Source: an uncultured Bifidobacteriaceae bacterium
Lineage (GTDB): Bacteria; Bacteroidota; Bacteroidia; UKL13-3
Direction of reading: 5' to 3'
NCBI GenBank assembly: GCA_964535575.1
Contig: CAZHTC010000003.1
Location: 112,640-176,639 of the forward strand
Length of the DNA stretch: 64,000 bases
Part shown: positions 1 through 64,000 of the stretch, one piece after another
Position numbering within the stretch: the first letter of the stretch is position 1
Layout of the letters: every line of letters starts with the position of its first letter
Notes under the pieces: model-generated
Database searches by the model: none
What the model was told of the DNA's origin: nothing
The model's input: the letters and a program-made list of their open reading frames with translations, nothing else
Program-made: the position numbers and the translations under genes

Positions 1-950
1 AACATACTTTCGGCATAATAGGGAAGGTGCCCGCTTTTCAGGTACATGCTTTCTTTGGCAATATGCGGTGATTTTACTCTCACATATCCGGCAGCTTTTT
101 CGGTTTTTTTTGCAAAATCCTCGAGCAGTTCAATGATGGCCGCACCATTGGGTAACCATAGGGGTAATCCAGGTCCTACATCATCATCAAAGGTGAAAAT
201 ATCCAGTTCTTTACCCAATTTGCGGTGGTCGCGTTTTTTGGCTTCTTCCAGCATTTTCAGGTACTCCTCCAACTCACCTAGCTTGGGGAAAGTAATGCCA
301 TAAATCCGGGTTAGTTGTTTGTTTTTTTCATCCCCGCGCCAATAGGCTCCGGCAATATTCATAAGCTTCACGGCTTTTATAAAACCGGTATTGGGCAGAT
401 GCCCGCCACGGCATAAGTCAGTAAAGTTGCTGTGTTCGCAAAAAGTTATTTCACCGTCATTCAGGTTTTCAATCAGCTCAACCTTGAACTCGTTATTTCG
501 CTCTTTGTAATAGGCCAGCGCATCTGATTTGCTTACTTCTTTTTTATGGAACTCGGCTTTTTCTCTCGCCAGCTCTAATATTTTATCTTCAATCTTTTTG
601 AAATCCTTTTCCGACAGGGTTTCTTCTCCCAAATCAACATCGTAATAAAATCCGTTTTCGATAGCAGGGCCAATGGTGAGTTTTACCTTAGGGTAAAAAA
701 ACTCGAGCGCCTGAGCAAGTACGTGTGCCGAGGAGTGCCAGAAGGCTTGCTTGCCTTCTTTGTCGTTCCACGTAAACAAGGTCAATGAACCATCCTCTTG
801 CAAGGGCTCACTTACTTCAATAATGCGATTGTTGAATTTGGCAGAAAGCACATTTCGGGCTAATCCTTCACTGATACTTTTGGCAATTTCCAGAGCCGTG
901 GTGCCCCGTTCATACGATCGAACGGACCCGTCCGGGAGTGTAATATTCAT
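1..950 (-). CDS. thrS: Threonyl-tRNA synthetase, N-terminal part (3' end lies outside the window)
   Basis: The reverse-strand translation from the ATG at 948-950 reads MNITLPDGSVRSYERGTTALEIAKSIS (TGS domain), then HSSAHVLAQALE, GPAIENGFYYDVDL, CRGGHLP...AGAYWRGDEKNKQLTRIYG and KRDHRKLGKELD. These are collinear with the N-terminal and editing domains of E. coli ThrRS. The ORF-track hits 46..303+ and 751..1044+ are antisense artefacts. Confidence 0.85.
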   Translation of the reverse strand, partial: MNITLPDGSVRSYERGTTALEIAKSISEGLARNVLSAKFNNRIIEVSEPLQEDGSLTLFTWNDKEGKQAFWHSSAHVLAQALEFFYPKVKLTIGPAIENGFYYDVDLGEETLSEKDFKKIEDKILELAREKAEFHKKEVSKSDALAYYKERNNEFKVELIENLNDGEITFCEHSNFTDLCRGGHLPNTGFIKAVKLMNIAGAYWRGDEKNKQLTRIYGITFPKLGELEEYLKMLEEAKKRDHRKLGKELDIFTFDDDVGPGLPLWLPNGAAIIELLEDFAKKTEKAAGYVRVKSPHIAKESMYLKSGHLPYYAESM

Positions 951-1040
951 ATTTTTTTATCTTAAGAACGGCAAATATAACTTTTTCCCAGTGTCCTTTG
1001 CTATCAATTTAGGCCGAGTGGTAACTGCAAAGGAGAATGC

Positions 1041-1076
1041 ATAAAAAAAGCTTCCGGTAAAGGAAGCTTTTTTTAT
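1041..1076. terminator. Bidirectional hairpin terminator downstream of the BI-1-family gene
   Basis: aaagcttcc-ggtaaa-ggaagcttt forms a perfect 9-bp stem with a 6-nt loop. It is flanked by an A-run on one side and a T-run on the other. Confidence 0.5.
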
Positions 1077-1094
1077 AAAATGAATAAGGTATGG

Positions 1095-1826
1095 TTAGTC
1101 GCCTCTTCTTCCGCCAAATAAACGAAGAAGGAAAAGGAAAAGATTGATAAAATCGAGGTAGAGATTCAATGCACCCATTAAGGCAGTTTTGCCTGCAACT
1201 TCTTTGCCCTGCATGGCAATGCCGCTTCCAATTACTTTGAGTTTTTGAACATCGTAGGCGGTGAGGCCGGTAAACACCAGTACACCAATGAAGCTGATAA
1301 CATAATCCATTGCCTGGCTATGCATAAACATATTGATTAATGAGGCGATGATAATACCCACAAGACCCATCATCATAATGCTGCCAAAATTGGTAAGATC
1401 TTTTTGCGTAGTGTATCCTGCCACTGCCATTACCCCAAAAGTAAGGGATGTAACCAAAAAGGTAGTGGCAATAGAGCCAAGGCTATAGGCCAAAAATATA
1501 AAGCTCAAACTGATTCCATTTACCGCAGCATAAGCCAGAAACAAGGCTAACAGTACCGGATAGGAAAACCGTTGAAAACCCATTCCCATAGCCAGTACAA
1601 AAAGCAAAGGGGCAAACATTACCACGTAGGCAAAAATGTTCAATTTGCCGGTTTCCAGATTGACAAGAAGGCTTAGTAAATCCATTGATGTGCTGAACAG
1701 GTAAGCCATGCCGGCTGAAATAATTAATGCTACAAACATCCAACTGAAAACGGATGACATAAAAGTTTTAGATACGCTTAATTCCCGATCAGCGTAAAGA
1801 GACGGTTCAAAAGGATTATTTTCCAT
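1095..1826 (-). CDS. Bax-inhibitor-1/YccA (TMBIM) family inner-membrane protein
   Basis: 243 aa with about 7 hydrophobic helices. The C-terminus LYLDFINLFLFLLRLFGGRR is the characteristic BI-1/YccA ending. Confidence 0.75.
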   Translation of the reverse strand: MENNPFEPSLYADRELSVSKTFMSSVFSWMFVALIISAGMAYLFSTSMDLLSLLVNLETGKLNIFAYVVMFAPLLFVLAMGMGFQRFSYPVLLALFLAYAAVNGISLSFIFLAYSLGSIATTFLVTSLTFGVMAVAGYTTQKDLTNFGSIMMMGLVGIIIASLINMFMHSQAMDYVISFIGVLVFTGLTAYDVQKLKVIGSGIAMQGKEVAGKTALMGALNLYLDFINLFLFLLRLFGGRRGD

Positions 1827-1917
1827 TTATATTAAATTGTTTAATGTTTTTAAATTGCAGAGGCAACTATATCAAAAGTTATTCCGATTAACAAAGCACG
1901 GAATTTCTGCCAAATTT

Positions 1918-2142
1918 TCATACAACAGGTTTTGGAGGCAGGGCAAATGCCTGAGCTTCATGTGCAAATTCTCCCTTATGGGAGCCATCACAAAATGGTT
2001 TTTTTTGCGATAGTCCGCAGCGGCATAAGGAAATTACGGTACGTCCGGCTAAATCATAGATATTTCCTTCTGCGTCTACAATTTCAAAGTCGCCTTCAAT
2101 CTTGATGGCGCTGTTGCTTTTAATGGTTATACGGGTTGTCAT
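1918..2142 (-). CDS. CDGSH iron-sulfur domain protein
   Basis: The literal CRCGLSQKKPFCDGSHKGEF matches the C-x-C-x2-(S/T)-x2-P-x-C-D-G-(S/A/T)-H motif. The start was chosen at MTTRITIKS, where ATGA overlaps the upstream stop. Confidence 0.7.
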   Translation of the reverse strand: MTTRITIKSNSAIKIEGDFEIVDAEGNIYDLAGRTVISLCRCGLSQKKPFCDGSHKGEFAHEAQAFALPPKPVV

Positions 2143-2906
2143 ATATTTTTTGATGAATGAATTTGTGAGGAGGATTTTCGGGCCAAACACCAAGTGCTTA
2201 TTCCTACCGGATACCTCACTTTTCCAATAAGCTTGTTTTCAAGATTAAGCCAGCTGATTAAGAGGTGATTCATAAAGGATGTAGGCGCATGAATATTTTT
2301 ATGAACGTTCTTATTATAGTGGAATAACCTGTTTAAAAATTGAATTAATATGGCCGGGAAAAAAAGTGCCACATTCCAGTATCCGCTCTTTACCGGATCG
2401 AATCCTGCTTGCTGCAGTTTTTTTTTCAGTTCAATCCTGCTGTATCTTCGGTAATGGTGGTTCAGTTCATCATGTTTGCTCCATAGTGATGAAAAGGCAG
2501 GAACAAACACCAACACCATTCCTTCGGGTTGGAGCAATTGATACCAATTGGCTAGTGCGGTGCTGTCATCGGCAATATGTTCAAGGCAGTCCGAGGCAAT
2601 TAGGATATGGTAGTATGCCGGCTCCAACTCAGGTGTGGTTGCGTCCATACAATAAACCTGGGGAAGGCCTCTTTCTTTACATTTTTTAACAGCTTCTTCA
2701 CTCACATCTATACCATGTACCTCCACAAAGGAATACTTTGACTGCAGTTCTTTAATCAGAATTCCTCCTGAGCACCCTATATCCAACATACGCATGTTGG
2801 GTTTGATAAATGGTTTGAGCAATTGATGTATGGCTTTGCGCCTAGTTGTAAACCACCACTGTTTTTCCTCAAAATGGTGATACTCTTTTTCAAAGTCTTT
2901 ATCCAT
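2139..2906 (-). CDS. Class I SAM-dependent methyltransferase
   Basis: MLDIGCSGGILIKEL is a glycine-rich SAM-binding motif I, and ASDCLEHI lies in motif II. The length is 255 aa. Confidence 0.7.
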   Translation of the reverse strand: MDKDFEKEYHHFEEKQWWFTTRRKAIHQLLKPFIKPNMRMLDIGCSGGILIKELQSKYSFVEVHGIDVSEEAVKKCKERGLPQVYCMDATTPELEPAYYHILIASDCLEHIADDSTALANWYQLLQPEGMVLVFVPAFSSLWSKHDELNHHYRRYSRIELKKKLQQAGFDPVKSGYWNVALFFPAILIQFLNRLFHYNKNVHKNIHAPTSFMNHLLISWLNLENKLIGKVRYPVGISTWCLARKSSSQIHSSKNI

Positions 2907-2924
2907 GCTTCTGAAAGTTTCCGG

Positions 2925-3395
2925 TCAATCTTTCGGATCTCCTTTTTCAATACGTATGCCTGCAGCTGCAACAGCCGCAAGCGTGTCATCTCGCATGTTT
3001 TGTTCTATGCGGAAACGATAAATACCCCTTTGGGCAAGATTCGCATTTTTAACAACCAGAAATTGGTAGTCATACATATCTCCCAAACCACTTCCCAGCC
3101 ATTTTCCCAAATCGTCAGCCAACGGAATTTCAAACCGTTGTTTAAGGTCTTTTTTGTCGGGTAATTGTGTATGTAACAATACAAACATATTGTTGTATTT
3201 GTAATCGGAGCGAATGCGGGTGTTGAGGTAAATATTATAAAAATACCCTGTGTCTTCAACCATCACATCAAAACCAACCAAATCTTTATAGAACCAATTG
3301 TATCCCGGAATTTCTTTGTTTTCATCAATCACCCGGTTTGGGTCGCATGAGGTTAACCCGATGAGTAAACATAAAACACAAAACAGATTACGCAT
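2925..3395 (-). CDS. gldH: Gliding-motility lipoprotein GldH
   Basis: 156 aa with signal and lipobox MRNLFCVLCLLIGLTSC. Size and the conserved Bacteroidetes position downstream of a PSP1-domain gene and holB both fit GldH. Confidence 0.7.
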   Translation of the reverse strand: MRNLFCVLCLLIGLTSCDPNRVIDENKEIPGYNWFYKDLVGFDVMVEDTGYFYNIYLNTRIRSDYKYNNMFVLLHTQLPDKKDLKQRFEIPLADDLGKWLGSGLGDMYDYQFLVVKNANLAQRGIYRFRIEQNMRDDTLAAVAAAGIRIEKGDPKD

Positions 3396-4837
3396 TATTC
3401 AGCAGGCGGTTTTGGTGGATTGTTATCATTACGCTTCTGTGCATTGGGGTTGTTTCCCCGATTGTTTCGGTTTTGATTGTTCCGCTGGTTATTGTTTCGG
3501 TTATTATTTGGCCTGTTCTGGTTCTGTGGTGGACGCTCGTTTCGTGGTTTTTGCCCTTCTTTGTTTTGAGGAGGTGGTTCCTGACGATTCGGATTGTGCG
3601 AATGCGGAGTATTTGTTTTAGGTTTTTCCTGATTTCCTGTCTCTTTTCGCTGTTTGTTATCGCCACTCCGTGTCTCTCTTCTTTCGTTTTGATTGTTTCG
3701 ATGGGAGGAATTGCTGCGGTTGTTGTTTTGGCCTTTTTTCTTTTTTGGACGATCCAAACGGGTAATGCTGTCTTCGCCCACCATGTCTTTATAGTCGGGT
3801 TCTTCAATCACCACCTCTTTTTCGTTCGCATATTCTGAAAGCATAGCGGGTTTTTCGCCACGGGCATTCATTTCCATCAGCTCTTTTACCTTTTGTACTG
3901 GTAAACTAATCCAGCTATTGCTGTCTCCGCCAATTACGGTAAACAGCATGATTCGTCTTAAAATATCGGTTTTTTGCAGAATGGCCCTTCCTGTTTCAAG
4001 CTCAATGGTTAGTTTATCGTCTTTAGGAAACTCCTGAAGAGCCTCCACATAGGTATCGAGTTCGAAATTAAGACAGCACTTTAATCTTCCGCACTGACCT
4101 GAAAGTTTGAGCTGATTCAACGATAAATTCTGGTAACGCGCTGCCCCGGTATTTACCTGTTTAAAATCAGTGAGCCATGTACTGCAGCAAAGGGTACGTC
4201 CGCATGAACCGATTCCGCCCAAACGACCAGCTTCTTCCCGGTAACTTATCTGACGCATTTCAATTTTCACCTTGAAAGCCTCAGCCAGGCGTTTAATCAG
4301 TTCCCTGAAATCCACCCGTGCCTCGGCCGTGTAGAAAAATACGGCTTTACGCCTGTCGGCCTGATATTCCACATCGCTTAATTTCATATCCAGCCCTAAT
4401 TCAATGGCAAAACTACGTGCCTTGTACTGGGTAGGAATTTCAAGTTCCTTGCATTCCTGCCATTTAGCCAAATCGGCTTCGGTGGCTATGCGATATATTT
4501 TTTTGATGCGATCGTCATCTTCACTCACTCCGGCTTTTTTAAGCTGAAGTTTTACCAACTCTCCCTTCACTGAAACTCGGCCAATATCATATCCTCCGGT
4601 TTCAACTTCAACCACAATAGGCTCGTCTTTGTACAAATCAAGATGATGAACGTTCCGGTAAAACCCTTTCCGGCTTCCTTTAAAACTAACTTCCACCACA
4701 TCAAAAGGACGCATGGAAGGAGGCAACTCCATATCGGCAAGCCAATCGTAAACATTTAATTTATTGCAGCCACCCGTGCTGCACCCGCCCGAACTACATC
4801 CTCCGCCTTTTGTACCACAAGCTACTCCACATCCCAT
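3395..4837 (-). CDS. PSP1 C-terminal domain protein (YaaT-like) with an N/Q/R/P-rich disordered C-terminal tail
   Basis: The N-terminus is Gly/Cys-rich, followed by FDVVEVSFKGSRKGFY...GRLKCCLNFE, which are PSP1 hallmarks. The last ~130 aa are low complexity (NNNRNNNQRNNQNRNN...). The stop overlaps the gldH start by 1 nt. Confidence 0.8.
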   Translation of the reverse strand: MGCGVACGTKGGGCSSGGCSTGGCNKLNVYDWLADMELPPSMRPFDVVEVSFKGSRKGFYRNVHHLDLYKDEPIVVEVETGGYDIGRVSVKGELVKLQLKKAGVSEDDDRIKKIYRIATEADLAKWQECKELEIPTQYKARSFAIELGLDMKLSDVEYQADRRKAVFFYTAEARVDFRELIKRLAEAFKVKIEMRQISYREEAGRLGGIGSCGRTLCCSTWLTDFKQVNTGAARYQNLSLNQLKLSGQCGRLKCCLNFELDTYVEALQEFPKDDKLTIELETGRAILQKTDILRRIMLFTVIGGDSNSWISLPVQKVKELMEMNARGEKPAMLSEYANEKEVVIEEPDYKDMVGEDSITRLDRPKKKKGQNNNRSNSSHRNNQNERRETRSGDNKQRKETGNQEKPKTNTPHSHNPNRQEPPPQNKEGQKPRNERPPQNQNRPNNNRNNNQRNNQNRNNRGNNPNAQKRNDNNPPKPPAE

Positions 4838-4887
4838 ACGTTATATTTCTCTTTTCAATAAGGTTCAAAAAAAAATGAGTGCCTGAA

Positions 4888-6006
4888 TTAAGCCACCGGC
4901 TCCAATTTTATCAGACTCCTCTTAAGAAACAAAGATAGGTTCATCAAAATGATTTTTGGGTTGGCATTTCGCTCGATATATCCAATAGATGAGGTAAACT
5001 CCTGATTGATAGATTCTAAATTTTGTTCGTGAATGAATAAAGCAAATTTGGTTACAAAAGCTTCTTCGCTATCATCTACTCGCAGCAGTTCGTTAATCTG
5101 GTGCCGTTTCATAAATGCCTCGCGCATCATGTGCAGCCCGTAGCGCAAAAAGTTTTTAAGGTTTTCTCTTCCCATCCCACCGGCTTCGTCAATCCAGTCA
5201 ACAAGATCCTTTGCATTTTTTCCGATACACAGGTTCATCCACTTCTTGAATTGTTCAAGCAGGTCCTGCTCATCCTCATCTATATGCGAAATGGCTTCGC
5301 TAAAATTGCCTTCAGCCAATTTGGCAATGGTAGCTGCCCTGCTCATTTCGAGATTGTATTTTTCTGTGAGAAGTTGTTTCACTTCCTCATCACTGAAACG
5401 ATTTATTTTTATCATTTGCAAACGTGAAAGAATGGTAGGTAACATTTTTTCCGAATCGTTAGCTATAAGAATAATGAGTGTTTTTTCAGGGGGTTCTTCC
5501 AGCAGTTTAAGCAACATGTTTCCTTCATTGCCCAAGTATTCGGGCATCCACATCAGTTGCATTTTATATTCTGCTTCAAAACTTTTTAGCCCCAACCTGC
5601 GAATAATATCACGTGATTCTTCAGCGGTAATATTCCCCTGCTTGTTTTCAGCTTTTATGTGTTGCAGCCAGGTATAAACGCTCAGGTATGGGTTTTCCAA
5701 TAAAATTTCTTTCCACTCGGTAATCAATTCTTTACTTTGTTTGTGAGGGGAAATTGTTGGAAACGTAAAATGTAAATCGGGGTGAATCAGTTTGCTTATT
5801 TTAATACAGGAGGGGCAGGTGCCACAACTGTCATCGGCTTTTTTACTGGTGCAGTTTACAAATTGTACATATGCCCATGCCAGTGCCAGATTAGCACTCC
5901 CTTCAGGTCCCAAAAATAACTGGGCATGACTGATGCGCTGTTCTTTTACCGTTTGCAACAGATGCTGTTTTATTTTATCGTTTCCGGGTATGTCTTTGAA
6001 CTGCAT
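4888..6006 (-). CDS. holB: DNA polymerase III delta-prime subunit
   Basis: HAQLFLGPEGSANLALAWAYVQFVNC...CGTCPSCIKI is an AAA+ clamp-loader fold with a zinc module. The 372-aa length fits delta-prime. Confidence 0.8.
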   Translation of the reverse strand: MQFKDIPGNDKIKQHLLQTVKEQRISHAQLFLGPEGSANLALAWAYVQFVNCTSKKADDSCGTCPSCIKISKLIHPDLHFTFPTISPHKQSKELITEWKEILLENPYLSVYTWLQHIKAENKQGNITAEESRDIIRRLGLKSFEAEYKMQLMWMPEYLGNEGNMLLKLLEEPPEKTLIILIANDSEKMLPTILSRLQMIKINRFSDEEVKQLLTEKYNLEMSRAATIAKLAEGNFSEAISHIDEDEQDLLEQFKKWMNLCIGKNAKDLVDWIDEAGGMGRENLKNFLRYGLHMMREAFMKRHQINELLRVDDSEEAFVTKFALFIHEQNLESINQEFTSSIGYIERNANPKIILMNLSLFLKRSLIKLEPVA

Positions 6007-6044
6007 GCTTCGAAGTTAATGATTGTACACAGCAAAAATATCAA

Positions 6045-7514
6045 TTACTTTCTGCTGTAATTGGGAGCTTCTTTGGTAATGGTAATGTCGTGCGGATGAC
6101 TTTCTTTCATTCCTGAAGGGGTAACACGGGTAAATTTGGCTTTTTGCAAATCCTTTATGGTTTTAGCTCCGCAATAACCCATGCCTGCACGCAATCCTCC
6201 TACCATTTGGTAAACCACATCTTTTAAATTGCCTTTATAGGGAACAATGCCTACAATTCCTTCGGGAACTAATTTGGAAATCTCTTCTTCGGCATCCTGA
6301 AAATAACGGTCTTTGGAGCCTTCTTTCATGGCTTCAATAGATCCCATTCCCCGGTATGATTTAAACTGACGTCCTTCATAAATAATAGTTTCTCCTGGCG
6401 ATTCCTCAACACCGGCAAACATACTGCCTGCCATAATGGTGCTGGCACCTGCGGCAATGGCTTTAACCAAATCGCCACTGTAACGTATTCCTCCATCGGC
6501 AATAACAGGAACACCTGTATTTTTTAAGGCACTGGCTGCTGCATATATGGCAGAAAGCTGGGGTACGCCAATACCTGCAATAATACGGGTAGTACAAATA
6601 GAACCGGGACCCACTCCAACTTTTACTGCATCGGCTCCGGCTTTGGCCAAATCACGGGCGGCCTCTGCGGTAGCAATGTTTCCAACTACCACCTGCAAAT
6701 TGGAGAAAGTTTTTTTAACCAGTTTCAATTCCCCGATTACTCCTTTAGAGTGGCCGTGTGCCGTATCAATAATCACTAAATCAACTCCGGCTTTTACCAA
6801 AGCACTTACCCGGTCAATAGTGTCGGATGTTACCCCAACTGCGGCACCTACCAGCAAACGTCCGTGGTTGTCTTTGCATGCATTGGGATGGTCCTTAAGT
6901 TTCAGAATATCTTTATAGGTAATCAGTCCGGTGAGTTTACCTTTTTTATTCACCACCGGAAGTTTTTCAATCTTATATTTTTGCAAAATTCCCTCTGCTT
7001 TTTGTAAAGTAGTTCCCTCGGGAGCAGTAATGAGGCGGTCTTTTGTCATTATTTCGCTTACCTTTTTATTGAGGTTTTTTTCAAAGCGTAAATCACGGTT
7101 GGTTAAAATTCCTTTGAGCATATACCCCTTATCAACAATAGGAATTCCACCAATTTTGTTATCCTTCATGAGTTTGTGTGCGTCCTTCAGGGTGGCATCC
7201 TCAAACAGAGTTATCGGATCCATAATCATCCCGCTTTCGGAACGTTTAACCCTGCGCACTTCATCAGCCTGCCTTTCAATACTCATGTTTTTATGCAGAA
7301 TACCTATTCCTCCCTGTTGTGCCAGCGCAATGGCCAGCCGCGATTCAGTTACCGTATCCATAGCTGCCGATACCAGCGGGATATTAATGCGGATATTTCG
7401 GGTAAGCTGTGTGGAGGTATTTACCTCGCGCGGCAGGACTTCAGAATAAGATGGAAGGATTAAAACATCATCGAAGGTGAGACCATCACCGGTGAATTTT
7501 TTAGAATCGAGCAT
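6045..7514 (-). CDS. guaB: IMP dehydrogenase
   Basis: The 489-aa translation is collinear with GuaB: [10 protein letters not shown] at the N-terminus, a tandem CBS insert, and the active-site segment [20 protein letters not shown]. Confidence 0.95.
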
Positions 7515-7652
7515 GGCAAATAATTAGGATTGATTACTTGCCGGGCAAAAGTAGGGGAAAGATTTCAATAATTTGTTACCTGAACTAAATTATCCCACAT
7601 CCTGTGTATTTTTTATTCTTTAGTCATCTGCCTGGCGTATTACCTTTACCCC

Positions 7653-8672
7653 ATGATGCAGGAAGAATTTAGCATTTCCTTAAAACCATACAACACCTTT
7701 GGGATTGATGTGCAGGCTGATAAGTTGGTGCACATCCAAACACAGGAACAGTTAAAAGAACTTATTCGCAATGGGGCATTTACCACCGGCCCTTTTTTAA
7801 TTTTAGGAGGCGGAAGCAACGTGCTGTTTACAAAAGATGTGAACGGACTGGTTGTAAGAAACGAATTAAAAGGCATTGAGGTGATCAAGGAGGATGACAG
7901 CTATGTGTGGGTGAAAGCAATGGGCGGAGAAATATGGCATGAGTTTGTACTTTGGAGCATAGAACGGAATTTTGGCGGCATTGAGAATCTTTCACTCATT
8001 CCGGGTACTGTGGGTGCTGCACCCATGCAAAATATAGGCGCTTATGGAGTGGAGATTAAAGATACATTTGATAGTTTGGAGGCCTTCGATTTGAAAACCG
8101 GAGCATTAAAAGTTTTTTCTCAAGGCGATTGCAGGTTTGGATATAGGGAAAGCATATTTAAAAATGAGGCTAAAGGAAGCTATTTTATTGTTTCGGTTAC
8201 GTTCAAATTGAACAAACATCCGGTGTTTAATAATTCTTACGGAGCCATACAACAAGTGCTGGAACAAAACGGGGTGAAGGAATTATCCATTAAAGCAATA
8301 AGCGATGCGGTTATAGCAATCCGAAGCAGCAAATTGCCCAATCCTTCCGTAATTGGAAATGCCGGGAGTTTTTTCAAAAATCCCGAAATAGACATAACTC
8401 AGTTCAACACATTAAAGCAACAATATTCTTCTATTGTGGGGTATCCCACCTCGTCCGGTAAAATTAAAGTTGCGGCAGGGTGGCTTATTGAACAATGCGG
8501 GTGGAAGGGAAAGCGTGTTGGCAATACCGGTTCGCATAAAGATCAGGCATTGGTTCTGGTGAATTACGGAGGGGTAAAAGGAGAGGAAGTATATCAGTTA
8601 GCCGAAGCCATTAAAAAGTCGGTAGCTGATAAATTCGGGATTAACATACAAATGGAAGTGAATATTATCTGA
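7653..8672 (+). CDS. murB: UDP-N-acetylenolpyruvoylglucosamine reductase
   Basis: LKPYNTFGID...ILGGGSNVLF...IPGTVGAAPMQNIGAYGVE...CRFGYRESIFK...GNAGSFFKNP...KVAAGWLIEQCGWKG is collinear with E. coli MurB. Confidence 0.9.
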   Translation: MMQEEFSISLKPYNTFGIDVQADKLVHIQTQEQLKELIRNGAFTTGPFLILGGGSNVLFTKDVNGLVVRNELKGIEVIKEDDSYVWVKAMGGEIWHEFVLWSIERNFGGIENLSLIPGTVGAAPMQNIGAYGVEIKDTFDSLEAFDLKTGALKVFSQGDCRFGYRESIFKNEAKGSYFIVSVTFKLNKHPVFNNSYGAIQQVLEQNGVKELSIKAISDAVIAIRSSKLPNPSVIGNAGSFFKNPEIDITQFNTLKQQYSSIVGYPTSSGKIKVAAGWLIEQCGWKGKRVGNTGSHKDQALVLVNYGGVKGEEVYQLAEAIKKSVADKFGINIQMEVNII

Positions 8673-8739
8673 TAAGATTCATATTTCTTTAACGCATAAA
8701 AATTACCTGCCTCTTTTTATTTTCGTTGATATTTGTGAC

Positions 8740-9627
8740 ATGCCCCGTAAATGTTTCAGTATTATTGCGTGTAGCATTCTGTTGTGTTGCGAGATCGTTT
8801 GCACTCCTGCAACAAAGGATTCAAACGAAAAACCGTTAGAAAAAAAGCAAACGGAAGATTTAAATAAACCACCGGTTGATACTTTTTCTGCTCCGGTTGA
8901 GTTGGTAGGTTATCAATTGATACCTCATGATTCAGTAAACCTGAGCGATAGTTTAACCAAAGCAGTGATTTGTGCATTAAACCGCATGGATGCCTATCAT
9001 TTGGGCAGGGCTGATTCACTTGTTATACCCAATATAATTACAGAAGATTTTCTTCGTTACACTCCATTCCCAACTGAGTGCAGTTCATTGAAAGAAATTC
9101 CAAAATGTATTCTAATTTCTTACCCTTTACAGGCTTTTGCGGGTTACGAAAACGGGAAATTGATAAGGTGGGGGCCGGTAAGTTTGGGCAAACAATCTTC
9201 ACCCACACCACTCGGACTTTTTTACTGTAACTGGAAATCAAGGAAAACAGTAAGCACCATTAATCCAGAATGGATTATGGAGTGGTATATTAATCTCGAT
9301 AACCGTTTGGGTGTTTCCATGCACCAATATGATTTACCAGGTTATCCTGCTTCGCACGCCTGTGTAAGGTTGTTAAAACACGATGCTGTTTTTTTGTACC
9401 GATGGACGGATTCCTGGCAATTAAAAGATGATTGGAATATATTGCGTTACGGGACTCCTGTACTTATTTTTGGGTCTTATGTATTCAAAACTTCATCACC
9501 CTGGTTTAAAAACGGAGAAATGTTGACCATGCGGGAGGATGAACTTACCAAAGAAGTTTCACCCTATTATGCAGAATTGATGCAAAGGCTGCAACCCACC
9601 GGTGGTAGCATTGGACCTTCACCTTAA
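8740..9627 (+). CDS. L,D-transpeptidase (YkuD) domain protein
   Basis: The catalytic-type motif GYPASHACVRL resembles the SHGC(I/V)RL signature. A signal peptide with several Cys residues is present. Confidence 0.5.
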   Translation: MPRKCFSIIACSILLCCEIVCTPATKDSNEKPLEKKQTEDLNKPPVDTFSAPVELVGYQLIPHDSVNLSDSLTKAVICALNRMDAYHLGRADSLVIPNIITEDFLRYTPFPTECSSLKEIPKCILISYPLQAFAGYENGKLIRWGPVSLGKQSSPTPLGLFYCNWKSRKTVSTINPEWIMEWYINLDNRLGVSMHQYDLPGYPASHACVRLLKHDAVFLYRWTDSWQLKDDWNILRYGTPVLIFGSYVFKTSSPWFKNGEMLTMREDELTKEVSPYYAELMQRLQPTGGSIGPSP

Positions 9628-10094
9628 TAAATTTGGCTGATAGTTAATTTACGTCCGTTAAATTCAACAAAATCATTTTTTGTTTTTCCGGTTAATGAGC
9701 GGGCTAAGGGAGCCTTGGGAGAAAGAACAATAATTTTTTTATCAGCGAGATGAATAACACCAATACCCGCAGCAACAAACAGCAATTCCGATCCACAGTC
9801 AATTAATGCTCCGATCTCTGCCTGTTGGTGATGAACGGTTAAATCAATTTTCAGCAATTGGGTCAGTTCTTCTTTTGCTTCAGCCAGTTGTTTGGCATTC
9901 CGGTCCCGGTCTATCTGGCTCATCGCCCTTCCGGTTTCATACTTATCTCCGGCACTGCTTTTTTCTTCGCTGTTGGCACTTTCCTGAGCTGCTTTCATGG
10001 CGTGTTCTGCCACCTGCATTCTGTTTTGAATATATTTTTTGCAAGCGTCAACTATTTCTTCTTTAAATGCTTGTATCTCTTTGCCTGATTTCAT
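9624..10094 (-). CDS. GreA/GreB-family domain protein
   Basis: The C-terminus LSPKAPLARSLTGKTKNDFVEFNGRKLTISQIY resembles the GreA FKBP-like C-domain, preceded by a coiled-coil N-half. Confidence 0.5.
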   Translation of the reverse strand: MKSGKEIQAFKEEIVDACKKYIQNRMQVAEHAMKAAQESANSEEKSSAGDKYETGRAMSQIDRDRNAKQLAEAKEELTQLLKIDLTVHHQQAEIGALIDCGSELLFVAAGIGVIHLADKKIIVLSPKAPLARSLTGKTKNDFVEFNGRKLTISQIY

Positions 10095-10192
10095 TCGGAC
10101 GACAAAGGTACATTGATTACAATAGTTTCAGCACTATAAAAATCATGTAATCAATTCTTGTTACTCTTTCAGTTTATCAGCACCTTTGCACC

Positions 10193-11272
10193 ATGATCAC
10201 CGAAAAAGAAATACTTCAGGCCCTGAGCCACGTAGAGGAGCCCGATTTACACAAAGATCTGGTAATGCTGAATATGATTAAAGATATTCAGATTAATGAC
10301 CTCAATATTGAATTCACCATTGTATTAACAACCCCTGCTTGTCCGCTGAAAGAAAAAATTGAAAAAGATTGTGTAGCGGCCATTCATCAATATGTAAATG
10401 ATAAGGCCATTGTTAAAGTACATATGGCATCCAACGTAAGCAGCACCCGTCAGGATAAATTTGTGTTGCCCGGTGTACGCAATATTGTTGCAGTTATATC
10501 CGGAAAGGGAGGCGTTGGTAAATCTACCATTGCAAGTAATCTAGCTATGGCTCTTTCGTTGTCAGGGGCAAAAGTAGGGGTACTTGATGCCGATATTTAC
10601 GGCCCGTCTCAGGCATTAATGTTTGGCTTGCAGGGCGAGCAACCTTATATGGAGGAAGTAGATGGAAAATCTATGATGATCCCATTGGAGAAGCATGGAG
10701 TGAAAGTAATGTCGGTTGCATTCCTTTTAAAACCCGATCAGGCCGTTGCGTGGCGCGGGCCAATGGTTTCATCGGCCCTTAAGCAATTTGTGAGCGATGT
10801 AAGCTGGGGAGATCTGGATTACCTAATTCTGGATATGCCTCCGGGAACCGGAGATATTCATTTAACTCTATTGCAAACAACTCCACTTACCGGTGTGGTG
10901 GCTGTTACCACTCCACAGGAAGTGGCGCTGGCCGATGCACAAAAGGCTATTGCCATGCTTAGCATGGTTCCTGTTAAAATTCCTGTTTTGGGTGTGGTTG
11001 AAAATATGTCCTGGTTTACACCCGTTGAATTGCCGGAGAATAAATATTTCATTTTTGGTGAAGGTGGAGGGGAAAAACTTGCCTCACTTTCCTCAAGCCC
11101 CCTACTGGCAAAGATTCCGATTTATATGGGTATCATGAAGGGTGCTGATACAGGAGAACCAGCCGCTTTACAACAGGATTCACCTTATGGAAAAATCTAT
11201 AGTCAGTTGGCGCAGGCAGTTGCTCAGCAGGTGGCTATTGTAAACGGGAAAACCTCATCAGTTTCGGCATAA
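10193..11272 (+). CDS. apbC: Fe-S cluster carrier ATPase Mrp/ApbC (NBP35 family) with an N-terminal DUF59 (MIP18-like) domain
   Basis: A deviant Walker A, ISGKGGVGKSTIASNLA, is present. The N-terminal DUF59 region reads EEPDLHKDLVMLNMIK. Confidence 0.9.
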   Translation: MITEKEILQALSHVEEPDLHKDLVMLNMIKDIQINDLNIEFTIVLTTPACPLKEKIEKDCVAAIHQYVNDKAIVKVHMASNVSSTRQDKFVLPGVRNIVAVISGKGGVGKSTIASNLAMALSLSGAKVGVLDADIYGPSQALMFGLQGEQPYMEEVDGKSMMIPLEKHGVKVMSVAFLLKPDQAVAWRGPMVSSALKQFVSDVSWGDLDYLILDMPPGTGDIHLTLLQTTPLTGVVAVTTPQEVALADAQKAIAMLSMVPVKIPVLGVVENMSWFTPVELPENKYFIFGEGGGEKLASLSSSPLLAKIPIYMGIMKGADTGEPAALQQDSPYGKIYSQLAQAVAQQVAIVNGKTSSVSA

Positions 11273-11330
11273 AAAACATTAGCCCACGCTCTTTCACTTT
11301 TTCCATTATATTTGCCCTAAGTTTACACAT

Positions 11331-11576
11331 ATGTCAGTTACCGATAACATGCTTCATGAAAAAATAGAATTGGCACTTAATTCCATGCGTCCGTTTCTGC
11401 AGGCCGATGGAGGTGATGTGGAGTTTATAGAAGTAACTTCAGATATGGTGGTAAACCTTCGTTTATTGGGTGCATGTAGCAGTTGTGCGATGAGCCACAT
11501 GACCATGAAGGCAGGAATTGAAGAAGGACTAAAGCGGGCAATTCCCGAAATAACCGCGGTAGTTGCCGTTAATTAA
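11331..11576 (+). CDS. NifU-like C-terminal domain protein (Nfu)
   Basis: 81 aa. The CSSC in ...LLGACSSCAM... is the conserved Nfu-type Cys pair. Bacteroidetes commonly have this gene adjacent to mrp. Confidence 0.8.
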   Translation: MSVTDNMLHEKIELALNSMRPFLQADGGDVEFIEVTSDMVVNLRLLGACSSCAMSHMTMKAGIEEGLKRAIPEITAVVAVN

Positions 11577-11697
11577 ACCGCCTTCTCCGGTTTACCCTTC
11601 TATTTTACGTTTCATCCCCTTTTTCGTACACTTTGTCCTCTTTAATTTTTTCGTATTGTCAATAGTTTTAATCTTTGCCCCCAAGTTTGAATGACGT

Positions 11698-14070
11698 ATG
11701 AAATTAATTTTTACTATTAGTTCGCTGCTGTTTCTTTTCACCGGCACCCATGCCCAGAATTTTACTCAAACCGTACGTGGTATCGTTATCGATAAAGAGT
11801 CGAAAGAGCCATTAATTGGTGCCAGTGTTAGTCTGTTAAATTCCGACCCTGTAAAAGGAACTGCCACAGATATTAATGGAAATTTTCGTCTGGAGCAGAT
11901 ACCTGTGGGTCGCCAAAGTATTAAGGTTACTTATGTTGGGTACAAAGAAATAATATTGCCCGATGTTATTGTGAATTCAGCCAAAGAAGTGGTGCTAAAT
12001 ATTGAAATGGAAGAATTGGTGGTGATGAAACGGGAAGTGGTGGTTAAAGCTAAGGCCAAAAAGAATGAAACCAACAATGATTTAATCACAGTAAGTGGCC
12101 GTTCATTTACCATCGATCAAACGCAACGTTATGCGGGCAGTTTAGGAGATCCCTCGCGCATGGCATCAAATTTTGCAGGAGTGGCCGGTGGGGGCAGCGA
12201 CCAGCGAAATGATATTGTCATACGCGGAAATTCTCCTTTAGGCTTACTTTGGAGACTCGAAGGTGCTGATATACCCAATCCAAATCATTTCAGCAGTCAG
12301 GGAGCAAACGGAGGGCCTGTAAGTATACTAAATAATAATACGCTGGCTAATTCTGATTTTTTAACCGGAGCATTTCCGGCTGAATATGGCAACGCAAATT
12401 CTGGTGTGTTCGACTTAAAAATGCGTAACGGGAACAATGAAAAATTTGAATTTCTGGGTCAGATGGGTTTTAGCGGGGTGGAGTTAATGGGAGAAGGGCC
12501 CCTCAATAAAAAGAAAGGGTCTTCCTTTTTAGTAAGCTATCGCTACTCCACGCTGGCTGTGTTTGATGCAGTAGGATTCAAATTCGGGAATGCCGGTATT
12601 CCGCAATACCAGGATATTTCGTTTAAATTTAATTTCCCGCAAACAAAATTCGGAAGCATTGGCTTTTTTGGAATAGGGGGAAACAGTGCTACTCAATTAC
12701 TGGATAGTAAAAAGACTCCTTCAGAAATGGCGAAACTTGCTTTTCCGCTCGATATAGATTACTCGAGCAGCATGGGAGTAGCCGGAATTTCTCATTTGCT
12801 TCGTTTAGGTAAAACATCTTTTGTGAAAACGGTATTTACCGTTTCGGGGGAAGGCAATGATGTAGACATCGATTCGCTCAACTACCTGGACAACTACAAA
12901 GGGATACCCATTCAATACAGGCGAACGGCCACCACACGTGAATCGTTGCATACCTATTTCAGTAAAAAAATTAACTCCAGAAATGCGTTTAAGGTGGGAA
13001 TTATTGCTACCTCATTTCAGTTAGATATGAAAGACACTGCGTTTAATGCACGACTTGGGCGTTACAAGGTAAATTATGACATAAATGAAGGAACAGGTTT
13101 AGTGCAGGCCTATGCAAATTATAATTTTCATGTAAATGAAAAGATTACTCTTAATGCAGGGTTACACTACAATCGTTTTTTGCTGAATGCAAGTGAAGGC
13201 CTAGAACCCCGTGCCGGAATAAAATGGAAAGTAACCCAGAAGCAAACATGGGGTTTTGGTTTTGGGTCTCATGGGCAAAATCAACCCCTTCCGGTGTACT
13301 TCCAAAAAACATTGATTGATACGGTTACAGGAAGTTATATTTTCACCAATAAAGATTTAAAAATGAGTCGTAGTATGCATTACGTGCTGAGTTATGAAAA
13401 TCAACTCGGGGGAAATTTATATCTGAAGGCGGAAGTATATTATCAGCAACTTTCTAAAATTCCGGTGAGCAGTAATCCATCAGTTTTTTCTGTGGCAAAT
13501 TTTGGAGCCGACTTTGTTTTTCCCGATGCCGACAGTCTCATTAATAAGGGAAAAGGGAGAAACTACGGAGCCGAATTAACACTGGAACGTTTTTTTGCTG
13601 AAGGGTATTATTTTCTAATCACTGCTTCGGTTTTTAATTCGGAATATAAGGCCGGAGACGGAGTATGGCGAAATACAGCATTTAATGGGAATTATGTTTT
13701 TAACGCTCTGGCCGGACGAGAACTGAAATTGAAAAAAGGCGGCATTCTCACGTTTAGCCTTAAAGTTACCGATGCAGGCGGAAAACGTTACACTCCTGTT
13801 GATGTAGTCCGGTCCTCCATGGAGGGGAAAACGGTTTACATCGAATCGCGAACCAATGAATTAAAGTATAAAGATTATTTCCGTACAGATATACGGATAG
13901 GATTTAAAAAGAATGGCAAAAAAATCACACAGGAATGGGCTTTAGATATTCAAAACGTATTTAATACCCAAAATATACTCACCCAGCAATACAATATACG
14001 TACGGGTAAATTGGAAAAGCAATACCAGATAGGTATTTTCCCTGTACCTCTCTACAGGATTTATTTCTGA
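11698..14070 (+). CDS. TonB-dependent outer-membrane receptor-like protein with an N-terminal carboxypeptidase-regulatory-like domain
   Basis: A signal peptide is followed by VRGIVIDKESKEPLIGASVSL...GNFRL (CarboxypepD_reg-like). A plug-like region (DIVIRGNSPLG) and a long alternating beta-barrel follow, ending YRIYF. Confidence 0.6.
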   Translation: MKLIFTISSLLFLFTGTHAQNFTQTVRGIVIDKESKEPLIGASVSLLNSDPVKGTATDINGNFRLEQIPVGRQSIKVTYVGYKEIILPDVIVNSAKEVVLNIEMEELVVMKREVVVKAKAKKNETNNDLITVSGRSFTIDQTQRYAGSLGDPSRMASNFAGVAGGGSDQRNDIVIRGNSPLGLLWRLEGADIPNPNHFSSQGANGGPVSILNNNTLANSDFLTGAFPAEYGNANSGVFDLKMRNGNNEKFEFLGQMGFSGVELMGEGPLNKKKGSSFLVSYRYSTLAVFDAVGFKFGNAGIPQYQDISFKFNFPQTKFGSIGFFGIGGNSATQLLDSKKTPSEMAKLAFPLDIDYSSSMGVAGISHLLRLGKTSFVKTVFTVSGEGNDVDIDSLNYLDNYKGIPIQYRRTATTRESLHTYFSKKINSRNAFKVGIIATSFQLDMKDTAFNARLGRYKVNYDINEGTGLVQAYANYNFHVNEKITLNAGLHYNRFLLNASEGLEPRAGIKWKVTQKQTWGFGFGSHGQNQPLPVYFQKTLIDTVTGSYIFTNKDLKMSRSMHYVLSYENQLGGNLYLKAEVYYQQLSKIPVSSNPSVFSVANFGADFVFPDADSLINKGKGRNYGAELTLERFFAEGYYFLITASVFNSEYKAGDGVWRNTAFNGNYVFNALAGRELKLKKGGILTFSLKVTDAGGKRYTPVDVVRSSMEGKTVYIESRTNELKYKDYFRTDIRIGFKKNGKKITQEWALDIQNVFNTQNILTQQYNIRTGKLEKQYQIGIFPVPLYRIYF

Positions 14071-14167
14071 GGAAAAAGCGGTTAACGGATTTAATTAAAA
14101 ATTCGTCCGAAAAATAATTGTTGTATTTCCGTTCTTTTACTAATTTGTCAAAAAAAATATACGTGTT

Positions 14168-14923
14168 ATGAAAACAATTATTATAATGATTTGCGGGTGG
14201 TTCATGACCATTTCCGCTTTTGCGCAATCTGGTTATTACATGCAATACAGTGTGTCGGGTACCGATGGAAAACAAATGCATATGACCGGTTCAATGACCA
14301 TGTATCTTAAAGGAAACAGCAGCCGCACTGAAATGAACATGAACATTCCGGGAATGGGTGCGATGAAACAGGTTTATTTATGCAGGCAAAGTACCCCCAA
14401 TATTGTGTACATGATTAATGATGCCGATAAGTCGTTTTCTGAGGTGGCCACTATGACCAATGGCGGAAAATCAACCACCGAAGTGGTATCTGTAATAGGT
14501 ACTGAAAAAATAGGCAGTTTCAATTGTACCCATGTAAAAATAAAGCAGGAAGGAAAAGTAAACGATATGTGGGTGTCGAAAGACGTAACAGGTTATGCCT
14601 CCATGTCAGTAAAAAATGAATTCATGAAAAGCGATGAGTTAAATGCAGCACTGAAAGCTAAAAATGTTGAAGGTTTCCCTGTTAAGTTTACCTCAACTGA
14701 TAATAGAATGACAATGACTATGGTGCTCACCGAGGTGGTTGCAAAAACTTTAAGTGAGGATTTGTTTCAGATTCCGGCCGGCTATACCAAAAAGACCAAT
14801 GCCATGATGATGCCGGGAGGTCAGTCGGTTCCCGATATGCAAAAACTACAAAACATGAGTGAGGAGGAAAGGAAAAAATACATAGAACAAATGCGCAAAC
14901 AAATGGGCGTTAAAGAAGATTAA
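14168..14923 (+). CDS. Secreted hypothetical protein (DUF4412-like?)
   Basis: Signal peptide MKTIIIMICGWFMTISAFAQ. The body is Met/Gly-rich and the C-terminus is Lys/Glu-rich. Confidence 0.4.
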   Translation: MKTIIIMICGWFMTISAFAQSGYYMQYSVSGTDGKQMHMTGSMTMYLKGNSSRTEMNMNIPGMGAMKQVYLCRQSTPNIVYMINDADKSFSEVATMTNGGKSTTEVVSVIGTEKIGSFNCTHVKIKQEGKVNDMWVSKDVTGYASMSVKNEFMKSDELNAALKAKNVEGFPVKFTSTDNRMTMTMVLTEVVAKTLSEDLFQIPAGYTKKTNAMMMPGGQSVPDMQKLQNMSEEERKKYIEQMRKQMGVKED

Positions 14924-14970
14924 TCCTGCAGTTTCATTTTATTACCTAATTTTGCCGAAATATTTTTTTA

Positions 14971-15990
14971 ATGAAACTGGTAACATATACACACAATGGA
15001 ACTTCACCGCAATTGGGAGTTCTTATTTCTGATAGAGTTTATAACATACATCAATTACAATCTTCATTGCCCGATAACATGAAGGATTTTTTATGGGCCG
15101 GAGAAAAGGCAATGGAACAAGCCAAACAGGTGGATGCCGATCTGAAATCAGGAAAAAAAGATGCTCCTTCTCATCCGATCAGCGAAGTGCAATTGCTGGC
15201 ACCTGTTCCTGCACCCACTTCATGCCGCGATGGATATGCATTCCGTCAGCATGTGGCGGCTGCCCGAAGAAATCGTAAGGTTCCGATGATTGAAGAGTTT
15301 GATCAGTACCCCATTTTTTATTTCACCAATCACAATGCAGTGCAGGGTCCGGGCGAAATTTGGTGTATGCCCGATCATTTTCAAAAACTCGATTTTGAAC
15401 TCGAAGCAGCCGTGGTATTAGGTAAAAAAGGCAGAAATGTAAGGGCAAAGGATGCTGACCAGTATATTGCAGGTTACATGATCATGAATGATATGAGCGC
15501 ACGCACCCTGCAAATGGAAGAAATGCTACTCAATTTAGGCCCTGCCAAAGGAAAAGATTTTTCAACAGTTATCGGGCCGTATATGGTAACGCCTGATGAA
15601 CTGGAAACTTTTAAAGTACCTGCCAAGGCAGGTCATGAAGGAAATAATTATAACCTCAGAATGAAATGCTGGGTAAATGGTATTCAGGTATCAGATGGAA
15701 ACGTAGGTGATATGGACTGGACCTTTGCCGAAATCATTGAGCGTTGTGCCTATGGAGTAGATATTCTTCCGGGCGAGGTAATTGGCTCGGGAACGGTTGG
15801 AACCGGGTGTTTTCTGGAACTGAACGGAACCGGATTACTCAACAACCCTAATTACAAAGTGCAATGGTTGCAGGATGGCGATGAGGTGAAAATGGAAATT
15901 GACGGATTGGGAACTCTGGTAAATACCATCCGTAAAGAGCAAACAGATTATTCCATTCTTGGATTAAAGAAACATACCCAACCGGGTTAA
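14971..15990 (+). CDS. Fumarylacetoacetate hydrolase (FAH) family protein
   Basis: DFELEAAVVLGKKGRNV...GYMIMNDMSAR...GTGCFLELNG matches the FAH-fold metal-binding and substrate motifs. Confidence 0.8.
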   Translation: MKLVTYTHNGTSPQLGVLISDRVYNIHQLQSSLPDNMKDFLWAGEKAMEQAKQVDADLKSGKKDAPSHPISEVQLLAPVPAPTSCRDGYAFRQHVAAARRNRKVPMIEEFDQYPIFYFTNHNAVQGPGEIWCMPDHFQKLDFELEAAVVLGKKGRNVRAKDADQYIAGYMIMNDMSARTLQMEEMLLNLGPAKGKDFSTVIGPYMVTPDELETFKVPAKAGHEGNNYNLRMKCWVNGIQVSDGNVGDMDWTFAEIIERCAYGVDILPGEVIGSGTVGTGCFLELNGTGLLNNPNYKVQWLQDGDEVKMEIDGLGTLVNTIRKEQTDYSILGLKKHTQPG

Positions 15991-16015
15991 GATGAACAAG
16001 TCATTAACAAAAAAA

Positions 16016-16045
16016 GGTCGCTGCATAGGGCAGCGACCTTTTTTG
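16016..16045. terminator. Bidirectional rho-independent terminator between convergent genes
   Basis: ggtcgctgc-atag-ggcagcgacc is flanked by an A-run and TTTTTT. Confidence 0.55.
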
Positions 16046-16064
16046 TTGCAATTGATAATTGCTA

Positions 16065-16727
16065 TTAGTTCTTGGTAAATGTTTTGGTAATCACTTTACC
16101 GTTTTCAAACACTTTAATGATATACATACCGGCAGGTAAATCTTCAATAGAAATAGTGGTAGTGTATCCGGTATGATTAACGGTTTTTACTTTGTTGCCT
16201 ATAATATTAAAGATGTCAATACGGGCACCGCTTTTTGCATCATAACGGAAGGTAAGTACGTCCTGAGCCGGATTTGGATAAAATACAAACTCTTTTGAAG
16301 TGCTCATTTTAGGAGTTCCGTTGGCAAAAGCATTGGCATAGTAATATACCGTATCGCCACCTGCTCGGTTTCCTTTTTGATAAATGTAGAGTTTAACCAA
16401 CGTGTGCCCGGGGTTGTTATTCGGGCTAATGTTTACATCAATAATATTGGAATCGCCCGCAGCCATATAAAATGAACTGCTGTCCTTGGCATCTCCCCAG
16501 CAGGTAATCACATCGCATATTTGCGATGACCATCCCGAAGGTAAATTCTGAAAACGAACCCAGGTAAAACTATCACCTGTTAAAGCAGTATTTTTAAAAA
16601 ATGCTTTGCAAATTAATACGGTACTGGGGGCGCCACCGGTGTACACCGGATTTGGAGCAACAGTAAACTGAGCCTGAGCGGCACCGGTAAAAAGGAGGAT
16701 AGCTAAAACGGTAAAAATCTTTTTCAT
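16065..16727 (-). CDS. Secreted protein with a T9SS C-terminal sorting domain
   Basis: Signal peptide ...FTGAAQAQ. The C-terminus DLPAGMYIIKVFENGKVITKTFTKN is a Por-secretion CTD beta-sandwich signature. Confidence 0.6.
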   Translation of the reverse strand: MKKIFTVLAILLFTGAAQAQFTVAPNPVYTGGAPSTVLICKAFFKNTALTGDSFTWVRFQNLPSGWSSQICDVITCWGDAKDSSSFYMAAGDSNIIDVNISPNNNPGHTLVKLYIYQKGNRAGGDTVYYYANAFANGTPKMSTSKEFVFYPNPAQDVLTFRYDAKSGARIDIFNIIGNKVKTVNHTGYTTTISIEDLPAGMYIIKVFENGKVITKTFTKN

Positions 16728-16804
16728 GTAAAAGTTAATTTGTTACAAATTTAATCAATAAATCGAGTTCTTTGCAAAAGTCACAAAAATTATGCAGCTA
16801 TTGC

Positions 16805-18091
16805 ATGAATACAGTTTACACTACTTCGGTTTCTGAATATCAGCTAACTACACTTAAGTTGCAGGTGCTGCAACTGGCGAATCAAAGTGATTTCGGGGCT
16901 GTATATGTATCCAATGGTTTGCCGGCAGCCTGTGATTATAAAACCTATGAGTTGGTAGCCGGAATAGGGTGCAGGCAAAAACTGTTTTTGCCTGCAGGGC
17001 AGGTGTTTTCTTCCCTTCAATCTTTTGCGGCAAACGAATGGCTCTTTGGTTATCTGGGATACGATTGCAAAAACGAAGTAGAAAATCTTACTTCACAAAA
17101 CCGTGCGCATTTAGCAACTGATAACGCTGTTTTTTTTATTCCCGAAACCGTTATTGAGATTTTCCCAAACAGGCAGGTAAGTATTACCGGGAATAATCCT
17201 CAACGGGTATGGAATCAACTTTTGGCCATTGAACCATACAATGAAGCTTCATTTAGTATGGAAGGAAAGGTACATGCGGTAATGACCAAAGAAGATTACC
17301 TTTCTAAGGTGGAGCAGGTGCTGCATCATATTGAAGCGGGAGATGTGTACGAATTAAATCTTTGTCAGGAGTTTTATGGGACTGTAAAAGAAGGTGACCC
17401 TTTGGCCACTTTCCTTAAATTAAATGAGGTATCGCCTATGCCCTTTGCCGCTTTTCTTAAATTAGAAAATACCTGGGTGCTTGGAGCCAGTCCCGAAAGA
17501 TTTTTGTCGAAAACCGGAAATAAATTGGTTTCCCAACCAATAAAAGGAACCACCCGAAGAGGTAAAACTCCGGAAGAAGACAGGGAAAAAAGGGCCGGGT
17601 TACTCGCATCGGAAAAAGAGCGGGCCGAAAACCTGATGATAGTGGATTTGGTGAGAAATGACTTATCCCGCTCGTGCCTGCCGGGGACTGTACGTGTAGA
17701 AGAACTGTTCGGAGTGTACTCGTTTCAACGGGTGCACCAGATGATTTCAACCGTGAGCGGTGAGATAGAAAAGGAAACCACTTGGTGGCAAACGATTAAA
17801 AATGCTTTTCCCATGGGTTCCATGACCGGGGCCCCCAAGGTAATGGCCATGAAGTTGATTGAAGAGTATGAGCAAAGTAAACGGGGCATTTATTCAGGGG
17901 CTATCGGGTACATTACCCCCCATAAAGATTTTGATTTTAATGTAGTTATCCGAAGCATGGTGTACCATGCCGATACAAAAAAATTGTCCTTTCAGGTGGG
18001 TGGGGCTATCACCTGGGATTCGGTTCCTGAAGCTGAATATGAGGAATGTATGCTCAAGGCCCAGGCCATTCGCCAAGTGTTGGAAGCTTGA
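16805..18091 (+). CDS. pabB: Chorismate-utilising enzyme, aminodeoxychorismate synthase component I-like (PabB/TrpE family)
   Basis: The C-terminal GAPKVMAMKLIEEYEQSKRGIYSGAIGY...GGAITWDSVPEAEYEECMLKA matches the chorismate-binding domain. The ATG at 16805 is preferred over the TTG used by the ORF track at 16772. Confidence 0.7.
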   Translation: MNTVYTTSVSEYQLTTLKLQVLQLANQSDFGAVYVSNGLPAACDYKTYELVAGIGCRQKLFLPAGQVFSSLQSFAANEWLFGYLGYDCKNEVENLTSQNRAHLATDNAVFFIPETVIEIFPNRQVSITGNNPQRVWNQLLAIEPYNEASFSMEGKVHAVMTKEDYLSKVEQVLHHIEAGDVYELNLCQEFYGTVKEGDPLATFLKLNEVSPMPFAAFLKLENTWVLGASPERFLSKTGNKLVSQPIKGTTRRGKTPEEDREKRAGLLASEKERAENLMIVDLVRNDLSRSCLPGTVRVEELFGVYSFQRVHQMISTVSGEIEKETTWWQTIKNAFPMGSMTGAPKVMAMKLIEEYEQSKRGIYSGAIGYITPHKDFDFNVVIRSMVYHADTKKLSFQVGGAITWDSVPEAEYEECMLKAQAIRQVLEA

Positions 18092-18176
18092 AACTCAGTA
18101 AGTAATTTTTTGCCCTCAGGTTTGCCAAAGTGAAAATATATCGTACATTTGCACCTCATTTTACAGAACTGTCACC

Positions 18177-18524
18177 ATGGACTTAATTAAAATTGTAGAA
18201 AACGAATTTACCACGGGAAAAACATTTCCTGAGTTTAATGCAGGCGATACCGTTACCGTTCATTATAAAATTAAAGAAGGTAACAAAGAGCGTATACAGC
18301 AGTTTCAGGGCGTGGTATTGCAACGCAGAAATGCAGGTATATCGGCATCTTTTACGGTGCGCAAAGTATCAAACGGGGTAGGTGTGGAGCGTATATTCCC
18401 TCTTTTCAGCCCAAATATTGATAAGATTGAAGTCAATATGCGTGGTAAAGTCAGAAGGGCAAGGCTGTTTTACCTCCGCGAACTCACAGGCAAAAAAGCC
18501 CGTATCAAAGAGAAAAGAGGTTAA
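18177..18524 (+). CDS. rplS: 50S ribosomal protein L19
   Basis: [33 protein letters not shown]...[19 protein letters not shown] is a canonical L19 sequence. Confidence 0.95.
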
Positions 18525-18544
18525 TTTTTTTATAACACATAATC

Positions 18545-18576
18545 AGCCCCGGCCTTCAATCCGGGGCTTTTTTATT
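18545..18576 (+). terminator. Rho-independent terminator after rplS
   Basis: agccccgg-ccttcaat-ccggggct is followed by TTTTTTATTTATTTT. Confidence 0.65.
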
Positions 18577-18593
18577 TATTTTCGCAGCACAAT

Positions 18594-21230
18594 ATGGAAC
18601 TGGCAACAAAATATACTCCGCAAAACATTGAGGACAAATGGTACAGCTACTGGACGAAGCACCGGTATTTTCACTCGGAACCCGATAACAGGGAGCCTTT
18701 CACCATTGTCATTCCGCCACCCAATGTTACCGGAGTATTGCACATGGGCCATATGCTCAATAACACCATTCAGGATGTGCTTACCCGCAGGGCACGCATG
18801 CAGGGGAAAAATGCCTGTTGGGTACCGGGAACCGACCACGCCAGCATTGCTACCGAAGCCAAAGTGGTGCAGATGCTTCGTGAAAAAGGCATCAAAAAAT
18901 CTGACCTCTCTCGCGAAGACTTTTTGAAATATGCCTGGGAATGGAAGGAGAAATACGGGGGCATTATTTTAAAACAATTGGAAAAACTGGGCGCCAGTTG
19001 CGACTGGGAGCGTACCCGTTTTACCATGGAGCCCGAAATGAGTAATGCCGTTACCGATGTGTTTATAGACCTGTATACAAAAGGAATGATTTACCGCGGA
19101 CTGCGCATGGTGAACTGGGATCCGCAGGGCAAAACCGCGCTGAGTGATGAAGAGGTAATTTATAAGGAAGTAAACAGCAAACTCTATTACATCAATTACC
19201 AACTGGCTGATGGAAATGGAAATGTAACGATTGCCACCACTCGCCCCGAAACCATTTTGGCCGATACGGCTGTTTGTGTAAACCCCAATGATGTGCGATT
19301 CAAACACCTTATTGGGAAAAAAGCCCTGGTGCCCTTCATTAACCGGGAAATTCCAATTATTGCCGATGAATACGTGGCGATGGATTTTGGTACCGGATGT
19401 TTAAAAGTTACTCCGGCTCACGACCTCAACGATTATGAACTGGGCAAAAAACACGGACTTCCGGTAATTGATATTTTAACCGAAGAAGGTTTCTTAAACG
19501 AAAAGGCCGAAGACAAGCGCTATATAGGAAAAGACCGCTTTGCCGTGCGTAAACAAATTGCCCTTAACCTGGAAGAGGCCGGATACATTGCCAAAATTGA
19601 AGAATACAAAAACCAGGTGGGCACCAGCGAGCGCACCGGTGCCGTAATTGAACCACGGTTGAGTTTGCAATGGTGGGTGGATATGAAGAAGTTTGTGGCT
19701 AAAAATCCACAAGTATTGGATGCCGTGATGAGTAATGAAATTAAGTTTCATCCGGCCAAAATGAAAAATACCTATAAACACTGGATAGATAATATCAAAG
19801 ACTGGTGCATCTCACGCCAGTTGTGGTGGGGACAGCGCATCCCGGCATGGTATGATGAAAAGGGAAATTACGTGGTGGCTAAAACCCATGAAGCAGCGCT
19901 GGAAAAATACAGCGAGTTACATGGTAAAAAGGTGGAATCGTTACATCAGGATGAAGATGTGGTTGATACCTGGTTTAGTTCATGGCTCTGGCCCATCAGC
20001 GTGTTTGATGGGTTTAAAGACAAAAACAATGCTGATATCAAATATTATTATCCTACCAACGATCTGGTGACAGCACCTGAAATCATGTTTTTTTGGGTGG
20101 CACGTATGATCATGGCCGGTTACGAGTGGATGGGACAAAAACCGTTCAGCAATGTATATTATACTGGTATTGTTCGCGACAAACAACGCAGAAAAATGAG
20201 CAAAAGCCTGGGTAATTCTCCCGACCCGCTCGATTTAATTGCTGCCAATGGTGCCGATGCCGTGCGTATGGGTATGTTGTTGTGCTCACCTGCCGGAAAT
20301 GATATTTTGTTTGATGAATCGCTGATTGAACAGGGAAGGAATTTCAATAATAAAATTTGGAATGCCTTTAGGCTGATTAACGGATGGGAGGTAAAACCCG
20401 ACCATGCATTTGATGCAGAAATTTTAAAGTCAAATCAACTTTCGGCACAGTGGTTTGCAGGCAGAATGAATGAGGCCGTAAAGGATATTGAGGAGAAGTT
20501 TTCCGATTACAAGCTGAGCGAAGCATTGATGGCCATTTACAAACTCATATGGGACGATTACTGCTCGTGGTACCTGGAGATGGTAAAGCCAGGTTTTCAG
20601 CAACCCATTGATCAGACCACTTACAACAATACCATTTCCTTCTTTGACGAACTTATGCGGTTGCTGCATCCGTTTATGCCTTTTATCACCGAGGAAATAT
20701 GGCAGCAGATTAGTGAAAGAAAAGAAGGCGAAAGTGTTTGTCTGGCCGCTTATCCGCAAAGCAAACATACCGGCACAAAGGATATGGCACGGGTTTTTGA
20801 ATGCATTGCTCAGATTCGAAATTTGCGAAACTCAAAAGGACTAAGCCCTAAGGAAGCTTTTGCAATTGCGGTTAAAACAACACAGCAGCAGGCTTACAAT
20901 CCGTATTTTTTCCTGATTAAAAAACTGGCTAATGTGAGTGAAATATCATTTGTAGAGGTAAAACAAGAAGGTGCCATTTTGCTACCGGTTGATACAGATG
21001 AAATTTACGTTTATCTGCAACTGGAGGTAGATGCAGATGCCGAAAAAGAAAAACTCACTAAAGAAATAGAATACCTCAGTGGTTTTCTTAAATCAGTAGA
21101 GGCCAAGCTGAGCAACCAGAAATTTGTAGCCAACGCCAAACCTGAGTTGGTAGAAAAAGAACGTCAGAAAAAAGCAGATGCCGAAGCTAAGATGAAAGTA
21201 CTTGAGCAAAGCCTTGCCTCGCTGAAATAA
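18594..21230 (+). CDS. valS: Valyl-tRNA synthetase
   Basis: 878 aa with the HIGH motif PPPNVTGVLHMGH and the KMSKS motif KMSKSLGN. A C-terminal coiled coil is present. Confidence 0.97.
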   Translation: MELATKYTPQNIEDKWYSYWTKHRYFHSEPDNREPFTIVIPPPNVTGVLHMGHMLNNTIQDVLTRRARMQGKNACWVPGTDHASIATEAKVVQMLREKGIKKSDLSREDFLKYAWEWKEKYGGIILKQLEKLGASCDWERTRFTMEPEMSNAVTDVFIDLYTKGMIYRGLRMVNWDPQGKTALSDEEVIYKEVNSKLYYINYQLADGNGNVTIATTRPETILADTAVCVNPNDVRFKHLIGKKALVPFINREIPIIADEYVAMDFGTGCLKVTPAHDLNDYELGKKHGLPVIDILTEEGFLNEKAEDKRYIGKDRFAVRKQIALNLEEAGYIAKIEEYKNQVGTSERTGAVIEPRLSLQWWVDMKKFVAKNPQVLDAVMSNEIKFHPAKMKNTYKHWIDNIKDWCISRQLWWGQRIPAWYDEKGNYVVAKTHEAALEKYSELHGKKVESLHQDEDVVDTWFSSWLWPISVFDGFKDKNNADIKYYYPTNDLVTAPEIMFFWVARMIMAGYEWMGQKPFSNVYYTGIVRDKQRRKMSKSLGNSPDPLDLIAANGADAVRMGMLLCSPAGNDILFDESLIEQGRNFNNKIWNAFRLINGWEVKPDHAFDAEILKSNQLSAQWFAGRMNEAVKDIEEKFSDYKLSEALMAIYKLIWDDYCSWYLEMVKPGFQQPIDQTTYNNTISFFDELMRLLHPFMPFITEEIWQQISERKEGESVCLAAYPQSKHTGTKDMARVFECIAQIRNLRNSKGLSPKEAFAIAVKTTQQQAYNPYFFLIKKLANVSEISFVEVKQEGAILLPVDTDEIYVYLQLEVDADAEKEKLTKEIEYLSGFLKSVEAKLSNQKFVANAKPELVEKERQKKADAEAKMKVLEQSLASLK

Positions 21231-21279
21231 GGTTCGGGAAAAAATTGTAATTTACGCACTGGTAAAAAATTATCAGTAA

Positions 21280-23190
21280 GTGGGGGCTCCCGGCATATAT
21301 CAGGTTTTAAAACAATATTGGGGATATGAACAGTTTCGACCGTTGCAGGAAGAAATTATTCAATCGGTGCTTGCCGGAAAAGATACGTTGGCACTGTTGC
21401 CCACCGGTGGCGGAAAATCACTTTGCTTTCAGGTTCCTGCTTTAGTTTCTGAGGGTATTTGTGTGGTGGTTTCGCCACTTATCGCACTAATGAAAGATCA
21501 GGTGGAGAATTTGCGCGCACGTGGAATCAAAGCCGAAGCGGTTTATTCAGGCATGTCATCGAGAGAAATAGATCGTATACTCGATAATTGCGCTTATGGA
21601 GATATTCGTTTTCTTTATGTTTCGCCCGAGCGTTTATCAACCGATTTGTTTAAGGCCCGCGTGCAAAAAATGAAAGTAAATTTATTAGCGGTGGATGAAG
21701 CACATTGTATTTCGCAATGGGGATACGATTTCAGGCCCGAGTATTTGCAAATTGCCGAGATACGTCCTTTGCTCAAAGGGGTTCCCGTTTTAGCCTTAAC
21801 AGCGAGTGCTACAAAGCAGGTAGTAGAGGATATTCAACAGCGATTGCAATTCCCGAAATTGAATGTTTTCAGAAAAAGTTTTGAGCGCAAGAATCTTCAT
21901 TACCACGTCAGGACTGTTGAAGACAAAAATGCCAAAATGATTGACGTGTGCCGCAATGTAAAAGGCACTGGCATTGTGTATGTACGAAACCGCAGGTCCA
22001 CCAAAGAACTTGCAGCCCTGCTGGTAAAAAATAAAATCAGTGCCGATTTTTACCATGCCGGACTTACGCATAAAGAACGAGAACAGAAACAAAACAACTG
22101 GAAACAAAACAAAACAAGGGTAATGGTTTGTACTAATGCTTTTGGAATGGGCATAGATAAACCCGATGTGCGCTTTGTGGTGCATTACGAAATTCCGGAT
22201 GGCCCCGAAGCTTATTATCAGGAAGCAGGAAGGGCTGGCAGAGATGAAGAAAAGGCATTTGCGGTTTTACTCTTTAACAAGGCTGATAAAACTGAGGCCG
22301 AACTGAAACTTAAAAACAGCATTCCTAAGGAGGAAGATATAAAAAGAGTATACAATGCATTGGGAGCTTACCTTAATATAGCTATAGGTGCTGGCGAAAT
22401 GCAAACTTACCAGTTCGATTTGGCCCAGTTTGCACAACGGTTTAAAGTACCCGGGCCACTAGCCTACAACAGCCTTAAGATTTTGGAGCAGGAAGGTTTT
22501 ATTCGCCTTTCAGATGCTATCCATGAGCCGTCAAGAGTGATGTTTACCGTGAACAATGCCGAACTTTACCGCTTTCAGGTAGCTCATGCGCATTTCGACC
22601 CATTTGTTAAAATGATTCTCCGTTTATATGGCGGTATGTTCGATGAATATGTAATCATTCATGAAGAAGATATTGCTGCCAAGCTGAAAATAACGGCTGC
22701 TGAAGTAGTAACGTTTTTAGACCAGTTAAAACAATACAATCTTATTGATTATATAAAACAAACCGATAGCCCTAAAGTTACTTTTGTTAAAGAACGATTT
22801 AATTCTTCCAATTTACGCATCGATAAAAAACTTCTTCATTTCAGAGAAGAGGTTCAAACAACACGATTAAAAGCAGTGATTGGATATGCCGAACAATATA
22901 CGGTGTGCCGAAGCCGTTACCTGTTACATTATTTTGATGAGGTAAACACGGGCGACTGTGGAGTATGCGATGTGTGTTTATTGAAAAATGAACTCGACCT
23001 TACCGATAGAGAAATTGAAGAAATTTTTAAAGCTATACAGGCTGAGCTTAACAACGGGTTATGTGACACAAAAATGCTGGTAAAAGCTTTACGTTTGCAG
23101 GAGAAAAAAGTACTGGCCGTTTTGCAACTTGCGTTGGAACACGACCTTGTTTATACCGATAAAAAGGGGATGCTTAATTGGAAGAAATGA
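21280..23190 (+). CDS. recQ: ATP-dependent DNA helicase RecQ
   Basis: GYEQFRPLQEEII, LLPTGGGKSLCFQVPAL, DEAHCISQWGYDFRPEY, a zinc-binding Cys cluster and HRDC-like C-terminus are present. The start is a GTG directly after an in-frame stop. Confidence 0.9.
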   Translation: MGAPGIYQVLKQYWGYEQFRPLQEEIIQSVLAGKDTLALLPTGGGKSLCFQVPALVSEGICVVVSPLIALMKDQVENLRARGIKAEAVYSGMSSREIDRILDNCAYGDIRFLYVSPERLSTDLFKARVQKMKVNLLAVDEAHCISQWGYDFRPEYLQIAEIRPLLKGVPVLALTASATKQVVEDIQQRLQFPKLNVFRKSFERKNLHYHVRTVEDKNAKMIDVCRNVKGTGIVYVRNRRSTKELAALLVKNKISADFYHAGLTHKEREQKQNNWKQNKTRVMVCTNAFGMGIDKPDVRFVVHYEIPDGPEAYYQEAGRAGRDEEKAFAVLLFNKADKTEAELKLKNSIPKEEDIKRVYNALGAYLNIAIGAGEMQTYQFDLAQFAQRFKVPGPLAYNSLKILEQEGFIRLSDAIHEPSRVMFTVNNAELYRFQVAHAHFDPFVKMILRLYGGMFDEYVIIHEEDIAAKLKITAAEVVTFLDQLKQYNLIDYIKQTDSPKVTFVKERFNSSNLRIDKKLLHFREEVQTTRLKAVIGYAEQYTVCRSRYLLHYFDEVNTGDCGVCDVCLLKNELDLTDREIEEIFKAIQAELNNGLCDTKMLVKALRLQEKKVLAVLQLALEHDLVYTDKKGMLNWKK

Positions 23191-24269
23191 AAACCGTAAT
23201 ATTCACAGTAATCAATGACCTTACTTATGATCAGCGCATGCAGAAAATTTGCACCACGCTGGCCAAAAGCGGGTGGGAGGTTACTTTGGTAGGGAGAAAA
23301 CTACCGGCATCGGTTTCTTTAACTTCCCCAGGCTACTCTGAAAAGCGACTTTCCTGCCTTTTTCTTAAAGGCAAGTTGTTTTATGTTGAATACAATATCC
23401 GATTGTTTTTTTATTTGTTGTTCCGCTCAACTGAGGTGATAAGTGCAGTGGATGCCGACACGCTGCTTCCTTGTTTTCTGGTCTCAAAAATCAGGTCGCG
23501 CAAGTTGGTATTTGATGCACATGAATATTTTTCGGAAGTGCCCGAACTGGCAGAAAGACCAAAAACAAAAAAAGTGTGGCAATGGGTGGAACGAACTTTT
23601 ATTCCGGCTGTAAAAAATAAATATACGGTAAGTGAAAGTCTGGCCGAGGAGTTTACCAAAAAATTCAACACATCATTTGAAGTGATACGAAATATGCCGT
23701 TTAAAAGTGTGGCCAACCCAGAACTTTCAGACGAAAAGTTTATTCTTTATCAGGGAGCATTAAATGAAGGAAGGGCGTTGGAACAGTTAATTTTTGCCAT
23801 GCACCGTATTCCAATCAAACTGAAAATTGCCGGTGAGGGAGATTTAAGTATAACTTTAAGAGAACTTGTGCAGAAGGAAGGCCTTTCGGATAAAGTGGAG
23901 TTTTTGGGTTTTGTCTCTCCGCAGCAGTTGAGGGAACTTACTGCAAAGGCCTATCTAGGCTACAATTTATTAACCAATAAAGGACTGAGTTACTATTATT
24001 CGCTCAGCAATAAATTTTTTGATTACCTGCAGGCAGGTGTTCCTTCCATTAACCCCGATTTCCCTGAGTATAGAAAAATAATAGCACAACACAAGATCGG
24101 TATTACATGTCATCCTGATTCGGATATTATTGCCTCGGAGGTGAACCGTATTTTGGCAAATGAGCACTTTTATCATAATTTGCAAACTGAATGTATGCGC
24201 ACACGGCATCTTTTTACATGGGAAAACGAATCAAATAGGTTAATTAAATTGTATGAAGCACTCCGGTGA
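23187..24269 (+). CDS. Glycosyltransferase (GT4-like)
   Basis: The N-terminal Rossmann-like domain reads MKTVIFTVINDLTYDQRMQK. The C-terminal domain carries E-x7-E-like motifs. Its ATG overlaps the recQ stop as ATGA. Confidence 0.55.
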   Translation: MKTVIFTVINDLTYDQRMQKICTTLAKSGWEVTLVGRKLPASVSLTSPGYSEKRLSCLFLKGKLFYVEYNIRLFFYLLFRSTEVISAVDADTLLPCFLVSKIRSRKLVFDAHEYFSEVPELAERPKTKKVWQWVERTFIPAVKNKYTVSESLAEEFTKKFNTSFEVIRNMPFKSVANPELSDEKFILYQGALNEGRALEQLIFAMHRIPIKLKIAGEGDLSITLRELVQKEGLSDKVEFLGFVSPQQLRELTAKAYLGYNLLTNKGLSYYYSLSNKFFDYLQAGVPSINPDFPEYRKIIAQHKIGITCHPDSDIIASEVNRILANEHFYHNLQTECMRTRHLFTWENESNRLIKLYEALR

Positions 24270-25392
24270 GCATATTCATCTTATTTCGTTTGATGTACCA
24301 TTTCCTGCCGATTATGGGGGTGTGATCGATGTATTTTACAAAATCAAGGCACTTCATGAACTCGGAGTGAAAATTCATCTACACGCCTATCACTACGGTC
24401 GGAATGTGGCTCCGCAGCTGGAAGAATTATGCCATAAAGTTTACTACTATAAGCGCAAAACATATAAAAATCCGTTTATAAGCCGGGTGCCATACATTGT
24501 AAATAGCCGCAATGATGATAATTTATTAAGAAATCTTTTGTATGATGATCATCCCATTATTTTCGAAGGACTTCATACCACCTATCATTTATCGGATAAA
24601 TTGCTTCGCAAGCGATTAAAAATTGTGCGCATGCACAATATAGAGCATCATTACTACGCCAAACTGGAAGAGGCAGAGAAAAATTTTTTTAAAAAGTATT
24701 TCTTCAAAACGGAGTCGGAGAAACTAAGAATCTATGAACGAGTTTTAAATCAGGCTCAACTTATTGCGGCCATCTCACCTGCCGATTTTGGTTACTTTTC
24801 AAAAAAGTTTAAATCGGTTTTTTACCTGCCCGTTTTTCATTCCAATCAACAGGTAACTATTGATGGGAAAAGCGAACCATATGTGTTGTATCATGGCAAT
24901 TTGGCTGTAGGTGAAAATGATGTAGCCGCCTTATTTTTACTGCGCGAAATTTTTAATGATATTACCGATATAAAATTGGTTATTGCAGGCAACAATCCCT
25001 CTGCCGAATTACTGAATCAAGTGCAGGGGCGACCAAATGTTGAATTAATCACATCAGTTTCCACCGCAGGCATTGACGAACTTATTGCTAAAGCACATAT
25101 AAACTTACTTCCTACATTTCAGGATACGGGAATAAAACTGAAACTCATTAATGCGCTTTACAAAGGAAAATTTTGTATGGTAAACAGTATGATGGTTAAA
25201 AGTACAGGGCTCGAGAAATTGTGTATTATAAAAGATAAGCCCGATCAAATGAAAAATGAGATTAAACGATTAATGAAACAGGCTTTTGATTTGAATCAGA
25301 TTAACCAGCGAAAAGAATTACTTGAGAATAGTTTTTGCAACGAGAAAAATGCCGCTCTGCTTGTTTCGGAAATTGATAAACTCAGAACTTAA
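24253..25392 (+). CDS. Glycosyltransferase family 1-like protein
   Basis: 379 aa. The C-terminal region LVIAGNNPSAELL...LLPTFQDTGIKLKLINALYKG resembles a GT-B nucleotide-sugar-binding domain. It overlaps the upstream gene by 17 nt. Confidence 0.45.
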   Translation: MKHSGEHIHLISFDVPFPADYGGVIDVFYKIKALHELGVKIHLHAYHYGRNVAPQLEELCHKVYYYKRKTYKNPFISRVPYIVNSRNDDNLLRNLLYDDHPIIFEGLHTTYHLSDKLLRKRLKIVRMHNIEHHYYAKLEEAEKNFFKKYFFKTESEKLRIYERVLNQAQLIAAISPADFGYFSKKFKSVFYLPVFHSNQQVTIDGKSEPYVLYHGNLAVGENDVAALFLLREIFNDITDIKLVIAGNNPSAELLNQVQGRPNVELITSVSTAGIDELIAKAHINLLPTFQDTGIKLKLINALYKGKFCMVNSMMVKSTGLEKLCIIKDKPDQMKNEIKRLMKQAFDLNQINQRKELLENSFCNEKNAALLVSEIDKLRT

Positions 25393-26065
25393 AATTTTCT
25401 ATCAGACGCCCGTTTTCACATTTAAGAATTCGGCTGTTAAATTTATCAATCAGTCGGTAATCGTGGGTAGCCATTATAACAGCCGTACCGCCCGATGCAA
25501 TCTGGTGTAGCAGTTTCATAATTTCATCCGAAGTTTCCGGATCAAGATTTCCGGTTGGCTCATCGGCAAGTATCACTTCCGGGTTATTAAGCAAAGCACG
25601 GGCTATCACCACGCGTTGTTGCTCCCCGCCCGAAAGTTCATGCGGCATTTTAAAATCTTTGGTAGCCAGCCCCACTTTTTCCAGCACTTCTACAATTCGA
25701 TTTTTAATTTCATCGTCCTTTTTCCAACCGGTTGCCTTAAGTACAAATTCCAGATTTTTAAAAACACTTCTGTCGGTGAGTAATTGAAAATCCTGAAATA
25801 CGATTCCGAGTTTCCTTCTCAGATAAGGGATATCTTTTTTCTTCAGCTCCTTAAGTGCGGTTCCGGCAATAGTGGCTTCTCCATTGGTCACAGGTACTTC
25901 TCCATACAGGGTTTTGAGTAATGACGATTTTCCGCTTCCGGTTTTCCCTATCAGGTAGCAAAACTCCCCCTGAAATACCGAAAAAGTAACATCATCAAGA
26001 ATGAGATTCTTTTGCTGAAAGATATCTACTTTTTGAAAAGAAATAATTTGCGTTTTTTCAGTCAT
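25382..26065 (-). CDS. ftsE: Cell-division ABC ATPase FtsE
   Basis: Walker [16 protein letters not shown] signature [15 protein letters not shown] and Walker [12 protein letters not shown] are present. The length is 227 aa. Confidence 0.85.
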
Positions 26066-26267
26066 TCAAATTGATTTTGTGCATTTTGCCGAACGGAATT
26101 TTGGCTAATTCATCTAAAATAACCTGTTGTTTGTGCTCTAATCCGCATTTAGCCAGTGCCCTTTCCGGACGGTCGAGGCGAAAATAGGCAATCAGGGTGA
26201 ATTGTTCATCTCGCAGTTGAACGTAATCCGGAATCTTTGCTTTTCCTTTAATTTTAATTAGGTACAA
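26058..26267 (-). CDS. Small hypothetical protein upstream of ftsE (TTG start)
   Basis: 69-aa ORF overlapping the ftsE start by 8 nt, with no recognisable motif. It may not be expressed. Confidence 0.25.
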   Translation of the reverse strand: MYLIKIKGKAKIPDYVQLRDEQFTLIAYFRLDRPERALAKCGLEHKQQVILDELAKIPFGKMHKINLND

Positions 26268-26328
26268 GGGGATTTTTTCTTAACTTCGCCACAAATTTAA
26301 TAGTTAACATCCAATAATTTAATATTAT

Positions 26329-28095
26329 ATGAAATTCAAACAGACGTATTTAGCTGCGCTTATTACTTTAGGAATGGTGGTAGTGGCTGGTTGTAGCGTT
26401 AAGAACAACATGGGTAAAAACAGGTATCAGGTAGAACCTGAGGTGCTTGAGGTAAACGGGGATTCAGTTGCATTTACTGTTACTGCTATTGTTCCCGAAA
26501 AATCCATTAACCCAAAAGCTAATATCAAATTTGAGCCTGTGCTTAAAACGGATAAAGGCGAAACAGCACTGCGCACCCTCACTGTAGGTGGTGAAAGTGC
26601 CGAAGGAGTTGATGTGAAAATTAATTCTAAAACCGGAGGAAAGGTTTCGTACACAACTAAATTCAAGTATTCAGGAGACATGCGCAAAGCCAAAGTAATG
26701 TCGGGCTTTAGCGTGAAGGTTAAAGAAGACTACAAGTCGTTGAATGAATTGGAAGGTGTTGTAAAAGAAATTGCACAGGGAACCATCACCACTGCATATT
26801 TGGTCCGCACCAATGTAGCTCCAAAAGTTGCCGGAGATGCATATGCAGCTGAAATGTCAGGCAAATCGGTTGAAATTTATTTCCCTCAGGATAAGGCAAA
26901 ATTTGATCTTGCTTTCGGAATCAAGAAACTGAAAATTACCAATAAAGGTCAGGTTGAAGAGTTAAAAAAGATTCTTAAAAATGACCCTAAATTTGTACCG
27001 GGATATATCAAACTTACTTCGTTTGCTTCGCCTGACGGAGAATTGCAACGCAATGGTGGATTGGCAAAAAGCCGTTCTGAATCAAGTTATGCTTATTTCC
27101 AGAAAGAACTCAAAAAATTAGGTTTTGCTCAGGCCAATGACTCTAATTTTACCATGGGGTTTGAGGTAAGTGAGGATTGGGACGGAGTTAGAAAAGCTGT
27201 AGAAGCGTCTACACTTGCCGATAAAAACGAAATGCTCGTAATCATCAATAATAAAGGCATCAGTGATGACCAGCGTGAAGAGTCACTTCGTAACAACCAT
27301 CGCAAATCATACGACTGGTTAATCAGCGATGTATTTCCAAAACTGAGAAGATCTTCACTTACAGTAATGGGTTCTACTCCTTTGCGCACTGAAGCTGAAA
27401 TTATTGCTTTGGCCAAAGCAATGAAATTTGACAGTCTTAATGCTTCGGAATTATATCACCTCGGATACATTATGCCTGATGCAGACATGAAATTAAGAAT
27501 GGCCGATTATTATATTACCCGTTTTCCTGAAGACTGGAGAGCGTATAATGATAAAGCCGTATTGTTAATGTATCAGGCTAAATGGAATGATGCGTTAACC
27601 GAATTGATGAAGGCTAATAAACTGGCTGGCGCAAATGAGGCTATGTTGCAGCACAATGCGGGTATTTGTTTGTTGAACATGGGTAACCGTGCAAAAGCAG
27701 AAGAAATGTTTACCAAATCCAATGCTTCTTATGGATTAGGTGTAATTGCCATTCAAAAAGGAAACTATGCCGATGCCATTAACTACTTCAATAAATCCGG
27801 AGTAAAAGACGGAAACGTGGCTTTAGCTTATTTGCTCAACAAACAAACCAATGAGGCAAAAGCTGTATTGGAGTCAATGAAGCCAGAGCAAATGAACAGT
27901 TTCTCTTACTACCTGATGGCTATTGTAGGAGCCCGTACCGGTAACGTGGATATGTGTACCACCAACCTCAGCCGTTCGTTGGTTGAAGCGGGTAAAGAGG
28001 GAGTAGATTTAAATGCTGCAAAAAAATATGCAGCCGAAGATTTGGAATTCCGTGCCTTCTTCAGCAATCCTAATTTCCAGGCTGCTGTTAAATAA
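26329..28095 (+). CDS. Lipoprotein with C-terminal TPR-like repeats
   Basis: Lipobox VVAGCS. The C-terminal third has repeated A/Y/L-rich helical pairs (EAMLQHNAGICLLNMGNRAKAEEMF...) consistent with TPR repeats. Confidence 0.5.
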   Translation: MKFKQTYLAALITLGMVVVAGCSVKNNMGKNRYQVEPEVLEVNGDSVAFTVTAIVPEKSINPKANIKFEPVLKTDKGETALRTLTVGGESAEGVDVKINSKTGGKVSYTTKFKYSGDMRKAKVMSGFSVKVKEDYKSLNELEGVVKEIAQGTITTAYLVRTNVAPKVAGDAYAAEMSGKSVEIYFPQDKAKFDLAFGIKKLKITNKGQVEELKKILKNDPKFVPGYIKLTSFASPDGELQRNGGLAKSRSESSYAYFQKELKKLGFAQANDSNFTMGFEVSEDWDGVRKAVEASTLADKNEMLVIINNKGISDDQREESLRNNHRKSYDWLISDVFPKLRRSSLTVMGSTPLRTEAEIIALAKAMKFDSLNASELYHLGYIMPDADMKLRMADYYITRFPEDWRAYNDKAVLLMYQAKWNDALTELMKANKLAGANEAMLQHNAGICLLNMGNRAKAEEMFTKSNASYGLGVIAIQKGNYADAINYFNKSGVKDGNVALAYLLNKQTNEAKAVLESMKPEQMNSFSYYLMAIVGARTGNVDMCTTNLSRSLVEAGKEGVDLNAAKKYAAEDLEFRAFFSNPNFQAAVK

Positions 28096-28119
28096 GTATA
28101 ATAATAGCATATACTATAA

Positions 28120-28150
28120 TAAAAGGTCACCCCCGGGTGACCTTTTATGT
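28120..28150. terminator. Bidirectional terminator (perfect palindrome)
   Basis: aaaaggtcacc-cccg-ggtgacctttt lies between convergent genes. Confidence 0.55.
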
Positions 28151-28169
28151 TTAGGTAATATGCCGAAAT

Positions 28170-28535
28170 CTAATGTTGTTCCTCGTCTCTTTTTACCAGC
28201 ATATAATAGCTGCCATCCAGTGGCAGGTATCCATACTCGTAACAAAACATATAAACGTTTCCAGTTTTAGTACTGTATCGATGGGTGTGATAATAAAAAT
28301 TGAATCCCTTATCTGATAACCTTTGACCACTCACCTTAATTTTTCCTTCAGCAGCAGGTATCAGTTCTTTCATGATAAGCCGGTTTTTTCGAAGGATATT
28401 ATTTATGTTGCGCATATGGGTATCATCAGCCTTCAATCGGTTGTTGTAGGCGGTACGGCATTGGTCGTCACAAAATTTTTTGTCAATGCGGCCTTTTAAT
28501 TCGGCCTGGCAATACTGACAGGTGTTTAGCTTCAT
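28170..28535 (-). CDS. Hypothetical protein with an N-terminal C4 zinc ribbon
   Basis: CQYC-x12-CDDQC at the N-terminus. A basic region follows. Confidence 0.45.
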   Translation of the reverse strand: MKLNTCQYCQAELKGRIDKKFCDDQCRTAYNNRLKADDTHMRNINNILRKNRLIMKELIPAAEGKIKVSGQRLSDKGFNFYYHTHRYSTKTGNVYMFCYEYGYLPLDGSYYMLVKRDEEQH

Positions 28536-28574
28536 ATTATCTAAATTTCAGGCAATTTAATAAAAAATATTTCC

Positions 28575-28594
28575 GTGTACAAACGTGTACAAAC
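28575..28594. promoter_or_regulatory. Tandem direct repeat gtgtacaaac x2 in the divergent promoter region
   Basis: Exact 10-bp duplication, each copy containing the palindrome TGTACA. It sits 40 bp upstream of the zinc-ribbon gene and about 140 bp upstream of ssb. Confidence 0.5.
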
Positions 28595-28735
28595 GGGATT
28601 AGCCGATTCTAACCGGAAACTATACGGCTAACCTATTTAGCGCCCCCCACCTTTGTATCGTCAAATTGACAACAAGAGGCCATCGCGCAGCCTCACACGT
28701 TAAACAAATTATTAAACATTAAAAAAACACACGTT

Positions 28736-29080
28736 ATGAACAATTTAAGAAACAGCGTTCGCCTTATTGGCAATTTAGGAATGGATCCTGAAGTAAAAGA
28801 TTTAAACGGAGGCAAAAAACTGGCAAAATTCTCAGTTGCCACAAAAGAAACCTACAAAGATGAGCACGGGGAACGCATTACGGAAACCCAATGGCACAAC
28901 CTGATTGTATGGGGCAAGCAGGCCGAAATTGCTTCTAAATACCTTAAAAAAGGAAGTGAAGTGGTAATTGAAGGTAAGCTTACCAGCCGCAGCTACACCG
29001 ATAAAGAAGGGGTGAAGCGATATGTTACCGAAATTGTTGTGAATGAATTTCTGATGATGGGATCTAAGAAAGAAAACTAA
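28736..29080 (+). CDS. ssb: Single-stranded DNA-binding protein
   Basis: VRLIGNLGMDPEV...KFSVAT...TQWHNLIVWGKQAEIASKYLKKGSEVVIEGKLTSRSY is a typical SSB OB-fold sequence. Confidence 0.92.
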   Translation: MNNLRNSVRLIGNLGMDPEVKDLNGGKKLAKFSVATKETYKDEHGERITETQWHNLIVWGKQAEIASKYLKKGSEVVIEGKLTSRSYTDKEGVKRYVTEIVVNEFLMMGSKKEN

Positions 29081-29094
29081 TTTACTTTGATGAA

Positions 29095-29137
29095 AAAGGC
29101 GCCCTCATCCGGTCTTAATTTACCGGGGAGGGCGCTG
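29095..29137 (+). terminator. Rho-independent terminator after ssb
   Basis: ggcgccctc...gagggcgct stem followed by a T-rich tail. Confidence 0.55.
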
Positions 29138-29344
29138 ATTTATGAAAACGGGAGAAGTTATTTGCGCAAATAAAAACGGATAAACTGCCAGAGGCAATAA
29201 GGTAAATAAATGAGCCCTAGGAATAAAATTACTGCCTTAAGTTTCATACTGCTTTCGTTCTTATCAGACCCCACAACCAAAAAAAAGGTTGCATATAAAC
29301 CAAAACGGGCTTCAGGGAGTTACATTGTAGGTGTGAATAAATAA

Positions 29345-30415
29345 ATGGAATCGCAGGAAGAATATATTAAGGGTCGGGGGGCACAGTTTAAAAGTGCTAA
29401 TCCGTTTTCGCGACTGAATATAGTTCAGGAATTTTTAGAAGGTATTGATGAATCACAATTTTATAATGAAACAACTACTCAGATAATCTATGATTATCCT
29501 AAAACGATTGTGAACAAAGTTGAGAGCCCTGATGTAGGTATGCGCTGGTCACTTAACCCCTATCAGGGTTGCGAACACGGATGCATTTATTGTTATGCCC
29601 GCAATTCGCATCAGTACTGGGGCTATAGTGCCGGATTGGATTTTGAAAGTAAAATAATAGCCAAACCCGAAGCGCCAGGATTACTCCGGGACTGGTTTAA
29701 TAAAAAAAGCTGGGAGCCCGAAACAATTTCTTTATCGGGTAATACCGATTGTTACCAACCGACTGAACGTAAATTAAAGTTAACCCGACAGCTTCTGGAG
29801 GTGTTTCGGGAGTACAAAAATCCGGTAAGTATTATTACCAAAAATCAATTAATTCTGAGAGATATCGATTTATTGCAGGACCTGTCAAAAGAGAATTTAA
29901 CAGCAGTTGTAATGAGTATTACTTCATTAAATGAAGACCTTCGATTGAAACTGGAGCCAAGAACAGCATCGTATAAAAGCAGGATCAAAGTAATTGAAGA
30001 GTTGGCCCGTCAAAACATTCCCGTGGGAGTAATGGCAGCACCGATAATTCCCGGTTTAAATATTTATGATATACCTAAAGTAATTAAAGCAGCGGCCGAG
30101 GCGGGGGCCACATTTGCAGGATACACGTTTGTGCGTTTAAACGGTAGTGTGGCCGATTTGTTCAAAGACTGGCTTTTTAAAAATTATCCCGACACATATA
30201 ATAAGGTATTGCATCAGATTGCGGGTGCTCATGGAGGTTCGGTCAACGACAGCCAGTTTAAAAGGAGGATGAAGGGAGAAGGGCAGATTGCTGATACCGT
30301 TGCTCAGCTTTTTAAAATAGCCCGCAATAAATATATGCCAGGCCACGGTTTTCCAAATCTGGATACCGGCAAATTTCAGCGACCACACGATAATGGCCAG
30401 ATCCGGCTTTTTTAA
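29345..30415 (+). CDS. Radical SAM protein of the SplB-like / PA0069 / Rv2578c family (COG1533, putative DNA-repair lyase)
   Basis: The cluster motif YQGCEHGCIYCYARNSH is the variant typical of this family. A TIM-barrel-length body follows. Confidence 0.7.
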   Translation: MESQEEYIKGRGAQFKSANPFSRLNIVQEFLEGIDESQFYNETTTQIIYDYPKTIVNKVESPDVGMRWSLNPYQGCEHGCIYCYARNSHQYWGYSAGLDFESKIIAKPEAPGLLRDWFNKKSWEPETISLSGNTDCYQPTERKLKLTRQLLEVFREYKNPVSIITKNQLILRDIDLLQDLSKENLTAVVMSITSLNEDLRLKLEPRTASYKSRIKVIEELARQNIPVGVMAAPIIPGLNIYDIPKVIKAAAEAGATFAGYTFVRLNGSVADLFKDWLFKNYPDTYNKVLHQIAGAHGGSVNDSQFKRRMKGEGQIADTVAQLFKIARNKYMPGHGFPNLDTGKFQRPHDNGQIRLF

Positions 30416-30702
30416 ATTCGACAATTGTTATTTTTTAGATGAATTTTAAATTTATTTTTTAATATAATTATAAATATTTGTTTTACAAGCATTTATTTTT
30501 TTATAAATTTTAATTATTTTAGACAAATAATTTTGTTTTATGAAAAAATGTGTACATTTGTGTCCGAACAAACGAAAAAATGAGTACAAAACTTAACCAA
30601 TTAATTACATCCGTTACGAATTGCCTTGATGAGGTGATCTGGTTACTCATACCCGGACAAAAAATGACTTACCAATTTTATAAACCTTTAAAAATTAATG
30701 TT

Positions 30703-31473
30703 ATGAATGCACTTAAAAAATTATCTCTGGCTGCACTTCTTATGTCGGCACTTCCGTCTTTTGCGCAATTGCAGGACGAAAAAAATGTTACTATCACCAT
30801 GGATCTTCAACCCATTCTTCAGTTAAACATGACAACTGCTGATCAGGTGAATTTTGTATTTGACGATATTGCCAGCTACTATGGTGGGTTGGTTCGTTAC
30901 GGGGCTACCACCCTTAAAGTATCAGCTTCTGTAACCTGGGATTTATATGCCGTGGGAACATCAACAAATGGTACAAGCTGGGACCAACAGGTGAAATATG
31001 GTACAGCGGCTAATCCAAATGCAATTGGAGCACTTCCTTTATCTGCACTTGAATTACACCAAAGAGGGGCTAACAACTATGATGCGAATGCTACCGGGGC
31101 ACAAACCGATTACAGTGCTCAGTTTTCTCCGGCTCAAACAGCTGCCGTGGGTGTAAATTGTATTTATACAAATGCAAATCCATATATCGCACCTACCGCT
31201 GCCGATAAATACATTCAGGGCCATAAAGGAACTGTTGCCGCACAGGATGGAGCACCTGGAGGAAGTTACCTAACAGCTACCACTTCGGCCGGTAGCGGTA
31301 ACATAAGTGATTATATGTTTATCATTGACTATCGTATTTTGCCCGGATTACCAGCAGTATTTCCGAATGCTGGAGATAATGCAGGAACGTCTCAATCCCT
31401 CACTGCGGGGCAGTATGCTCAACCCGGTGTGTATACTATGAATGTTAAATATGTATTACTCGAGGATCAATAG
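30703..31473 (+). CDS. Secreted subunit-like protein A (paralogue of 32512..33153), candidate fibre subunit
   Basis: SPI-type signal ...ALPSFAQ. The mature N-terminus has an alternating hydrophobic strand (VTITMDLQPILQLNM). The C-terminal motif DYMFIIDYRILPGL...GVYTMNVKYVLLEDQ is shared with the second copy. There is no T9SS CTD. Confidence 0.5.
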   Translation: MNALKKLSLAALLMSALPSFAQLQDEKNVTITMDLQPILQLNMTTADQVNFVFDDIASYYGGLVRYGATTLKVSASVTWDLYAVGTSTNGTSWDQQVKYGTAANPNAIGALPLSALELHQRGANNYDANATGAQTDYSAQFSPAQTAAVGVNCIYTNANPYIAPTAADKYIQGHKGTVAAQDGAPGGSYLTATTSAGSGNISDYMFIIDYRILPGLPAVFPNAGDNAGTSQSLTAGQYAQPGVYTMNVKYVLLEDQ

Positions 31474-31605
31474 GTTGATTGTTTTTTCATATGCCCAAAT
31501 TCGTAGTCGGTCCGAAAGGATCGGCTGCGTTTTTTTATCGGGCGGAAAACACAATTCCAATAATAAGAACGAGGACTAAGTTATCAGACCTAAACAAAAG
31601 GGCAG

Positions 31606-32484
31606 ATGAAAAACAACAAACCAAATTTATTTTTATTCCTATTCTTTTTCGGAATAATCGGCACGTTAAAGTCGCAGGTAATTTCAACAAGTGATTTGAA
31701 ATCGGATACAACTACAATTGCCGATGAAGGGGTTGCGGTAACTCCGTCCAGCATCAGATTATTTCTTAGACCTGGCGAAACAATTACTAGGGAAATAAAG
31801 GTTACCAACAAAACAAAAAGGGCCTATTCCTTTAGTGTGGCTTTTAATGATTTTAATATGGGCGAAAATGGAAAACCTCAAAACATGGACAGTGCTTTTC
31901 ATAAGTTCTCTCTGTCGAAGTGGGCCGTTGCATCGCCTATGTTTTTTGAGGTTCAGCCTGGTCAGGTACAAAAAGTTCAACTTACTATCACTATTCCGGC
32001 TGATGAGTCGGGGAAAGTGGCTGCCTGGACAATTATGAGTATTGATCAGGTGGCTAAAAGAGAACAGGTGGTAACAGCAAGCAGTGATGCCAAATCGGTT
32101 GCACTGGGAGTAATTCCTAGTTTTGGCTTTGGGATTTATGTGTATCAAAACCCACCTGATGCCGGTGTACCAAAACTTGAAATTGACAAATTTGAAAAAA
32201 CCACTGATGGGAAAGATAAAGAGAAAAGATTATTGCTCCATGTAAAGTCGGAAGGCAATGCCATAGGTTTTTGTCATTCGTATATTGAACTTACTAATAC
32301 TTCAACAGGGGAGTTAATCAAATTGCCGGTGCGCCACTTTACTATTCTCCCGGGTTTTGAACGGGCCATCTATTTCAGTTTACCTGCACAACTTTCAAAA
32401 GGAAAATATTCTGTCATGGCAGTGATAGATTACGGAAGTAAGGAAGATATAAAGGCAGCCGAACTTGAGTTGCAGGTAGAATAA
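31606..32484 (+). CDS. Periplasmic protein with a PapD/FimC-like pilus-chaperone signature
   Basis: After the signal peptide, VAVTPSSIRLFLRPGETITREIKVTNKTKRAYSFSVAFND aligns by eye with FimC GVALGATRVIYPAGQKQEQLAVTNNDENSTYLIQSWVEN. Shared positions are the invariant Arg, P-G, VTN and the trailing aromatic. Further Ig-like segments follow. Confidence 0.45.
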   Translation: MKNNKPNLFLFLFFFGIIGTLKSQVISTSDLKSDTTTIADEGVAVTPSSIRLFLRPGETITREIKVTNKTKRAYSFSVAFNDFNMGENGKPQNMDSAFHKFSLSKWAVASPMFFEVQPGQVQKVQLTITIPADESGKVAAWTIMSIDQVAKREQVVTASSDAKSVALGVIPSFGFGIYVYQNPPDAGVPKLEIDKFEKTTDGKDKEKRLLLHVKSEGNAIGFCHSYIELTNTSTGELIKLPVRHFTILPGFERAIYFSLPAQLSKGKYSVMAVIDYGSKEDIKAAELELQVE

Positions 32485-32511
32485 TGTTCAATATAATTTC
32501 CGGTACTACCA

Positions 32512-33153
32512 ATGGAAATACAAAAACAATATTTCGTTCTTTTAGGCACATTGTTGCTATGTGCCGCCACTACACAGGTGAATGCCCAGTGCGGGCCACC
32601 GGCAGCAAGCAATTGTCAGGCAGTTCCTGCCAGCAATATGTTTATTACCGGAAACACTAATCTTGACTTTATTTTCGATTCATTCGGCAAATATAGCAGT
32701 GGTATTACCATAAGCGGGGCCACACAGTTACGCCTCACAGTTTTGCCAAATAATGCTTCCTGTAAATGGAAATTAAGGGTGTATATCGACAACAATCCTT
32801 CAGCCCCTACACCGTTAAATGAATGGGAAACACTTTCAGGCTATGGAGGAACAGGAAATATTCCGCAAATAGATCTAATGGAGGTTAGAATTTATAACGG
32901 ATGCAATACCCCTATCAACAGCGGAATTTATCAAAATTTCACCCCACTAAATGGTTCTTATATCGATATCATAAATGATATAGTGCTTAATCCTGCAGGT
33001 TCTTGTGTTTCCAATGTAAATGGTGCCGGAAGTTATCTCACCAATTACAAGGAGTACAGTTTTACCATCGACTACCGCCTGCAGCCCGGATTGCTTTATA
33101 AGGCTGGGGCTTACCAATTAACACTAAGGTTTTGTCTGGTAGAAGATGTATAG
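32512..33153 (+). CDS. Secreted subunit-like protein B (paralogue of 30703..31473)
   Basis: Signal peptide ...TQVNAQ. Cys pairs are present. The C-terminus YSFTIDYRLQPGLLYKAGAYQLTLRFCLVEDV shares the IDYR-x-x-PGL ... aromatic/hydrophobic ... L-x-ED motif with protein A. Confidence 0.5.
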   Translation: MEIQKQYFVLLGTLLLCAATTQVNAQCGPPAASNCQAVPASNMFITGNTNLDFIFDSFGKYSSGITISGATQLRLTVLPNNASCKWKLRVYIDNNPSAPTPLNEWETLSGYGGTGNIPQIDLMEVRIYNGCNTPINSGIYQNFTPLNGSYIDIINDIVLNPAGSCVSNVNGAGSYLTNYKEYSFTIDYRLQPGLLYKAGAYQLTLRFCLVEDV

Positions 33154-36097
33154 CCGCAAAACGATAGCAGGGATTAAGGTCGAACCAAAAAGAAAAATAT
33201 TCTTTTGTTTCCACCTTTTTTTGTTTCTTCTTGTTTTTACCTATTCAATAAGTTTTGCTCAAAATAACCCAGCGCAGCTTCTTATTTTTCCAAAGCAAAA
33301 GATAATACGCATTGAAGAAATGGCAATAGTAAGCAATGTAGTACTTATAAGAAACAATTCAAACGCGGAGGTAAGGTTTTCGATAGAAGCAACCATGCCC
33401 AAAGGATGGAAGCTGTTAAATACAAAAGCTGTTTATACGGTGAATGGAAACGATTCGCTTTTTGTTCCGGTAAGAATTATTCCGACAGGTCCTCTTAAGG
33501 GAAATACCGAGTATATTATTGACCTTATTGTTTATAATACATCAAAAGTAAGGTTAAACTCGGCCTCTTTCTCACTGCTTATATTGAAGAAAACAAACTG
33601 GACCCTTGGGGTTGAACCATCAAATAAAATTTACTTTCTTAACAATTCAACTAAAACCAATTTTACGGTTCGCTATTCTAACAATGGAGATGACGATGAA
33701 CCGGTGCTTACTACTTTCAAACAAACAGATAAAAAAATTTCCATCACTGATAGTTCGGGTAATGTAATAGAGAATTACAAAGATATTTTTACTTTACGGT
33801 CGAGGCAGGATACACAGGTAACTTTTAATGTTTCGTTTGCCGAAAATACGCATAATATTAAGCGGGTTGATTTGGATAACCATCTCCCAAATTCAACGGA
33901 TGAAGAGCGAAAATTCTTGCTTTTTCTTCAATCGGCTGAGGCAAACAGCAAAGACAATAATAGTACATTCAGAAAGAGCGAGAAAATTGAATTTATTAAA
34001 CTGTCAAACCGCAAAAAAATTAATCCATATGCCTCAGATGCACTGCCGTTGGTAATGGAAAATAATATTTTTAACGTTATGGGAATACAACCGGTAATGT
34101 ACCTTAATCTGCGAGGGAATACATTACTTGAAAATAATTCCAATCTGTTTTATTATGCCCAAACAAGCTACTCCAGTTATTTCACAACTCCCGATTTTGC
34201 CCGAAATATTGCTTATTACGCGGGTTACTTTCATGAAAAGGGAGATATTCAGATAGGAGATATGAGCGGTTCAGGTACAATAGGTTTTCAAAGTTTCGGA
34301 CGCGGGATTAAAGGAAGTTATAATTTTACCAAGCGTCACAATGTTGGTGGTTTTTTGCTAAAGTCTCCCCGGTTGTCTGATCCCAATGGAAGCGTTTCGT
34401 ACGGGGCCAATTATAAGTTTTCATTCAACCGCTCTGATTATGCATCTGCACAGGTAAGCCGATCTGAAAATTTGTTGCATCATACTTCAAGTAATTTTGT
34501 AACTGCCACTACACGGATGAATTTATTCAAAAATCACGGGGTAACGCTTGGAGGAGGAATAAGTTCAAGAAACCATCCCGTGAGTAATCTGAAAAAGAAC
34601 GGAACATATGTTAACTTTAACTATTCGGGATTGTTTCTGCAAAATCGGCTTTCGGCTGTATTGCGTATAAGTAATTTGTCAAAGTCATTTGGTGAAAGTG
34701 GCTCGGGGCGTTTTTATGTGTATCACCAAACCGGGTTTACTGTTTCAAAAAAATTAATGCTCATGATGCAAAATAATTATACCACCATGACTACAGTCGG
34801 CAATGCCGGGTATAATTACTTTAACAATCAACTGTTTTTTAATATTAAACAGCAAAGAGGTGCAGTAGTGCCAAGCCTTTTATTCAACACTCAAAATACG
34901 TTTGGTTTGAGAAGACACTTTAAAGGAGTGGGTTTTGATTATAATTATTATCATATACTCTCAAATATTAAAGTCTCTACTTCTCTCAGAGCGGGCTACA
35001 ATAAACTGATTGATTATCGTGATGTATCTTCATTTTTTTCAGCTAACGCCAATCTGCTTACACAGTTCAGAACGTTAAGTTTTACCATGCGGTATTTCTA
35101 CGGACCTACCGTGGTGAGAAATGCCGATGATATAAAAAATCTGCGCAGGTATCCGCAAACTTTTTTCACCTCCCTTCAGCATCAGCTAATTTTTAAAAAG
35201 GAATATTTTGTTTTGCAAAACAACCTCAATTATTCTTACTATAATCAGTTTTTCAGCCACACGTTCGGGTATTTTCCCGAACTTTATCTGTTTACACAAA
35301 ATGGTTGGCGTTTCAGAGCGGGGGTTGGTGTTTCAATGAATGTAAGTAATCCGCGAAAAGCGCTCGAAATGCAAAACCCCGGACAAATTCCAGGTAGCAA
35401 TGGCGTGAGCACCAATATTCTTACAACCAACCTGAATGTTCAGTTTGGGGTGCGTAAACAATTTGGAATACCTGTGCCTGCACAATTTACTCATCGCAGG
35501 TTTGTTACCATTAATTATTTATGCTTTATGGATTTAAACGGAAACAGGATTAAAGATAAAGCCGAACCCGAGCTTGAAAACATTGTTATAAGAACCGGGG
35601 ATGAAGAACTGATGACAGATTTAAACGGGCAGGCCGAACTCATTAATCTGGAGGCGGGGCGCTACAAAGTGAGTCTGATAAATCTTAGTGAATCTAAAAC
35701 ATGGTTTCCGGTTATTGGGGATAGTGTATTAATGGATCGGTCTAAAACCATAATGGTTCCTTTTGTTAAAGGATCAAAAATTACCGGACAAATATACCTG
35801 CAGCGCGAAAGATATGCGGTAGATGAGGAAATAAGTCTCGACTTATCGCGTATAGTGGTTACTGCCGAGGATTCGATGGGGAATAAATACCGAACCATTA
35901 CACGAATGGATGGTACTTTTGAGTTGTTTGTACCAAATGCCCGCTATATCCTTAATTTAGATGCCGGAGTTTGGGGCGATCAGTTTACGGTTGTCAACAA
36001 TAACATGATTGTTGAGCTCAATCTTAAAACGGAAAATACGTTTGTTTCTTTTCAGGTAGTGGAGCGGCAGAGAAAACTACAGATAAAAAAATTCTGA
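33146..36097 (+). CDS. Large outer-membrane protein, candidate usher-like assembly platform
   Basis: 983 aa. A signal peptide is followed by an Ig-like N-terminal region and a roughly 500-aa N/S/Y/F/G-rich region with alternating beta-strand pattern. Two Cna-B/CarboxypepD_reg-like C-terminal domains follow (DLNGNRIKDKAEPELENIVIRTGDEE...). The terminal Phe is typical of an outer-membrane barrel. The start overlaps the stop of subunit B. Confidence 0.4.
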   Translation: MYSRKTIAGIKVEPKRKIFFCFHLFLFLLVFTYSISFAQNNPAQLLIFPKQKIIRIEEMAIVSNVVLIRNNSNAEVRFSIEATMPKGWKLLNTKAVYTVNGNDSLFVPVRIIPTGPLKGNTEYIIDLIVYNTSKVRLNSASFSLLILKKTNWTLGVEPSNKIYFLNNSTKTNFTVRYSNNGDDDEPVLTTFKQTDKKISITDSSGNVIENYKDIFTLRSRQDTQVTFNVSFAENTHNIKRVDLDNHLPNSTDEERKFLLFLQSAEANSKDNNSTFRKSEKIEFIKLSNRKKINPYASDALPLVMENNIFNVMGIQPVMYLNLRGNTLLENNSNLFYYAQTSYSSYFTTPDFARNIAYYAGYFHEKGDIQIGDMSGSGTIGFQSFGRGIKGSYNFTKRHNVGGFLLKSPRLSDPNGSVSYGANYKFSFNRSDYASAQVSRSENLLHHTSSNFVTATTRMNLFKNHGVTLGGGISSRNHPVSNLKKNGTYVNFNYSGLFLQNRLSAVLRISNLSKSFGESGSGRFYVYHQTGFTVSKKLMLMMQNNYTTMTTVGNAGYNYFNNQLFFNIKQQRGAVVPSLLFNTQNTFGLRRHFKGVGFDYNYYHILSNIKVSTSLRAGYNKLIDYRDVSSFFSANANLLTQFRTLSFTMRYFYGPTVVRNADDIKNLRRYPQTFFTSLQHQLIFKKEYFVLQNNLNYSYYNQFFSHTFGYFPELYLFTQNGWRFRAGVGVSMNVSNPRKALEMQNPGQIPGSNGVSTNILTTNLNVQFGVRKQFGIPVPAQFTHRRFVTINYLCFMDLNGNRIKDKAEPELENIVIRTGDEELMTDLNGQAELINLEAGRYKVSLINLSESKTWFPVIGDSVLMDRSKTIMVPFVKGSKITGQIYLQRERYAVDEEISLDLSRIVVTAEDSMGNKYRTITRMDGTFELFVPNARYILNLDAGVWGDQFTVVNNNMIVELNLKTENTFVSFQVVERQRKLQIKKF

Positions 36098-36267
36098 GCC
36101 GTTTTTGATTTTTGCTACTGTATTTCCAGGGTAATGAACCAGTTGCCAGATGACAATTCTGGTCCGAAGTGTATAGTACATGCGTCATATGTTGATGATA
36201 AATTGAGGTAAATATTTTTAAAATCAATACTTTATCCTAATTTTAAGAAATCATTTTATAAACTATT

Positions 36268-36672
36268 ATGAAAGTAGTACCCTTATTTCTCCTGCTTACA
36301 TTCCTTTGCTTTCAGAAGGCGAAGGCCCAATCAACGTGGCAAAACCTTGATACAGTAAAGGCTCCTGCGGTGTACGATCATGTGCATTCGGTAAGGTTGT
36401 ATGGTGATACACTGGTCACCAGTTTTTTACTTTTCATTAAAGATGAGGTCAAAAACCACTTTCATGATGAGCACAGTGAGCATATTTATGTGTTATCAGG
36501 CACTGCACTTATGACACTTGACGGGAAAACATTTCCAATTAAAAAAGGCGATTTCATTTTTGTGCCTATGCAAAAAAGGCATAGTGTGAAAGTAACCTCT
36601 ACCGTTCCACTCAAAGTTATTTCCATACAAGCCCCTTGGTTTGACGGGAAAGACCGGTTGGTTGTGAAGTAA
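36268..36672 (+). CDS. Cupin-domain protein (secreted)
   Basis: Signal peptide. Cupin motifs HFHDEHSEHIYVLSGTA...GDFIFVPMQKRH. Confidence 0.6.
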   Translation: MKVVPLFLLLTFLCFQKAKAQSTWQNLDTVKAPAVYDHVHSVRLYGDTLVTSFLLFIKDEVKNHFHDEHSEHIYVLSGTALMTLDGKTFPIKKGDFIFVPMQKRHSVKVTSTVPLKVISIQAPWFDGKDRLVVK

Positions 36673-36824
36673 TTACCCGGGTTCTGAGCATAATAAAGCA
36701 GGGCTAACTTCTTTTTAGTCCGAAAGATGTGAAGAATTCGCTTGGCCTCTGTTTTCATAGTTCGGTTTAACGTTTTACCTTTGGAGCCTGAGAATAGTTG
36801 TTTTCAGCTTCAATAAAGTTAATG

Positions 36825-37505
36825 ATGAAATTTGGCGTAGTAATTTTTCCCGGCTCTAATTGTGATCAGGATGCCATCAACGTATTACAGGAGTATAGCA
36901 ACCAGCCTGTTGAAAAGCTTTGGCATAAAGATACCGATCTTAAAAAAAGTGATTTTATTTTACTCCCCGGTGGATTTTCCTATGGAGATTACCTACGCTC
37001 GGGAGCTATTGCCCGCTTATCGCCCATTATGCAAAGCGTAATTGAATTTGCAGGCAATGGGGGGTATGTAATGGGCATTTGTAATGGGTTCCAAATTTTG
37101 TGTGAAGCAGGTTTATTACCGGGGGCATTGCTTAGAAACGATCATACACGCTTTTTATGCAGCAATGTGTATCTGAAATGTGAAAATAACGACCTGCTCA
37201 TCACCCGAAATATTAATCCCGATAAAGCGCTTAAAATTCCTATTGCACACGGAGAAGGCAGGTATTATGCCGATGCCCCTACCATGAAAAAACTGAATGA
37301 AAACCGTCAGGTTATTTTCAGGTATTGCGATGAAAGTGGAAATATCTCAGCCGGTGCCAATCCTAATGGCTCATTAGAAAATATAGCCGGAGTTTGCAAT
37401 GAAGGCCGTAACGTATTCGGGATGATGCCACATCCGGAGAGGGCAGCTTCTGAATTACTTTATAATTTTGACGGAGCCGCTTTGTTTGAGAGTATTATTG
37501 CCTGA
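36825..37505 (+). CDS. purQ: Phosphoribosylformylglycinamidine synthase glutaminase subunit PurQ
   Basis: [16 protein letters not shown] plus the catalytic GICNGFQIL and HPER. Confidence 0.9.
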
Positions 37506-37625
37506 CCGGTGATTACCGGCAAATTCCGGTTTATAATCTCCCGCTTAATCAAACAGTAATTTGCTTCTATCTCCGAAGCTTTTTCACACTTAACTTTCAA
37601 CCAGAATATTATCTTTGCGCCTGTT

Positions 37626-39164
37626 ATGACAGACAGGAGAGTTAGAGTACGTTTTGCCCCAAGCCCCACAGGCCCACTGCATATTGGCGGAGTGCGCACT
37701 GCATTATATAATTATTTATTTGCCCGCAAACACGGAGGTGACTTTATTCTTCGTATTGAAGATACTGACCAAACACGTTATGTGCCGGGAGCCGAAAGTT
37801 ACATTATAGAAGCCCTGAAATGGGTAGGCATTGAACCTAATGAAGGTGTGGGATTTGGCGATGGGCCATATGCCCCATATCGTCAAAGTGAACGCAAGCA
37901 TTTGTACCGCGAATATGCTGATAAATTACTTTCTTCGGGTCATGCCTATTACGCTTTTGATACAGCGGAGGAATTGGACGCTATGCGTGAACGGTTAAAA
38001 GCATCCAATATAGCTTCGCAATACGATGCCATCACCCGGATGGCGATGAAAAATTCACTTACTCTCAGTGAAGATGAAGTAACCAAACGCTTAAGCAGTG
38101 GGGAACCCTATGTTATCCGAATAAAACTTCCGAAAAAGGAAGAAGTGAAATTTCAGGATATGATACGCGGATGGGTGAGTGTAAGTACTTCTCAAATGGA
38201 CGATAAGGTACTGTACAAAAGTGACGGAATGCCTACCTACCATTTGGCAAATGTGGTTGATGATTACCTGATGCAAACCACTCATGTGATTCGCGGGGAA
38301 GAGTGGCTGCCAAGTGCACCTTTGCATGTATTGCTTTATCGTTATCTTGGATGGGAAGAGGTAATGCCTCAGTTTGCCCATTTACCACTTTTGCTAAAAC
38401 CTGAAGGAAACGGCAAATTAAGTAAACGTGATGGCGACCGACTGGGCTTTCCGGTTTTTCCGCTTGAATGGAAAGACCCTTCAACAGGAGAGATTTCATC
38501 AGGATACCGCGAAACAGGTTATTTTAGCGAAGCAGTTGTAAATATGTTGGCTTTGTTGGGTTGGAACGGAGGCACTACGCAAGAAGTATTCACCAAAGAG
38601 GAACTCATACAGGCATTTTCAATAGAGCGGGTTAGTAAACACGGGGCTAAATTTGATCAAAACAAAGCACGATGGTTCAACCAGCAATACCTTCGTCAAC
38701 GCAATAATAACGATATAGCCCTACGACTTAAACCGGTTTTGCTGGCACAAAATGTACAAGCCGATGATGAATACATAGCAAAAGTTTGCGGGCTGATGAA
38801 GGAGAAAGTAAATTTTCCGAAAGAAATCTGGGAATTGGGCTCCTACTTTTTTGTTGAACCACAAAAATTTGATGAGGAGGTAGCGAAGAAAAGATGGAAG
38901 GATTTTGTTCCGGCTTTCATCAGCAATTTGAAAGAGAAATTTAATCAATCAGCCATATTTACAGCGGCTGAAACTGAGAAATTATTTAATGAAACACTTA
39001 CCGAACAAAATCTTCAAAGCAAAGATGTGTTGCAGGTTTTCCGATTGAGTGTTACGGGTGTGGGGGCAGGGGCTCCTGTTTTTGAAACGGTGGAGTTGCT
39101 TGGAAAAGATCGGGTGGTGAACCGAATGGAACGTGCATTAAATGAAATTCAGATTCATGCGTAA
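37626..39164 (+). CDS. gltX: Glutamyl-tRNA synthetase
   Basis: RFAPSPTGPLHIGGVRTALYNYLFA contains the HIGH motif. KLSKRDG is the KMSKS motif. Confidence 0.95.
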   Translation: MTDRRVRVRFAPSPTGPLHIGGVRTALYNYLFARKHGGDFILRIEDTDQTRYVPGAESYIIEALKWVGIEPNEGVGFGDGPYAPYRQSERKHLYREYADKLLSSGHAYYAFDTAEELDAMRERLKASNIASQYDAITRMAMKNSLTLSEDEVTKRLSSGEPYVIRIKLPKKEEVKFQDMIRGWVSVSTSQMDDKVLYKSDGMPTYHLANVVDDYLMQTTHVIRGEEWLPSAPLHVLLYRYLGWEEVMPQFAHLPLLLKPEGNGKLSKRDGDRLGFPVFPLEWKDPSTGEISSGYRETGYFSEAVVNMLALLGWNGGTTQEVFTKEELIQAFSIERVSKHGAKFDQNKARWFNQQYLRQRNNNDIALRLKPVLLAQNVQADDEYIAKVCGLMKEKVNFPKEIWELGSYFFVEPQKFDEEVAKKRWKDFVPAFISNLKEKFNQSAIFTAAETEKLFNETLTEQNLQSKDVLQVFRLSVTGVGAGAPVFETVELLGKDRVVNRMERALNEIQIHA

Positions 39165-39681
39165 TAAGGGATTGTTTTTGTTTCTGATCACCTTGTTAAG
39201 TGCTTGCTCGCTGGCAAAATTTGATCGTTTTCCCGGAGTAAAATTAAATGAAATTCCGGGCGAATTTCAGGGTTATTACAAGCAGGTAGTTCCTGAAAAA
39301 TTACTTGACAGGGAAGATTCAACCGGATTACGGATTGGCTCTACCTGGTGGGAAATGGTAAAGCCCGAGGGCACCACGCGCACCAATATGGGCGATAGCG
39401 TAATTTTAAGTCAGTACAATGGACATTATTTTATTTCTGTCACCAACTCATATGTTAAGTATTGGTATGTATTTGTTGCTGAACCTGACGGGAGGGGAAC
39501 CATTACAACCCGTCCGATTGTAGCCAATGGACGTAAATTGCCTTTACGAAAATACATGGAGCGAATGCCGGTAAATGACAGCGATATTGTTTACAAAATG
39601 AATGAGGAGCAATTGCTCAGATATTATGTAAAGGTTATCAGAAAACGTCAAGGGATTGAAATTAAAAAAGTAAGCCAATGA
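39157..39681 (+). CDS. Hypothetical lipoprotein
   Basis: Lipobox LLSAC. There is no recognisable domain. ATGA overlap with the downstream gene. Confidence 0.4.
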
Positions 39682-40085
39682 ACCGACCCATACGTGTTTT
39701 AGTAGCCAAGGTAGGACTAGATGGTCACGACCGCGGGGCAAAGGTAATTGCCACCGCTTTGCGCGATGCGGGAATGGAAGTAATTTATACAGGCCTGCGG
39801 CAAACCCCAGAAATGGTGGTAAATGCAGCTTTGCAGGAAGATGTTGATGCTATTGGGATAAGTATTTTATCAGGGGCACACAATACGGTTTTCCCTAAAG
39901 TGCTCGATTTGATGAAGCAAAGGCAATTAGATGACGTATTATTGACCGGTGGAGGAATTATTCCGGACGAGGATATGGAAGAATTGAGCAAATCAGGTGT
40001 GGGTAAGTTATTTGCTCCGGGAGCCAATACCCATGAAATTGCGGATTATATACGCGAATGGGTGACTGTGCACAGAAAGTTCTGA
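39678..40085 (+). CDS. Stand-alone cobalamin-binding domain protein (methylmalonyl-CoA mutase C-terminal domain-like)
   Basis: [33 protein letters not shown]...[12 protein letters not shown] is a B12-binding Rossmann domain with the DxHxxG motif. Confidence 0.8.
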
Positions 40086-40150
40086 TTTTATTTTCTTTTT
40101 TATTGCGCTTACTCTAAAGTTGCGCTGATTTTTAACAAACTTCCATTCAA

Positions 40151-40942
40151 ATGAGCACACAAACCATGTACGAAACAATTTTAACAGAAATCCGAAATCA
40201 GATTTTTTATGTTACCATTAACAGAGAAAGTCGGATGAATGCACTCAATATTCAAACGCTGACCGATATAAAAAATGCGGTGCTAAGTATTTATGATAAT
40301 GCAGGGGTAAAAGGTGTAATTATTACCGGATCAGGGCCAAAAGCATTTGCAGCAGGTGCTGATATTGCCGAGTTCGCTAATTTTACCGTTGAAAAGGGAA
40401 CCCGTATGAGCGAAGAAGGCCATGCTGTACTAAATGCCCTGGAGAATTGCCCTAAACCTGTTATTGCAGCTGTAAACGGATTTGCTTTAGGAGGAGGTTG
40501 CGAACTGGCTATGGCCTGCCATATGCGCGTGGCTTCTGAAAATGCCAAATTTGGCCAACCAGAAGTAAACCTTGGTATCACTCCGGGTTATGCCGGAACC
40601 CAACGCCTCACGTTGCTGGTGGGTAAAGGTCGCGCAATGGAATTATTAATGACTGGTGATATTATTGATGCGAAAGAGGCGCATCGCATTGGTTTGGTAA
40701 ATCATGTAGTACCATTGGATCAGTTGATAACCAAAAGTGAAGAGATTATTGCCAAAATAGCGGCAAAAGCTCCATTGGCAATTGCCAGCGTGATTAAATG
40801 TGTAAATGCATTTTTCGAAAAAAGAGTAGATGGAAATAATCTCGAAATAAATGAATTCGGACATTTCTTCGGCACTCAGGATTTTATTGAAGGCACCACT
40901 GCGTTTCTCGAAAAACGGAAGGCCAATTTTCAGGGGAAATAA
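40151..40942 (+). CDS. Enoyl-CoA hydratase/isomerase (crotonase) family protein
   Basis: AFAAGADIAEF...VIAAVNGFALGGGCELAMACHMRVAS is the crotonase-fold oxyanion hole. Confidence 0.85.
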   Translation: MSTQTMYETILTEIRNQIFYVTINRESRMNALNIQTLTDIKNAVLSIYDNAGVKGVIITGSGPKAFAAGADIAEFANFTVEKGTRMSEEGHAVLNALENCPKPVIAAVNGFALGGGCELAMACHMRVASENAKFGQPEVNLGITPGYAGTQRLTLLVGKGRAMELLMTGDIIDAKEAHRIGLVNHVVPLDQLITKSEEIIAKIAAKAPLAIASVIKCVNAFFEKRVDGNNLEINEFGHFFGTQDFIEGTTAFLEKRKANFQGK

Positions 40943-41015
40943 ATTTACTCTCCTATAAAACTAAAACAGCCCGACATGTGTTTGTGCCGGGCTGTTTTAG
41001 TTTTATAGCATCAAG

Positions 41016-41927
41016 TTATACTGCCAGTAAAATTTTCCAGGCTTCGGATACTTTACCTTCATCCAGATACTTTTTAGCAAGCATATGAGCCCGATGTTCA
41101 ATTTGTTCATGAGGAATTTGTTCCCTGAGTAAAGAGGCAAGTTCAAGATTTATTTTTTTGTAAATTTCAACATCATCCCTGTCTGGCAATACCTCAACAT
41201 TGCCAAGTTGCCCCAGATTATTCCCGGTTAAAAAATGGCTGTAGCGAATTCGTTCGGGTATCCGGTCAACGCCCATGCCTTTTGTTCGTAAAGGTTTTTC
41301 TACTTCAAATAAAGCAGATCCAGAGGCACGGCAATACCAATCGCCACCCAGCCGGGCCACCAGATCAATTTTGTGCTGATTAATATGTCCGCGTTCATCA
41401 AGTACGCTTTCGTTGACATGCATGCGCAGCAGTTCGCAAATAATCAGGTTCCCGGCTCCGGGGGTATGCCCAAGTTCAATAACCTGTTTCACCTTGCACT
41501 CCATTTGCACAGGAGATTCTTTAACCCGATACGGTTTAATTAATTCGGAAGGAATGGGTGTAAGTCCGGCTTTTTCAAATTCATTCACTCCTTTTTCATA
41601 TTCGGTACTGCTGAGGGAACATTGTTGAACCAAATCGTAGTTTACCACATTAATTACCACCTCAGCCACTTCATAAACGTTTTCTAGGGTATGTTTAATG
41701 GTATTATCGCGCACTCTGCGGGCCGGAGAAAAAACAAAAACCGGTGGGTTGGTGCTGAACATATTGAAAAAGCTAAACGGGCTTAGATTGGGGATTCCGT
41801 TTTTATCAATGGTGCTGGCAAAACAAATTGGACGTGGGGCAATAGCTGTTTGCAGCAATGTTTGCAATTCAGCTACCGGAATTTCCTTCGGATCAATGCT
41901 TCTTATGGGTTTGTGTTGCGTTTCCAT
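41016..41927 (-). CDS. Flavin-reductase-like domain protein (hypothetical)
   Basis: The N-terminal half resembles a flavin reductase-like FMN-binding split barrel. The C-terminal half is helical. Low-confidence call. Confidence 0.4.
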   Translation of the reverse strand: METQHKPIRSIDPKEIPVAELQTLLQTAIAPRPICFASTIDKNGIPNLSPFSFFNMFSTNPPVFVFSPARRVRDNTIKHTLENVYEVAEVVINVVNYDLVQQCSLSSTEYEKGVNEFEKAGLTPIPSELIKPYRVKESPVQMECKVKQVIELGHTPGAGNLIICELLRMHVNESVLDERGHINQHKIDLVARLGGDWYCRASGSALFEVEKPLRTKGMGVDRIPERIRYSHFLTGNNLGQLGNVEVLPDRDDVEIYKKINLELASLLREQIPHEQIEHRAHMLAKKYLDEGKVSEAWKILLAV

Positions 41928-41939
41928 ACACGTGATGTT

Positions 41940-43232
41940 TTACGATGCAATAATCAGAAAATAATTCTTTTTACCCTTTTGTACCAGCAGGTATTTACCA
42001 TTAATCAGTTGCGAACGGGTTACCGGCAATTCGGTGTCTCCAATTTTGAATTTATTAATACTTACTCCTCCTCCCTGAATCATTTTTCGGGCTTCTCCTT
42101 TTGAAGGGAAAATTTTGGTTTTTTCAGCAAGTAAATCAATGATGGGAATGCCATTTTCTATAACCGAAAGGGGTACCTCAAACTGAGGTAATCCGTCAAA
42201 AATATCAAGTAAGGTAGATTCGTTAAAAACTTTTAAGGCTTCGGTGGTGGCATTACCGAATAAAATATTTGTGGCTTCTACCGCCAATTTATATTCATGT
42301 TCGCCATGCACCCTTGTGGTAATCTCGGCCGCTAAGGCTTTTTGCATGGTACGCAGATGCGGGGCTGCATCCTGTTCGGTTTCCATTGCTTCAATTTCTT
42401 CCTTTGATTTAAGGGAAAAAATGCGCATATATGTTTTAATATCGGCATCGCTCGCATTGAGCCAGAACTGATAAAACCGGTAAGGGGAAGTTTTTTTAGG
42501 ATCGAGCCATATATTGCCGCTTTCTGTTTTTCCGAATTTCGTTCCGTCAGCTTTTTTTATAAGAGGAGTGGTAAGGGCAAACGCATCTTCACTGCTGCTT
42601 TTTCGTCTCAGTAATTCAGTACCGGTTACAATATTTCCCCATTGGTCGCTTCCGCCCATTTGTAGTCGTACTCCGTGATGGTGGTACAGGTAGTAAAAAT
42701 CGTATCCCTGCACCAGCTGATAGCTGAATTCGGTAAACGACATTCCGTTTTCAAGCCTGTTTTTTACCGAATCCTTTGCAAGCATATAATTAATGGAAAT
42801 ATGCTTGCCTACCTCTCTGATAAAATCTAAAAATTTAAATTCCTTAAACCAGTCATAGTTATTTACTATCAGGGCAGCGTTTTCTCCGCAGTTAAAGTCG
42901 AGAAATTTTTCCAGTTGTTTTTTCTGTGAACTTAGGTTGTGTTGAAGTAATTCCTCAGAAAGGAGGTTTCTTTCGGCACTTTTGCCTGAGGGGTCACCTA
43001 CCATTCCGGTTGCCCCCCCCACAAGTGCCACGGGTTTATGCCCTGCTCGCTGAAAATGGAGCAGGGTCATTATCTGTACCAGATTTCCCACCCCCAGTGA
43101 GTCAGAAGTGGGGTCGAACCCGATATATCCGGTACACATGCCTTTATTAAGCATATCCTCGGTGCCCGGTACCATATCGTGGAGCATTCCTCTCCAGCGT
43201 AATTCTTCTATGAAATTTTTCACCTTATTCAT
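41940..43232 (-). CDS. tyrS: Tyrosyl-tRNA synthetase
   Basis: [17 protein letters not shown] (HIGH region), KFGKTESG (KMSKS) and a C-terminal S4-like domain. The ATG at 43232 is preferred over the upstream TTG. Confidence 0.93.
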
Positions 43233-43337
43233 ACCGGGCAAAGATAGGTTTTAACCCTTATGCGATGAAACAGAAAACAAAGAATATTTATGCCACTTGT
43301 TTCGTTCTATAAATAATAATATTGAAGCCCTTGTGGT

Positions 43338-43697
43338 CTATTCGTCTTTCTTTAAATCCCTGAACTGATGCTTTACCTTATGCCACCACTCCATGCCGTG
43401 GGTTTGTTTAAGGTAACTTATCATGGTTTTATTATAGATATTGATGCCGTTGTTCTCGCCTATAGAAGGAATTTTGCCCGTTTTTTCAAAGGTAAAACCA
43501 AAGGCTTTGGCAAGAGAATCCCTTCCGGTATCGGCAGGCGGATTACCAAATTCAATTATCCGTATCTTACCTTTATCCTGATCTATCATTGCAGTAATGT
43601 AATTGTACCGGCAAAAAAAGCCAAGGTAGTAGGCCATATACCCAAATACCCCCAAAATAATAATGGTGATAAAATGAGCGGGCTTTATTTTATTCAT
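43338..43697 (-). CDS. Hypothetical membrane-anchored protein
   Basis: Single N-terminal transmembrane helix. No recognisable motif. Confidence 0.35.
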   Translation of the reverse strand: MNKIKPAHFITIIILGVFGYMAYYLGFFCRYNYITAMIDQDKGKIRIIEFGNPPADTGRDSLAKAFGFTFEKTGKIPSIGENNGINIYNKTMISYLKQTHGMEWWHKVKHQFRDLKKDE

Positions 43698-44347
43698 ATG
43701 AAGTAATTATTCAGGTCAAAGTAACATACTTTTTTTCAAATTGCGACAGTTACTCCTATATATATAAGGTAAAACAGCAGTTTTTCATTGCTGATTCTGC
43801 GGGTTTCACTCCGAAATACCTTTGTTCTGGGTGTATTTTCATTGCAGAAGTTGAATCCTGACCCGTTTTTCCCTGTCGATAACTGGTGTTTTTAGAGGGA
43901 AAAGAGGGTTTTTAAAGAAAAAAACAACTTTTTTTAGTTGGGCGTATAGGCTGTTGCCAATGAAAATTCTGCGCGGTAAAGCGAATTTACCAATGAAAAA
44001 AATATGCAGACAAAATATGCAGAAATAAGTTTTTACGAAAGAATCGTTTGCGTATTATCAATTCGCTGAAACTATTGAAAACACAGGCTTCTTCAAGGAT
44101 TTGCAAAAAGGCTATTGTTTGTTTGTTTTCGCAATTCATCAATGGAAAAACAGGCTAAAAAATCACATTTAGCAGGGAAAATAGCCTTAATTAAACCAAT
44201 TCTCATTGGATATTGCAATAGGGGAGTGTACGATTTTAATAACATTTATTTTAAGAAATGTGGAAACTGTTTTGTTGCAACCGCTATGAAATTTGCAATG
44301 AAGATGTATTTTTGACTATCAGATCAACTGAATAAAAGTTTAAACCC

Positions 44348-44746
44348 ATGGCAAAAAAAGTAGTAAAAGCAAAAAAAGCTGCTAAAAAAGCAGCTCCAAA
44401 AAAGGCTGCTAAAAAAGCAGCTCCAAAAAAGGCTGCTAAAAAAGCGGCTCCAAAGAAAGCAGCTAAGAAAGCAGCTCCTAAAAAGAAAACTGCAAGAAAA
44501 CCAAACGCAGCTTTCATGGCTCCATTAACTCCAAGCGCTACGCTTGCTGATGTAATCGGAACCAAAGCCCTTCCAAGGACTGAGATCGTTAAACAAATTT
44601 GGAACTACATTAAGAAAAACGGTCTTCAGGACAAGAAGAACAGAAGAATGATTAATGCCGATGCAAAACTGAAAGTTCTTTTCGGTGGCAAAGGACAGAT
44701 TTCTATGTTCGAGCTTGCTAAGATTGTTTCTAAGCATGTAAAGTAA
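44348..44746 (+). CDS. Histone-H1-like Lys/Ala-rich protein fused to a SWIB/MDM2 domain
   Basis: The N-terminus has (AAKKAAPKK)x4. The C-terminus VKQIWNYIKKNGLQDKKNRRMINADAKLKVLFG is a SWIB fold. Confidence 0.8.
   Translation: MAKKVVKAKKAAKKAAPKKAAKKAAPKKAAKKAAPKKAAKKAAPKKKTARKPNAAFMAPLTPSATLADVIGTKALPRTEIVKQIWNYIKKNGLQDKKNRRMINADAKLKVLFGGKGQISMFELAKIVSKHVK
44372..44479 (+). repeat. Four tandem 27-nt coding repeats (aaaaaggctgctaaaaaagcagctcca) inside the H1-like gene
   Basis: Directly visible. Copies 1-3 are near-identical and copy 4 is diverged. Confidence 0.9.
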
Positions 44747-44765
44747 TTTAGCATTTCATGCAATA

Positions 44766-44796
44766 AAGAGAGGGCAGCAATGCCCTTTCTTTATTT
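44766..44796 (+). terminator. Putative terminator after the H1-like gene
   Basis: agagggca-gcaa-tgcccttt imperfect hairpin followed by CTTTATTT. Confidence 0.4.
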
Positions 44797-44840
44797 ACAG
44801 CGATTTCTATAACCGGGATAATACCTATCTTTACTGCTTC

Positions 44841-45515
44841 ATGAATTTTATTGCGCATTATCATTTTACTCATAAACCCGGCAATGCTTACCATAATCTG
44901 GGTATAGTTTTGCCCGACCTTACCCGTAATTTTATTCCCTCAAAGCGAATTAAACCCGAAACGCTGCGCAGCATATTGGAATTAGATGCTCATCACCAGC
45001 TGAACGAAGGGGCAAGGCAGCATTATGCCCTCGACCGATTTTTCCATAATTCGCCCTTTTTTATAAATGGATATACTTTTGTCAAAAACTGTACAGCGAA
45101 TGCTCAATTTGATGATACCTTCAGCAGGTACTTTTTCCTGAACCATATTTTTCTGGAATTAATGCTCGACCGATACATTATAAGTCGGCACACGCCATCT
45201 ATTGATGGGTTTTATCAGTCTTTAACAGAGGTAGAGAGCGAAGTTTTGGGAAGCTATCTTGATTTGAACGGTATAGAAACCAAAGAATTATTTCTTGAAC
45301 GCTTTCATCAATTCAGGGAAATACGATATTTGTATCATTACACCGATAATGAAAAGCTGATTTATTCGTTAAACCGGATAATGATGCAGGTGGGGCTTTA
45401 CGGACTTAGTGCCAATAATCAGCAACAGTTATTACCGTGTATTGCAGAGACAGAATTATGGATTGATTCAGAATTTCCTTCTTTGCTGCAGCAATTCAGT
45501 GAACATAATTTATAA
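44841..45515 (+). CDS. Acyl carrier protein phosphodiesterase-like (AcpH family)
   Basis: The N-terminus MNFIAHYHFTHKPG resembles E. coli AcpH MNFLAHLHLAH. The size is similar. Confidence 0.5.
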   Translation: MNFIAHYHFTHKPGNAYHNLGIVLPDLTRNFIPSKRIKPETLRSILELDAHHQLNEGARQHYALDRFFHNSPFFINGYTFVKNCTANAQFDDTFSRYFFLNHIFLELMLDRYIISRHTPSIDGFYQSLTEVESEVLGSYLDLNGIETKELFLERFHQFREIRYLYHYTDNEKLIYSLNRIMMQVGLYGLSANNQQQLLPCIAETELWIDSEFPSLLQQFSEHNL

Positions 45516-46600
45516 TGAAGAAAAATATTTTTGCCTTTGTTTTACTGCTTACCGCCCATTGGGCTTACAGCCAAAAGTACAGCAATGAGTTTATGAATAT
45601 AGGAGTGGGTGCAAGGGCTTTTGGGATGGGCGGGGCGGTTATAGCCACCACAAACGATGTAACTTCCGGCTACTGGAATCCGGCCGGGTTGTTACAAATA
45701 ACAGACAATATGCAATTATCCCTGATGCATGCCGAGTATTTTGCCGGTATTGCCAATTATGATTACGGGGCCATCGGATTTAAAAACGGAGATAAAAGCG
45801 CTATGGGATTTTCTATTGTGCGCTTTGGGATAGATGATATCCCCAATACCATCGACTTATATAAAAACGGACAGATTAATTACAACAATATTAAAAGTTT
45901 TTCGGCTGTTGATTATGCCTTTATGGGATCATATGCCCGCAAAACCAAAATAGAAGGATTGATATTGGCAGGGAATGCCAAAATTATCAGACGTAAGGTT
46001 GGATCTTTTGCCAGTGCCTGGGGCTTTGGGCTCGATTTTGGGGCACAGTACACCCGCAAGAAATGGCATTTTGGCGCCATGCTGCGCGATGTAACTTCTA
46101 CTTTTAATGCCTGGACTTACACGTTTACCAATGACGAGAAACAGGTACTTCAGGCTACGGGCAATGCCATTCCTTCCAATACACTTGAAGTAACCCGCCC
46201 GCGCATTATACTTGCTGCCGGAAGGAAATTTGAAGTTTATAAAAAAATTAGCTGTCTGGCAGAAACCAATTTCAATTTTACCACCGATGGGCAGCGGAAT
46301 GTTTTGGTGAGCAGTACCATCTTTAATATGGATGCTGTGGCCGGAGTAGAATTTGCCTGGGACAATTTTGTTTTTTTACGCGGGGGAGCAAGTAATTTTC
46401 AGCACCAAACCGATATTAACGGGAAGCGGAGATTGCACTTTCAGCCCAGCGTGGGAGCAGGTTTGCGCTTTAAGGGCCTCACTATCGATTACGCATTTAC
46501 CACCATCACCGGGCAATCATCGGCCTTGTATTCCAATATATTCTCTCTTAAACTGGGCATCAATAAATCGGCTGCCCCTGCAACGAACACGGCACAGTAA
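45515..46600 (+). CDS. FadL/TodX-family outer-membrane beta-barrel protein (PorV-like)
   Basis: Signal peptide. NEFMNIGVGARAFGMGGAVIATTNDVTSGYWNPAGL parallels the FadL N-terminus [31 protein letters not shown]. The protein ends ...FSLKLGINKSAAPATNTAQ, with a barrel-type terminal strand FSLKLGI preceding a short tail. Confidence 0.5.
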   Translation: MKKNIFAFVLLLTAHWAYSQKYSNEFMNIGVGARAFGMGGAVIATTNDVTSGYWNPAGLLQITDNMQLSLMHAEYFAGIANYDYGAIGFKNGDKSAMGFSIVRFGIDDIPNTIDLYKNGQINYNNIKSFSAVDYAFMGSYARKTKIEGLILAGNAKIIRRKVGSFASAWGFGLDFGAQYTRKKWHFGAMLRDVTSTFNAWTYTFTNDEKQVLQATGNAIPSNTLEVTRPRIILAAGRKFEVYKKISCLAETNFNFTTDGQRNVLVSSTIFNMDAVAGVEFAWDNFVFLRGGASNFQHQTDINGKRRLHFQPSVGAGLRFKGLTIDYAFTTITGQSSALYSNIFSLKLGINKSAAPATNTAQ

Positions 46601-46621
46601 TCTTTCGTATATTTGCCCCTT

Positions 46622-47575
46622 ATGAAGATTGTTGACATCATCCGTAACAGTAAAGGAACTGAGTTTTCATTTGAAATTTTACCTCCTCTTAAAGGGAAGG
46701 GGATTAAATCTATTTTTGAAGGGATTGACCCATTGATGGAGTTTAATCCGCGCTTTATAGATGTAACCTATCATCGGGAAGAGTATGTGCTTCGCAAAAG
46801 GGCTGACGGTGGGTTTGATAAGGTTTCAACCCGTAAGCGTCCGGGAACGGTAGCTATTTGTGCGGCTATTATGAATAAGTACAAGGTAGAAGCGGTGCCG
46901 CACCTTATTTGCGGAGGATTTACCAAAGAAGAAACCGAAAACGCCTTGATTGATTTAAACTTTTTGGGTATTCAAAATGTGTTGTTATTGCGGGGCGACA
47001 GCATTAAATCGGAGCCCAATTTTGTACCCGAACCTGACGGAAACCGCAATTCCCTTGATTTAATTCATCAGGTAGTGAACCTTAATAACGGCATTTACCT
47101 CGATGATGAACTTGCCGGTGCTAATGCTACCGATTTTTGTATTGGGGTGGCTGCTTACCCCGAAAAACATTTTGAAGCACCCAATATGCTCTCCGATTTG
47201 AATTTTTTAAAACGTAAGGCAGAATCAGGAGCTAATTACATCGTAACTCAGATGTTTTTTAATAACAGCAAATTTTTTGAGTTTACCGAACAATGCAAAA
47301 AAATGGGGATTAATATTCCGATTATTCCGGGTATAAAACCAATTACCAAAAAAAATCAGCTCACTGTTTTGCCTAAAATTTTCCATATTGATATTCCATT
47401 CGAACTATCGGATGCAATAGAGAAATGCAAGGATGATAAAGCGGTTCGTCAGGTAGGAATTGAATGGGCAATTCAGCAATCCAAAGAGCTAAAGGATGCA
47501 GGAGTGCCGGTATTGCATTATTATACTATGGGATTGAGCGAGGCTACCAAACAAATTGTAACCGCAGTTTTTTAA
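46622..47575 (+). CDS. metF: 5,10-methylenetetrahydrofolate reductase
   Basis: FSFEILPP...FIDVTYH...PHLIC...LLLRGD...AAYPEKH...GANYIVTQMFF...IIPGI is collinear with MetF. An alternative ATG lies at 46613. Confidence 0.9.
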   Translation: MKIVDIIRNSKGTEFSFEILPPLKGKGIKSIFEGIDPLMEFNPRFIDVTYHREEYVLRKRADGGFDKVSTRKRPGTVAICAAIMNKYKVEAVPHLICGGFTKEETENALIDLNFLGIQNVLLLRGDSIKSEPNFVPEPDGNRNSLDLIHQVVNLNNGIYLDDELAGANATDFCIGVAAYPEKHFEAPNMLSDLNFLKRKAESGANYIVTQMFFNNSKFFEFTEQCKKMGINIPIIPGIKPITKKNQLTVLPKIFHIDIPFELSDAIEKCKDDKAVRQVGIEWAIQQSKELKDAGVPVLHYYTMGLSEATKQIVTAVF

Positions 47576-47605
47576 CAGAATCAATCAAGCAGTAATGCAT
47601 ATATC

Positions 47606-48862
47606 ATGAAACGATTTTTACTGCTTCTTTTCAGTATTTCATGGGTGAGCTTAAAAGCCAATTATGTTTTTATTCCCATGGACGAAAGCCAGAAAAATCA
47701 TTTAAAATCATATGGTGTGGCTTATTGGGTGCTGGGTAAAGATGCTGAGGTGGAGTGGTTGCTTAATTACAGGGGCGGCAGTTTCGCTTTTATTTATACT
47801 CCCACTTTCGAGAAGGAATGTCTGGTGCGTGGCATAACTTATCAGGTAATAAATGATAGTAAAATGCAAAGCATTCGCAATGAAATTGCCCTTCCTGAAG
47901 TAAATATGGAAGTAGTAAAATTGCAAAAGGCTCCCAAAATTGCCGTGTATTCCCCAAAAACCAAACAACCCTGGGACGATGCCGTTACCCTGGTACTTAC
48001 CTATGCCGAAATTCCGTACGAAGTGGTTTTTGATGATGAAGTGCTGAGTGGCAAGCTACCCACTTACGATTGGCTTCATCTCCATCACGAGGATTTTACC
48101 GGGCAATATGGAAAATTCTGGAGTGCCTTTCAAAATGCGGCCTGGTATAAAGCCGAAGTGCGTGAATCGGAAAACATGGCAGCCAAATATGGGTTTGCCA
48201 AGGTATCGGAAATGAAATTGGCCGTAGCCAAAAAAATTAAAGAGTATACCATAGGCGGAGGTTTTTTGTTTGCCATGTGTTCGGCAACCGACACCTATGA
48301 TATTTCACTTGCAGCTGATGGAACGGATATTTGCGATGTGCCTTTTGATAACGATCCACCCGACCCGAATGCGCTGGGTAAATTAAACTACGATAATTGT
48401 TTTGCCTTTAAAAATTTTGCCATCACCACCAATCCGTATGAGTACGAACATTCCAATATTGACATGACTTACCAGCGGGGAATGGTGGGAGAGGAGAATG
48501 ATATGTTTGTTTTATTTGATTTCTCGGCCAAGTGGGATGTGGTGCCCACCATGCTTTGTCAGGATCATACCCGGGTGGTAAAAGGATTTATGGGGCAAAC
48601 CACTTCTTTCAATAAAAAAACAATTAAAAGCGAGGTGCTCATTATGGGAGAAAATAAAGGATTAGGCGAGGCTCGTTACATTCACGGTACTTACGGCAAA
48701 GGCACCTGGACTTTTTTTGGCGGCCACGATCCAGAGGATTATGAACATCGGGTGGGCGAACCCCCAACCGATTTGGCATTGCATCCAAACTCTCCCGGTT
48801 ACAGATTAATTCTGAATAATATTTTGTTCCCTTCGGCAAAAAAGAAAAAGCTGAAAACCTAA
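47606..48862 (+). CDS. Secreted hypothetical protein
   Basis: Signal peptide, 418 aa. No confident motif, though a class-I glutamine-amidotransferase-like fold is possible. Confidence 0.35.
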   Translation: MKRFLLLLFSISWVSLKANYVFIPMDESQKNHLKSYGVAYWVLGKDAEVEWLLNYRGGSFAFIYTPTFEKECLVRGITYQVINDSKMQSIRNEIALPEVNMEVVKLQKAPKIAVYSPKTKQPWDDAVTLVLTYAEIPYEVVFDDEVLSGKLPTYDWLHLHHEDFTGQYGKFWSAFQNAAWYKAEVRESENMAAKYGFAKVSEMKLAVAKKIKEYTIGGGFLFAMCSATDTYDISLAADGTDICDVPFDNDPPDPNALGKLNYDNCFAFKNFAITTNPYEYEHSNIDMTYQRGMVGEENDMFVLFDFSAKWDVVPTMLCQDHTRVVKGFMGQTTSFNKKTIKSEVLIMGENKGLGEARYIHGTYGKGTWTFFGGHDPEDYEHRVGEPPTDLALHPNSPGYRLILNNILFPSAKKKKLKT

Positions 48863-50754
48863 TCAAACATCCTCCATCGAATTCCCAAACGGAAGGAACG
48901 ATAGGGCAAAGGTTGGTGAGGGCTGCTGTAAGAGTTGTTCCCGCTTAAATCGGCATTTGCATGATCAAATTTAAAAAACAGGATGGCCCGTTTTAACTGC
49001 ATATTGAAAAACACATCTACAATGGGGTAATTTCCGGTTTTTACTGAATTTTGTAATTGAAACTGCCGGGTAACCGGATTAAATTCTTTAGCATAATAAG
49101 CCGTAAAAAATGAAACATCTACGCCAAGCTGAGCCAGTAATACTTTTTTAAACAAGCGTTTTTCATAATAGAACCGTTCAAAAATTCCAAACTCGGGTAA
49201 ACGCATCACCTCTTTATTGTCGGTGTGCTGATACCAAAGCTGGTTGTGCAAAAAGAAATGGCCGAATTGAAAACTTTTGGCAAGTGAAATCCCTATAATT
49301 TGTACTGCTTTAGCCGATTGGAATGGCAATGCGGTAGTATCAAAATAAACTAAACGGTTGAGTGAAGTGAGTGAGCCACTCAGTTTCCATCCGCTCTTTT
49401 TTTGTTCAGAAACAGTTGCCGATAAATGCATGGTTTGGGTTTTCTTAAACTGATTGTCCCAAACATAATGATTCGATAAAAAGTGATTGGTTAAGTAATC
49501 CTGTTCTTTTTGCTGAAAGAGTGTATTCAGGGAGAATAAGAATTTACTGAGGTTGTAATATAGAACAGGATTAACATAATAATCTCCCTTATTGTACCCG
49601 GTGAGGCAATACGATGCATCGATAGAAGGGAAAAATTTGCCCGGCACCGTGTTTAACCACGGAAGAATACTCACGGCTGCTAGTACATTATTTATTTTTA
49701 CATTATTTACCCGCTGGGCAATTTCAATGTATTGGTGCCTTAACGTGAAATAGGAAGTGTATTTTTCGCTGATAGAATCTTTAGTGAACAACCCTTTAAA
49801 CAACGTTACACTATTTTGCAGCATAAACTGGTGTAGCGAATCGTACGTTTGAGTTGTATCGAAATAAAAGGCCGGATAGAAATCTTTATTCAGCAAATTT
49901 TTGTCTTTGTACAAAAAGGAAAATCGCTCTACATCTACCGTGTGTTTAATACCTGCCCGTTGTGTAAATTGCTTTGAAGTATCATTTCCGATTATTATGG
50001 TCCGGTATTTCCCAAAGTACCAGTATTGGGCTAGGTGAAAAGAGGTATTGCGAAATAAGTTTCTCGGGCCCCCGCTGCCATCAGTGCCGTTTCCCAGCAG
50101 GTTTACGCCCACCTGTTTGTTGGCTCCGGATAATGCCTCGTATGAGGAATCCTGAATAAGGCCTCCGTTCATTTCTGCATATCCCTTGTTCCAGATAAGG
50201 CTATTGAGCAGTACATACCGTTCGTTTTTCGATTCGTAGCTGCTGAACACCCTGGTGCTCCATATGCTCGTCTTTTGATTTACGTAATAACCCAGTGAGC
50301 TTATTCTTCTGAAATCAACACCAATATTCCAGCGTTTTGAAACATTTTTGGTAAGTAACAAATCAAGAAATAACAATTCTTTACTTCCCTGAACATACTG
50401 TATATCGGTATAAGGTTTTTGGGCTTTATAAAAACGGGTATCTTCACTGCGTTTGTAGTACTGTTGCATGGCACCGGTACCCAATTGAAAACCATTATCG
50501 GCAGTTGGATTAAAAAGGAGTGGTTGCGCAGGCGAACCAATATTGCCAAGGTCCTGATACAGCCGGTATTTCTTTACCATCGGGTTGTAAAGTTCGGCTT
50601 CAAACAGTGATGTGTCTATACTGCGATGCCGGAACCCGGTTAAGAAGTCGTGTTCCATTTTGTACTGTGGGGCAGCCCGGCCCGATAAACTGTCTTGAGC
50701 CAGCACAGGTGCTGCACTCAGGAAAAAGATAAAAAGAAGGGTAACTAAACGCAT
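48859..50754 (-). CDS. Putative outer-membrane porin-like beta-barrel protein
   Basis: Signal peptide. 631 aa, rich in Y/N/F with alternating strands. It ends in Phe (RWRMFD-like barrel closure). Confidence 0.4.
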   Translation of the reverse strand: MRLVTLLFIFFLSAAPVLAQDSLSGRAAPQYKMEHDFLTGFRHRSIDTSLFEAELYNPMVKKYRLYQDLGNIGSPAQPLLFNPTADNGFQLGTGAMQQYYKRSEDTRFYKAQKPYTDIQYVQGSKELLFLDLLLTKNVSKRWNIGVDFRRISSLGYYVNQKTSIWSTRVFSSYESKNERYVLLNSLIWNKGYAEMNGGLIQDSSYEALSGANKQVGVNLLGNGTDGSGGPRNLFRNTSFHLAQYWYFGKYRTIIIGNDTSKQFTQRAGIKHTVDVERFSFLYKDKNLLNKDFYPAFYFDTTQTYDSLHQFMLQNSVTLFKGLFTKDSISEKYTSYFTLRHQYIEIAQRVNNVKINNVLAAVSILPWLNTVPGKFFPSIDASYCLTGYNKGDYYVNPVLYYNLSKFLFSLNTLFQQKEQDYLTNHFLSNHYVWDNQFKKTQTMHLSATVSEQKKSGWKLSGSLTSLNRLVYFDTTALPFQSAKAVQIIGISLAKSFQFGHFFLHNQLWYQHTDNKEVMRLPEFGIFERFYYEKRLFKKVLLAQLGVDVSFFTAYYAKEFNPVTRQFQLQNSVKTGNYPIVDVFFNMQLKRAILFFKFDHANADLSGNNSYSSPHQPLPYRSFRLGIRWRMFD

Positions 50755-50797
50755 GCCTTTACCGCAAATATGCTGATAAAGGCTGAGACCAGAAAAT

Positions 50798-52156
50798 CTA
50801 ACGCTTGAGGAGTTTCAGTGTTTGGCTTCCGTTTTCATTCTCAATACGTAAAAAATAAAACCCGGAAGAAAGGAAATCTAATAGAAGCTCACTTTGGACA
50901 GGTAATTCATAAGCCGACCGATAAACTACCTGTCCGGAAATATTGGATATGGAAACAAACGAAGGGTAATTGCTGACAAGTGTTATTTGGCTGGTAAAAG
51001 GATTGGGAAATACTGAAGCAGTTTGCGTTTTTACTTTAGCCACAGCCGTATTGGTATCAACTTTAAGAATGAATAAACCATTGGCCATATCTGATGCCAG
51101 CACATTTCCCGATGGCAGGTAAGGATATACTCCCCAACAACCGAAAAGGCCACTGTAATCTCCGTTATTGTTGTAGGTATCAAACCATGCAGCTGCTTTT
51201 ACCGAATCGGGGTTGCTTACATCAAATGCATATACTCCATCGTGGTAATACGAAACCCAAAGAAACGGGAAGGTAAAATATGGCTTGTGCGCTACGGCCG
51301 GTGTTGACGAACGAAATATATCGGTTATTGAAAGATTGGTTACACCTTTTATGGCAGCCAGTTTTACTCCGCTCCCCGAACTTTCATCGGTAAAACTTAA
51401 CAGGCGGTGCACCGGGTCGAAAGCAGCTGAGTGATTAAATCCTTTTTCAGGGTAATCGGCCAGGGCTTTTATTAAAACCGGAGCCGATGCATTCTGGTAG
51501 TTAAAAATATAAAGTCCGCTGGTTCCGGTGCTGCAATAAAGCGTATCCCGCCATGAAAACGCATAATGTACAAAAGTAAATGATGATGGCGGAGGAGTAA
51601 GGTTACCCAGCCATTGGGGAACTTCGGGGTTGCCAAGTGAAAGTACTGTGGCGGCATACATAACCACCTGATTCAGGTCATTGTCCATTCGCTCGGTATT
51701 GCACAGGTAAAGTCTTTTCGAAAAAGTATCGATACACAGGGTATGTGCGCGAATACAGAGGCTGTCATGATCGTAAACTTTGTGAACCGAATCGGGGAGG
51801 TATTGCAAATCAAAAATCTGAAGTGAAGAATTTCCCTGTCCGGCTGCAGCATATGCATAATGACCGAACGTAACTATATCCCTGTTTCGGCAACCAGCCA
51901 TTTTGCCTGCTTCAGCATCGCATACCACCGGAGCAGTTGGGTTAGTTACATCAATAAAATAAACCGAATCGATGCTGCAAAGCAGGGCATATTCTTTATG
52001 TTTCACTTCATCGTAGTAGCCATAAACTTCGTTGTACTGTTGGTTGCCCTGCACATTCAGGTTATCATTATCCCATCGGGCCAGTTGCACCATTCTAAAC
52101 GATGACTGCCCGAAGAGGCCAAAAGGAATCAACAGAAGTACCCAAACCCGAATCAC
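50798..52156 (-). CDS. LVIVD-repeat (choice-of-anchor-B-like) beta-propeller protein with a T9SS C-terminal domain
   Basis: Repeated motifs ...SLQIFDL, ...VVMYAAT, ...GVYAFDVSNP, ...GLFILKVD. The C-terminal CTD reads SGFYFLRIENENGSQTLKLLKR. GTG start. Confidence 0.5.
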   Translation of the reverse strand: MIRVWVLLLIPFGLFGQSSFRMVQLARWDNDNLNVQGNQQYNEVYGYYDEVKHKEYALLCSIDSVYFIDVTNPTAPVVCDAEAGKMAGCRNRDIVTFGHYAYAAAGQGNSSLQIFDLQYLPDSVHKVYDHDSLCIRAHTLCIDTFSKRLYLCNTERMDNDLNQVVMYAATVLSLGNPEVPQWLGNLTPPPSSFTFVHYAFSWRDTLYCSTGTSGLYIFNYQNASAPVLIKALADYPEKGFNHSAAFDPVHRLLSFTDESSGSGVKLAAIKGVTNLSITDIFRSSTPAVAHKPYFTFPFLWVSYYHDGVYAFDVSNPDSVKAAAWFDTYNNNGDYSGLFGCWGVYPYLPSGNVLASDMANGLFILKVDTNTAVAKVKTQTASVFPNPFTSQITLVSNYPSFVSISNISGQVVYRSAYELPVQSELLLDFLSSGFYFLRIENENGSQTLKLLKR

Positions 52157-52317
52157 TACACTAAGGTACGGAATTTTTCAGGAACTGCAGTGCAGCATGA
52201 CTGAAACAATTTTTAATGACTGATGAATTACGTTGGTTCCGGATTTTAAACGGTTATTTTTTATGTAAAAAATTGTTGTGCGAAGTATTAAATCTTTTCG
52301 CACATTTGCACCCGCTT

Positions 52318-52719
52318 ATGTTATACGTTAAAAAATCAAAGATACCTAAATCGGGCAAGGGCCTTTTCACTGATGCTCTTATTAAACGCGGGGAGATAGT
52401 TTGTGAGTATGAGGGCGAAAAACTCACTTGGAAAGAATGTGAGGCACGCAATGCAACTATGCCCGGCAAACAGAAGGGCGCTTACTATTTTTTCATCAAC
52501 AATAAAAATTGTGTGGATGCCGCTGCGGCAATTGATACTTTTGGTCGCTATGCCAATGATGCTGCCGGGCCAAGCCGTATTTCGGGGATACGTAATAATG
52601 CCCGTTATGAAGTGATAAAAGGCAAACCCTATATTGTTGCGAGCCGCACCATTAGGCCGGGAGAAGAAATTCTGGTTGGTTACGGAAAGGATTACTGGGA
52701 AACCATGCTCGAAAATTAA
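52318..52719 (+). CDS. SET-domain protein (putative protein-lysine methyltransferase)
   Basis: KSGKGLFTDALIKRGEIVCEYEGEKLT is the SET N-region with a GxG-like start. GRYANDAAGPS sits in the NHS position. GEEILVGYGKDYW resembles the GEELT-DY C-terminal motif. The start was chosen at the internal ATG at 52318. Confidence 0.55.
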   Translation: MLYVKKSKIPKSGKGLFTDALIKRGEIVCEYEGEKLTWKECEARNATMPGKQKGAYYFFINNKNCVDAAAAIDTFGRYANDAAGPSRISGIRNNARYEVIKGKPYIVASRTIRPGEEILVGYGKDYWETMLEN

Positions 52720-53384
52720 TTTCCGCTTAGGGAAATTTTCCGGCACGCTATTAATTGGGTTCCTGCCGACACCCGTACAATATACACTCCGTTAAACAAC
52801 AGAGTTAAATCAATTACCTGCGTTCCACGGTCAAGGGCTGCCTCAAAAACCCTGCGTCCGGTGAGGTCGAAAACCTGAACCGTAGCGGCTGGTGTATTGG
52901 GTTGAATAATTAGTTTGTTTCCTGCCTGTACAAACCCGTTGATTGATGCAATGGCAGGTGCCGAAACTCCGGCTGCAATATTACAAACCAGTTCAAACGT
53001 CACGGTATCGGCATGTTCAGGATCTCCAACGGCATAAATGCGGTATTTTATTATTGAAGTTCCTTCTATTTTATTGGTGAGCGTATGTATTTTAATAAAT
53101 GCCTCTTCGTTTATCTGTAGGTTTTTCCATTCGCCTGAATCCGGCAGGCCGGGCATGCAATTTCCGTTATTGCAAAAATTAAGTTCCCAACCCGGATAAA
53201 TGGTTTCACTTAATTTTTGCCATTTTACATTTACCGGCAGGGTAGTATTGTTTTTATAGTAAATGGGCACATCATTAAATACCCCCGGAATCACATCATG
53301 TTTTACTTTCCCATACGGAAAACTAAGACTTTGCGCCTGAACCATGCTTGTGAGGGCGATAAAAATGAAGAGTACCTTTTTCAT
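52716..53384 (-). CDS. Small secreted protein with a T9SS C-terminal domain
   Basis: Signal peptide. The C-terminal region FNGVYIVRVSAGTQLIACRKISL is CTD-like. Confidence 0.45.
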   Translation of the reverse strand: MKKVLFIFIALTSMVQAQSLSFPYGKVKHDVIPGVFNDVPIYYKNNTTLPVNVKWQKLSETIYPGWELNFCNNGNCMPGLPDSGEWKNLQINEEAFIKIHTLTNKIEGTSIIKYRIYAVGDPEHADTVTFELVCNIAAGVSAPAIASINGFVQAGNKLIIQPNTPAATVQVFDLTGRRVFEAALDRGTQVIDLTLLFNGVYIVRVSAGTQLIACRKISLSGN

Positions 53385-53459
53385 GACCTATGCTTTCGTT
53401 CAACAAAATTAAGTGAATAAATAGGAAAGCACAGCTATAATTTGATTTTATTTGCATCA

Positions 53460-55382
53460 ATGAAACAAAAAGCGTGGTTGTTGTTGTGGTTTATTCCATT
53501 GGCCATTAGGGCTCAGGTGGGGCAACAACTCATTGAGCTCACAGAAACCGAATCCAAACAATTGGTCTATACAACCGCTTACAAAACCAATGCGGCCTCC
53601 CAAAATTACGATGTGCACTATTACCGCCTGCATGTTTACCTCGACCCCCGTGTATGGTATATAAAAGGAAATATGGCTTTGCATTTCAGTACCGGTCAGA
53701 GTTCTTTTCAGCAACTGGAATTGGATTATGCCTTAGCCATGCTTATTGATTCGGTGCATTACCACGGATCGGCCTGTACCTACACCCATGCAGGAGATGT
53801 GATTACCATCACTCTTCCGACTGCGTTAAATAAGGGAATTAACGACTCGGTGCAGGTTTTTTTCAGGGGAATTCCGGCCAACACAGGTCTGGGTTCGTTT
53901 TCGGCTGCCCCGCATAGCAGTGGTGACGTGATATGGACTTTGTCGCAACCCTATGGTTCACGAGAGTGGTGGCCGAATAAAATGACATTAGACGACAAAG
54001 CCGATTCACTTGATGTGTACATTACCTCTCCTCAACAATACCGCGGTGCTTCTAACGGACTGTTGGTGATGGATACGGTTGTCGACACCCTGCGTACAGT
54101 ACACTGGAGACACCGTTACCCCATTGCGGCATATCTTATTGCAGTAGCAGCAAGTAATTATGCCGTGTACCGCGATTATTGGGTGCACAATAACGACAGT
54201 CTGGAAATTCTCAATTATGTGTACCCGCATTCGCTAGCCCAGGCACAGCAGCAAACGCCTTATACAGCTACCTGCATGGAGTTATACAATAACCTGTTTG
54301 AGGACTATCCTTTCCGAAAGGAGAAATACGGACATGCACAGTTTGGCCGCGGGGGTGGAATGGAACATCAAACCATGAGTTTTATGGGTGGTTTTGGCGA
54401 AGACCTTATTGCTCATGAACTCGCCCATCAGTGGTTTGGAGATAAACTAACCTGCGGCTCATGGCGCGATATATGGCTAAACGAAGGTTTTGCTACTTAC
54501 CTTACCGGGCTCACGTATGAAAATCTGAAACACGATTCTTTATGGATGAAATGGAAACGTACCGTGATAGACAATGTGTGCAGTCAGACGTATGGTTCGG
54601 TTTATCCCGATGATACCACTGCTCCGTTTGTGTTATTCGATAGCAGGCTCACTTATAACAAAGGCGCTTTTGTGTTGCATATGCTCCGGCAAAATATGGG
54701 CGATGCCGATTTTTTTGCAGGAGTAAAAAATTATTTGAAAGACACAGTAATGGCTTATGGCTTCAGCTCAACGGCCAGGTTCAAACAGCATTTGGAGCAG
54801 GCAGGTGGTAAAACCCTCACTGCTTTTTTCGATCAGTGGTATTATAAGGAAGGTTACCCTTCCTACACAACTACGTGGCTGCAAGGTGATGATAAAGTTT
54901 ACCTAAAGGTAAATCAGGTAACCTCGCATCCATCGGTATCCTTTTTTACCGCTCCGTTGCAATATTTGCTAATTGGTGCAAATGATACAATGTTGGTTAC
55001 CGCACAATCCACTGAAAATAATCAGGTATTTGTGTTTACGGTACCTTTTGTAGTGGATACAGTGGTATTTGACCCGAAGCTTAATCTGCTGTCGAAAGGA
55101 AATAAAGTTATAAGCAAAAAAGCGTTAACAGCACTGGCCGGTGGTATCATGATTTATCCCAATCCGGCCAGGGAAACGGTACGGATTGTATTTAGAAATG
55201 CACGTTTAAAGGAACCCCTGCTGGAAATTATTGATGCCACAGGAAAACAAGTGATGACCATGCAGCTTGGCAATACCCCGTTGGTATATGACCTGGATGT
55301 ACGCAACCTGGCAGCAGGCTATTATACTTTGCGGGTAAGGGCTAATGGCGAAGAACAATTGCTGCCACTGGTTAAACAATAG
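53460..55382 (+). CDS. M1-family zinc aminopeptidase with a T9SS C-terminal sorting domain
   Basis: The translation contains the gluzincin motif HELAHQWFG-x18-NEGFATY and the upstream GAMEN-like GGMEHQ. The C-terminus IYPNPARETVRI...GYYTLRVRANGEEQ is a T9SS CTD. The ATG at 53460 is preferred over the upstream TTG. Confidence 0.8.
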   Translation: MKQKAWLLLWFIPLAIRAQVGQQLIELTETESKQLVYTTAYKTNAASQNYDVHYYRLHVYLDPRVWYIKGNMALHFSTGQSSFQQLELDYALAMLIDSVHYHGSACTYTHAGDVITITLPTALNKGINDSVQVFFRGIPANTGLGSFSAAPHSSGDVIWTLSQPYGSREWWPNKMTLDDKADSLDVYITSPQQYRGASNGLLVMDTVVDTLRTVHWRHRYPIAAYLIAVAASNYAVYRDYWVHNNDSLEILNYVYPHSLAQAQQQTPYTATCMELYNNLFEDYPFRKEKYGHAQFGRGGGMEHQTMSFMGGFGEDLIAHELAHQWFGDKLTCGSWRDIWLNEGFATYLTGLTYENLKHDSLWMKWKRTVIDNVCSQTYGSVYPDDTTAPFVLFDSRLTYNKGAFVLHMLRQNMGDADFFAGVKNYLKDTVMAYGFSSTARFKQHLEQAGGKTLTAFFDQWYYKEGYPSYTTTWLQGDDKVYLKVNQVTSHPSVSFFTAPLQYLLIGANDTMLVTAQSTENNQVFVFTVPFVVDTVVFDPKLNLLSKGNKVISKKALTALAGGIMIYPNPARETVRIVFRNARLKEPLLEIIDATGKQVMTMQLGNTPLVYDLDVRNLAAGYYTLRVRANGEEQLLPLVKQ

Positions 55383-55491
55383 TTTTTCTGTTCATCTATT
55401 CAGAAGTTATTCCTTGCATAAAAATTATTTATCTTTGAGGTGGGGTGTTATGAAACGGGGATTTAAAACTGCAACGCACAATACCACTTGA

Positions 55492-56919
55492 ATGAAAATA
55501 TTACTTACTACTTGTATCGTTTGCCTGACATCATTTTTTGTACATGCCCAACTGCAGGTTTTTCATGAAGACGGCAAATACGTGTACGGCCTGAAGGACA
55601 ATAATGGAAAAGTGGTTGTTGAGCCCAAGTACGATTACCACGAGTTTATCGGAGATGGATTGATAAAATTAAGATATGAATACAACTGGACTCTGTTTGA
55701 CAGTACCGGAAAAGAAATCAATCAGTACGACAAAATTTATGATTTTGAGTACGTCAGTGATCTGGGCTGTGAATGCGCACGTGTAGATAAAAACAATAAA
55801 TCGGGGTATATAGATAAATCTGGTAAGGAAATAATAAAACCGATTTATACTATAGGGTATTTTTCCGAGGGACTTGCGGTTGTGAGTGCAGTTCATCATT
55901 TCGGGTACATCAATATCCATGGTAAACTTGTTATTGACACAATTCTTAATTACATGATGGTAGGTAATTTTAAGAATGGAATGGCGGAGGTTTTTGTGTT
56001 TGGTGTTCTATGGGATTCCAATGGTAATATTTTATCAGATGAAGCTAAAATATTCGGGTATATTGACCGGACAGGAAAAGAAGTAGTGCCTGTGAAATAT
56101 CAATCCGCTCAGGGCTACTTTAAAGATGCCGGAGACAGGTTATACATTAATGCAGGCGGGTTGCAACAGGTCTATGCCGGCTTTAAGCCTGCACAGCAGT
56201 CAGTATCTTCTTTCCGAGACGAAAACAATAAGTATGGCTTCAGGAAACAACAATTTCAGGAACAATATGGAATGTATAAAATCACTGATACTATTGTGAT
56301 CGCTGCAAAATATGATGCAGTAGAACAGAAGGTATATGATGATTTGGGAAATGAACTATTGAAGAGCGGATATTTTTTGGTGGACATCTCAGGGAAAAAA
56401 GGACTGGTTGATTCGTTGGGTAAAGAAATCACTCCTGCCAAATATGAATGGATTGATTACGGTGCCTGTGGAAATGATTATGTAAAAGTAAAACTTAACG
56501 GCAAAACAGGTTTGATTGATCAATCGGGTAAAGAGGTGATTTTGCCTGCCTATTTTGATGTGGGGATATTTTCTGAAGGGCTTGCGTGGGTGCAGCCGGA
56601 ACAAGGAGGTCATTTCGCATACGTTGACATAAAAGCCAAATTAGTTATCGACACCATTTTAAATTATGCCAGTGTACATAACTTTTCTGACGGTTTGGCC
56701 ATGGTTGAAAAAAGCGGCTTTACGGATGTAAATGGCAACTCATATTCTTTATTCGGGTATATTGATAAAACAGGAAAAGAAGTAATTCCATTAAAATATA
56801 CTTCGGCAGAAGATTTTAAAAACGGGAAAGCCAAAGTCCGGCTATTGGTAGTGGAAGGAAAGAGTGGAGAACCACCCATTGAAATGTACATAGGCAAAAA
56901 TGGGGAAGAAGTAAAATGA
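55492..56919 (+). CDS. WG-containing repeat protein (KWG/WG_beta-repeat family)
   Basis: About 9 repeats of roughly 40 aa with the pattern GKYGYID.xGKEVIPxKYD...FSEGLA.V. Confidence 0.6.
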   Translation: MKILLTTCIVCLTSFFVHAQLQVFHEDGKYVYGLKDNNGKVVVEPKYDYHEFIGDGLIKLRYEYNWTLFDSTGKEINQYDKIYDFEYVSDLGCECARVDKNNKSGYIDKSGKEIIKPIYTIGYFSEGLAVVSAVHHFGYINIHGKLVIDTILNYMMVGNFKNGMAEVFVFGVLWDSNGNILSDEAKIFGYIDRTGKEVVPVKYQSAQGYFKDAGDRLYINAGGLQQVYAGFKPAQQSVSSFRDENNKYGFRKQQFQEQYGMYKITDTIVIAAKYDAVEQKVYDDLGNELLKSGYFLVDISGKKGLVDSLGKEITPAKYEWIDYGACGNDYVKVKLNGKTGLIDQSGKEVILPAYFDVGIFSEGLAWVQPEQGGHFAYVDIKAKLVIDTILNYASVHNFSDGLAMVEKSGFTDVNGNSYSLFGYIDKTGKEVIPLKYTSAEDFKNGKAKVRLLVVEGKSGEPPIEMYIGKNGEEVK

Positions 56920-56994
56920 CACAGGAGGGCATTCTCCCTGTTATACTGAGTTTATTCGCTTTGTTGGAGGCACTGCACATCACAAACACATGCT

Positions 56995-57430
56995 GAAAAT
57001 GATCCCGTACGTACGGGAGAAGCAGTTTCTCCAAAGGAGAGCAGATGGTTTCAAACAAGGAGATCGCCACGCCATGAGTACATGGCTCGCGATGACGGTG
57101 TGTTTGGTGTTAAAAAAGAAGCGTCACTGCGAGGCACGAAGCAGTCTCCAAAGGTGAGCAGTGGTTTCAAACAAGGAGGTTGCTTCGTCATGAGTACATT
57201 CCTCGCAAAGACGGTGTGTTTTATATTTCGCAGTCCCCCAAAGAAGAGCACATGGTTTCAAACAAGGAGATCGCCACGCCATGAGTACATGGCTCCCCGA
57301 ATAAGTCGGGGCACGCGCGATGACGGTGTGTTTTGAGTTTCGTTGTTAAAAAAGGAATCGTCACTGCGAGGTACGTGGTACATCCCGTCAGTACGGGGAA
57401 GCAGTCTCCCAAACATAGCAGGTTATCACA
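56995..57430. repeat. Degenerate tandem repeat array (units of about 90-170 bp, roughly 3.5 copies) rich in perfect palindromes
   Basis: Recurring blocks are tctccaaagg, tggtttcaaacaaggag, gccatgagtacatggc, gacggtgtgtt, cgtcactgcgagg and cccgt(N4)acggg+gaagcag. Palindromes lie at 57004-57017, 57071-57086, 57278-57293, 57295-57311 and 57384-57397. Confidence 0.8.
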
Positions 57431-57505
57431 AATGGGAGAAGTTATATCGTTTTGAAACTAAAAATTAACCTGTAACTTTGATTAAACGAAAAGCAGCCCG
57501 CTGCT

Positions 57506-58027
57506 ATGAGCCAAATAAAACCCCTTTTACTCCTTACCGCAATTAGCTGCCTTAGCCTGCATTGCCGGCACGAGAGTGAATTGGATAAACTGCCCCCTGC
57601 TACCATGGTGGGAGCCCAAACCATAGGCTGCCTGATGAATGGCCATGCATGGCCAAGCGAGAGTGTTGATTTTTTGGGAAGCGGGTATGCAAAAGGAATT
57701 TTTGAAATAGACTGTGCAGTGTTATATCCGGGAACAGCCGCCACAAAAACCGGAGTTTACATGCGGGTTGAATATAAAATATTCGGGCCCGGGTATTATG
57801 TCATCCCGTTTGACGGAGGAGGAATGAATGATGAGTTTAAGGCCTTGTATAGAGATGTTCCATACGACTCTTATTTTACTCAAGGAGGGTATGCCATTCT
57901 TAATATTACCCGGCTTGATACCATTAACCATTATATGGCCGGAACCTTTGAGTACAATGTTTATGCCTTTACCAAAACAGATTTGTTGAGAGTAACCAAT
58001 GGCCGTTTTGATTATAAGTACAATTAA
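57506..58027 (+). CDS. Hypothetical lipoprotein
   Basis: Lipobox LTAISC. 173 aa with no recognisable motif. Confidence 0.4.
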   Translation: MSQIKPLLLLTAISCLSLHCRHESELDKLPPATMVGAQTIGCLMNGHAWPSESVDFLGSGYAKGIFEIDCAVLYPGTAATKTGVYMRVEYKIFGPGYYVIPFDGGGMNDEFKALYRDVPYDSYFTQGGYAILNITRLDTINHYMAGTFEYNVYAFTKTDLLRVTNGRFDYKYN

Positions 58028-58052
58028 TTTGTACCAATCAATTCCTCATTTC

Positions 58053-58865
58053 CTACAGCGAGCGAATCAGTTCTTTAATGATGAGGGTCATATTGGGTTC
58101 GGCTTTTTTAGCCGCGTTTATCACATCTTCCAGGCTCACTACTTTTACCATTTCCGGTATGCCCATATCGGTAATAACGGAAATAGCAAAACACGGAATG
58201 CCCATATGTCGGGCAACAATAATCTCGGGTACTGTTGACATGCCTACCACATCGGCACCAATGGTACGTATGTACCGATACTCGGCTTTGGTTTCGAGGG
58301 TGGGACCCTGTACGGCAGCATACACTCCCTGGTGGCAACTTATTTTGTTTGCTTTGGCTATTTCAAGGGCTTTATCAATAAGTTTAGCATCGTAGGGTGC
58401 ACTCATATCCGGAAAACGTGGTCCCAGTTCTTCCACATTTCTTCCTCTTAAGGGATGTTCAGGAAGTAAATTAATATGGTCATTCAGCACCATCAGGTCG
58501 GTTACCTTATAATCGGGATTTAAGCCCCCGCAGGCATTGGAAACAAATAGTTTTTCTATTCCCAGACTTTTCATTACGCGTACAGGGAAAGTAATCTCCT
58601 TCATATTATAACCTTCATAATAATGAAAGCGCCCCTGCATGGCAATAATATTTTTTCCGCCCAGTTTGCCAAATATCAGTTTACCCGCATGGCTTTCAAC
58701 CGTAGAAACCGGAAAATTAGGAATGCCGCGGTAGTTAAGTGTATGAGTGATTTCTATTTCATCTACCAGTCCGCCTAAGCCGGTGCCCAGTATAATTCCA
58801 AATTGGGGTTGCAGGTCTACACGTGCTTTAATAAAATCAGTGGTCTCTTTTATTTGATCTAACAT
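58053..58865 (-). CDS. Purine nucleoside phosphorylase (PNP/MTAP type-2 family)
   Basis: GIILGTGLGGL...STVESHAGKLIFG...IAMQGRFHYYEGY...SNACGGLNP...GPTLETKAE are trimeric PNP motifs. Confidence 0.9.
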   Translation of the reverse strand: MLDQIKETTDFIKARVDLQPQFGIILGTGLGGLVDEIEITHTLNYRGIPNFPVSTVESHAGKLIFGKLGGKNIIAMQGRFHYYEGYNMKEITFPVRVMKSLGIEKLFVSNACGGLNPDYKVTDLMVLNDHINLLPEHPLRGRNVEELGPRFPDMSAPYDAKLIDKALEIAKANKISCHQGVYAAVQGPTLETKAEYRYIRTIGADVVGMSTVPEIIVARHMGIPCFAISVITDMGIPEMVKVVSLEDVINAAKKAEPNMTLIIKELIRSL

Positions 58866-59889
58866 ATTTTTTTATCTGTTCGTTAAAAATGGTTTCTTTA
58901 TCCAGAAACCGAATGGAAATGGGGATATAATACAAAGGTAAGTTTTTTACATAGGGTTGCAGTGCTTTAGCCCTAAGCCTCATGGAATCCTTTTCGGTGG
59001 TGAGAATAAATTTTTCTTTTCCGGGCATGGCATCCAGTTTTTTTCTGATAAGTTCTATATCGTATTTACTAAACGCATGATGATCGCTGAATCCGTAATG
59101 CATTACCTCTTTAAATTGAGTTTTGCATTCCCTGATCAACGATTGTGGATTAGCAATACCGGTTACTACCAGGCACGAAGCATCGGCCGAGGGTAACATC
59201 ATCGGGGTGGAGTAAAGCGGAGTTAATTTGCCGTACTCAATGGCAGTAAAATAAACTTGCTGATGTGGCAGTGGCTGCAATTGCGCTATGATGGTTGCTT
59301 TGCCTGCCTCGTCCAATTCTTTCGGACATTTGCTTACAATAAGTATATCGGCCCGTTTGGCACCGCTCACCGGCTCACGCAAATTGCCGGCAGGCAATAA
59401 AAAATCATTTACATACAAGTTGCCATACGATGTGATAAGTATTGTTAAACCTGCCTGCACATACCGGTGCTGAAAGGCATCATCCAGTAAAATAACCTCG
59501 GTGTTTTTTTCGGCAATTAAATGCGTAATGCCCAACACCCGGTCCTTATCAACCGCCACAGCAATATCCTGAAATTTTTTACTGAATTGCAGTGGCTCGT
59601 CACCAATATCACCGGCCTCGCTATCGGAGGTTGCCAGTTGAAATCCTTTTGTTTTTCGCTTATACCCCCGGCTCAGGGTTCCAGTTTTAAATTCATCTTT
59701 CAGCAAAGAAATCAGGTATTCGATATGCGGACTTTTACCTTCACCGCCCACCCGCAGATTTCCCACACAAATTACAGGAGTGTCGAACGATACAGATTTG
59801 AGGACACGTAAGTCAAAAAGTTTATTACGTAAAAACACCACTGTACCATACAGCCACGAAAACGGAAATAACAACCAGCGCCAATTCAT
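58837..59889 (-). CDS. lpxK: Tetraacyldisaccharide 4'-kinase
   Basis: VICVGNLRVGGEGKSP is the LpxK P-loop. The length is 350 aa. Confidence 0.85.
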   Translation of the reverse strand: MNWRWLLFPFSWLYGTVVFLRNKLFDLRVLKSVSFDTPVICVGNLRVGGEGKSPHIEYLISLLKDEFKTGTLSRGYKRKTKGFQLATSDSEAGDIGDEPLQFSKKFQDIAVAVDKDRVLGITHLIAEKNTEVILLDDAFQHRYVQAGLTILITSYGNLYVNDFLLPAGNLREPVSGAKRADILIVSKCPKELDEAGKATIIAQLQPLPHQQVYFTAIEYGKLTPLYSTPMMLPSADASCLVVTGIANPQSLIRECKTQFKEVMHYGFSDHHAFSKYDIELIRKKLDAMPGKEKFILTTEKDSMRLRAKALQPYVKNLPLYYIPISIRFLDKETIFNEQIKKYVRSNKRDH

Positions 59890-59920
59890 CTTATATTGCG
59901 GCTAAATTACAGCGATCGTT

Positions 59921-61018
59921 ATGAAAATAAAAACGGTAACCGATGCACTCGAGTTTTTTGCTCCGCTTGCCTGGCAGGAATCGTATGATAATGCAGGGCT
60001 TATCACCGGGAATAAAGAATGGGAACTTACGGGGGCACTGCTTTGCCTCGACTCAACCGAGGCGGTGGTGGATGAAGCCATTGCCAAAAAATGCAACCTC
60101 ATTGTGGCGCACCATCCCATTGTATTTTCCGGATTAAAAAAGTTGAGCAACAACTCCTATATCGAGCGCACACTTATTAAAGCCATTAAAAACGATATTG
60201 CCATTTATGCCATGCACACTAATCTGGATAATGTATATGAAGGGGTAAACCGCAAAATGGCTGAAAAAATAGGTTTGGTAAATCTCTCGGTACTATTGCC
60301 CAAAGGCGGTACATTAAAAAAACTGGTTACTTTTTGTCCGGCAGCTCAGGCCGAAGCCGTACGTAAGGCTTTATGCGATGCCGGTGCCGGTACCATTGGA
60401 AATTACGACCAATGCAGTTTTAATTTGGAAGGTATGGGAACTTTCAGAGCAGGAGCGGGAAGTAACCCTTTTATTGGAACCATTGGAGAACTGCACAAAG
60501 AACCTGAAACACGTATAGAGGTTATTTTTCCATCACCACTTCAAAGCAGTGTATTGAAAGCACTTCACGCTGCCCATCCTTATGAGGAAGTGGCCTATGA
60601 TATTTATGCGCTCGAAAACACCAACCCAATGGTGGGGGCAGGAATGGTAGGCGAACTGGAACAGGCGCTTGAGGAGGACGAGTTTCTAAAACAGCTCAAG
60701 AAAAACCTTAATCTGTCGTGTATCCGGCATACTTCGTTAAACGGCCAGAAAGTGAAGCGGGTAGCAGTTTGTGGAGGGGCAGGTAGTTTTTTATTGAATC
60801 AGGCTATTGGAGCGGAAGCCCAGTTTTTTATCACAGCCGATTTTAAATACCATCAATTCTTTGATGCTGATAACAAGATAGTTATTGCGGATGTGGGACA
60901 CTATGAAAGTGAAATATACACCGTAGAACTTCTGGCTCAACTTATTCAGAAAAAAATACCTACTTTTGTACCCGTTTTTTCCGAAACGAATACGAATCCT
61001 GTAAATTACTATTGCTGA
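59921..61018 (+). CDS. Nif3-like dinuclear-metal-centre protein (YqfO/YbgI family)
   Basis: AHHPIVFSGLKKL...AIYAMHTNLD... and a PII-like insert. The length is 365 aa. Confidence 0.9.
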   Translation: MKIKTVTDALEFFAPLAWQESYDNAGLITGNKEWELTGALLCLDSTEAVVDEAIAKKCNLIVAHHPIVFSGLKKLSNNSYIERTLIKAIKNDIAIYAMHTNLDNVYEGVNRKMAEKIGLVNLSVLLPKGGTLKKLVTFCPAAQAEAVRKALCDAGAGTIGNYDQCSFNLEGMGTFRAGAGSNPFIGTIGELHKEPETRIEVIFPSPLQSSVLKALHAAHPYEEVAYDIYALENTNPMVGAGMVGELEQALEEDEFLKQLKKNLNLSCIRHTSLNGQKVKRVAVCGGAGSFLLNQAIGAEAQFFITADFKYHQFFDADNKIVIADVGHYESEIYTVELLAQLIQKKIPTFVPVFSETNTNPVNYYC

Positions 61019-61021
61019 TAT

Positions 61022-61768
61022 ATGGAAGTAACTGTAGAACAAAAACTGAAAGCGCTGTACAATCTTCAACGAATTGATACAGCCATCAATCAATTAAAAT
61101 CGGTTAGAGGGGAACTCCCTATGGAAGTTTCTGATTTGGAAGATGAAATCGCCCGGTTAGAAACCCGCCTGCAGAAAATGAATGATGAGGTGAAGGAGTA
61201 TCAGACTGAAATAAGCGATAATAAAATTCGCATTAAAGAGGCCCAAACTCAGATTAAAAAATACGATGCTCAGTTGTCGAATGTAAAAAACAACCGCGAG
61301 TACGATGCACTCACCAAAGAAATGGAATTGCAGAATCTCGAGATTCAGGCTGCTGAAAAACGCATTAAAGAATACAATTGGGAAATCGACCAGAAGTCGA
61401 AACTGATTGAAGTAGCCAAAGTGGAATTAGACGGACGCAAGCAGGATTTGGCCAACAAAAATGCCGAGCTTGCCGTGATTGTAGAAGAGACTGAAAAAGA
61501 AGAAGCCGGATTGAATAAGGAACGCGAAAAGGCCGTAAAGGTAATTGAAGATCGTTTGCTGTTCTCCTACAATAAAATCCGCACCAATGTAAAAAACGGG
61601 ATTGCCGTTGCCGGCATTATGCGTGACGCCTGTGGAGGTTGTTTCGCTAAAATCCCACCTCAGCGTCAGGCTGATATTCGTCAGCGTAAGAAGATCCTCG
61701 TATGCGAACATTGCGGCCGTATTTTAACCGATTCCGAGATGGCCAATCAGGAAGCAGTTACTGCTTAA
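61022..61768 (+). CDS. Zinc-ribbon coiled-coil protein (COG1579 family), the usual partner of nif3
   Basis: Long coiled coil, then CGGC-x19-CEHCGRIL. Conserved adjacency to the Nif3-family gene. Confidence 0.8.
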   Translation: MEVTVEQKLKALYNLQRIDTAINQLKSVRGELPMEVSDLEDEIARLETRLQKMNDEVKEYQTEISDNKIRIKEAQTQIKKYDAQLSNVKNNREYDALTKEMELQNLEIQAAEKRIKEYNWEIDQKSKLIEVAKVELDGRKQDLANKNAELAVIVEETEKEEAGLNKEREKAVKVIEDRLLFSYNKIRTNVKNGIAVAGIMRDACGGCFAKIPPQRQADIRQRKKILVCEHCGRILTDSEMANQEAVTA

Positions 61769-61803
61769 GTAAATTGTTATTTCTTTCGCTTAACTTAGTG
61801 CCA

Positions 61804-63297
61804 ATGAAAAAGTTCTTTTCATTGGCATTTTTGTTTTTATTGCAGTCAGGCAATTTATTTGCCCACTACACCTTTACGCCTAATTTGGTAAAAGCACAAC
61901 AGGCGGTTTTTGAATTCCGCTTGTATGATGCGTATCCGCTTATTGAGGCCGAACGAAAGGCCAACCCCGATAACCGTCTTATTGATTTGGTAGAAACCTA
62001 TGCCGACTGCGCTAAACTTTCTATTGACGAAAACCGCACCGAATACAAAAACCTGTTATTGAAACGCGAAAAGCTGGAAGACAACGAGGCCGGACTTGAT
62101 TCAAAATCGCCTTATGAGTTATTTGTAAAAGGAGAAATTGCGCTGCAATGGGCATTGGTTAAATTGAAATACCAGGATTATGTAAGTGCGGTGCTTGATG
62201 TGCGCTCGGCATACAACAGTTTAGATGATAATATGGCTTTGTTTCCCAAATTCAGTTACAACTACAAAACCATGGGATCTCTGAAAACCATTATAGGCAC
62301 CGTGCCCGATCAATACCATTGGGTAATACGAATAGTGGGGCTTGACGGAAGTATTGAAGAAGGAACCGGTTTATTGCAAAAATTTATCTCTGCCAACCTG
62401 AATGAAGCAGTTTATCCTTTGTTTCGCATGAATGCAAAAATGCAGATTGCCTATATCACTTATTTTATTCTCAAAAATAAATCCGAGTGCTGGAAACAGG
62501 TAGATGAGCTCACAAAAGATTACAAGACCAATTTGTTTCATGCATGGAACCGGGCTGCTTTTGCCATGAAATGCGGACATACCGATGAGGCTATTGAAAC
62601 CCTGCAGCACGCTCCCGATCAAAAAAAGTTTTACCGGTTTGATTACCTTACTTACCTGCTTGGGTTGGCTAAATTACATCGCTTAGATGCGGATGCCGAT
62701 GTGTACCTGAAAAAATACGTGGCCGAATTTAAAGGAGAAAATTATTTAAAAGATGCCTGTTTTAAGTTGTATTGGTTTTACCTCATTCAGGGAAATGCCT
62801 CACAGGCTTCGGCATTTAAAAAAATGATTGCTACTACCGGAAAAGCTTATCTTGACGAAGATAAACATGCACTTAAAGCAGCCGTTGAAGAGCAGGATAT
62901 TACGTTACTGCGATGCAGGCTTTTATTTGATGGCGGCTATTACGACCGCGCACTTCAGGAACTTAAAACAAAACGCTCTAAAGATTTCAGTTCACCTAAA
63001 TTAAAAACCGAATTTGAGTATCGCTTTGCCCGCATTATGCACGAGAAGGGAGATTTTCAAAAGGCTATTCCCGTTTATCTGAATTGCATACTTATCGGAG
63101 AAAAACTGCCCTACTATTACGCAGCCAACTCGTGTCTGCAGCTGGGGTATATTTACGAGCAGCAACATGATTATCCCAAAGCGGTGTATTACTATAAAAA
63201 ATGCATGACCTATTCTAACCACGAGTATAAAAACTCGCTGGCACAAAAAGCCAAAACAGGTTTGAAACGAATAGAAGAGCGGCAGAAAGGGAACTAA
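61804..63297 (+). CDS. Secreted tetratricopeptide-repeat protein
   Basis: A signal peptide begins at the internal ATG at 61804. The body is helical-repeat rich (W/Y/A/L patterns). Confidence 0.5.
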   Translation: MKKFFSLAFLFLLQSGNLFAHYTFTPNLVKAQQAVFEFRLYDAYPLIEAERKANPDNRLIDLVETYADCAKLSIDENRTEYKNLLLKREKLEDNEAGLDSKSPYELFVKGEIALQWALVKLKYQDYVSAVLDVRSAYNSLDDNMALFPKFSYNYKTMGSLKTIIGTVPDQYHWVIRIVGLDGSIEEGTGLLQKFISANLNEAVYPLFRMNAKMQIAYITYFILKNKSECWKQVDELTKDYKTNLFHAWNRAAFAMKCGHTDEAIETLQHAPDQKKFYRFDYLTYLLGLAKLHRLDADADVYLKKYVAEFKGENYLKDACFKLYWFYLIQGNASQASAFKKMIATTGKAYLDEDKHALKAAVEEQDITLLRCRLLFDGGYYDRALQELKTKRSKDFSSPKLKTEFEYRFARIMHEKGDFQKAIPVYLNCILIGEKLPYYYAANSCLQLGYIYEQQHDYPKAVYYYKKCMTYSNHEYKNSLAQKAKTGLKRIEERQKGN

Positions 63298-63352
63298 AAC
63301 CTGCGCTTTATCATTTTTTGTTTTTGGAAGAATACAGACCTTTGTCTCTGCA

Positions 63353-64000
63353 ATGAAAAAGACACTTAATTATATTTCTGCCGAAGCGGCAGTAAGTCAT
63401 GTACGCTCGGGATATAAGGTATTTTTACATGGAAGTGCAGCCACACCGGTTCATCTTATCAAAAAACTGATTGAACGCAAAGAATCGCTTGAACGGGTGG
63501 AGCTGATGAGTATTAGCCTCTATGGCATTGATCTGAATGACCCTGCCCTTCAAGACCATTTTTTTATGAACACACTCTTTGTCTCAGCCAATGTACGTCA
63601 GGCGGTGAACAGCGGGAGAGGAGATTATATACCGGTTTTTCTGAGTGAGATTCCAAAACTTTTTAAAGAAGAGATTTTACCCATTGATGTAGCCATGATT
63701 CACGTGTCGGAGCCCGATCGTCACGGATATTGTTCACTGGGCACTTCGGTGGATGTGGCCCGTGCAGCGGTAAGCAAAGCAAAATTTGTCATCGCTCAGG
63801 TAAATCCGCATATGCCCCGCCTGCATGGTGACGGCTTTATTCATGTAAGCGAAATTGACGCAGCGGTGCTAGTCAACGAGCAATTACCCGAGTTGAGTTA
63901 TGCTGCAGAATGTACTGCGGTAACAGATAAAATTGGAGCACAGGTGGCCGAGCTGGTAGAGGACGGCAGTACGCTGCAATTAGGTATAGGATGTATTCCT
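63353..64000 (+). CDS. Acetyl-CoA hydrolase/transferase family protein (4-hydroxybutyrate/succinyl-CoA:acetate CoA-transferase-like), 5' part
   Basis: MKKTLNYISAEAAVSHVRSGYKVFLHGSAATP...SEPDRHGYCSLGTSVDVARAAVSKAKFVIAQVNPHMPR is the N-domain of the Cat1/ScpC family. The ORF runs off the window end. Confidence 0.8.
   Translation, partial: MKKTLNYISAEAAVSHVRSGYKVFLHGSAATPVHLIKKLIERKESLERVELMSISLYGIDLNDPALQDHFFMNTLFVSANVRQAVNSGRGDYIPVFLSEIPKLFKEEILPIDVAMIHVSEPDRHGYCSLGTSVDVARAAVSKAKFVIAQVNPHMPRLHGDGFIHVSEIDAAVLVNEQLPELSYAAECTAVTDKIGAQVAELVEDGSTLQLGIGCIP

Follow-up and report, generated by a model that had tools for sequence, protein, structure and literature searches.

The locus raises the question of whether two of its genes, one encoding a small lysine-rich SWIB protein and the other a minimal SET-domain protein, form a bacterial chromatin-modification pair, in which the SET protein methylates the SWIB protein, or merely lie close together. 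The comparisons described here suggest that the two genes, encoding a putative nucleoid protein (SWIB) and a predicted cytoplasmic methyltransferase (SET), are probably independent and have become neighbors by historical accident. Public MAGs already carry domain annotations for both proteins. Identical protein and gene order are found in MAGs labeled Bacteroidia bacterium, in agreement with the Bacteroidota origin proposed in the first-pass annotation of this DNA. Coordinates within the window, meaning the whole 64-kb stretch analyzed, are given in Table 1.

Table 1. Features of the SWIB–SET neighborhood, in window coordinates
Feature	Position	Strand	Basis
Lineage-specific segment lying between tyrS and the gene for a 224-aa protein (FEKKY gene, 650-bp AT-rich spacer, SWIB gene, predicted terminator)	43242..44840	.	
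FEKKY-domain gene	43338..43697	−	NF052319, E 1e-9
SWIB gene (132 aa, 14.2 kDa, pI 11; lysine/alanine-rich tail and SWIB/MDM2 domain)	44348..44746	+	ORF, PF02201
Coding region of the predicted disordered polycationic tail (residues 1–55)	44348..44512	+	AlphaFold2, composition
Polymorphic tandem repeat (27-nt unit, 4.3 copies) that encodes (AAKKAAPKK)n	44370..44485	+	Tandem Repeats Finder
Coding region of the folded SWIB/MDM2 domain (residues 59–131)	44522..44740	+	Pfam, AlphaFold2
15-bp terminator-like hairpin with A and T runs on its flanks, immediately 3′ of the SWIB stop	44762..44795	+	RNA fold
Stand-alone SET-domain gene (predicted protein lysine methyltransferase, 133 aa, pI 9.2)	52318..52719	+	PF00856, homolog starts

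The SWIB protein comprises a disordered tail and a single folded domain. The match to PF02201 covers residues 59–131 and profile positions 2–74 of 74 (E 1.1e-27; 96.1 bits against a cut-off of 25). AlphaFold2 models residues 59–132 at pLDDT >90 as mostly helical with short strands, and sequence matches to solved structures include an Arabidopsis SWIB protein and, as the best, yeast UAF30 (E 1e-11). Residues 1–55 are modeled at pLDDT 46–54 without secondary structure, and a composition count places 23 lysines within the first 51 residues. At NCBI, a protein of identical sequence (P0001) carries the name "SWIB/MDM2 domain-containing protein." Synonymous and nonsynonymous codon changes number 11 and 0, respectively, against locus L001, and 21 and 1 against L012; the gene is under strong purifying selection. 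An earlier description of the protein as a eukaryote-like H1 tail fused to a SWIB domain holds for the Lys/Ala-rich composition and for the domain, but not for membership in a histone family: profile searches of the protein returned no match to the linker histone globular domain (PF00538), and the scores for PF07382 (HC2; 16.8 bits against a cut-off of 40) and for the Burkholderia H1-like family NF038053 (17.7 bits against 80) lie far below threshold. "H1-like" is thus a compositional description only (Lys/Ala/Pro), and the tail resembles the C-terminal domain of H1, Hc1 and Hc2, and the Burkholderia proteins through shared low complexity, not through homology.

Proteins of this kind are widespread. 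Small lysine/alanine-repeat proteins with a SWIB domain matched more than 6,800 database clusters; across 115 SWIB homologs, the tail measures 32–84 aa with a median K+A+P content of 94%. Residues 4–131 also match the lysine-rich and SWIB module found at the C-terminus of topoisomerase III proteins (PRK14724; E 2e-29) and that of the topoisomerase I/SWIB fusion PRK06319 (E 1e-19). Judged from sequence, the window protein is best read as a typical representative of a large family of putative lysine-rich SWIB nucleoid proteins in the Bacteroidota. The papers considered on bacterial SWIB domains treat them as essentially chlamydial, assign them chiefly to Chlamydiae, Verrucomicrobia, and a number of Proteobacteria, or name no phyla beyond these; in contrast, lysine/alanine-repeat SWIB proteins are very frequent among free-living Bacteroidota. 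It is plausible that this family constitutes a major nucleoid protein of the phylum.

The closest architectural parallel is SWIB-4 of plant plastids (Arabidopsis, spinach), a protein of ~12 kDa and pI ~10 with an H1-like lysine-rich motif adjoining a single SWIB domain; as summarized in later papers, it can both bind DNA and compact nucleoids, and it also complements an Escherichia coli hns mutant (Melonek 2012, via PMC4154389 and PMC4758235). The window protein is likewise small and basic, with a lysine-rich tail directly followed by one SWIB domain, a likeness of architecture only. Unlike SWIB-4, which is eukaryotic, nuclear-encoded, and organelle-targeted, its tail is a regular 9-aa repeat at the N-terminus. 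Bacterial SWIB domains are also shared with chlamydial CT460 and Wcw_0377 and with the topoisomerase fusions CT643, PRK06319, and PRK14724, and the full length of the window protein aligns with the lysine-rich and SWIB C-terminal module of the topoisomerase families. The SWIB-only protein Wcw_0377 of Waddlia binds heparin and yields ChIP-seq peaks along the whole genome (PMC6426960). Unlike all of these, the protein in the window is a stand-alone SWIB protein with a long repeat tail, encoded by a free-living member of the Bacteroidota.

The SET ORF as listed (52216–52719) spans 167 aa from its first ATG. However, aligned homologs start at MLYVKKS, and a related MAG calls the gene as 133 aa; we therefore take the shorter gene in Table 1 as the true one. 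The first-pass annotation had proposed a stand-alone 133-aa SET domain and named failure in profile searches (PF00856) among the grounds for rejecting it. That ground does not apply, as the protein matches the whole profile (positions 1–105 of 105; E 5.8e-13; 49.6 bits against a cut-off of 22.4). The AlphaFold2 model (pLDDT 88.6, pTM 0.81) has SETD8 as its top Foldseek match (TM 0.69–0.72, E 2e-9); the family profile likewise recovers EZH2 and SETD8 from the PDB at E 1e-12, as well as MLL, SETD7, and LegAS4. Residues G13, G15, Y31, N80, and Y122, which are invariant in 33 homologs, align with SETD8 positions as follows: G13/G15 with GRG, Y31 with EYHG, N80 with the asparagine, and Y122 with the second tyrosine of YDYG; the ELxF/YDY motif, to which this last tyrosine belongs, is the one that forms the pseudoknot of SET enzymes. 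Codon changes (32 synonymous and 1 nonsynonymous against L001; 43 and 7 against L012) place this gene, too, under purifying selection.

Like the SETD8/KMT5A core, Go1-SET, and cpnSET/NUE, the window protein contains little beyond the catalytic core and retains the GxG motif and active-site tyrosines; the viral enzyme vSET is a further minimal SET-domain lysine methyltransferase. In place of (R/x)xxNH(S/x)C, the window family has RYANDA, in which the histidine of the NH(S)C motif is replaced by aspartate; the replacement is invariant throughout the family and leaves some doubt about predicted binding of the cofactor, S-adenosylmethionine. The residue at the position of the SETD8 Phe/Tyr-switch tyrosine is valine. 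An affinity with PR/PRDM-type domains, for which RYANDA and a PF21549 score of 22.8 bits against 27 could be cited, finds no support, as canonical SET enzymes come at the head of the matches to the family profile. Profile searches of the SET protein matched neither a signal peptide nor a type T9SS C-terminal sorting domain, so a cytoplasmic substrate is expected; the sorting domain is present in genes neighboring SET. C-terminal extensions, many of them lysine-rich, occur in 32 of 118 SET homologs. These extensions hint at an association of the enzyme family with nucleic acid, as might be expected if its substrate belonged to the nucleoid.

The arrangement of the locus separates the two genes. 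The distance from SWIB stop to SET start is 7.6 kb and is occupied by six unrelated genes on both strands, encoding a 224-aa protein, PorV2, MTHFR, a 418-aa protein, Porin_10, and a T9SS cargo protein. The hairpin that follows the SWIB stop folds at −23.6 kcal/mol (z-score −5.7; none of 200 shuffled sequences folds as well) and was also detected on the minus strand by a terminator scan. Because the SWIB gene has its own predicted terminator, SWIB and SET are separate transcription units. No other lysine-rich or chromatin-like ORF was found in the window, and neither a tRNA nor an Rfam family at gathering score was found there, including in the 650-bp spacer upstream of SWIB; when the long spacers that precede SWIB genes at differently organized loci were compared, they likewise showed no conserved sequence beyond close relatives. 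A sigma-70 promoter scan, the consensus of which is unsuited to Bacteroidota, returned fewer sites than in shuffled sequence.

Proximity of the two genes is also not conserved. The comparison covered 80 species loci defined by SET orthologs, 47 with at least 8.5 kb of sequence upstream and 53 with at least 8.5 kb downstream. Only the two closest, both with SET proteins at least 95% identical, have a SWIB gene no more than 10 kb from SET. The next relatives, L013 and L015 (SET 76%–77% identical), keep the whole block from tyrS to SET without SWIB, and a spacer of ~75 bp stands in place of the 1.6-kb segment containing the FEKKY and SWIB genes. SWIB orthologs that are 85%–93% identical occur in three other, unrelated contexts, without SET. 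Chance alone would place the genes this close in ~0.5% of genomes (17 kb of ~3.25 Mb), or ~0.4 instances in 80, as compared with the one lineage observed. The commonest neighbors of SET are an exonuclease III-like gene (38/80), a cyclophilin, a 3-hydroxyacyl-CoA dehydrogenase, and a DUF5686 protein. As a candidate for a conserved partner adjoining SET, only the exonuclease III-like gene is frequent; it is absent from the window and is not a chromatin protein, and the candidate was rejected. An operon or neighborhood link between SET and SWIB was rejected on the strength of the terminator, the two of 80 loci, and the L013/L015 block. The 7.6-kb proximity would have arisen when the FEKKY and SWIB segment came to separate tyrS from the gene beyond it, a change confined to this lineage. 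Since the proximity stems from a recent rearrangement in one lineage, the relative position of the genes is no evidence of modification, and the first-pass suggestion that co-location points to methylation of the SWIB protein by SET finds no backing in the genome comparisons. The suggested link rests on a chance neighborhood and, as found, has little significance.

Trans-acting enzymes need no linkage to their substrates, so missing synteny is compatible with SET acting on the SWIB protein, and this reading was weighed on other evidence as well. It holds that SET methylates lysines in the H1-like tail and so tunes DNA binding. In its favor, a single genome carries both genes, each of them intact and conserved, the tail offers many lysines, the SET protein has no match to an export signal, and some SET homologs have lysine-rich tails of their own. 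Precedents exist in archaeal Go1-SET, which methylates the chromatin protein MC1-alpha, and in cpnSET, reported to methylate Hc1 (PMC3980110). However, the first-pass appeal to a Chlamydia SET protein that methylates Hc1 and Hc2 is weaker than it was presented, as published results conflict: that for NUE (PMC2904774) contradicts it and disagrees with Murata 2007 as cited in PMC3980110. Against the pair also stand the 78 of 80 species loci without SWIB near SET, the sister genomes that keep the block without it, the separate transcription units, and the SWIB orthologs elsewhere with no SET nearby; the loci compared yielded no evidence of fusion, operon, or co-variation. We consider methylation of the tail unlikely. 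The broader proposal, that across free-living Bacteroidota SET methylates the repeat tail of an abundant H1-like SWIB nucleoid protein, with repeat number and methylation together tuning compaction, appears quite improbable; if true, it would mean that a eukaryote-like chromatin mark, akin to the methylation of linker histones, exists in bacteria other than pathogens. For SET, a lysine-rich nucleoid protein made by the same organism offers an inexpensive candidate substrate, although the genome holds no particular argument for it.

Another basic cytoplasmic protein, such as a ribosomal protein or translation factor, could serve as substrate instead, with no connection to the nucleoid. Ribosomal substrates are established for eukaryotic SET enzymes (yeast Rkm1–4 and the plant LSMT type), and no chromatin-type gene is conserved adjoining SET. 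However, nothing positive points to any particular substrate of this kind, and the lysine-rich tails of SET homologs fit association with RNA or the ribosome as well as with DNA and so do not discriminate between substrates; the ribosomal or translational reading, too, has a rather low probability. Export of SET as an effector that methylates the histones of a eukaryotic host or grazer, in the manner of Chlamydia NUE, Legionella RomA/LegAS4, or Bacillus BaSET, is very improbable. It draws on a weak NCBIfam match to Legionella AnkI/LegAS4 (E 2e-7; 30 bits against a cut-off of 550) and on the presence of LegAS4 among the profile matches to the PDB, but the former covers the shared SET fold only. 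The protein is limited to the 133-aa catalytic core and has neither an N-terminal hydrophobic signal nor a T9SS sorting domain, in contrast to NUE, which has a secretion signal, and its homologs derive from free-living freshwater and activated-sludge MAGs.

Under the preferred reading, in which the two genes are independent, the SET protein would be a cytoplasmic S-adenosylmethionine-dependent protein lysine methyltransferase that acts in trans on its substrate. In the SWIB protein, the disordered (AAKKAAPKK)n tail would bind DNA nonspecifically by charge, much as the C-terminal tail of linker histone H1, the tails of mycobacterial HupB, or chlamydial Hc2 would. The folded SWIB domain may provide a second contact, either through a protein–protein cleft or with DNA; together, tail and domain would make a nucleoid-associated architectural protein. 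A role in association with DNA draws support from the match to the topoisomerase modules, from the presence of the tail throughout the family, from the strong purifying selection, and from Wcw_0377 and SWIB-4 as functional analogs.

The repeat underlying the tail varies between strains. As the first-pass annotation described, the ORF and Tandem Repeats Finder agree on a 132-aa protein whose tail derives from four 27-nt tandem repeats encoding (AAKKAAPKK)x4 (88% matches, no indels, score 183). That annotation also predicted strain-to-strain variation in tail length, which comparison of copy number has borne out. Slippage or recombination within the repeat may alter the length, and hence the charge, of the tail between strains; chlamydial Hc2 also varies in repeat number. 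Relative to the window, L091 (GCA_020849055.1) has an exact in-frame deletion of 27 nt, corresponding to one repeat unit, with identical flanks. The three-copy allele was observed on 3 contigs and the four-copy allele on 9.

Several results point to an accidental neighbourhood of the SWIB and SET genes, and the meaningful pairing proposed in the first-pass annotation gains no support. The SWIB gene is its own transcription unit: 650 bp of AT-rich spacer (33% G+C vs. 41% for the window) lie ahead of it, and a terminator-like 15-bp hairpin flanked by runs of A and T (−23.6 kcal/mol, z-score −5.7) follows directly. Between SWIB and SET lie six unrelated genes on both strands, encoding a 224-aa protein, PorV2, MTHFR, a 418-aa protein, a Porin_10 outer-membrane protein, and a T9SS choice-of-anchor-B cargo protein. 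Scanning one genome per species for SET relatives returned 534 stretches; in the flanks of the best 80 of these loci (up to 10 kb each side, 1.18 Mb total), tblastn placed SWIB near SET in two only, L011 and L012, which share 99% and 95% SET protein identity with the window and therefore represent the same lineage. For genomes of ~3.2 Mb, as in the two complete chromosomes of the scan, two given genes are expected to lie no more than 8.5 kb apart, in either direction, in ~0.5% of genomes, or ~0.4 times in 80; one lineage was observed.

The decisive test of this neighbourhood is the comparison with the next relatives, loci L013 and L015, whose SET proteins are 76–77% identical to the window's. 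Both retain a block of tyrS, the 224-aa gene, PorV2, MTHFR, the 418-aa gene, Porin_10, the T9SS cargo gene, SET, a 222-aa T9SS protein gene, and an M1 peptidase gene; the SWIB and FEKKY-domain genes are both absent from this syntenic block. The start of tyrS (~607) lies ~75 bp from that of the 224-aa gene (682) in L013, and the corresponding gap in the window is 1.6 kb. The FEKKY gene, spacer, and SWIB gene were thus either gained specifically in this lineage or lost from its sister; under gain and loss alike, the SET-bearing block needs no SWIB gene beside it. SWIB orthologues (85–93% identical in the SWIB domain) also occur in three further unrelated contexts—beside histidine-biosynthesis genes, beside a metallophosphatase gene, and between SprB-type and PorP/SprF genes—with no SET gene within 10 kb. 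The 7.6-kb proximity of SWIB and SET reflects a recent rearrangement confined to one lineage and is uninformative about function. Among the best 80 SET loci, no other chromatin-type gene was found near SET; the commonest neighbour is an exonuclease III/Exo_endo_phos-type gene (38 of 80 species, L013–L090; median distance 95 bp), placed directly upstream on the opposite strand, in divergent orientation. This gene is absent from the window, where the T9SS cargo gene fills its position.

Coordinates of the SWIB and SET genes and associated features (window positions unless another locus is named)
Feature	Coordinates	Strand	Description
tyrS to 224-aa gene gap	43242–44840		
FEKKY-domain protein gene	43338–43697	−	119 aa; NF052319, E 1e-9; N-terminal hydrophobic segment
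SWIB upstream spacer	43698–44347		
SWIB upstream spacer, locus L096	9320–10000		
SWIB upstream spacer, locus L097	9305–10000		
13-nt direct repeat	43999–44023		AAAATATGCAGAC; perfect, 1.9 copies
SWIB/MDM2 protein gene	44348–44746	+	132-residue ORF, start MAKKVVKAKKAAKKAAPKKAAKKAAPKK
27-nt tandem repeat	44370–44485	+	Tandem Repeats Finder: 4.3 copies, 88% matches, no indels, score 183
SWIB-to-SET stretch	45515–53384		PorV2 (NF052325, E 4e-141), Porin_10 protein, choice-of-anchor-B T9SS cargo, 222-aa T9SS-tailed protein
418-aa protein gene	47606–48862		no family match in Pfam or NCBIfam
SET ORF as listed	52216–52719	+	167 aa
In-frame upstream extension of SET ORF	52216–52317	+	begins with ATG; not conserved
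SET gene	52318–52719	+	133 aa

Taken separately, the two genes are as first described: the reading frames, the repeat, and the PF02201 and PF00856 matches fully confirm the sequence-level observation, and each gene belongs to a known, already annotated kind. For the SWIB protein, the ORF, Tandem Repeats Finder, and Pfam agree on 132 residues, a 27-nt repeat tail, and a SWIB domain (residues 59–131; PF02201, E 1.1e-27, 96.1 bits vs. a cut-off of 25). In this protein (14.2 kDa, pI 11), lysine makes up 23 of the first 51 residues, alanine 19, and proline 4; an AlphaFold2 model built with 35 homologues leaves residues 1–55 without secondary structure (pLDDT ~50) and folds residues 59–132 into a confident helical domain (pLDDT >90). 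The best solved relative is the SWIB region of yeast UAF30 (E 1e-11). The “H1-like” label is apt for composition but not for homology: the Hc2 profile PF07382 (16.8 bits vs. a cut-off of 40) and a Burkholderia H1-like family profile (17.7 bits vs. 80) fall far under threshold, and Pfam and NCBIfam scans detected no linker-histone globular domain. Residues 4–131 instead align with the C-terminal lysine-rich and SWIB module of the topoisomerase III family PRK14724 (E 2e-29) and the topoisomerase I/SWIB fusion PRK06319 (E 1e-19; both NCBIfam), matches that tie this module to DNA transactions.

MAGs labelled Bacteroidia bacterium, recovered from activated sludge and comparable samples, carry the identical SWIB protein (P0001) and share the gene order. 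At E <0.001, the matches listed include >6,800 clusters; the best 120 of these, from Chitinophagaceae, Paraflavitalea, Gynurincola, Chryseolinea, and unnamed Bacteroidia, are all 115–166 aa with the same tail and SWIB architecture. In 115 of these 120, the tail spans 32–84 residues (median 47), with a median K+A+P content of 94% and 3 to ~8 AAKKAAPKK units; such a tail is therefore characteristic of the whole family and under selection, and no local oddity. Bacterial SWIB proteins have been attributed to Chlamydiae, Verrucomicrobia, and some Proteobacteria (PMC6426960), and searches of the literature on Bacteroidota SWIB or SET families found no paper. This lysine/alanine-repeat family, very widespread and uncharacterised in Bacteroidota, is a more worthwhile lead than the SWIB–SET pair.

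Each 27-nt unit encodes AAKKAAPKK, and the predicted strain-to-strain variation in repeat number is observed. A 123-aa version of the SWIB protein (P0003), otherwise the same, carries three units rather than four; at the DNA level, exactly 27 nt are deleted in frame in L091 (GCA_020849055.1) relative to the window, with aligned flanks otherwise identical. The three-copy allele occurs on three contigs of different sources and the four-copy allele on nine; collapse of the ~116-nt array during short-read assembly is a possible, though not the likeliest, cause of the shorter form.

The SET ORF as listed is overlong: 32 homologues start at or align from an internal MLYVKKS (alignment A1), and a related MAG annotates the gene as 133 aa; the real gene therefore encodes the 133-aa stand-alone SET domain first proposed. 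Longer forms in some database entries (P0121, 147 aa; P0122, 148 aa) reflect inconsistent start-codon annotation. The protein matches the whole PF00856 profile (E 5.8e-13, 49.6 bits vs. a cut-off of 22.4); its AlphaFold2 model (mean pLDDT 88.6, pTM 0.81) has human SETD8 as nearest structure (Foldseek, TM ~0.7, E 2e-9), and PDB matches to the family profile include EZH2, SETD8, MLL, SETD7, and LegAS4 from Legionella. Residues invariant across 33 homologues include G13, G15, Y31, R77-Y78-A79-N80-D81-A82, E117, V120, Y122, Y126, and W127; G13/G15 align with the SETD8 GRG, Y31 with the Tyr of EYHG, N80 with the Asn of NHS, and Y122 with the second Tyr of YDYG. Unlike SETD8, the whole family has aspartate for the NH-motif histidine (RYANDA), and the window protein has valine for the first YDYG tyrosine, the Phe/Tyr-switch position, Y334; PDB titles among the Foldseek matches name Y334F and Y245F as multiplicity mutants. 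Given these aligned residues and differences, the enzyme is probably active, and it may transfer more than one methyl group. A cytoplasmic location is likely, since Pfam and NCBIfam scans detected no T9SS C-terminal sorting domain and a hydrophobic stretch is lacking at the N-terminus (MLYVKKSKIPKSGKGLF). C-terminal extensions of 18–42 residues occur in 32 of 118 homologues (P0121–P0240) and are absent from the window's SET; many contain lysine runs (e.g., KKKKKKTNKTKSSKKKNK, KPKKKKPAGKKKVKKAKKK), which hint at nucleic-acid association, with DNA or with ribosome/RNA alike, or may alternatively be automethylation sites.

Both genes are under purifying selection, with synonymous/nonsynonymous codon differences of 11/0 (SWIB) and 32/1 (SET) against L001 and 21/1 and 43/7 against L012. 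The SWIB coding sequence has 97% nucleotide identity to that of L001 with zero amino-acid changes; identity falls to 84% in the spacer just upstream and to 90% in neighbouring PorV2, which has 18 nonsynonymous changes. Compared with these, constraint on the small SWIB protein is unusually tight.

The favoured reading of the SWIB protein is a putative nucleoid-associated architectural protein that would hold DNA electrostatically through its disordered, polycationic repeat tail and make a second contact through the SWIB domain; differences in tail length between strains would come from slippage in the 27-nt repeat. Its closest characterised analogue in architecture is plastid SWIB-4 (12 kDa, pI 10), in which an H1 motif adjoins the SWIB domain; DNA-binding and nucleoid-compacting, SWIB-4 also complements an E. 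coli hns mutant (Melonek et al., 2012, as summarised in PMC4154389 and PMC4758235). In Chlamydiae, the SWIB-only protein Wcw_0377 binds heparin, and its ChIP-seq peaks are spread over the whole genome (PMC6426960). For the SET protein, the favoured reading is an independent, predicted cytoplasmic protein lysine methyltransferase.

That the SET protein methylates the SWIB tail, as the proposed pairing implied, seems unlikely. Its appeal lies in general plausibility and a disputed precedent: in yeast two-hybrid assays, both Hc1 and Hc2 were partners of C. pneumoniae cpnSET, which also methylated Hc1, as summarised in a review (Murata, 2007, via PMC3980110), but the Hc1 results have been termed discordant (PMC6426960), and the precedent was contradicted for NUE, a type III secreted effector that targets host histones (Pennini et al.; PMC2904774). 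In archaea, Go1-SET methylates MC1-alpha (PMC3980110). Such methylation retains its slim chance because enzymes acting in trans require no linkage to their substrates; however, nothing at the SWIB–SET locus backs it.

The FEKKY gene adjoins SWIB in the window; in other genomes, it is not next to SWIB. Long AT-rich non-coding spacers (650–700 bp, 29–36% G+C) precede SWIB in three unrelated contexts (window, L096, and L097), with no detectable sequence similarity among the three and no Rfam match in that of the window, which includes a short direct repeat; in a fourth context, L094, the spacer is just 125 bp. Genes for outer-membrane and type IX secretion functions are abundant in the stretch from SWIB to SET.

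Follow-up and report, generated by a model that had tools for sequence, protein, structure and literature searches.

A probable BIME-like cluster of CGTC-tagged extragenic palindromes in a Bacteroidota intergenic spacer, and the hairpin family to which its units belong

CGTC-tagged repeats and other extragenic palindromes

The described repeats closest to those reported here are the CGTC-tagged REPs, a superfamily in which families CGTC-1 to CGTC-4 have been distinguished (Di Nocera, De Gregorio & Rocco 2013, BMC Genomics 14:522; PMC3733652). According to the accessible parts of that paper, these elements have an unpaired CGTC or TGTC tag, with a CCTC variant allowed, a stem that starts with an A-T pair, a short loop and a CCA-like tail. 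They occur as singletons, as inverted dimers that are often heterodimers and occasionally as clusters, they are found in five phyla including the Bacteroidetes, and no dedicated transposase is associated with them. It is also suggested there that many REPs act as RNA.

The window analysed here is a 64,000-nt stretch of contig CAZHTC010000003.1, from an uncultured bacterium placed in the Bacteroidota, and one of its intergenic spacers contains an array of five recognisable copies and two remnants of one short hairpin unit. Going by the accessible parts of PMC3733652, this array has much in common with the CGTC-tagged REPs: the repeats are dispersed, form inverted dimers, heterodimers and clusters, are found in several phyla and are without an adjoining transposase. 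The tag is also common to both, all five window units reading CGTC before the stem; of 260 unique copies of the family, GTC is preceded by T in 163, by C in 73, by G in 13 and by A in 11. The A-T stem start is shared too, the window units starting with AC, AT, TT, AT and AC. The published tail is CCA and positions +1 to +3 are here mostly T/C, C and C; if the final C of the search pattern is counted, copies of the alphaproteobacterial type read CCAG and the window units CTCC.

There are also clear differences from the elements as given in the accessible parts of that source. In those, a stem of 8-9 bp runs uninterrupted to a loop of 4-5 nt, for example CGTCATTCCCGCGAAAGCGGGAATCC and CGTCATCGCCGGGCTTGACCCGGCGATCCA (deduced from peptides), whereas in the unit here a 5-bp stem leads to tandem G.A pairs and a bulged A, beyond which lies a distal hairpin that varies; and whereas head-to-head dimers dominate among the former, tail-to-tail dimers dominate here. 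The core string ATTGCGAG is absent from the accessible text and supplements of PMC3733652, and none of the intragenic examples given in them translates like this unit. On a comparison of the ATTGCGAG...CGAAGCAAT type with that text and those supplements, the array is provisionally placed with the CGTC-tagged REPs, as a BIME-like cluster of a variant form, and not under CGTC-1 to CGTC-4.

With the REP/BIME clusters of E. coli and with REPINs the units have in common that they are imperfect palindromes of short length in which a tetranucleotide at the 5' end stays unpaired. Further likenesses to this group are the alternating orientation, the separate head/head and tail/tail linkers, the tandem clusters that vary by strain, the inverted dimer as the likely replicating unit and a site after gene 3' ends. 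However, the REPs of this group are GTAG-tagged and moved by RAYT tyrosine transposases, whereas the units here are CGTC/TGTC-tagged and flank no RAYT gene within the ~4 kb around copies that was covered; GTAG REPs are lineage-specific, whereas the core described here is common to several phyla; and classical REPs are reported to be depleted between divergent genes. Bacterial MITEs such as Correia/NEMIS, RUP and Nezha resemble the array in that they are non-coding, form hairpins, exist in multiple copies and can serve as terminators or RNA-stability elements. Unlike them, the repeats of the window lineage have no terminal inverted repeats outside the units and no visible target duplication, and the conserved part is a small hairpin unit, not the ends of an insertion-sequence derivative.

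The spacer and its units

The array lies in a spacer of 586 nt (56920-57505) which is exactly the non-coding interval between a WG_beta_rep gene and a lipoprotein-like gene, both of Bacteroidota type (Table 1). The sequence-only reading of this DNA had placed a repeat region of about 590 bp between these genes, and its location proved exact and its repeats and palindromes real. The array starts directly after the stop codon of the WG-repeat gene, and genes further upstream in the window carry type-IX-secretion sorting domains (Pfam), by which the DNA can be assigned to the Bacteroidota. The downstream protein matches no Pfam family, and its homologues are only hypothetical proteins of uncultured Bacteroidia. 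The spacer had also been described as free of ORFs, which holds for real genes but not for mechanical ones: ORFs of 40-84 aa run across parts of it, none of them has a Pfam match, and they are disrupted by unit indels in relatives. All short-read contigs that carry the downstream gene stop inside the array.

Promoter-like boxes of the lipoprotein gene are found 25 nt upstream of its ATG, with the array lying upstream of them, and the boxes are kept in all relatives, including two (L245 and L248) that are free of the array. By the Bacteroides consensus the two boxes, TTTG and TAACTTTG, are a candidate promoter of the Bacteroidota type. A sigma-70 promoter scan found no site in front of the array, a null result that is expected for Bacteroidota.

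Table 1. Coordinates of the array, its units and linkers, and the flanking genes (positions in the 64,000-nt window)
Feature	Position	Strand	Detail and basis
Upstream gene, WG-repeat protein, 475 aa	55492..56919	+	ORF list; Pfam WG_beta_rep, E 3.9e-49
F0, decayed forward unit	56969..57032	+	5' half degenerate GGCACTGCACA, distal hairpin CCCGTACGTACGGG (57004-57017), 3' half GAAGCAGTTTCTCC
Tail-to-tail linker, copy 1	57033..57057	+	AAAGGAGAGCAGATGGTTTCAAACA; repeat family D1; TGGTTTCAAACAAGGAG x3
R1, reverse unit	57058..57098	-	covariance model 14.2 bits, E 0.15
Head-to-head linker, copy 1	57099..57120	+	T-rich run then A-run, GTGTGTTTGGTGTTAAAAAAGAA; repeat families D2, D4, D5
F1, best-preserved forward unit	57121..57150	+	covariance model 40.9 bits, E 1.6e-8
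Tail-to-tail linker, copy 2	57151..57173	+	repeat family D1; TGGTTTCAAACAAGGAG
R2, reverse unit	57174..57214	-	covariance model 28.9 bits, E 2.1e-5
Shortened head-to-head linker	57215-57229	+	sequence reading
Remnant of deleted forward unit	57230..57239	+	GCAGTCCCCC; sequence reading
Tail-to-tail linker, copy 3	57240..57264	+	repeat family D1; TGGTTTCAAACAAGGAG
R3, reverse unit	57265..57326	-	covariance model 9.8 bits, E 2.2
Head-to-head linker, copy 3	57327..57357	+	T-rich run, 11-nt insert, A-run; sequence, repeat families
F2, forward unit with long distal part	57358..57410	+	covariance model 28.5 bits, E 2.6e-5
Promoter-like boxes of downstream gene, outside array	57451..57480	+	TTTG 57451-57454, 18 nt, TAACTTTG 57473-57480
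Downstream gene, 173 aa, lipoprotein-type signal peptide	57506..58027	+	ORF list

The repeats of the spacer are degenerate, of about 91-116 nt, and include several palindromes. A 58-nt block (family D1) occurs three times, at 57031, 57147 and 57238, with an identity of 69-97%, a 24-nt block also three times (57088, 57204, 57316) and a 27-nt block twice (57112, 57349). Three exact copies of TGGTTTCAAACAAGGAG are present where shuffles of the window give an expectation of 0.41, and GCCATGAGTACATGGC has two exact copies and one decayed copy (0.26 expected). CGTCACTGCGAGG had been assigned to each unit and is exact in only two, with a third, inverted copy within the array that has two mismatches (0.5 expected per whole window in shuffles); a CCCGT-N4-ACGGG hairpin, said to occur three times and to end every unit, is found twice (57004 and 57384) and not at every unit end. 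None of the array motifs has a further copy elsewhere in the 64 kb, and the whole 586 nt gave no match when BLASTed against plasmids. The earlier description as a degenerate tandem array stands as far as the repeats go, but the layout is not a simple head-to-tail one. Tandem Repeats Finder reported nothing for the region, because the indels between units are large and the basic element alternates in orientation.

That basic element has the consensus (C/T)GTC - AYYGC - GA - G[variable hairpin]C - GAA - GCRRT - CTCC, and its copies follow each other in strict alternation as F0 R1 F1 R2 (F) R3 F2, where F and R are forward and reverse units and the bracketed F is the deleted one, the loss of which accounts for the shorter, 91-nt spacing within family D1. 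Every palindrome previously listed for the spacer is the variable distal hairpin of one such unit. The best-preserved copy, F1, reads gCGTC-ACTGC-GA-G-GCA-C-GAA-GCAGT-CTCC, and the 24-nt form of the unit is GTCACTGCGAGGCACGAAGCAGTC. R1 reads, on the minus strand, CCGTC-ATCGC-GAG-CCATGTACTCATGG-CGTG-GCGAT-CTCC, its distal hairpin being the 16-nt palindrome of the sequence-only reading, and R2 reads CCGTC-TTTGC-GAG-GAATGTACTCATGA-CGAA-GCAAC-CTCC. R3 is R1 with a 21-nt insertion (57296-57316) and is otherwise identical to it; the insertion carries the hairpin CCCCGAATAAGTCGGGG (57295-57311) and is found at the same position in forward units of two relatives (L246 and L247). The distal part of F2 includes the hairpin CCCGTCAGTACGGG (57384-57397), and F0, which scores below the threshold of the covariance model described below, parallels F2.

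As single-stranded DNA, R1 folds at -10.3 kcal/mol (z -3.05) and R3 at -15.2 kcal/mol (z -2.78); F1, the minimal unit, would by nearest-neighbour parameters not be stable on its own (z 0.18). F1 and R2 together form a tail-to-tail dimer of 94 nt, which folds at -20.9 kcal/mol (z -4.84) as single-stranded DNA and at -39.1 (+ strand) and -35.7 (- strand) kcal/mol as RNA (z -3.3 and -3.7). The linkers recur in two types, a tail-to-tail one with TGGTTTCAAACAA and a head-to-head one in which a T-rich run is followed by an A-run, and each dimer of the window lineage is preceded by AAAAAAGAAG and followed by GTGTGTTT, an A-run and a T-rich run respectively. These T-runs are interrupted and imperfect, and other lineages are without them.

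A single-strand hairpin shared across phyla

The segment CGTCACTGCGAGGCACGAAGCAGTCTCC (57122-57149) recurs in the array as its reverse complement with a small hairpin inserted, and a general pattern, GTCAYTGCGAG and GAAGCARTC separated by 1 to 30 nt, was therefore searched for. It was found in at least 120 stretches of a viral contig collection, and a narrower pattern fixed to the window variant in at least 119 stretches of a genome collection. A covariance model was built from an alignment (A2) of 88 copies, all from other organisms, and run over the whole window with its filters off. It found five copies in the array, at 9.8 to 40.9 bits, and in the rest of the 64 kb only three matches at chance level (E 2-5); the scores of R1 and R3 are marginal in this model.

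In the unit, which is 30-60 nt long, and 21-65 nt across the copies of the family, a (C/T)GTC tag that stays unpaired is followed by the 5-bp stem AYYGC/GCRRT, an internal loop, a distal hairpin and a short pyrimidine tail. The internal loop, made up of a 5' GA and a 3' GAA, fits two sheared G.A pairs and one bulged A. The distal hairpin is free in both length and sequence, closing a loop of 3 to over 40 nt, and this middle part is nearly always a hairpin between constant flanks: counted inwards from its ends it has 2.87 pairs in a row, compared with 0.64 in shuffled sequence. The distal part of the shortest units reads G-GNA-C or GC-GAA-GC, which would correspond to DNA mini-hairpins of very high stability.

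The proposed structure is well borne out in the 88-copy alignment, where 90.2% of cells are paired against 80.5% in shuffles, and where the covariation score is 0.187 against 0.079 in shuffles, none of 500 of which reaches 0.187; controls in which the structure was slid along the alignment all score far lower. The stem pair A6-T35 is invariant, and the pair formed by columns 7 and 34 is U-A in 65, C-G in 22 and U-G in 1 of the 88. Among the 260 unique copies the second stem pair is T-A in 166, C-G in 92 and mismatched in only 2, with both sides switching in concert. G.T pairs number 13 and A.C pairs 1, with 54 G.A pairs besides, and the structure is therefore sensible on just one of the two strands, be it as RNA or as single-stranded DNA. 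What is conserved in the unit is a single-strand hairpin, and dimers of units fold into long hairpins.

One suggestion of the sequence-only reading was that of an array of small structured RNAs, and the array could likewise be thought of as a structured 3' UTR or leader in which the conserved G.A hairpin would work at the RNA level, for instance in protein binding or in processing. The 13 to 1 excess of G.T over A.C pairs, the strand-specific G.A pairs, the covarying stem pair and a compensatory change in the distal hairpin all point in this direction, as does the observation that single units on phage contigs often lie just upstream of ribosome-binding sites; a role for many REPs as RNA is, as noted, suggested in the accessible parts of PMC3733652. 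However, the G.T and G.A pairs fit single-stranded DNA equally, and the units face both ways and alternate, so that in one transcript only half of them would be in the G.A form. No promoter-like site stands before the array in the sigma-70 scan, with the reservation for Bacteroidota already made, and the array is upstream of the promoter-like boxes of the next gene. Nor was there an Rfam match in the window or in 37 loci: Rfam 15 at the gathering score gave none in the window, 12 viral loci and 20 genome loci, and relaxed thresholds gave only chance-level matches in the window and 5 small loci. It would therefore seem unlikely that the array encodes RNAs of this kind.

The taxonomic range of the family is broad. 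Chloroflexota are the most frequent among the matches listed, which also include Bacteroidota (Pedobacter, Algoriphagus, Roseivirga, Fulvivirga, Chitinophagaceae and Cyclobacteriaceae), Proteobacteria, Cyanobacteria, Acidobacteriota and phage contigs, as well as Nitrospiraceae, Fibrobacter, Thermodesulfatator and Caldatribacterium. Isolates are represented among the matches listed by Pedobacter, Algoriphagus, Roseivirga and Thermodesulfatator, and the core is also present on plasmids of isolates of Methylosinus, Methylocystis, Calothrix, Aulosira and Halomonas, and in phage records. In the usual arrangement a forward unit is followed, after a spacer of 8-67 nt, by its inverted partner, and the two partners tend to differ: among the matches listed for the genome sample, 59 dimers combine the C-G variant with the T-A variant, and C-G homodimer combinations number 2. 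Alternating arrays like that of the window are found in a Chloroflexia MAG (L138), where 11 copies follow each other with a 101-nt period, and also in a Chloroflexi MAG (L227) and in Pedobacter nanyangensis Q-4 (L215). In an Anaerolineales MAG (A3), with at least 12 copies among the matches listed, the dimer lies within a MITE-like element of ~210 nt with sharp edges and 20-nt terminal inverted repeats.

Clustering of 5,242 ORFs from ~4 kb around each copy at 239 loci revealed no recurrent transposase or other gene family within that distance, giving only phage structural genes and ABC transporters. A phmmer search of the same ORFs with approximate IS200 TnpA and RAYT queries returned a single RAYT-like match (L153), which is flanked by a different hairpin, GGTTCGTGAGACACGAACC; none of the RAYT genes within ~4 kb of copies is flanked by these units. 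Units are seen in both directions relative to neighbouring genes, and by crude ORF calls their context is unidirectional in 41 cases, convergent in 17 and divergent in 17, the background counts being 254, 67 and 78, so that this crude count shows no depletion between divergent genes. A full-text literature search for the core strings returned unrelated primers only, and the motif is not mentioned in the 2025 RepRanger paper. The family is very widespread, unusually conserved across phyla and so far poorly described, with a distinctive G.A-containing fold and a heterodimer rule; the kind of element is itself already known and ordinary.

Relatives, origin and function of the cluster

Close relatives of the window show that the number of units is not constant. 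A syntenic activated-sludge contig (L247), at 87% nucleotide identity, has 3 alternating units and, by the covariance model, a strain-level variant of the window (L251) has 4, and L246 and L249, in which the neighbours differ from those of the window, have 5 and 3; the units alternate in these as well. L245 and L248 have the lipoprotein gene and its promoter-like boxes with no units. In a further relative, L250, a metagenome scan with the lineage-specific linker and unit found this dimer together with its linker at two loci elsewhere, and at one of them it occupies a 166-nt gap between convergent ORFs (8598-9167, + strand, and 9333-10193, - strand). The A-run and T-run flanks of dimers are conserved in L246, L247, L249 and L250. 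Cluster size thus differs among close relatives and the array expands and contracts; the search for a pair of empty and filled sites with a target duplication found none for the window lineage. The sequence-only reading had proposed looking for dispersed copies of the units and had named a lack of them as counting against its view: they are absent from the rest of the 64 kb, but present at the other loci of L250 and across phyla.

The same relatives bear on the idea that the array regulates this lipoprotein gene family in particular, from upstream and for instance as a set of protein-binding sites, and is not a generic repeat. Arrays do precede lipoprotein paralogues in five contexts (the window, L246, L247, L249 and L251), and in L246 and L249 they do so with different upstream neighbours. 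Such a specific role is nevertheless very unlikely, as the gene and its boxes exist without an array in L245 and L248, the L250 dimers are at loci with no lipoprotein gene of this kind, and the core is common to unrelated phyla. Least probable of all is a functionless, lineage-specific local duplication that is decaying and resembles sequences elsewhere only incidentally; the two remnant units, the 20-80-nt indels among units and the varying copy number would suit it, but three units match a model made from foreign phyla at E 1e-5 to 1e-8, alternating units and heterodimers recur in Pedobacter and Chloroflexota, and dimers are present at other loci too.

Several other known elements can be set aside. 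A type III toxin-antitoxin RNA array was rejected in view of units that are inverted, not direct, and of a downstream protein that carries a lipoprotein signal peptide and whose gene has promoter-like boxes of its own. The G.A/GAA loop resembles the stem II flanks of a hammerhead, of which the catalytic core and three-way junction are absent; in comparison with a kink-turn the bulge is on the wrong strand; and the R/L boxes of integron attC sites are absent. A CRISPR array is excluded by units that are mutually inverted, linkers that are themselves repeated and irregular spacing; the sequence-only reading had been right to discard it, along with an IS element and an ordinary promoter.

The reading that we prefer, with a probability of roughly 0.72, is that extragenic palindromes of REP type make up a BIME-like cluster in this region. 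A REP/BIME-like family was among the suggestions made from the sequence alone, and it is the one that has fared best, given the alternating hairpins, the two types of linker, the occurrence in many phyla and the copy number that varies among close relatives. A decayed mobile mini-element, also suggested then, is partly right, in that two units are remnants and one Chloroflexota genome shows the dimer in a MITE-like context. Within genomes the family is dispersed, and it is present in many phyla. As to how a BIME-like cluster of this kind might arise, the unit would act in single-stranded form, since only one of the strands retains the G.A and G.T pairs, and it may spread as tail-to-tail dimers by means of an enzyme supplied in trans, local clusters then growing and shrinking via recombination or slippage between units.

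In the window a forward unit and the next reverse unit, with their tails facing, form a hairpin of ~90 nt, and the cluster would provide a two-way transcription stop and a 3'-end hairpin, placed after the WG-repeat gene and ahead of a lipoprotein gene that would have a promoter of its own. To judge from the A-run before and the T-rich run after each dimer, a role as a two-way terminator, a 3'-end hairpin or an insulator after the WG-repeat gene is the most likely one. It would also be the most economical function, as the promoter-like boxes are downstream of the array and are conserved where it is missing.

It is possible, although we are doubtful of it, that the unit represents something more than an ordinary REP, namely a phylum-spanning and so far undescribed class of single-strand hairpins with a near-invariant core of ~20 nt, a mini-hairpin fold of tandem G.A or GNA type, a stem pair that covaries and obligatory heterodimers of the C-G and T-A variants, which a conserved trans-acting protein would keep in Chloroflexota, Bacteroidota, Proteobacteria, Cyanobacteria and phages. 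Unlike the lineage-specific transposases of ordinary REPs, that protein could be an enzyme acting on single-stranded DNA or an RNA-binding factor.

For annotation, the spacer should be labelled as a repeat cluster and not as genes or small RNAs, and the cluster is one that breaks short-read assemblies. The CGTC-tagged palindromes are a REP superfamily without a known mobilising enzyme or function, and a sub-family whose core is rigid, whose hairpin varies and whose heterodimers follow a strict rule, and which ranges from soil Chloroflexota to Bacteroidota and phages, is a well-defined bait in the search for a partner protein. If dimers flanked by an A-run and a T-run are indeed two-way terminators, they would constitute a portable insulator module in Bacteroidota.

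The array, its downstream gene and their relatives

The 173-aa lipoprotein-like gene that follows the palindrome array is present on five short contigs (L001, L002, L003, L004 and L005); four of these, all short-read contigs, stop within the array, and in the fifth unit A is fused directly to unit C, so that the contig ends and the A-C junction reflect either assembly collapse or genuine copy-number variation. The gene itself, found as only one copy in the window, forms tandem arrays of paralogues in the relatives L248 and L247, where the same promoter-like stretch of ~35-60 nt precedes every paralogue. In another relative, L245 (Bacteroidia MAG GCA_019695215.1), the spacer upstream of the homologous gene seems, on inspection by eye, to contain a terminator-like hairpin and two sequences resembling tRNAs instead of the palindrome array.

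Coordinates of the features described in the window and in related loci
Feature	Locus	Position
21-nt hairpin module	window	57296-57316
21-nt hairpin module	L246	~935-955; ~1071-1090
21-nt hairpin module	L247	~3160-3180
Paralogue array	L248	3342-5085
Paralogue array	L247	3450-4516
Spacer upstream of homologous gene	L245	3500-3745
Coding tandem repeat	window	44343-44504
Inverted repeat	window	40953-41008
RAYT-like HUH gene	L153	3000-3780 (reverse-strand coordinates)

Other repeats within the window

The largest of the window's direct-repeat families is a coding tandem repeat with a start-to-start spacing of 12-15 nt, in which AAG/GCT codons are abundant, giving a Lys/Ala/Pro-rich, histone-H1-like tail. 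There is also a near-perfect inverted repeat of 24 nt with an 8-nt loop (CTATAAAACTAAAACAGCCCGACA / TGCCGGGCTGTTTTAGTTTTATAG), which looks like a two-way terminator.

Elements within and around the CGTC-tagged units

Some of the CGTC-tagged hairpin repeats that make up such arrays contain, at the same internal position after GCG, a hairpin module of 21 nt (CCCCGAATAAGTCGGGG plus CACGC, or variants); the host units differ in orientation between genomes, and the module may have been inserted into them or may mark an alternative type of unit. In Anaerolineales MAG A3 the forward-spacer-reverse dimer is enclosed by a MITE-like element of ~205-215 nt, found at no fewer than 12 loci (L129, L151, L154, L167, L171, L179, L180, L190, L192, L212, L223 and L230), with terminal inverted repeats of ~20 nt (TTAGAGCCTATCCGAAAAT) and unrelated flanking sequence. 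Among the matches listed, three copies lack the 16-nt loop in the distal hairpin of the forward unit, and two have it in inverted orientation.

Finally, the Chitinophagaceae MAG contig JAGXRG010000050.1 (L153) encodes a RAYT-like HUH protein (VIMPNHIHLIW ... YIHNNPV) whose gene has its own hairpin, GGTTCGTG(A/T)GACACGAACC, on either side. Two copies of this hairpin enclose one CGTC-type unit, and two unrelated palindrome families are therefore interleaved there.
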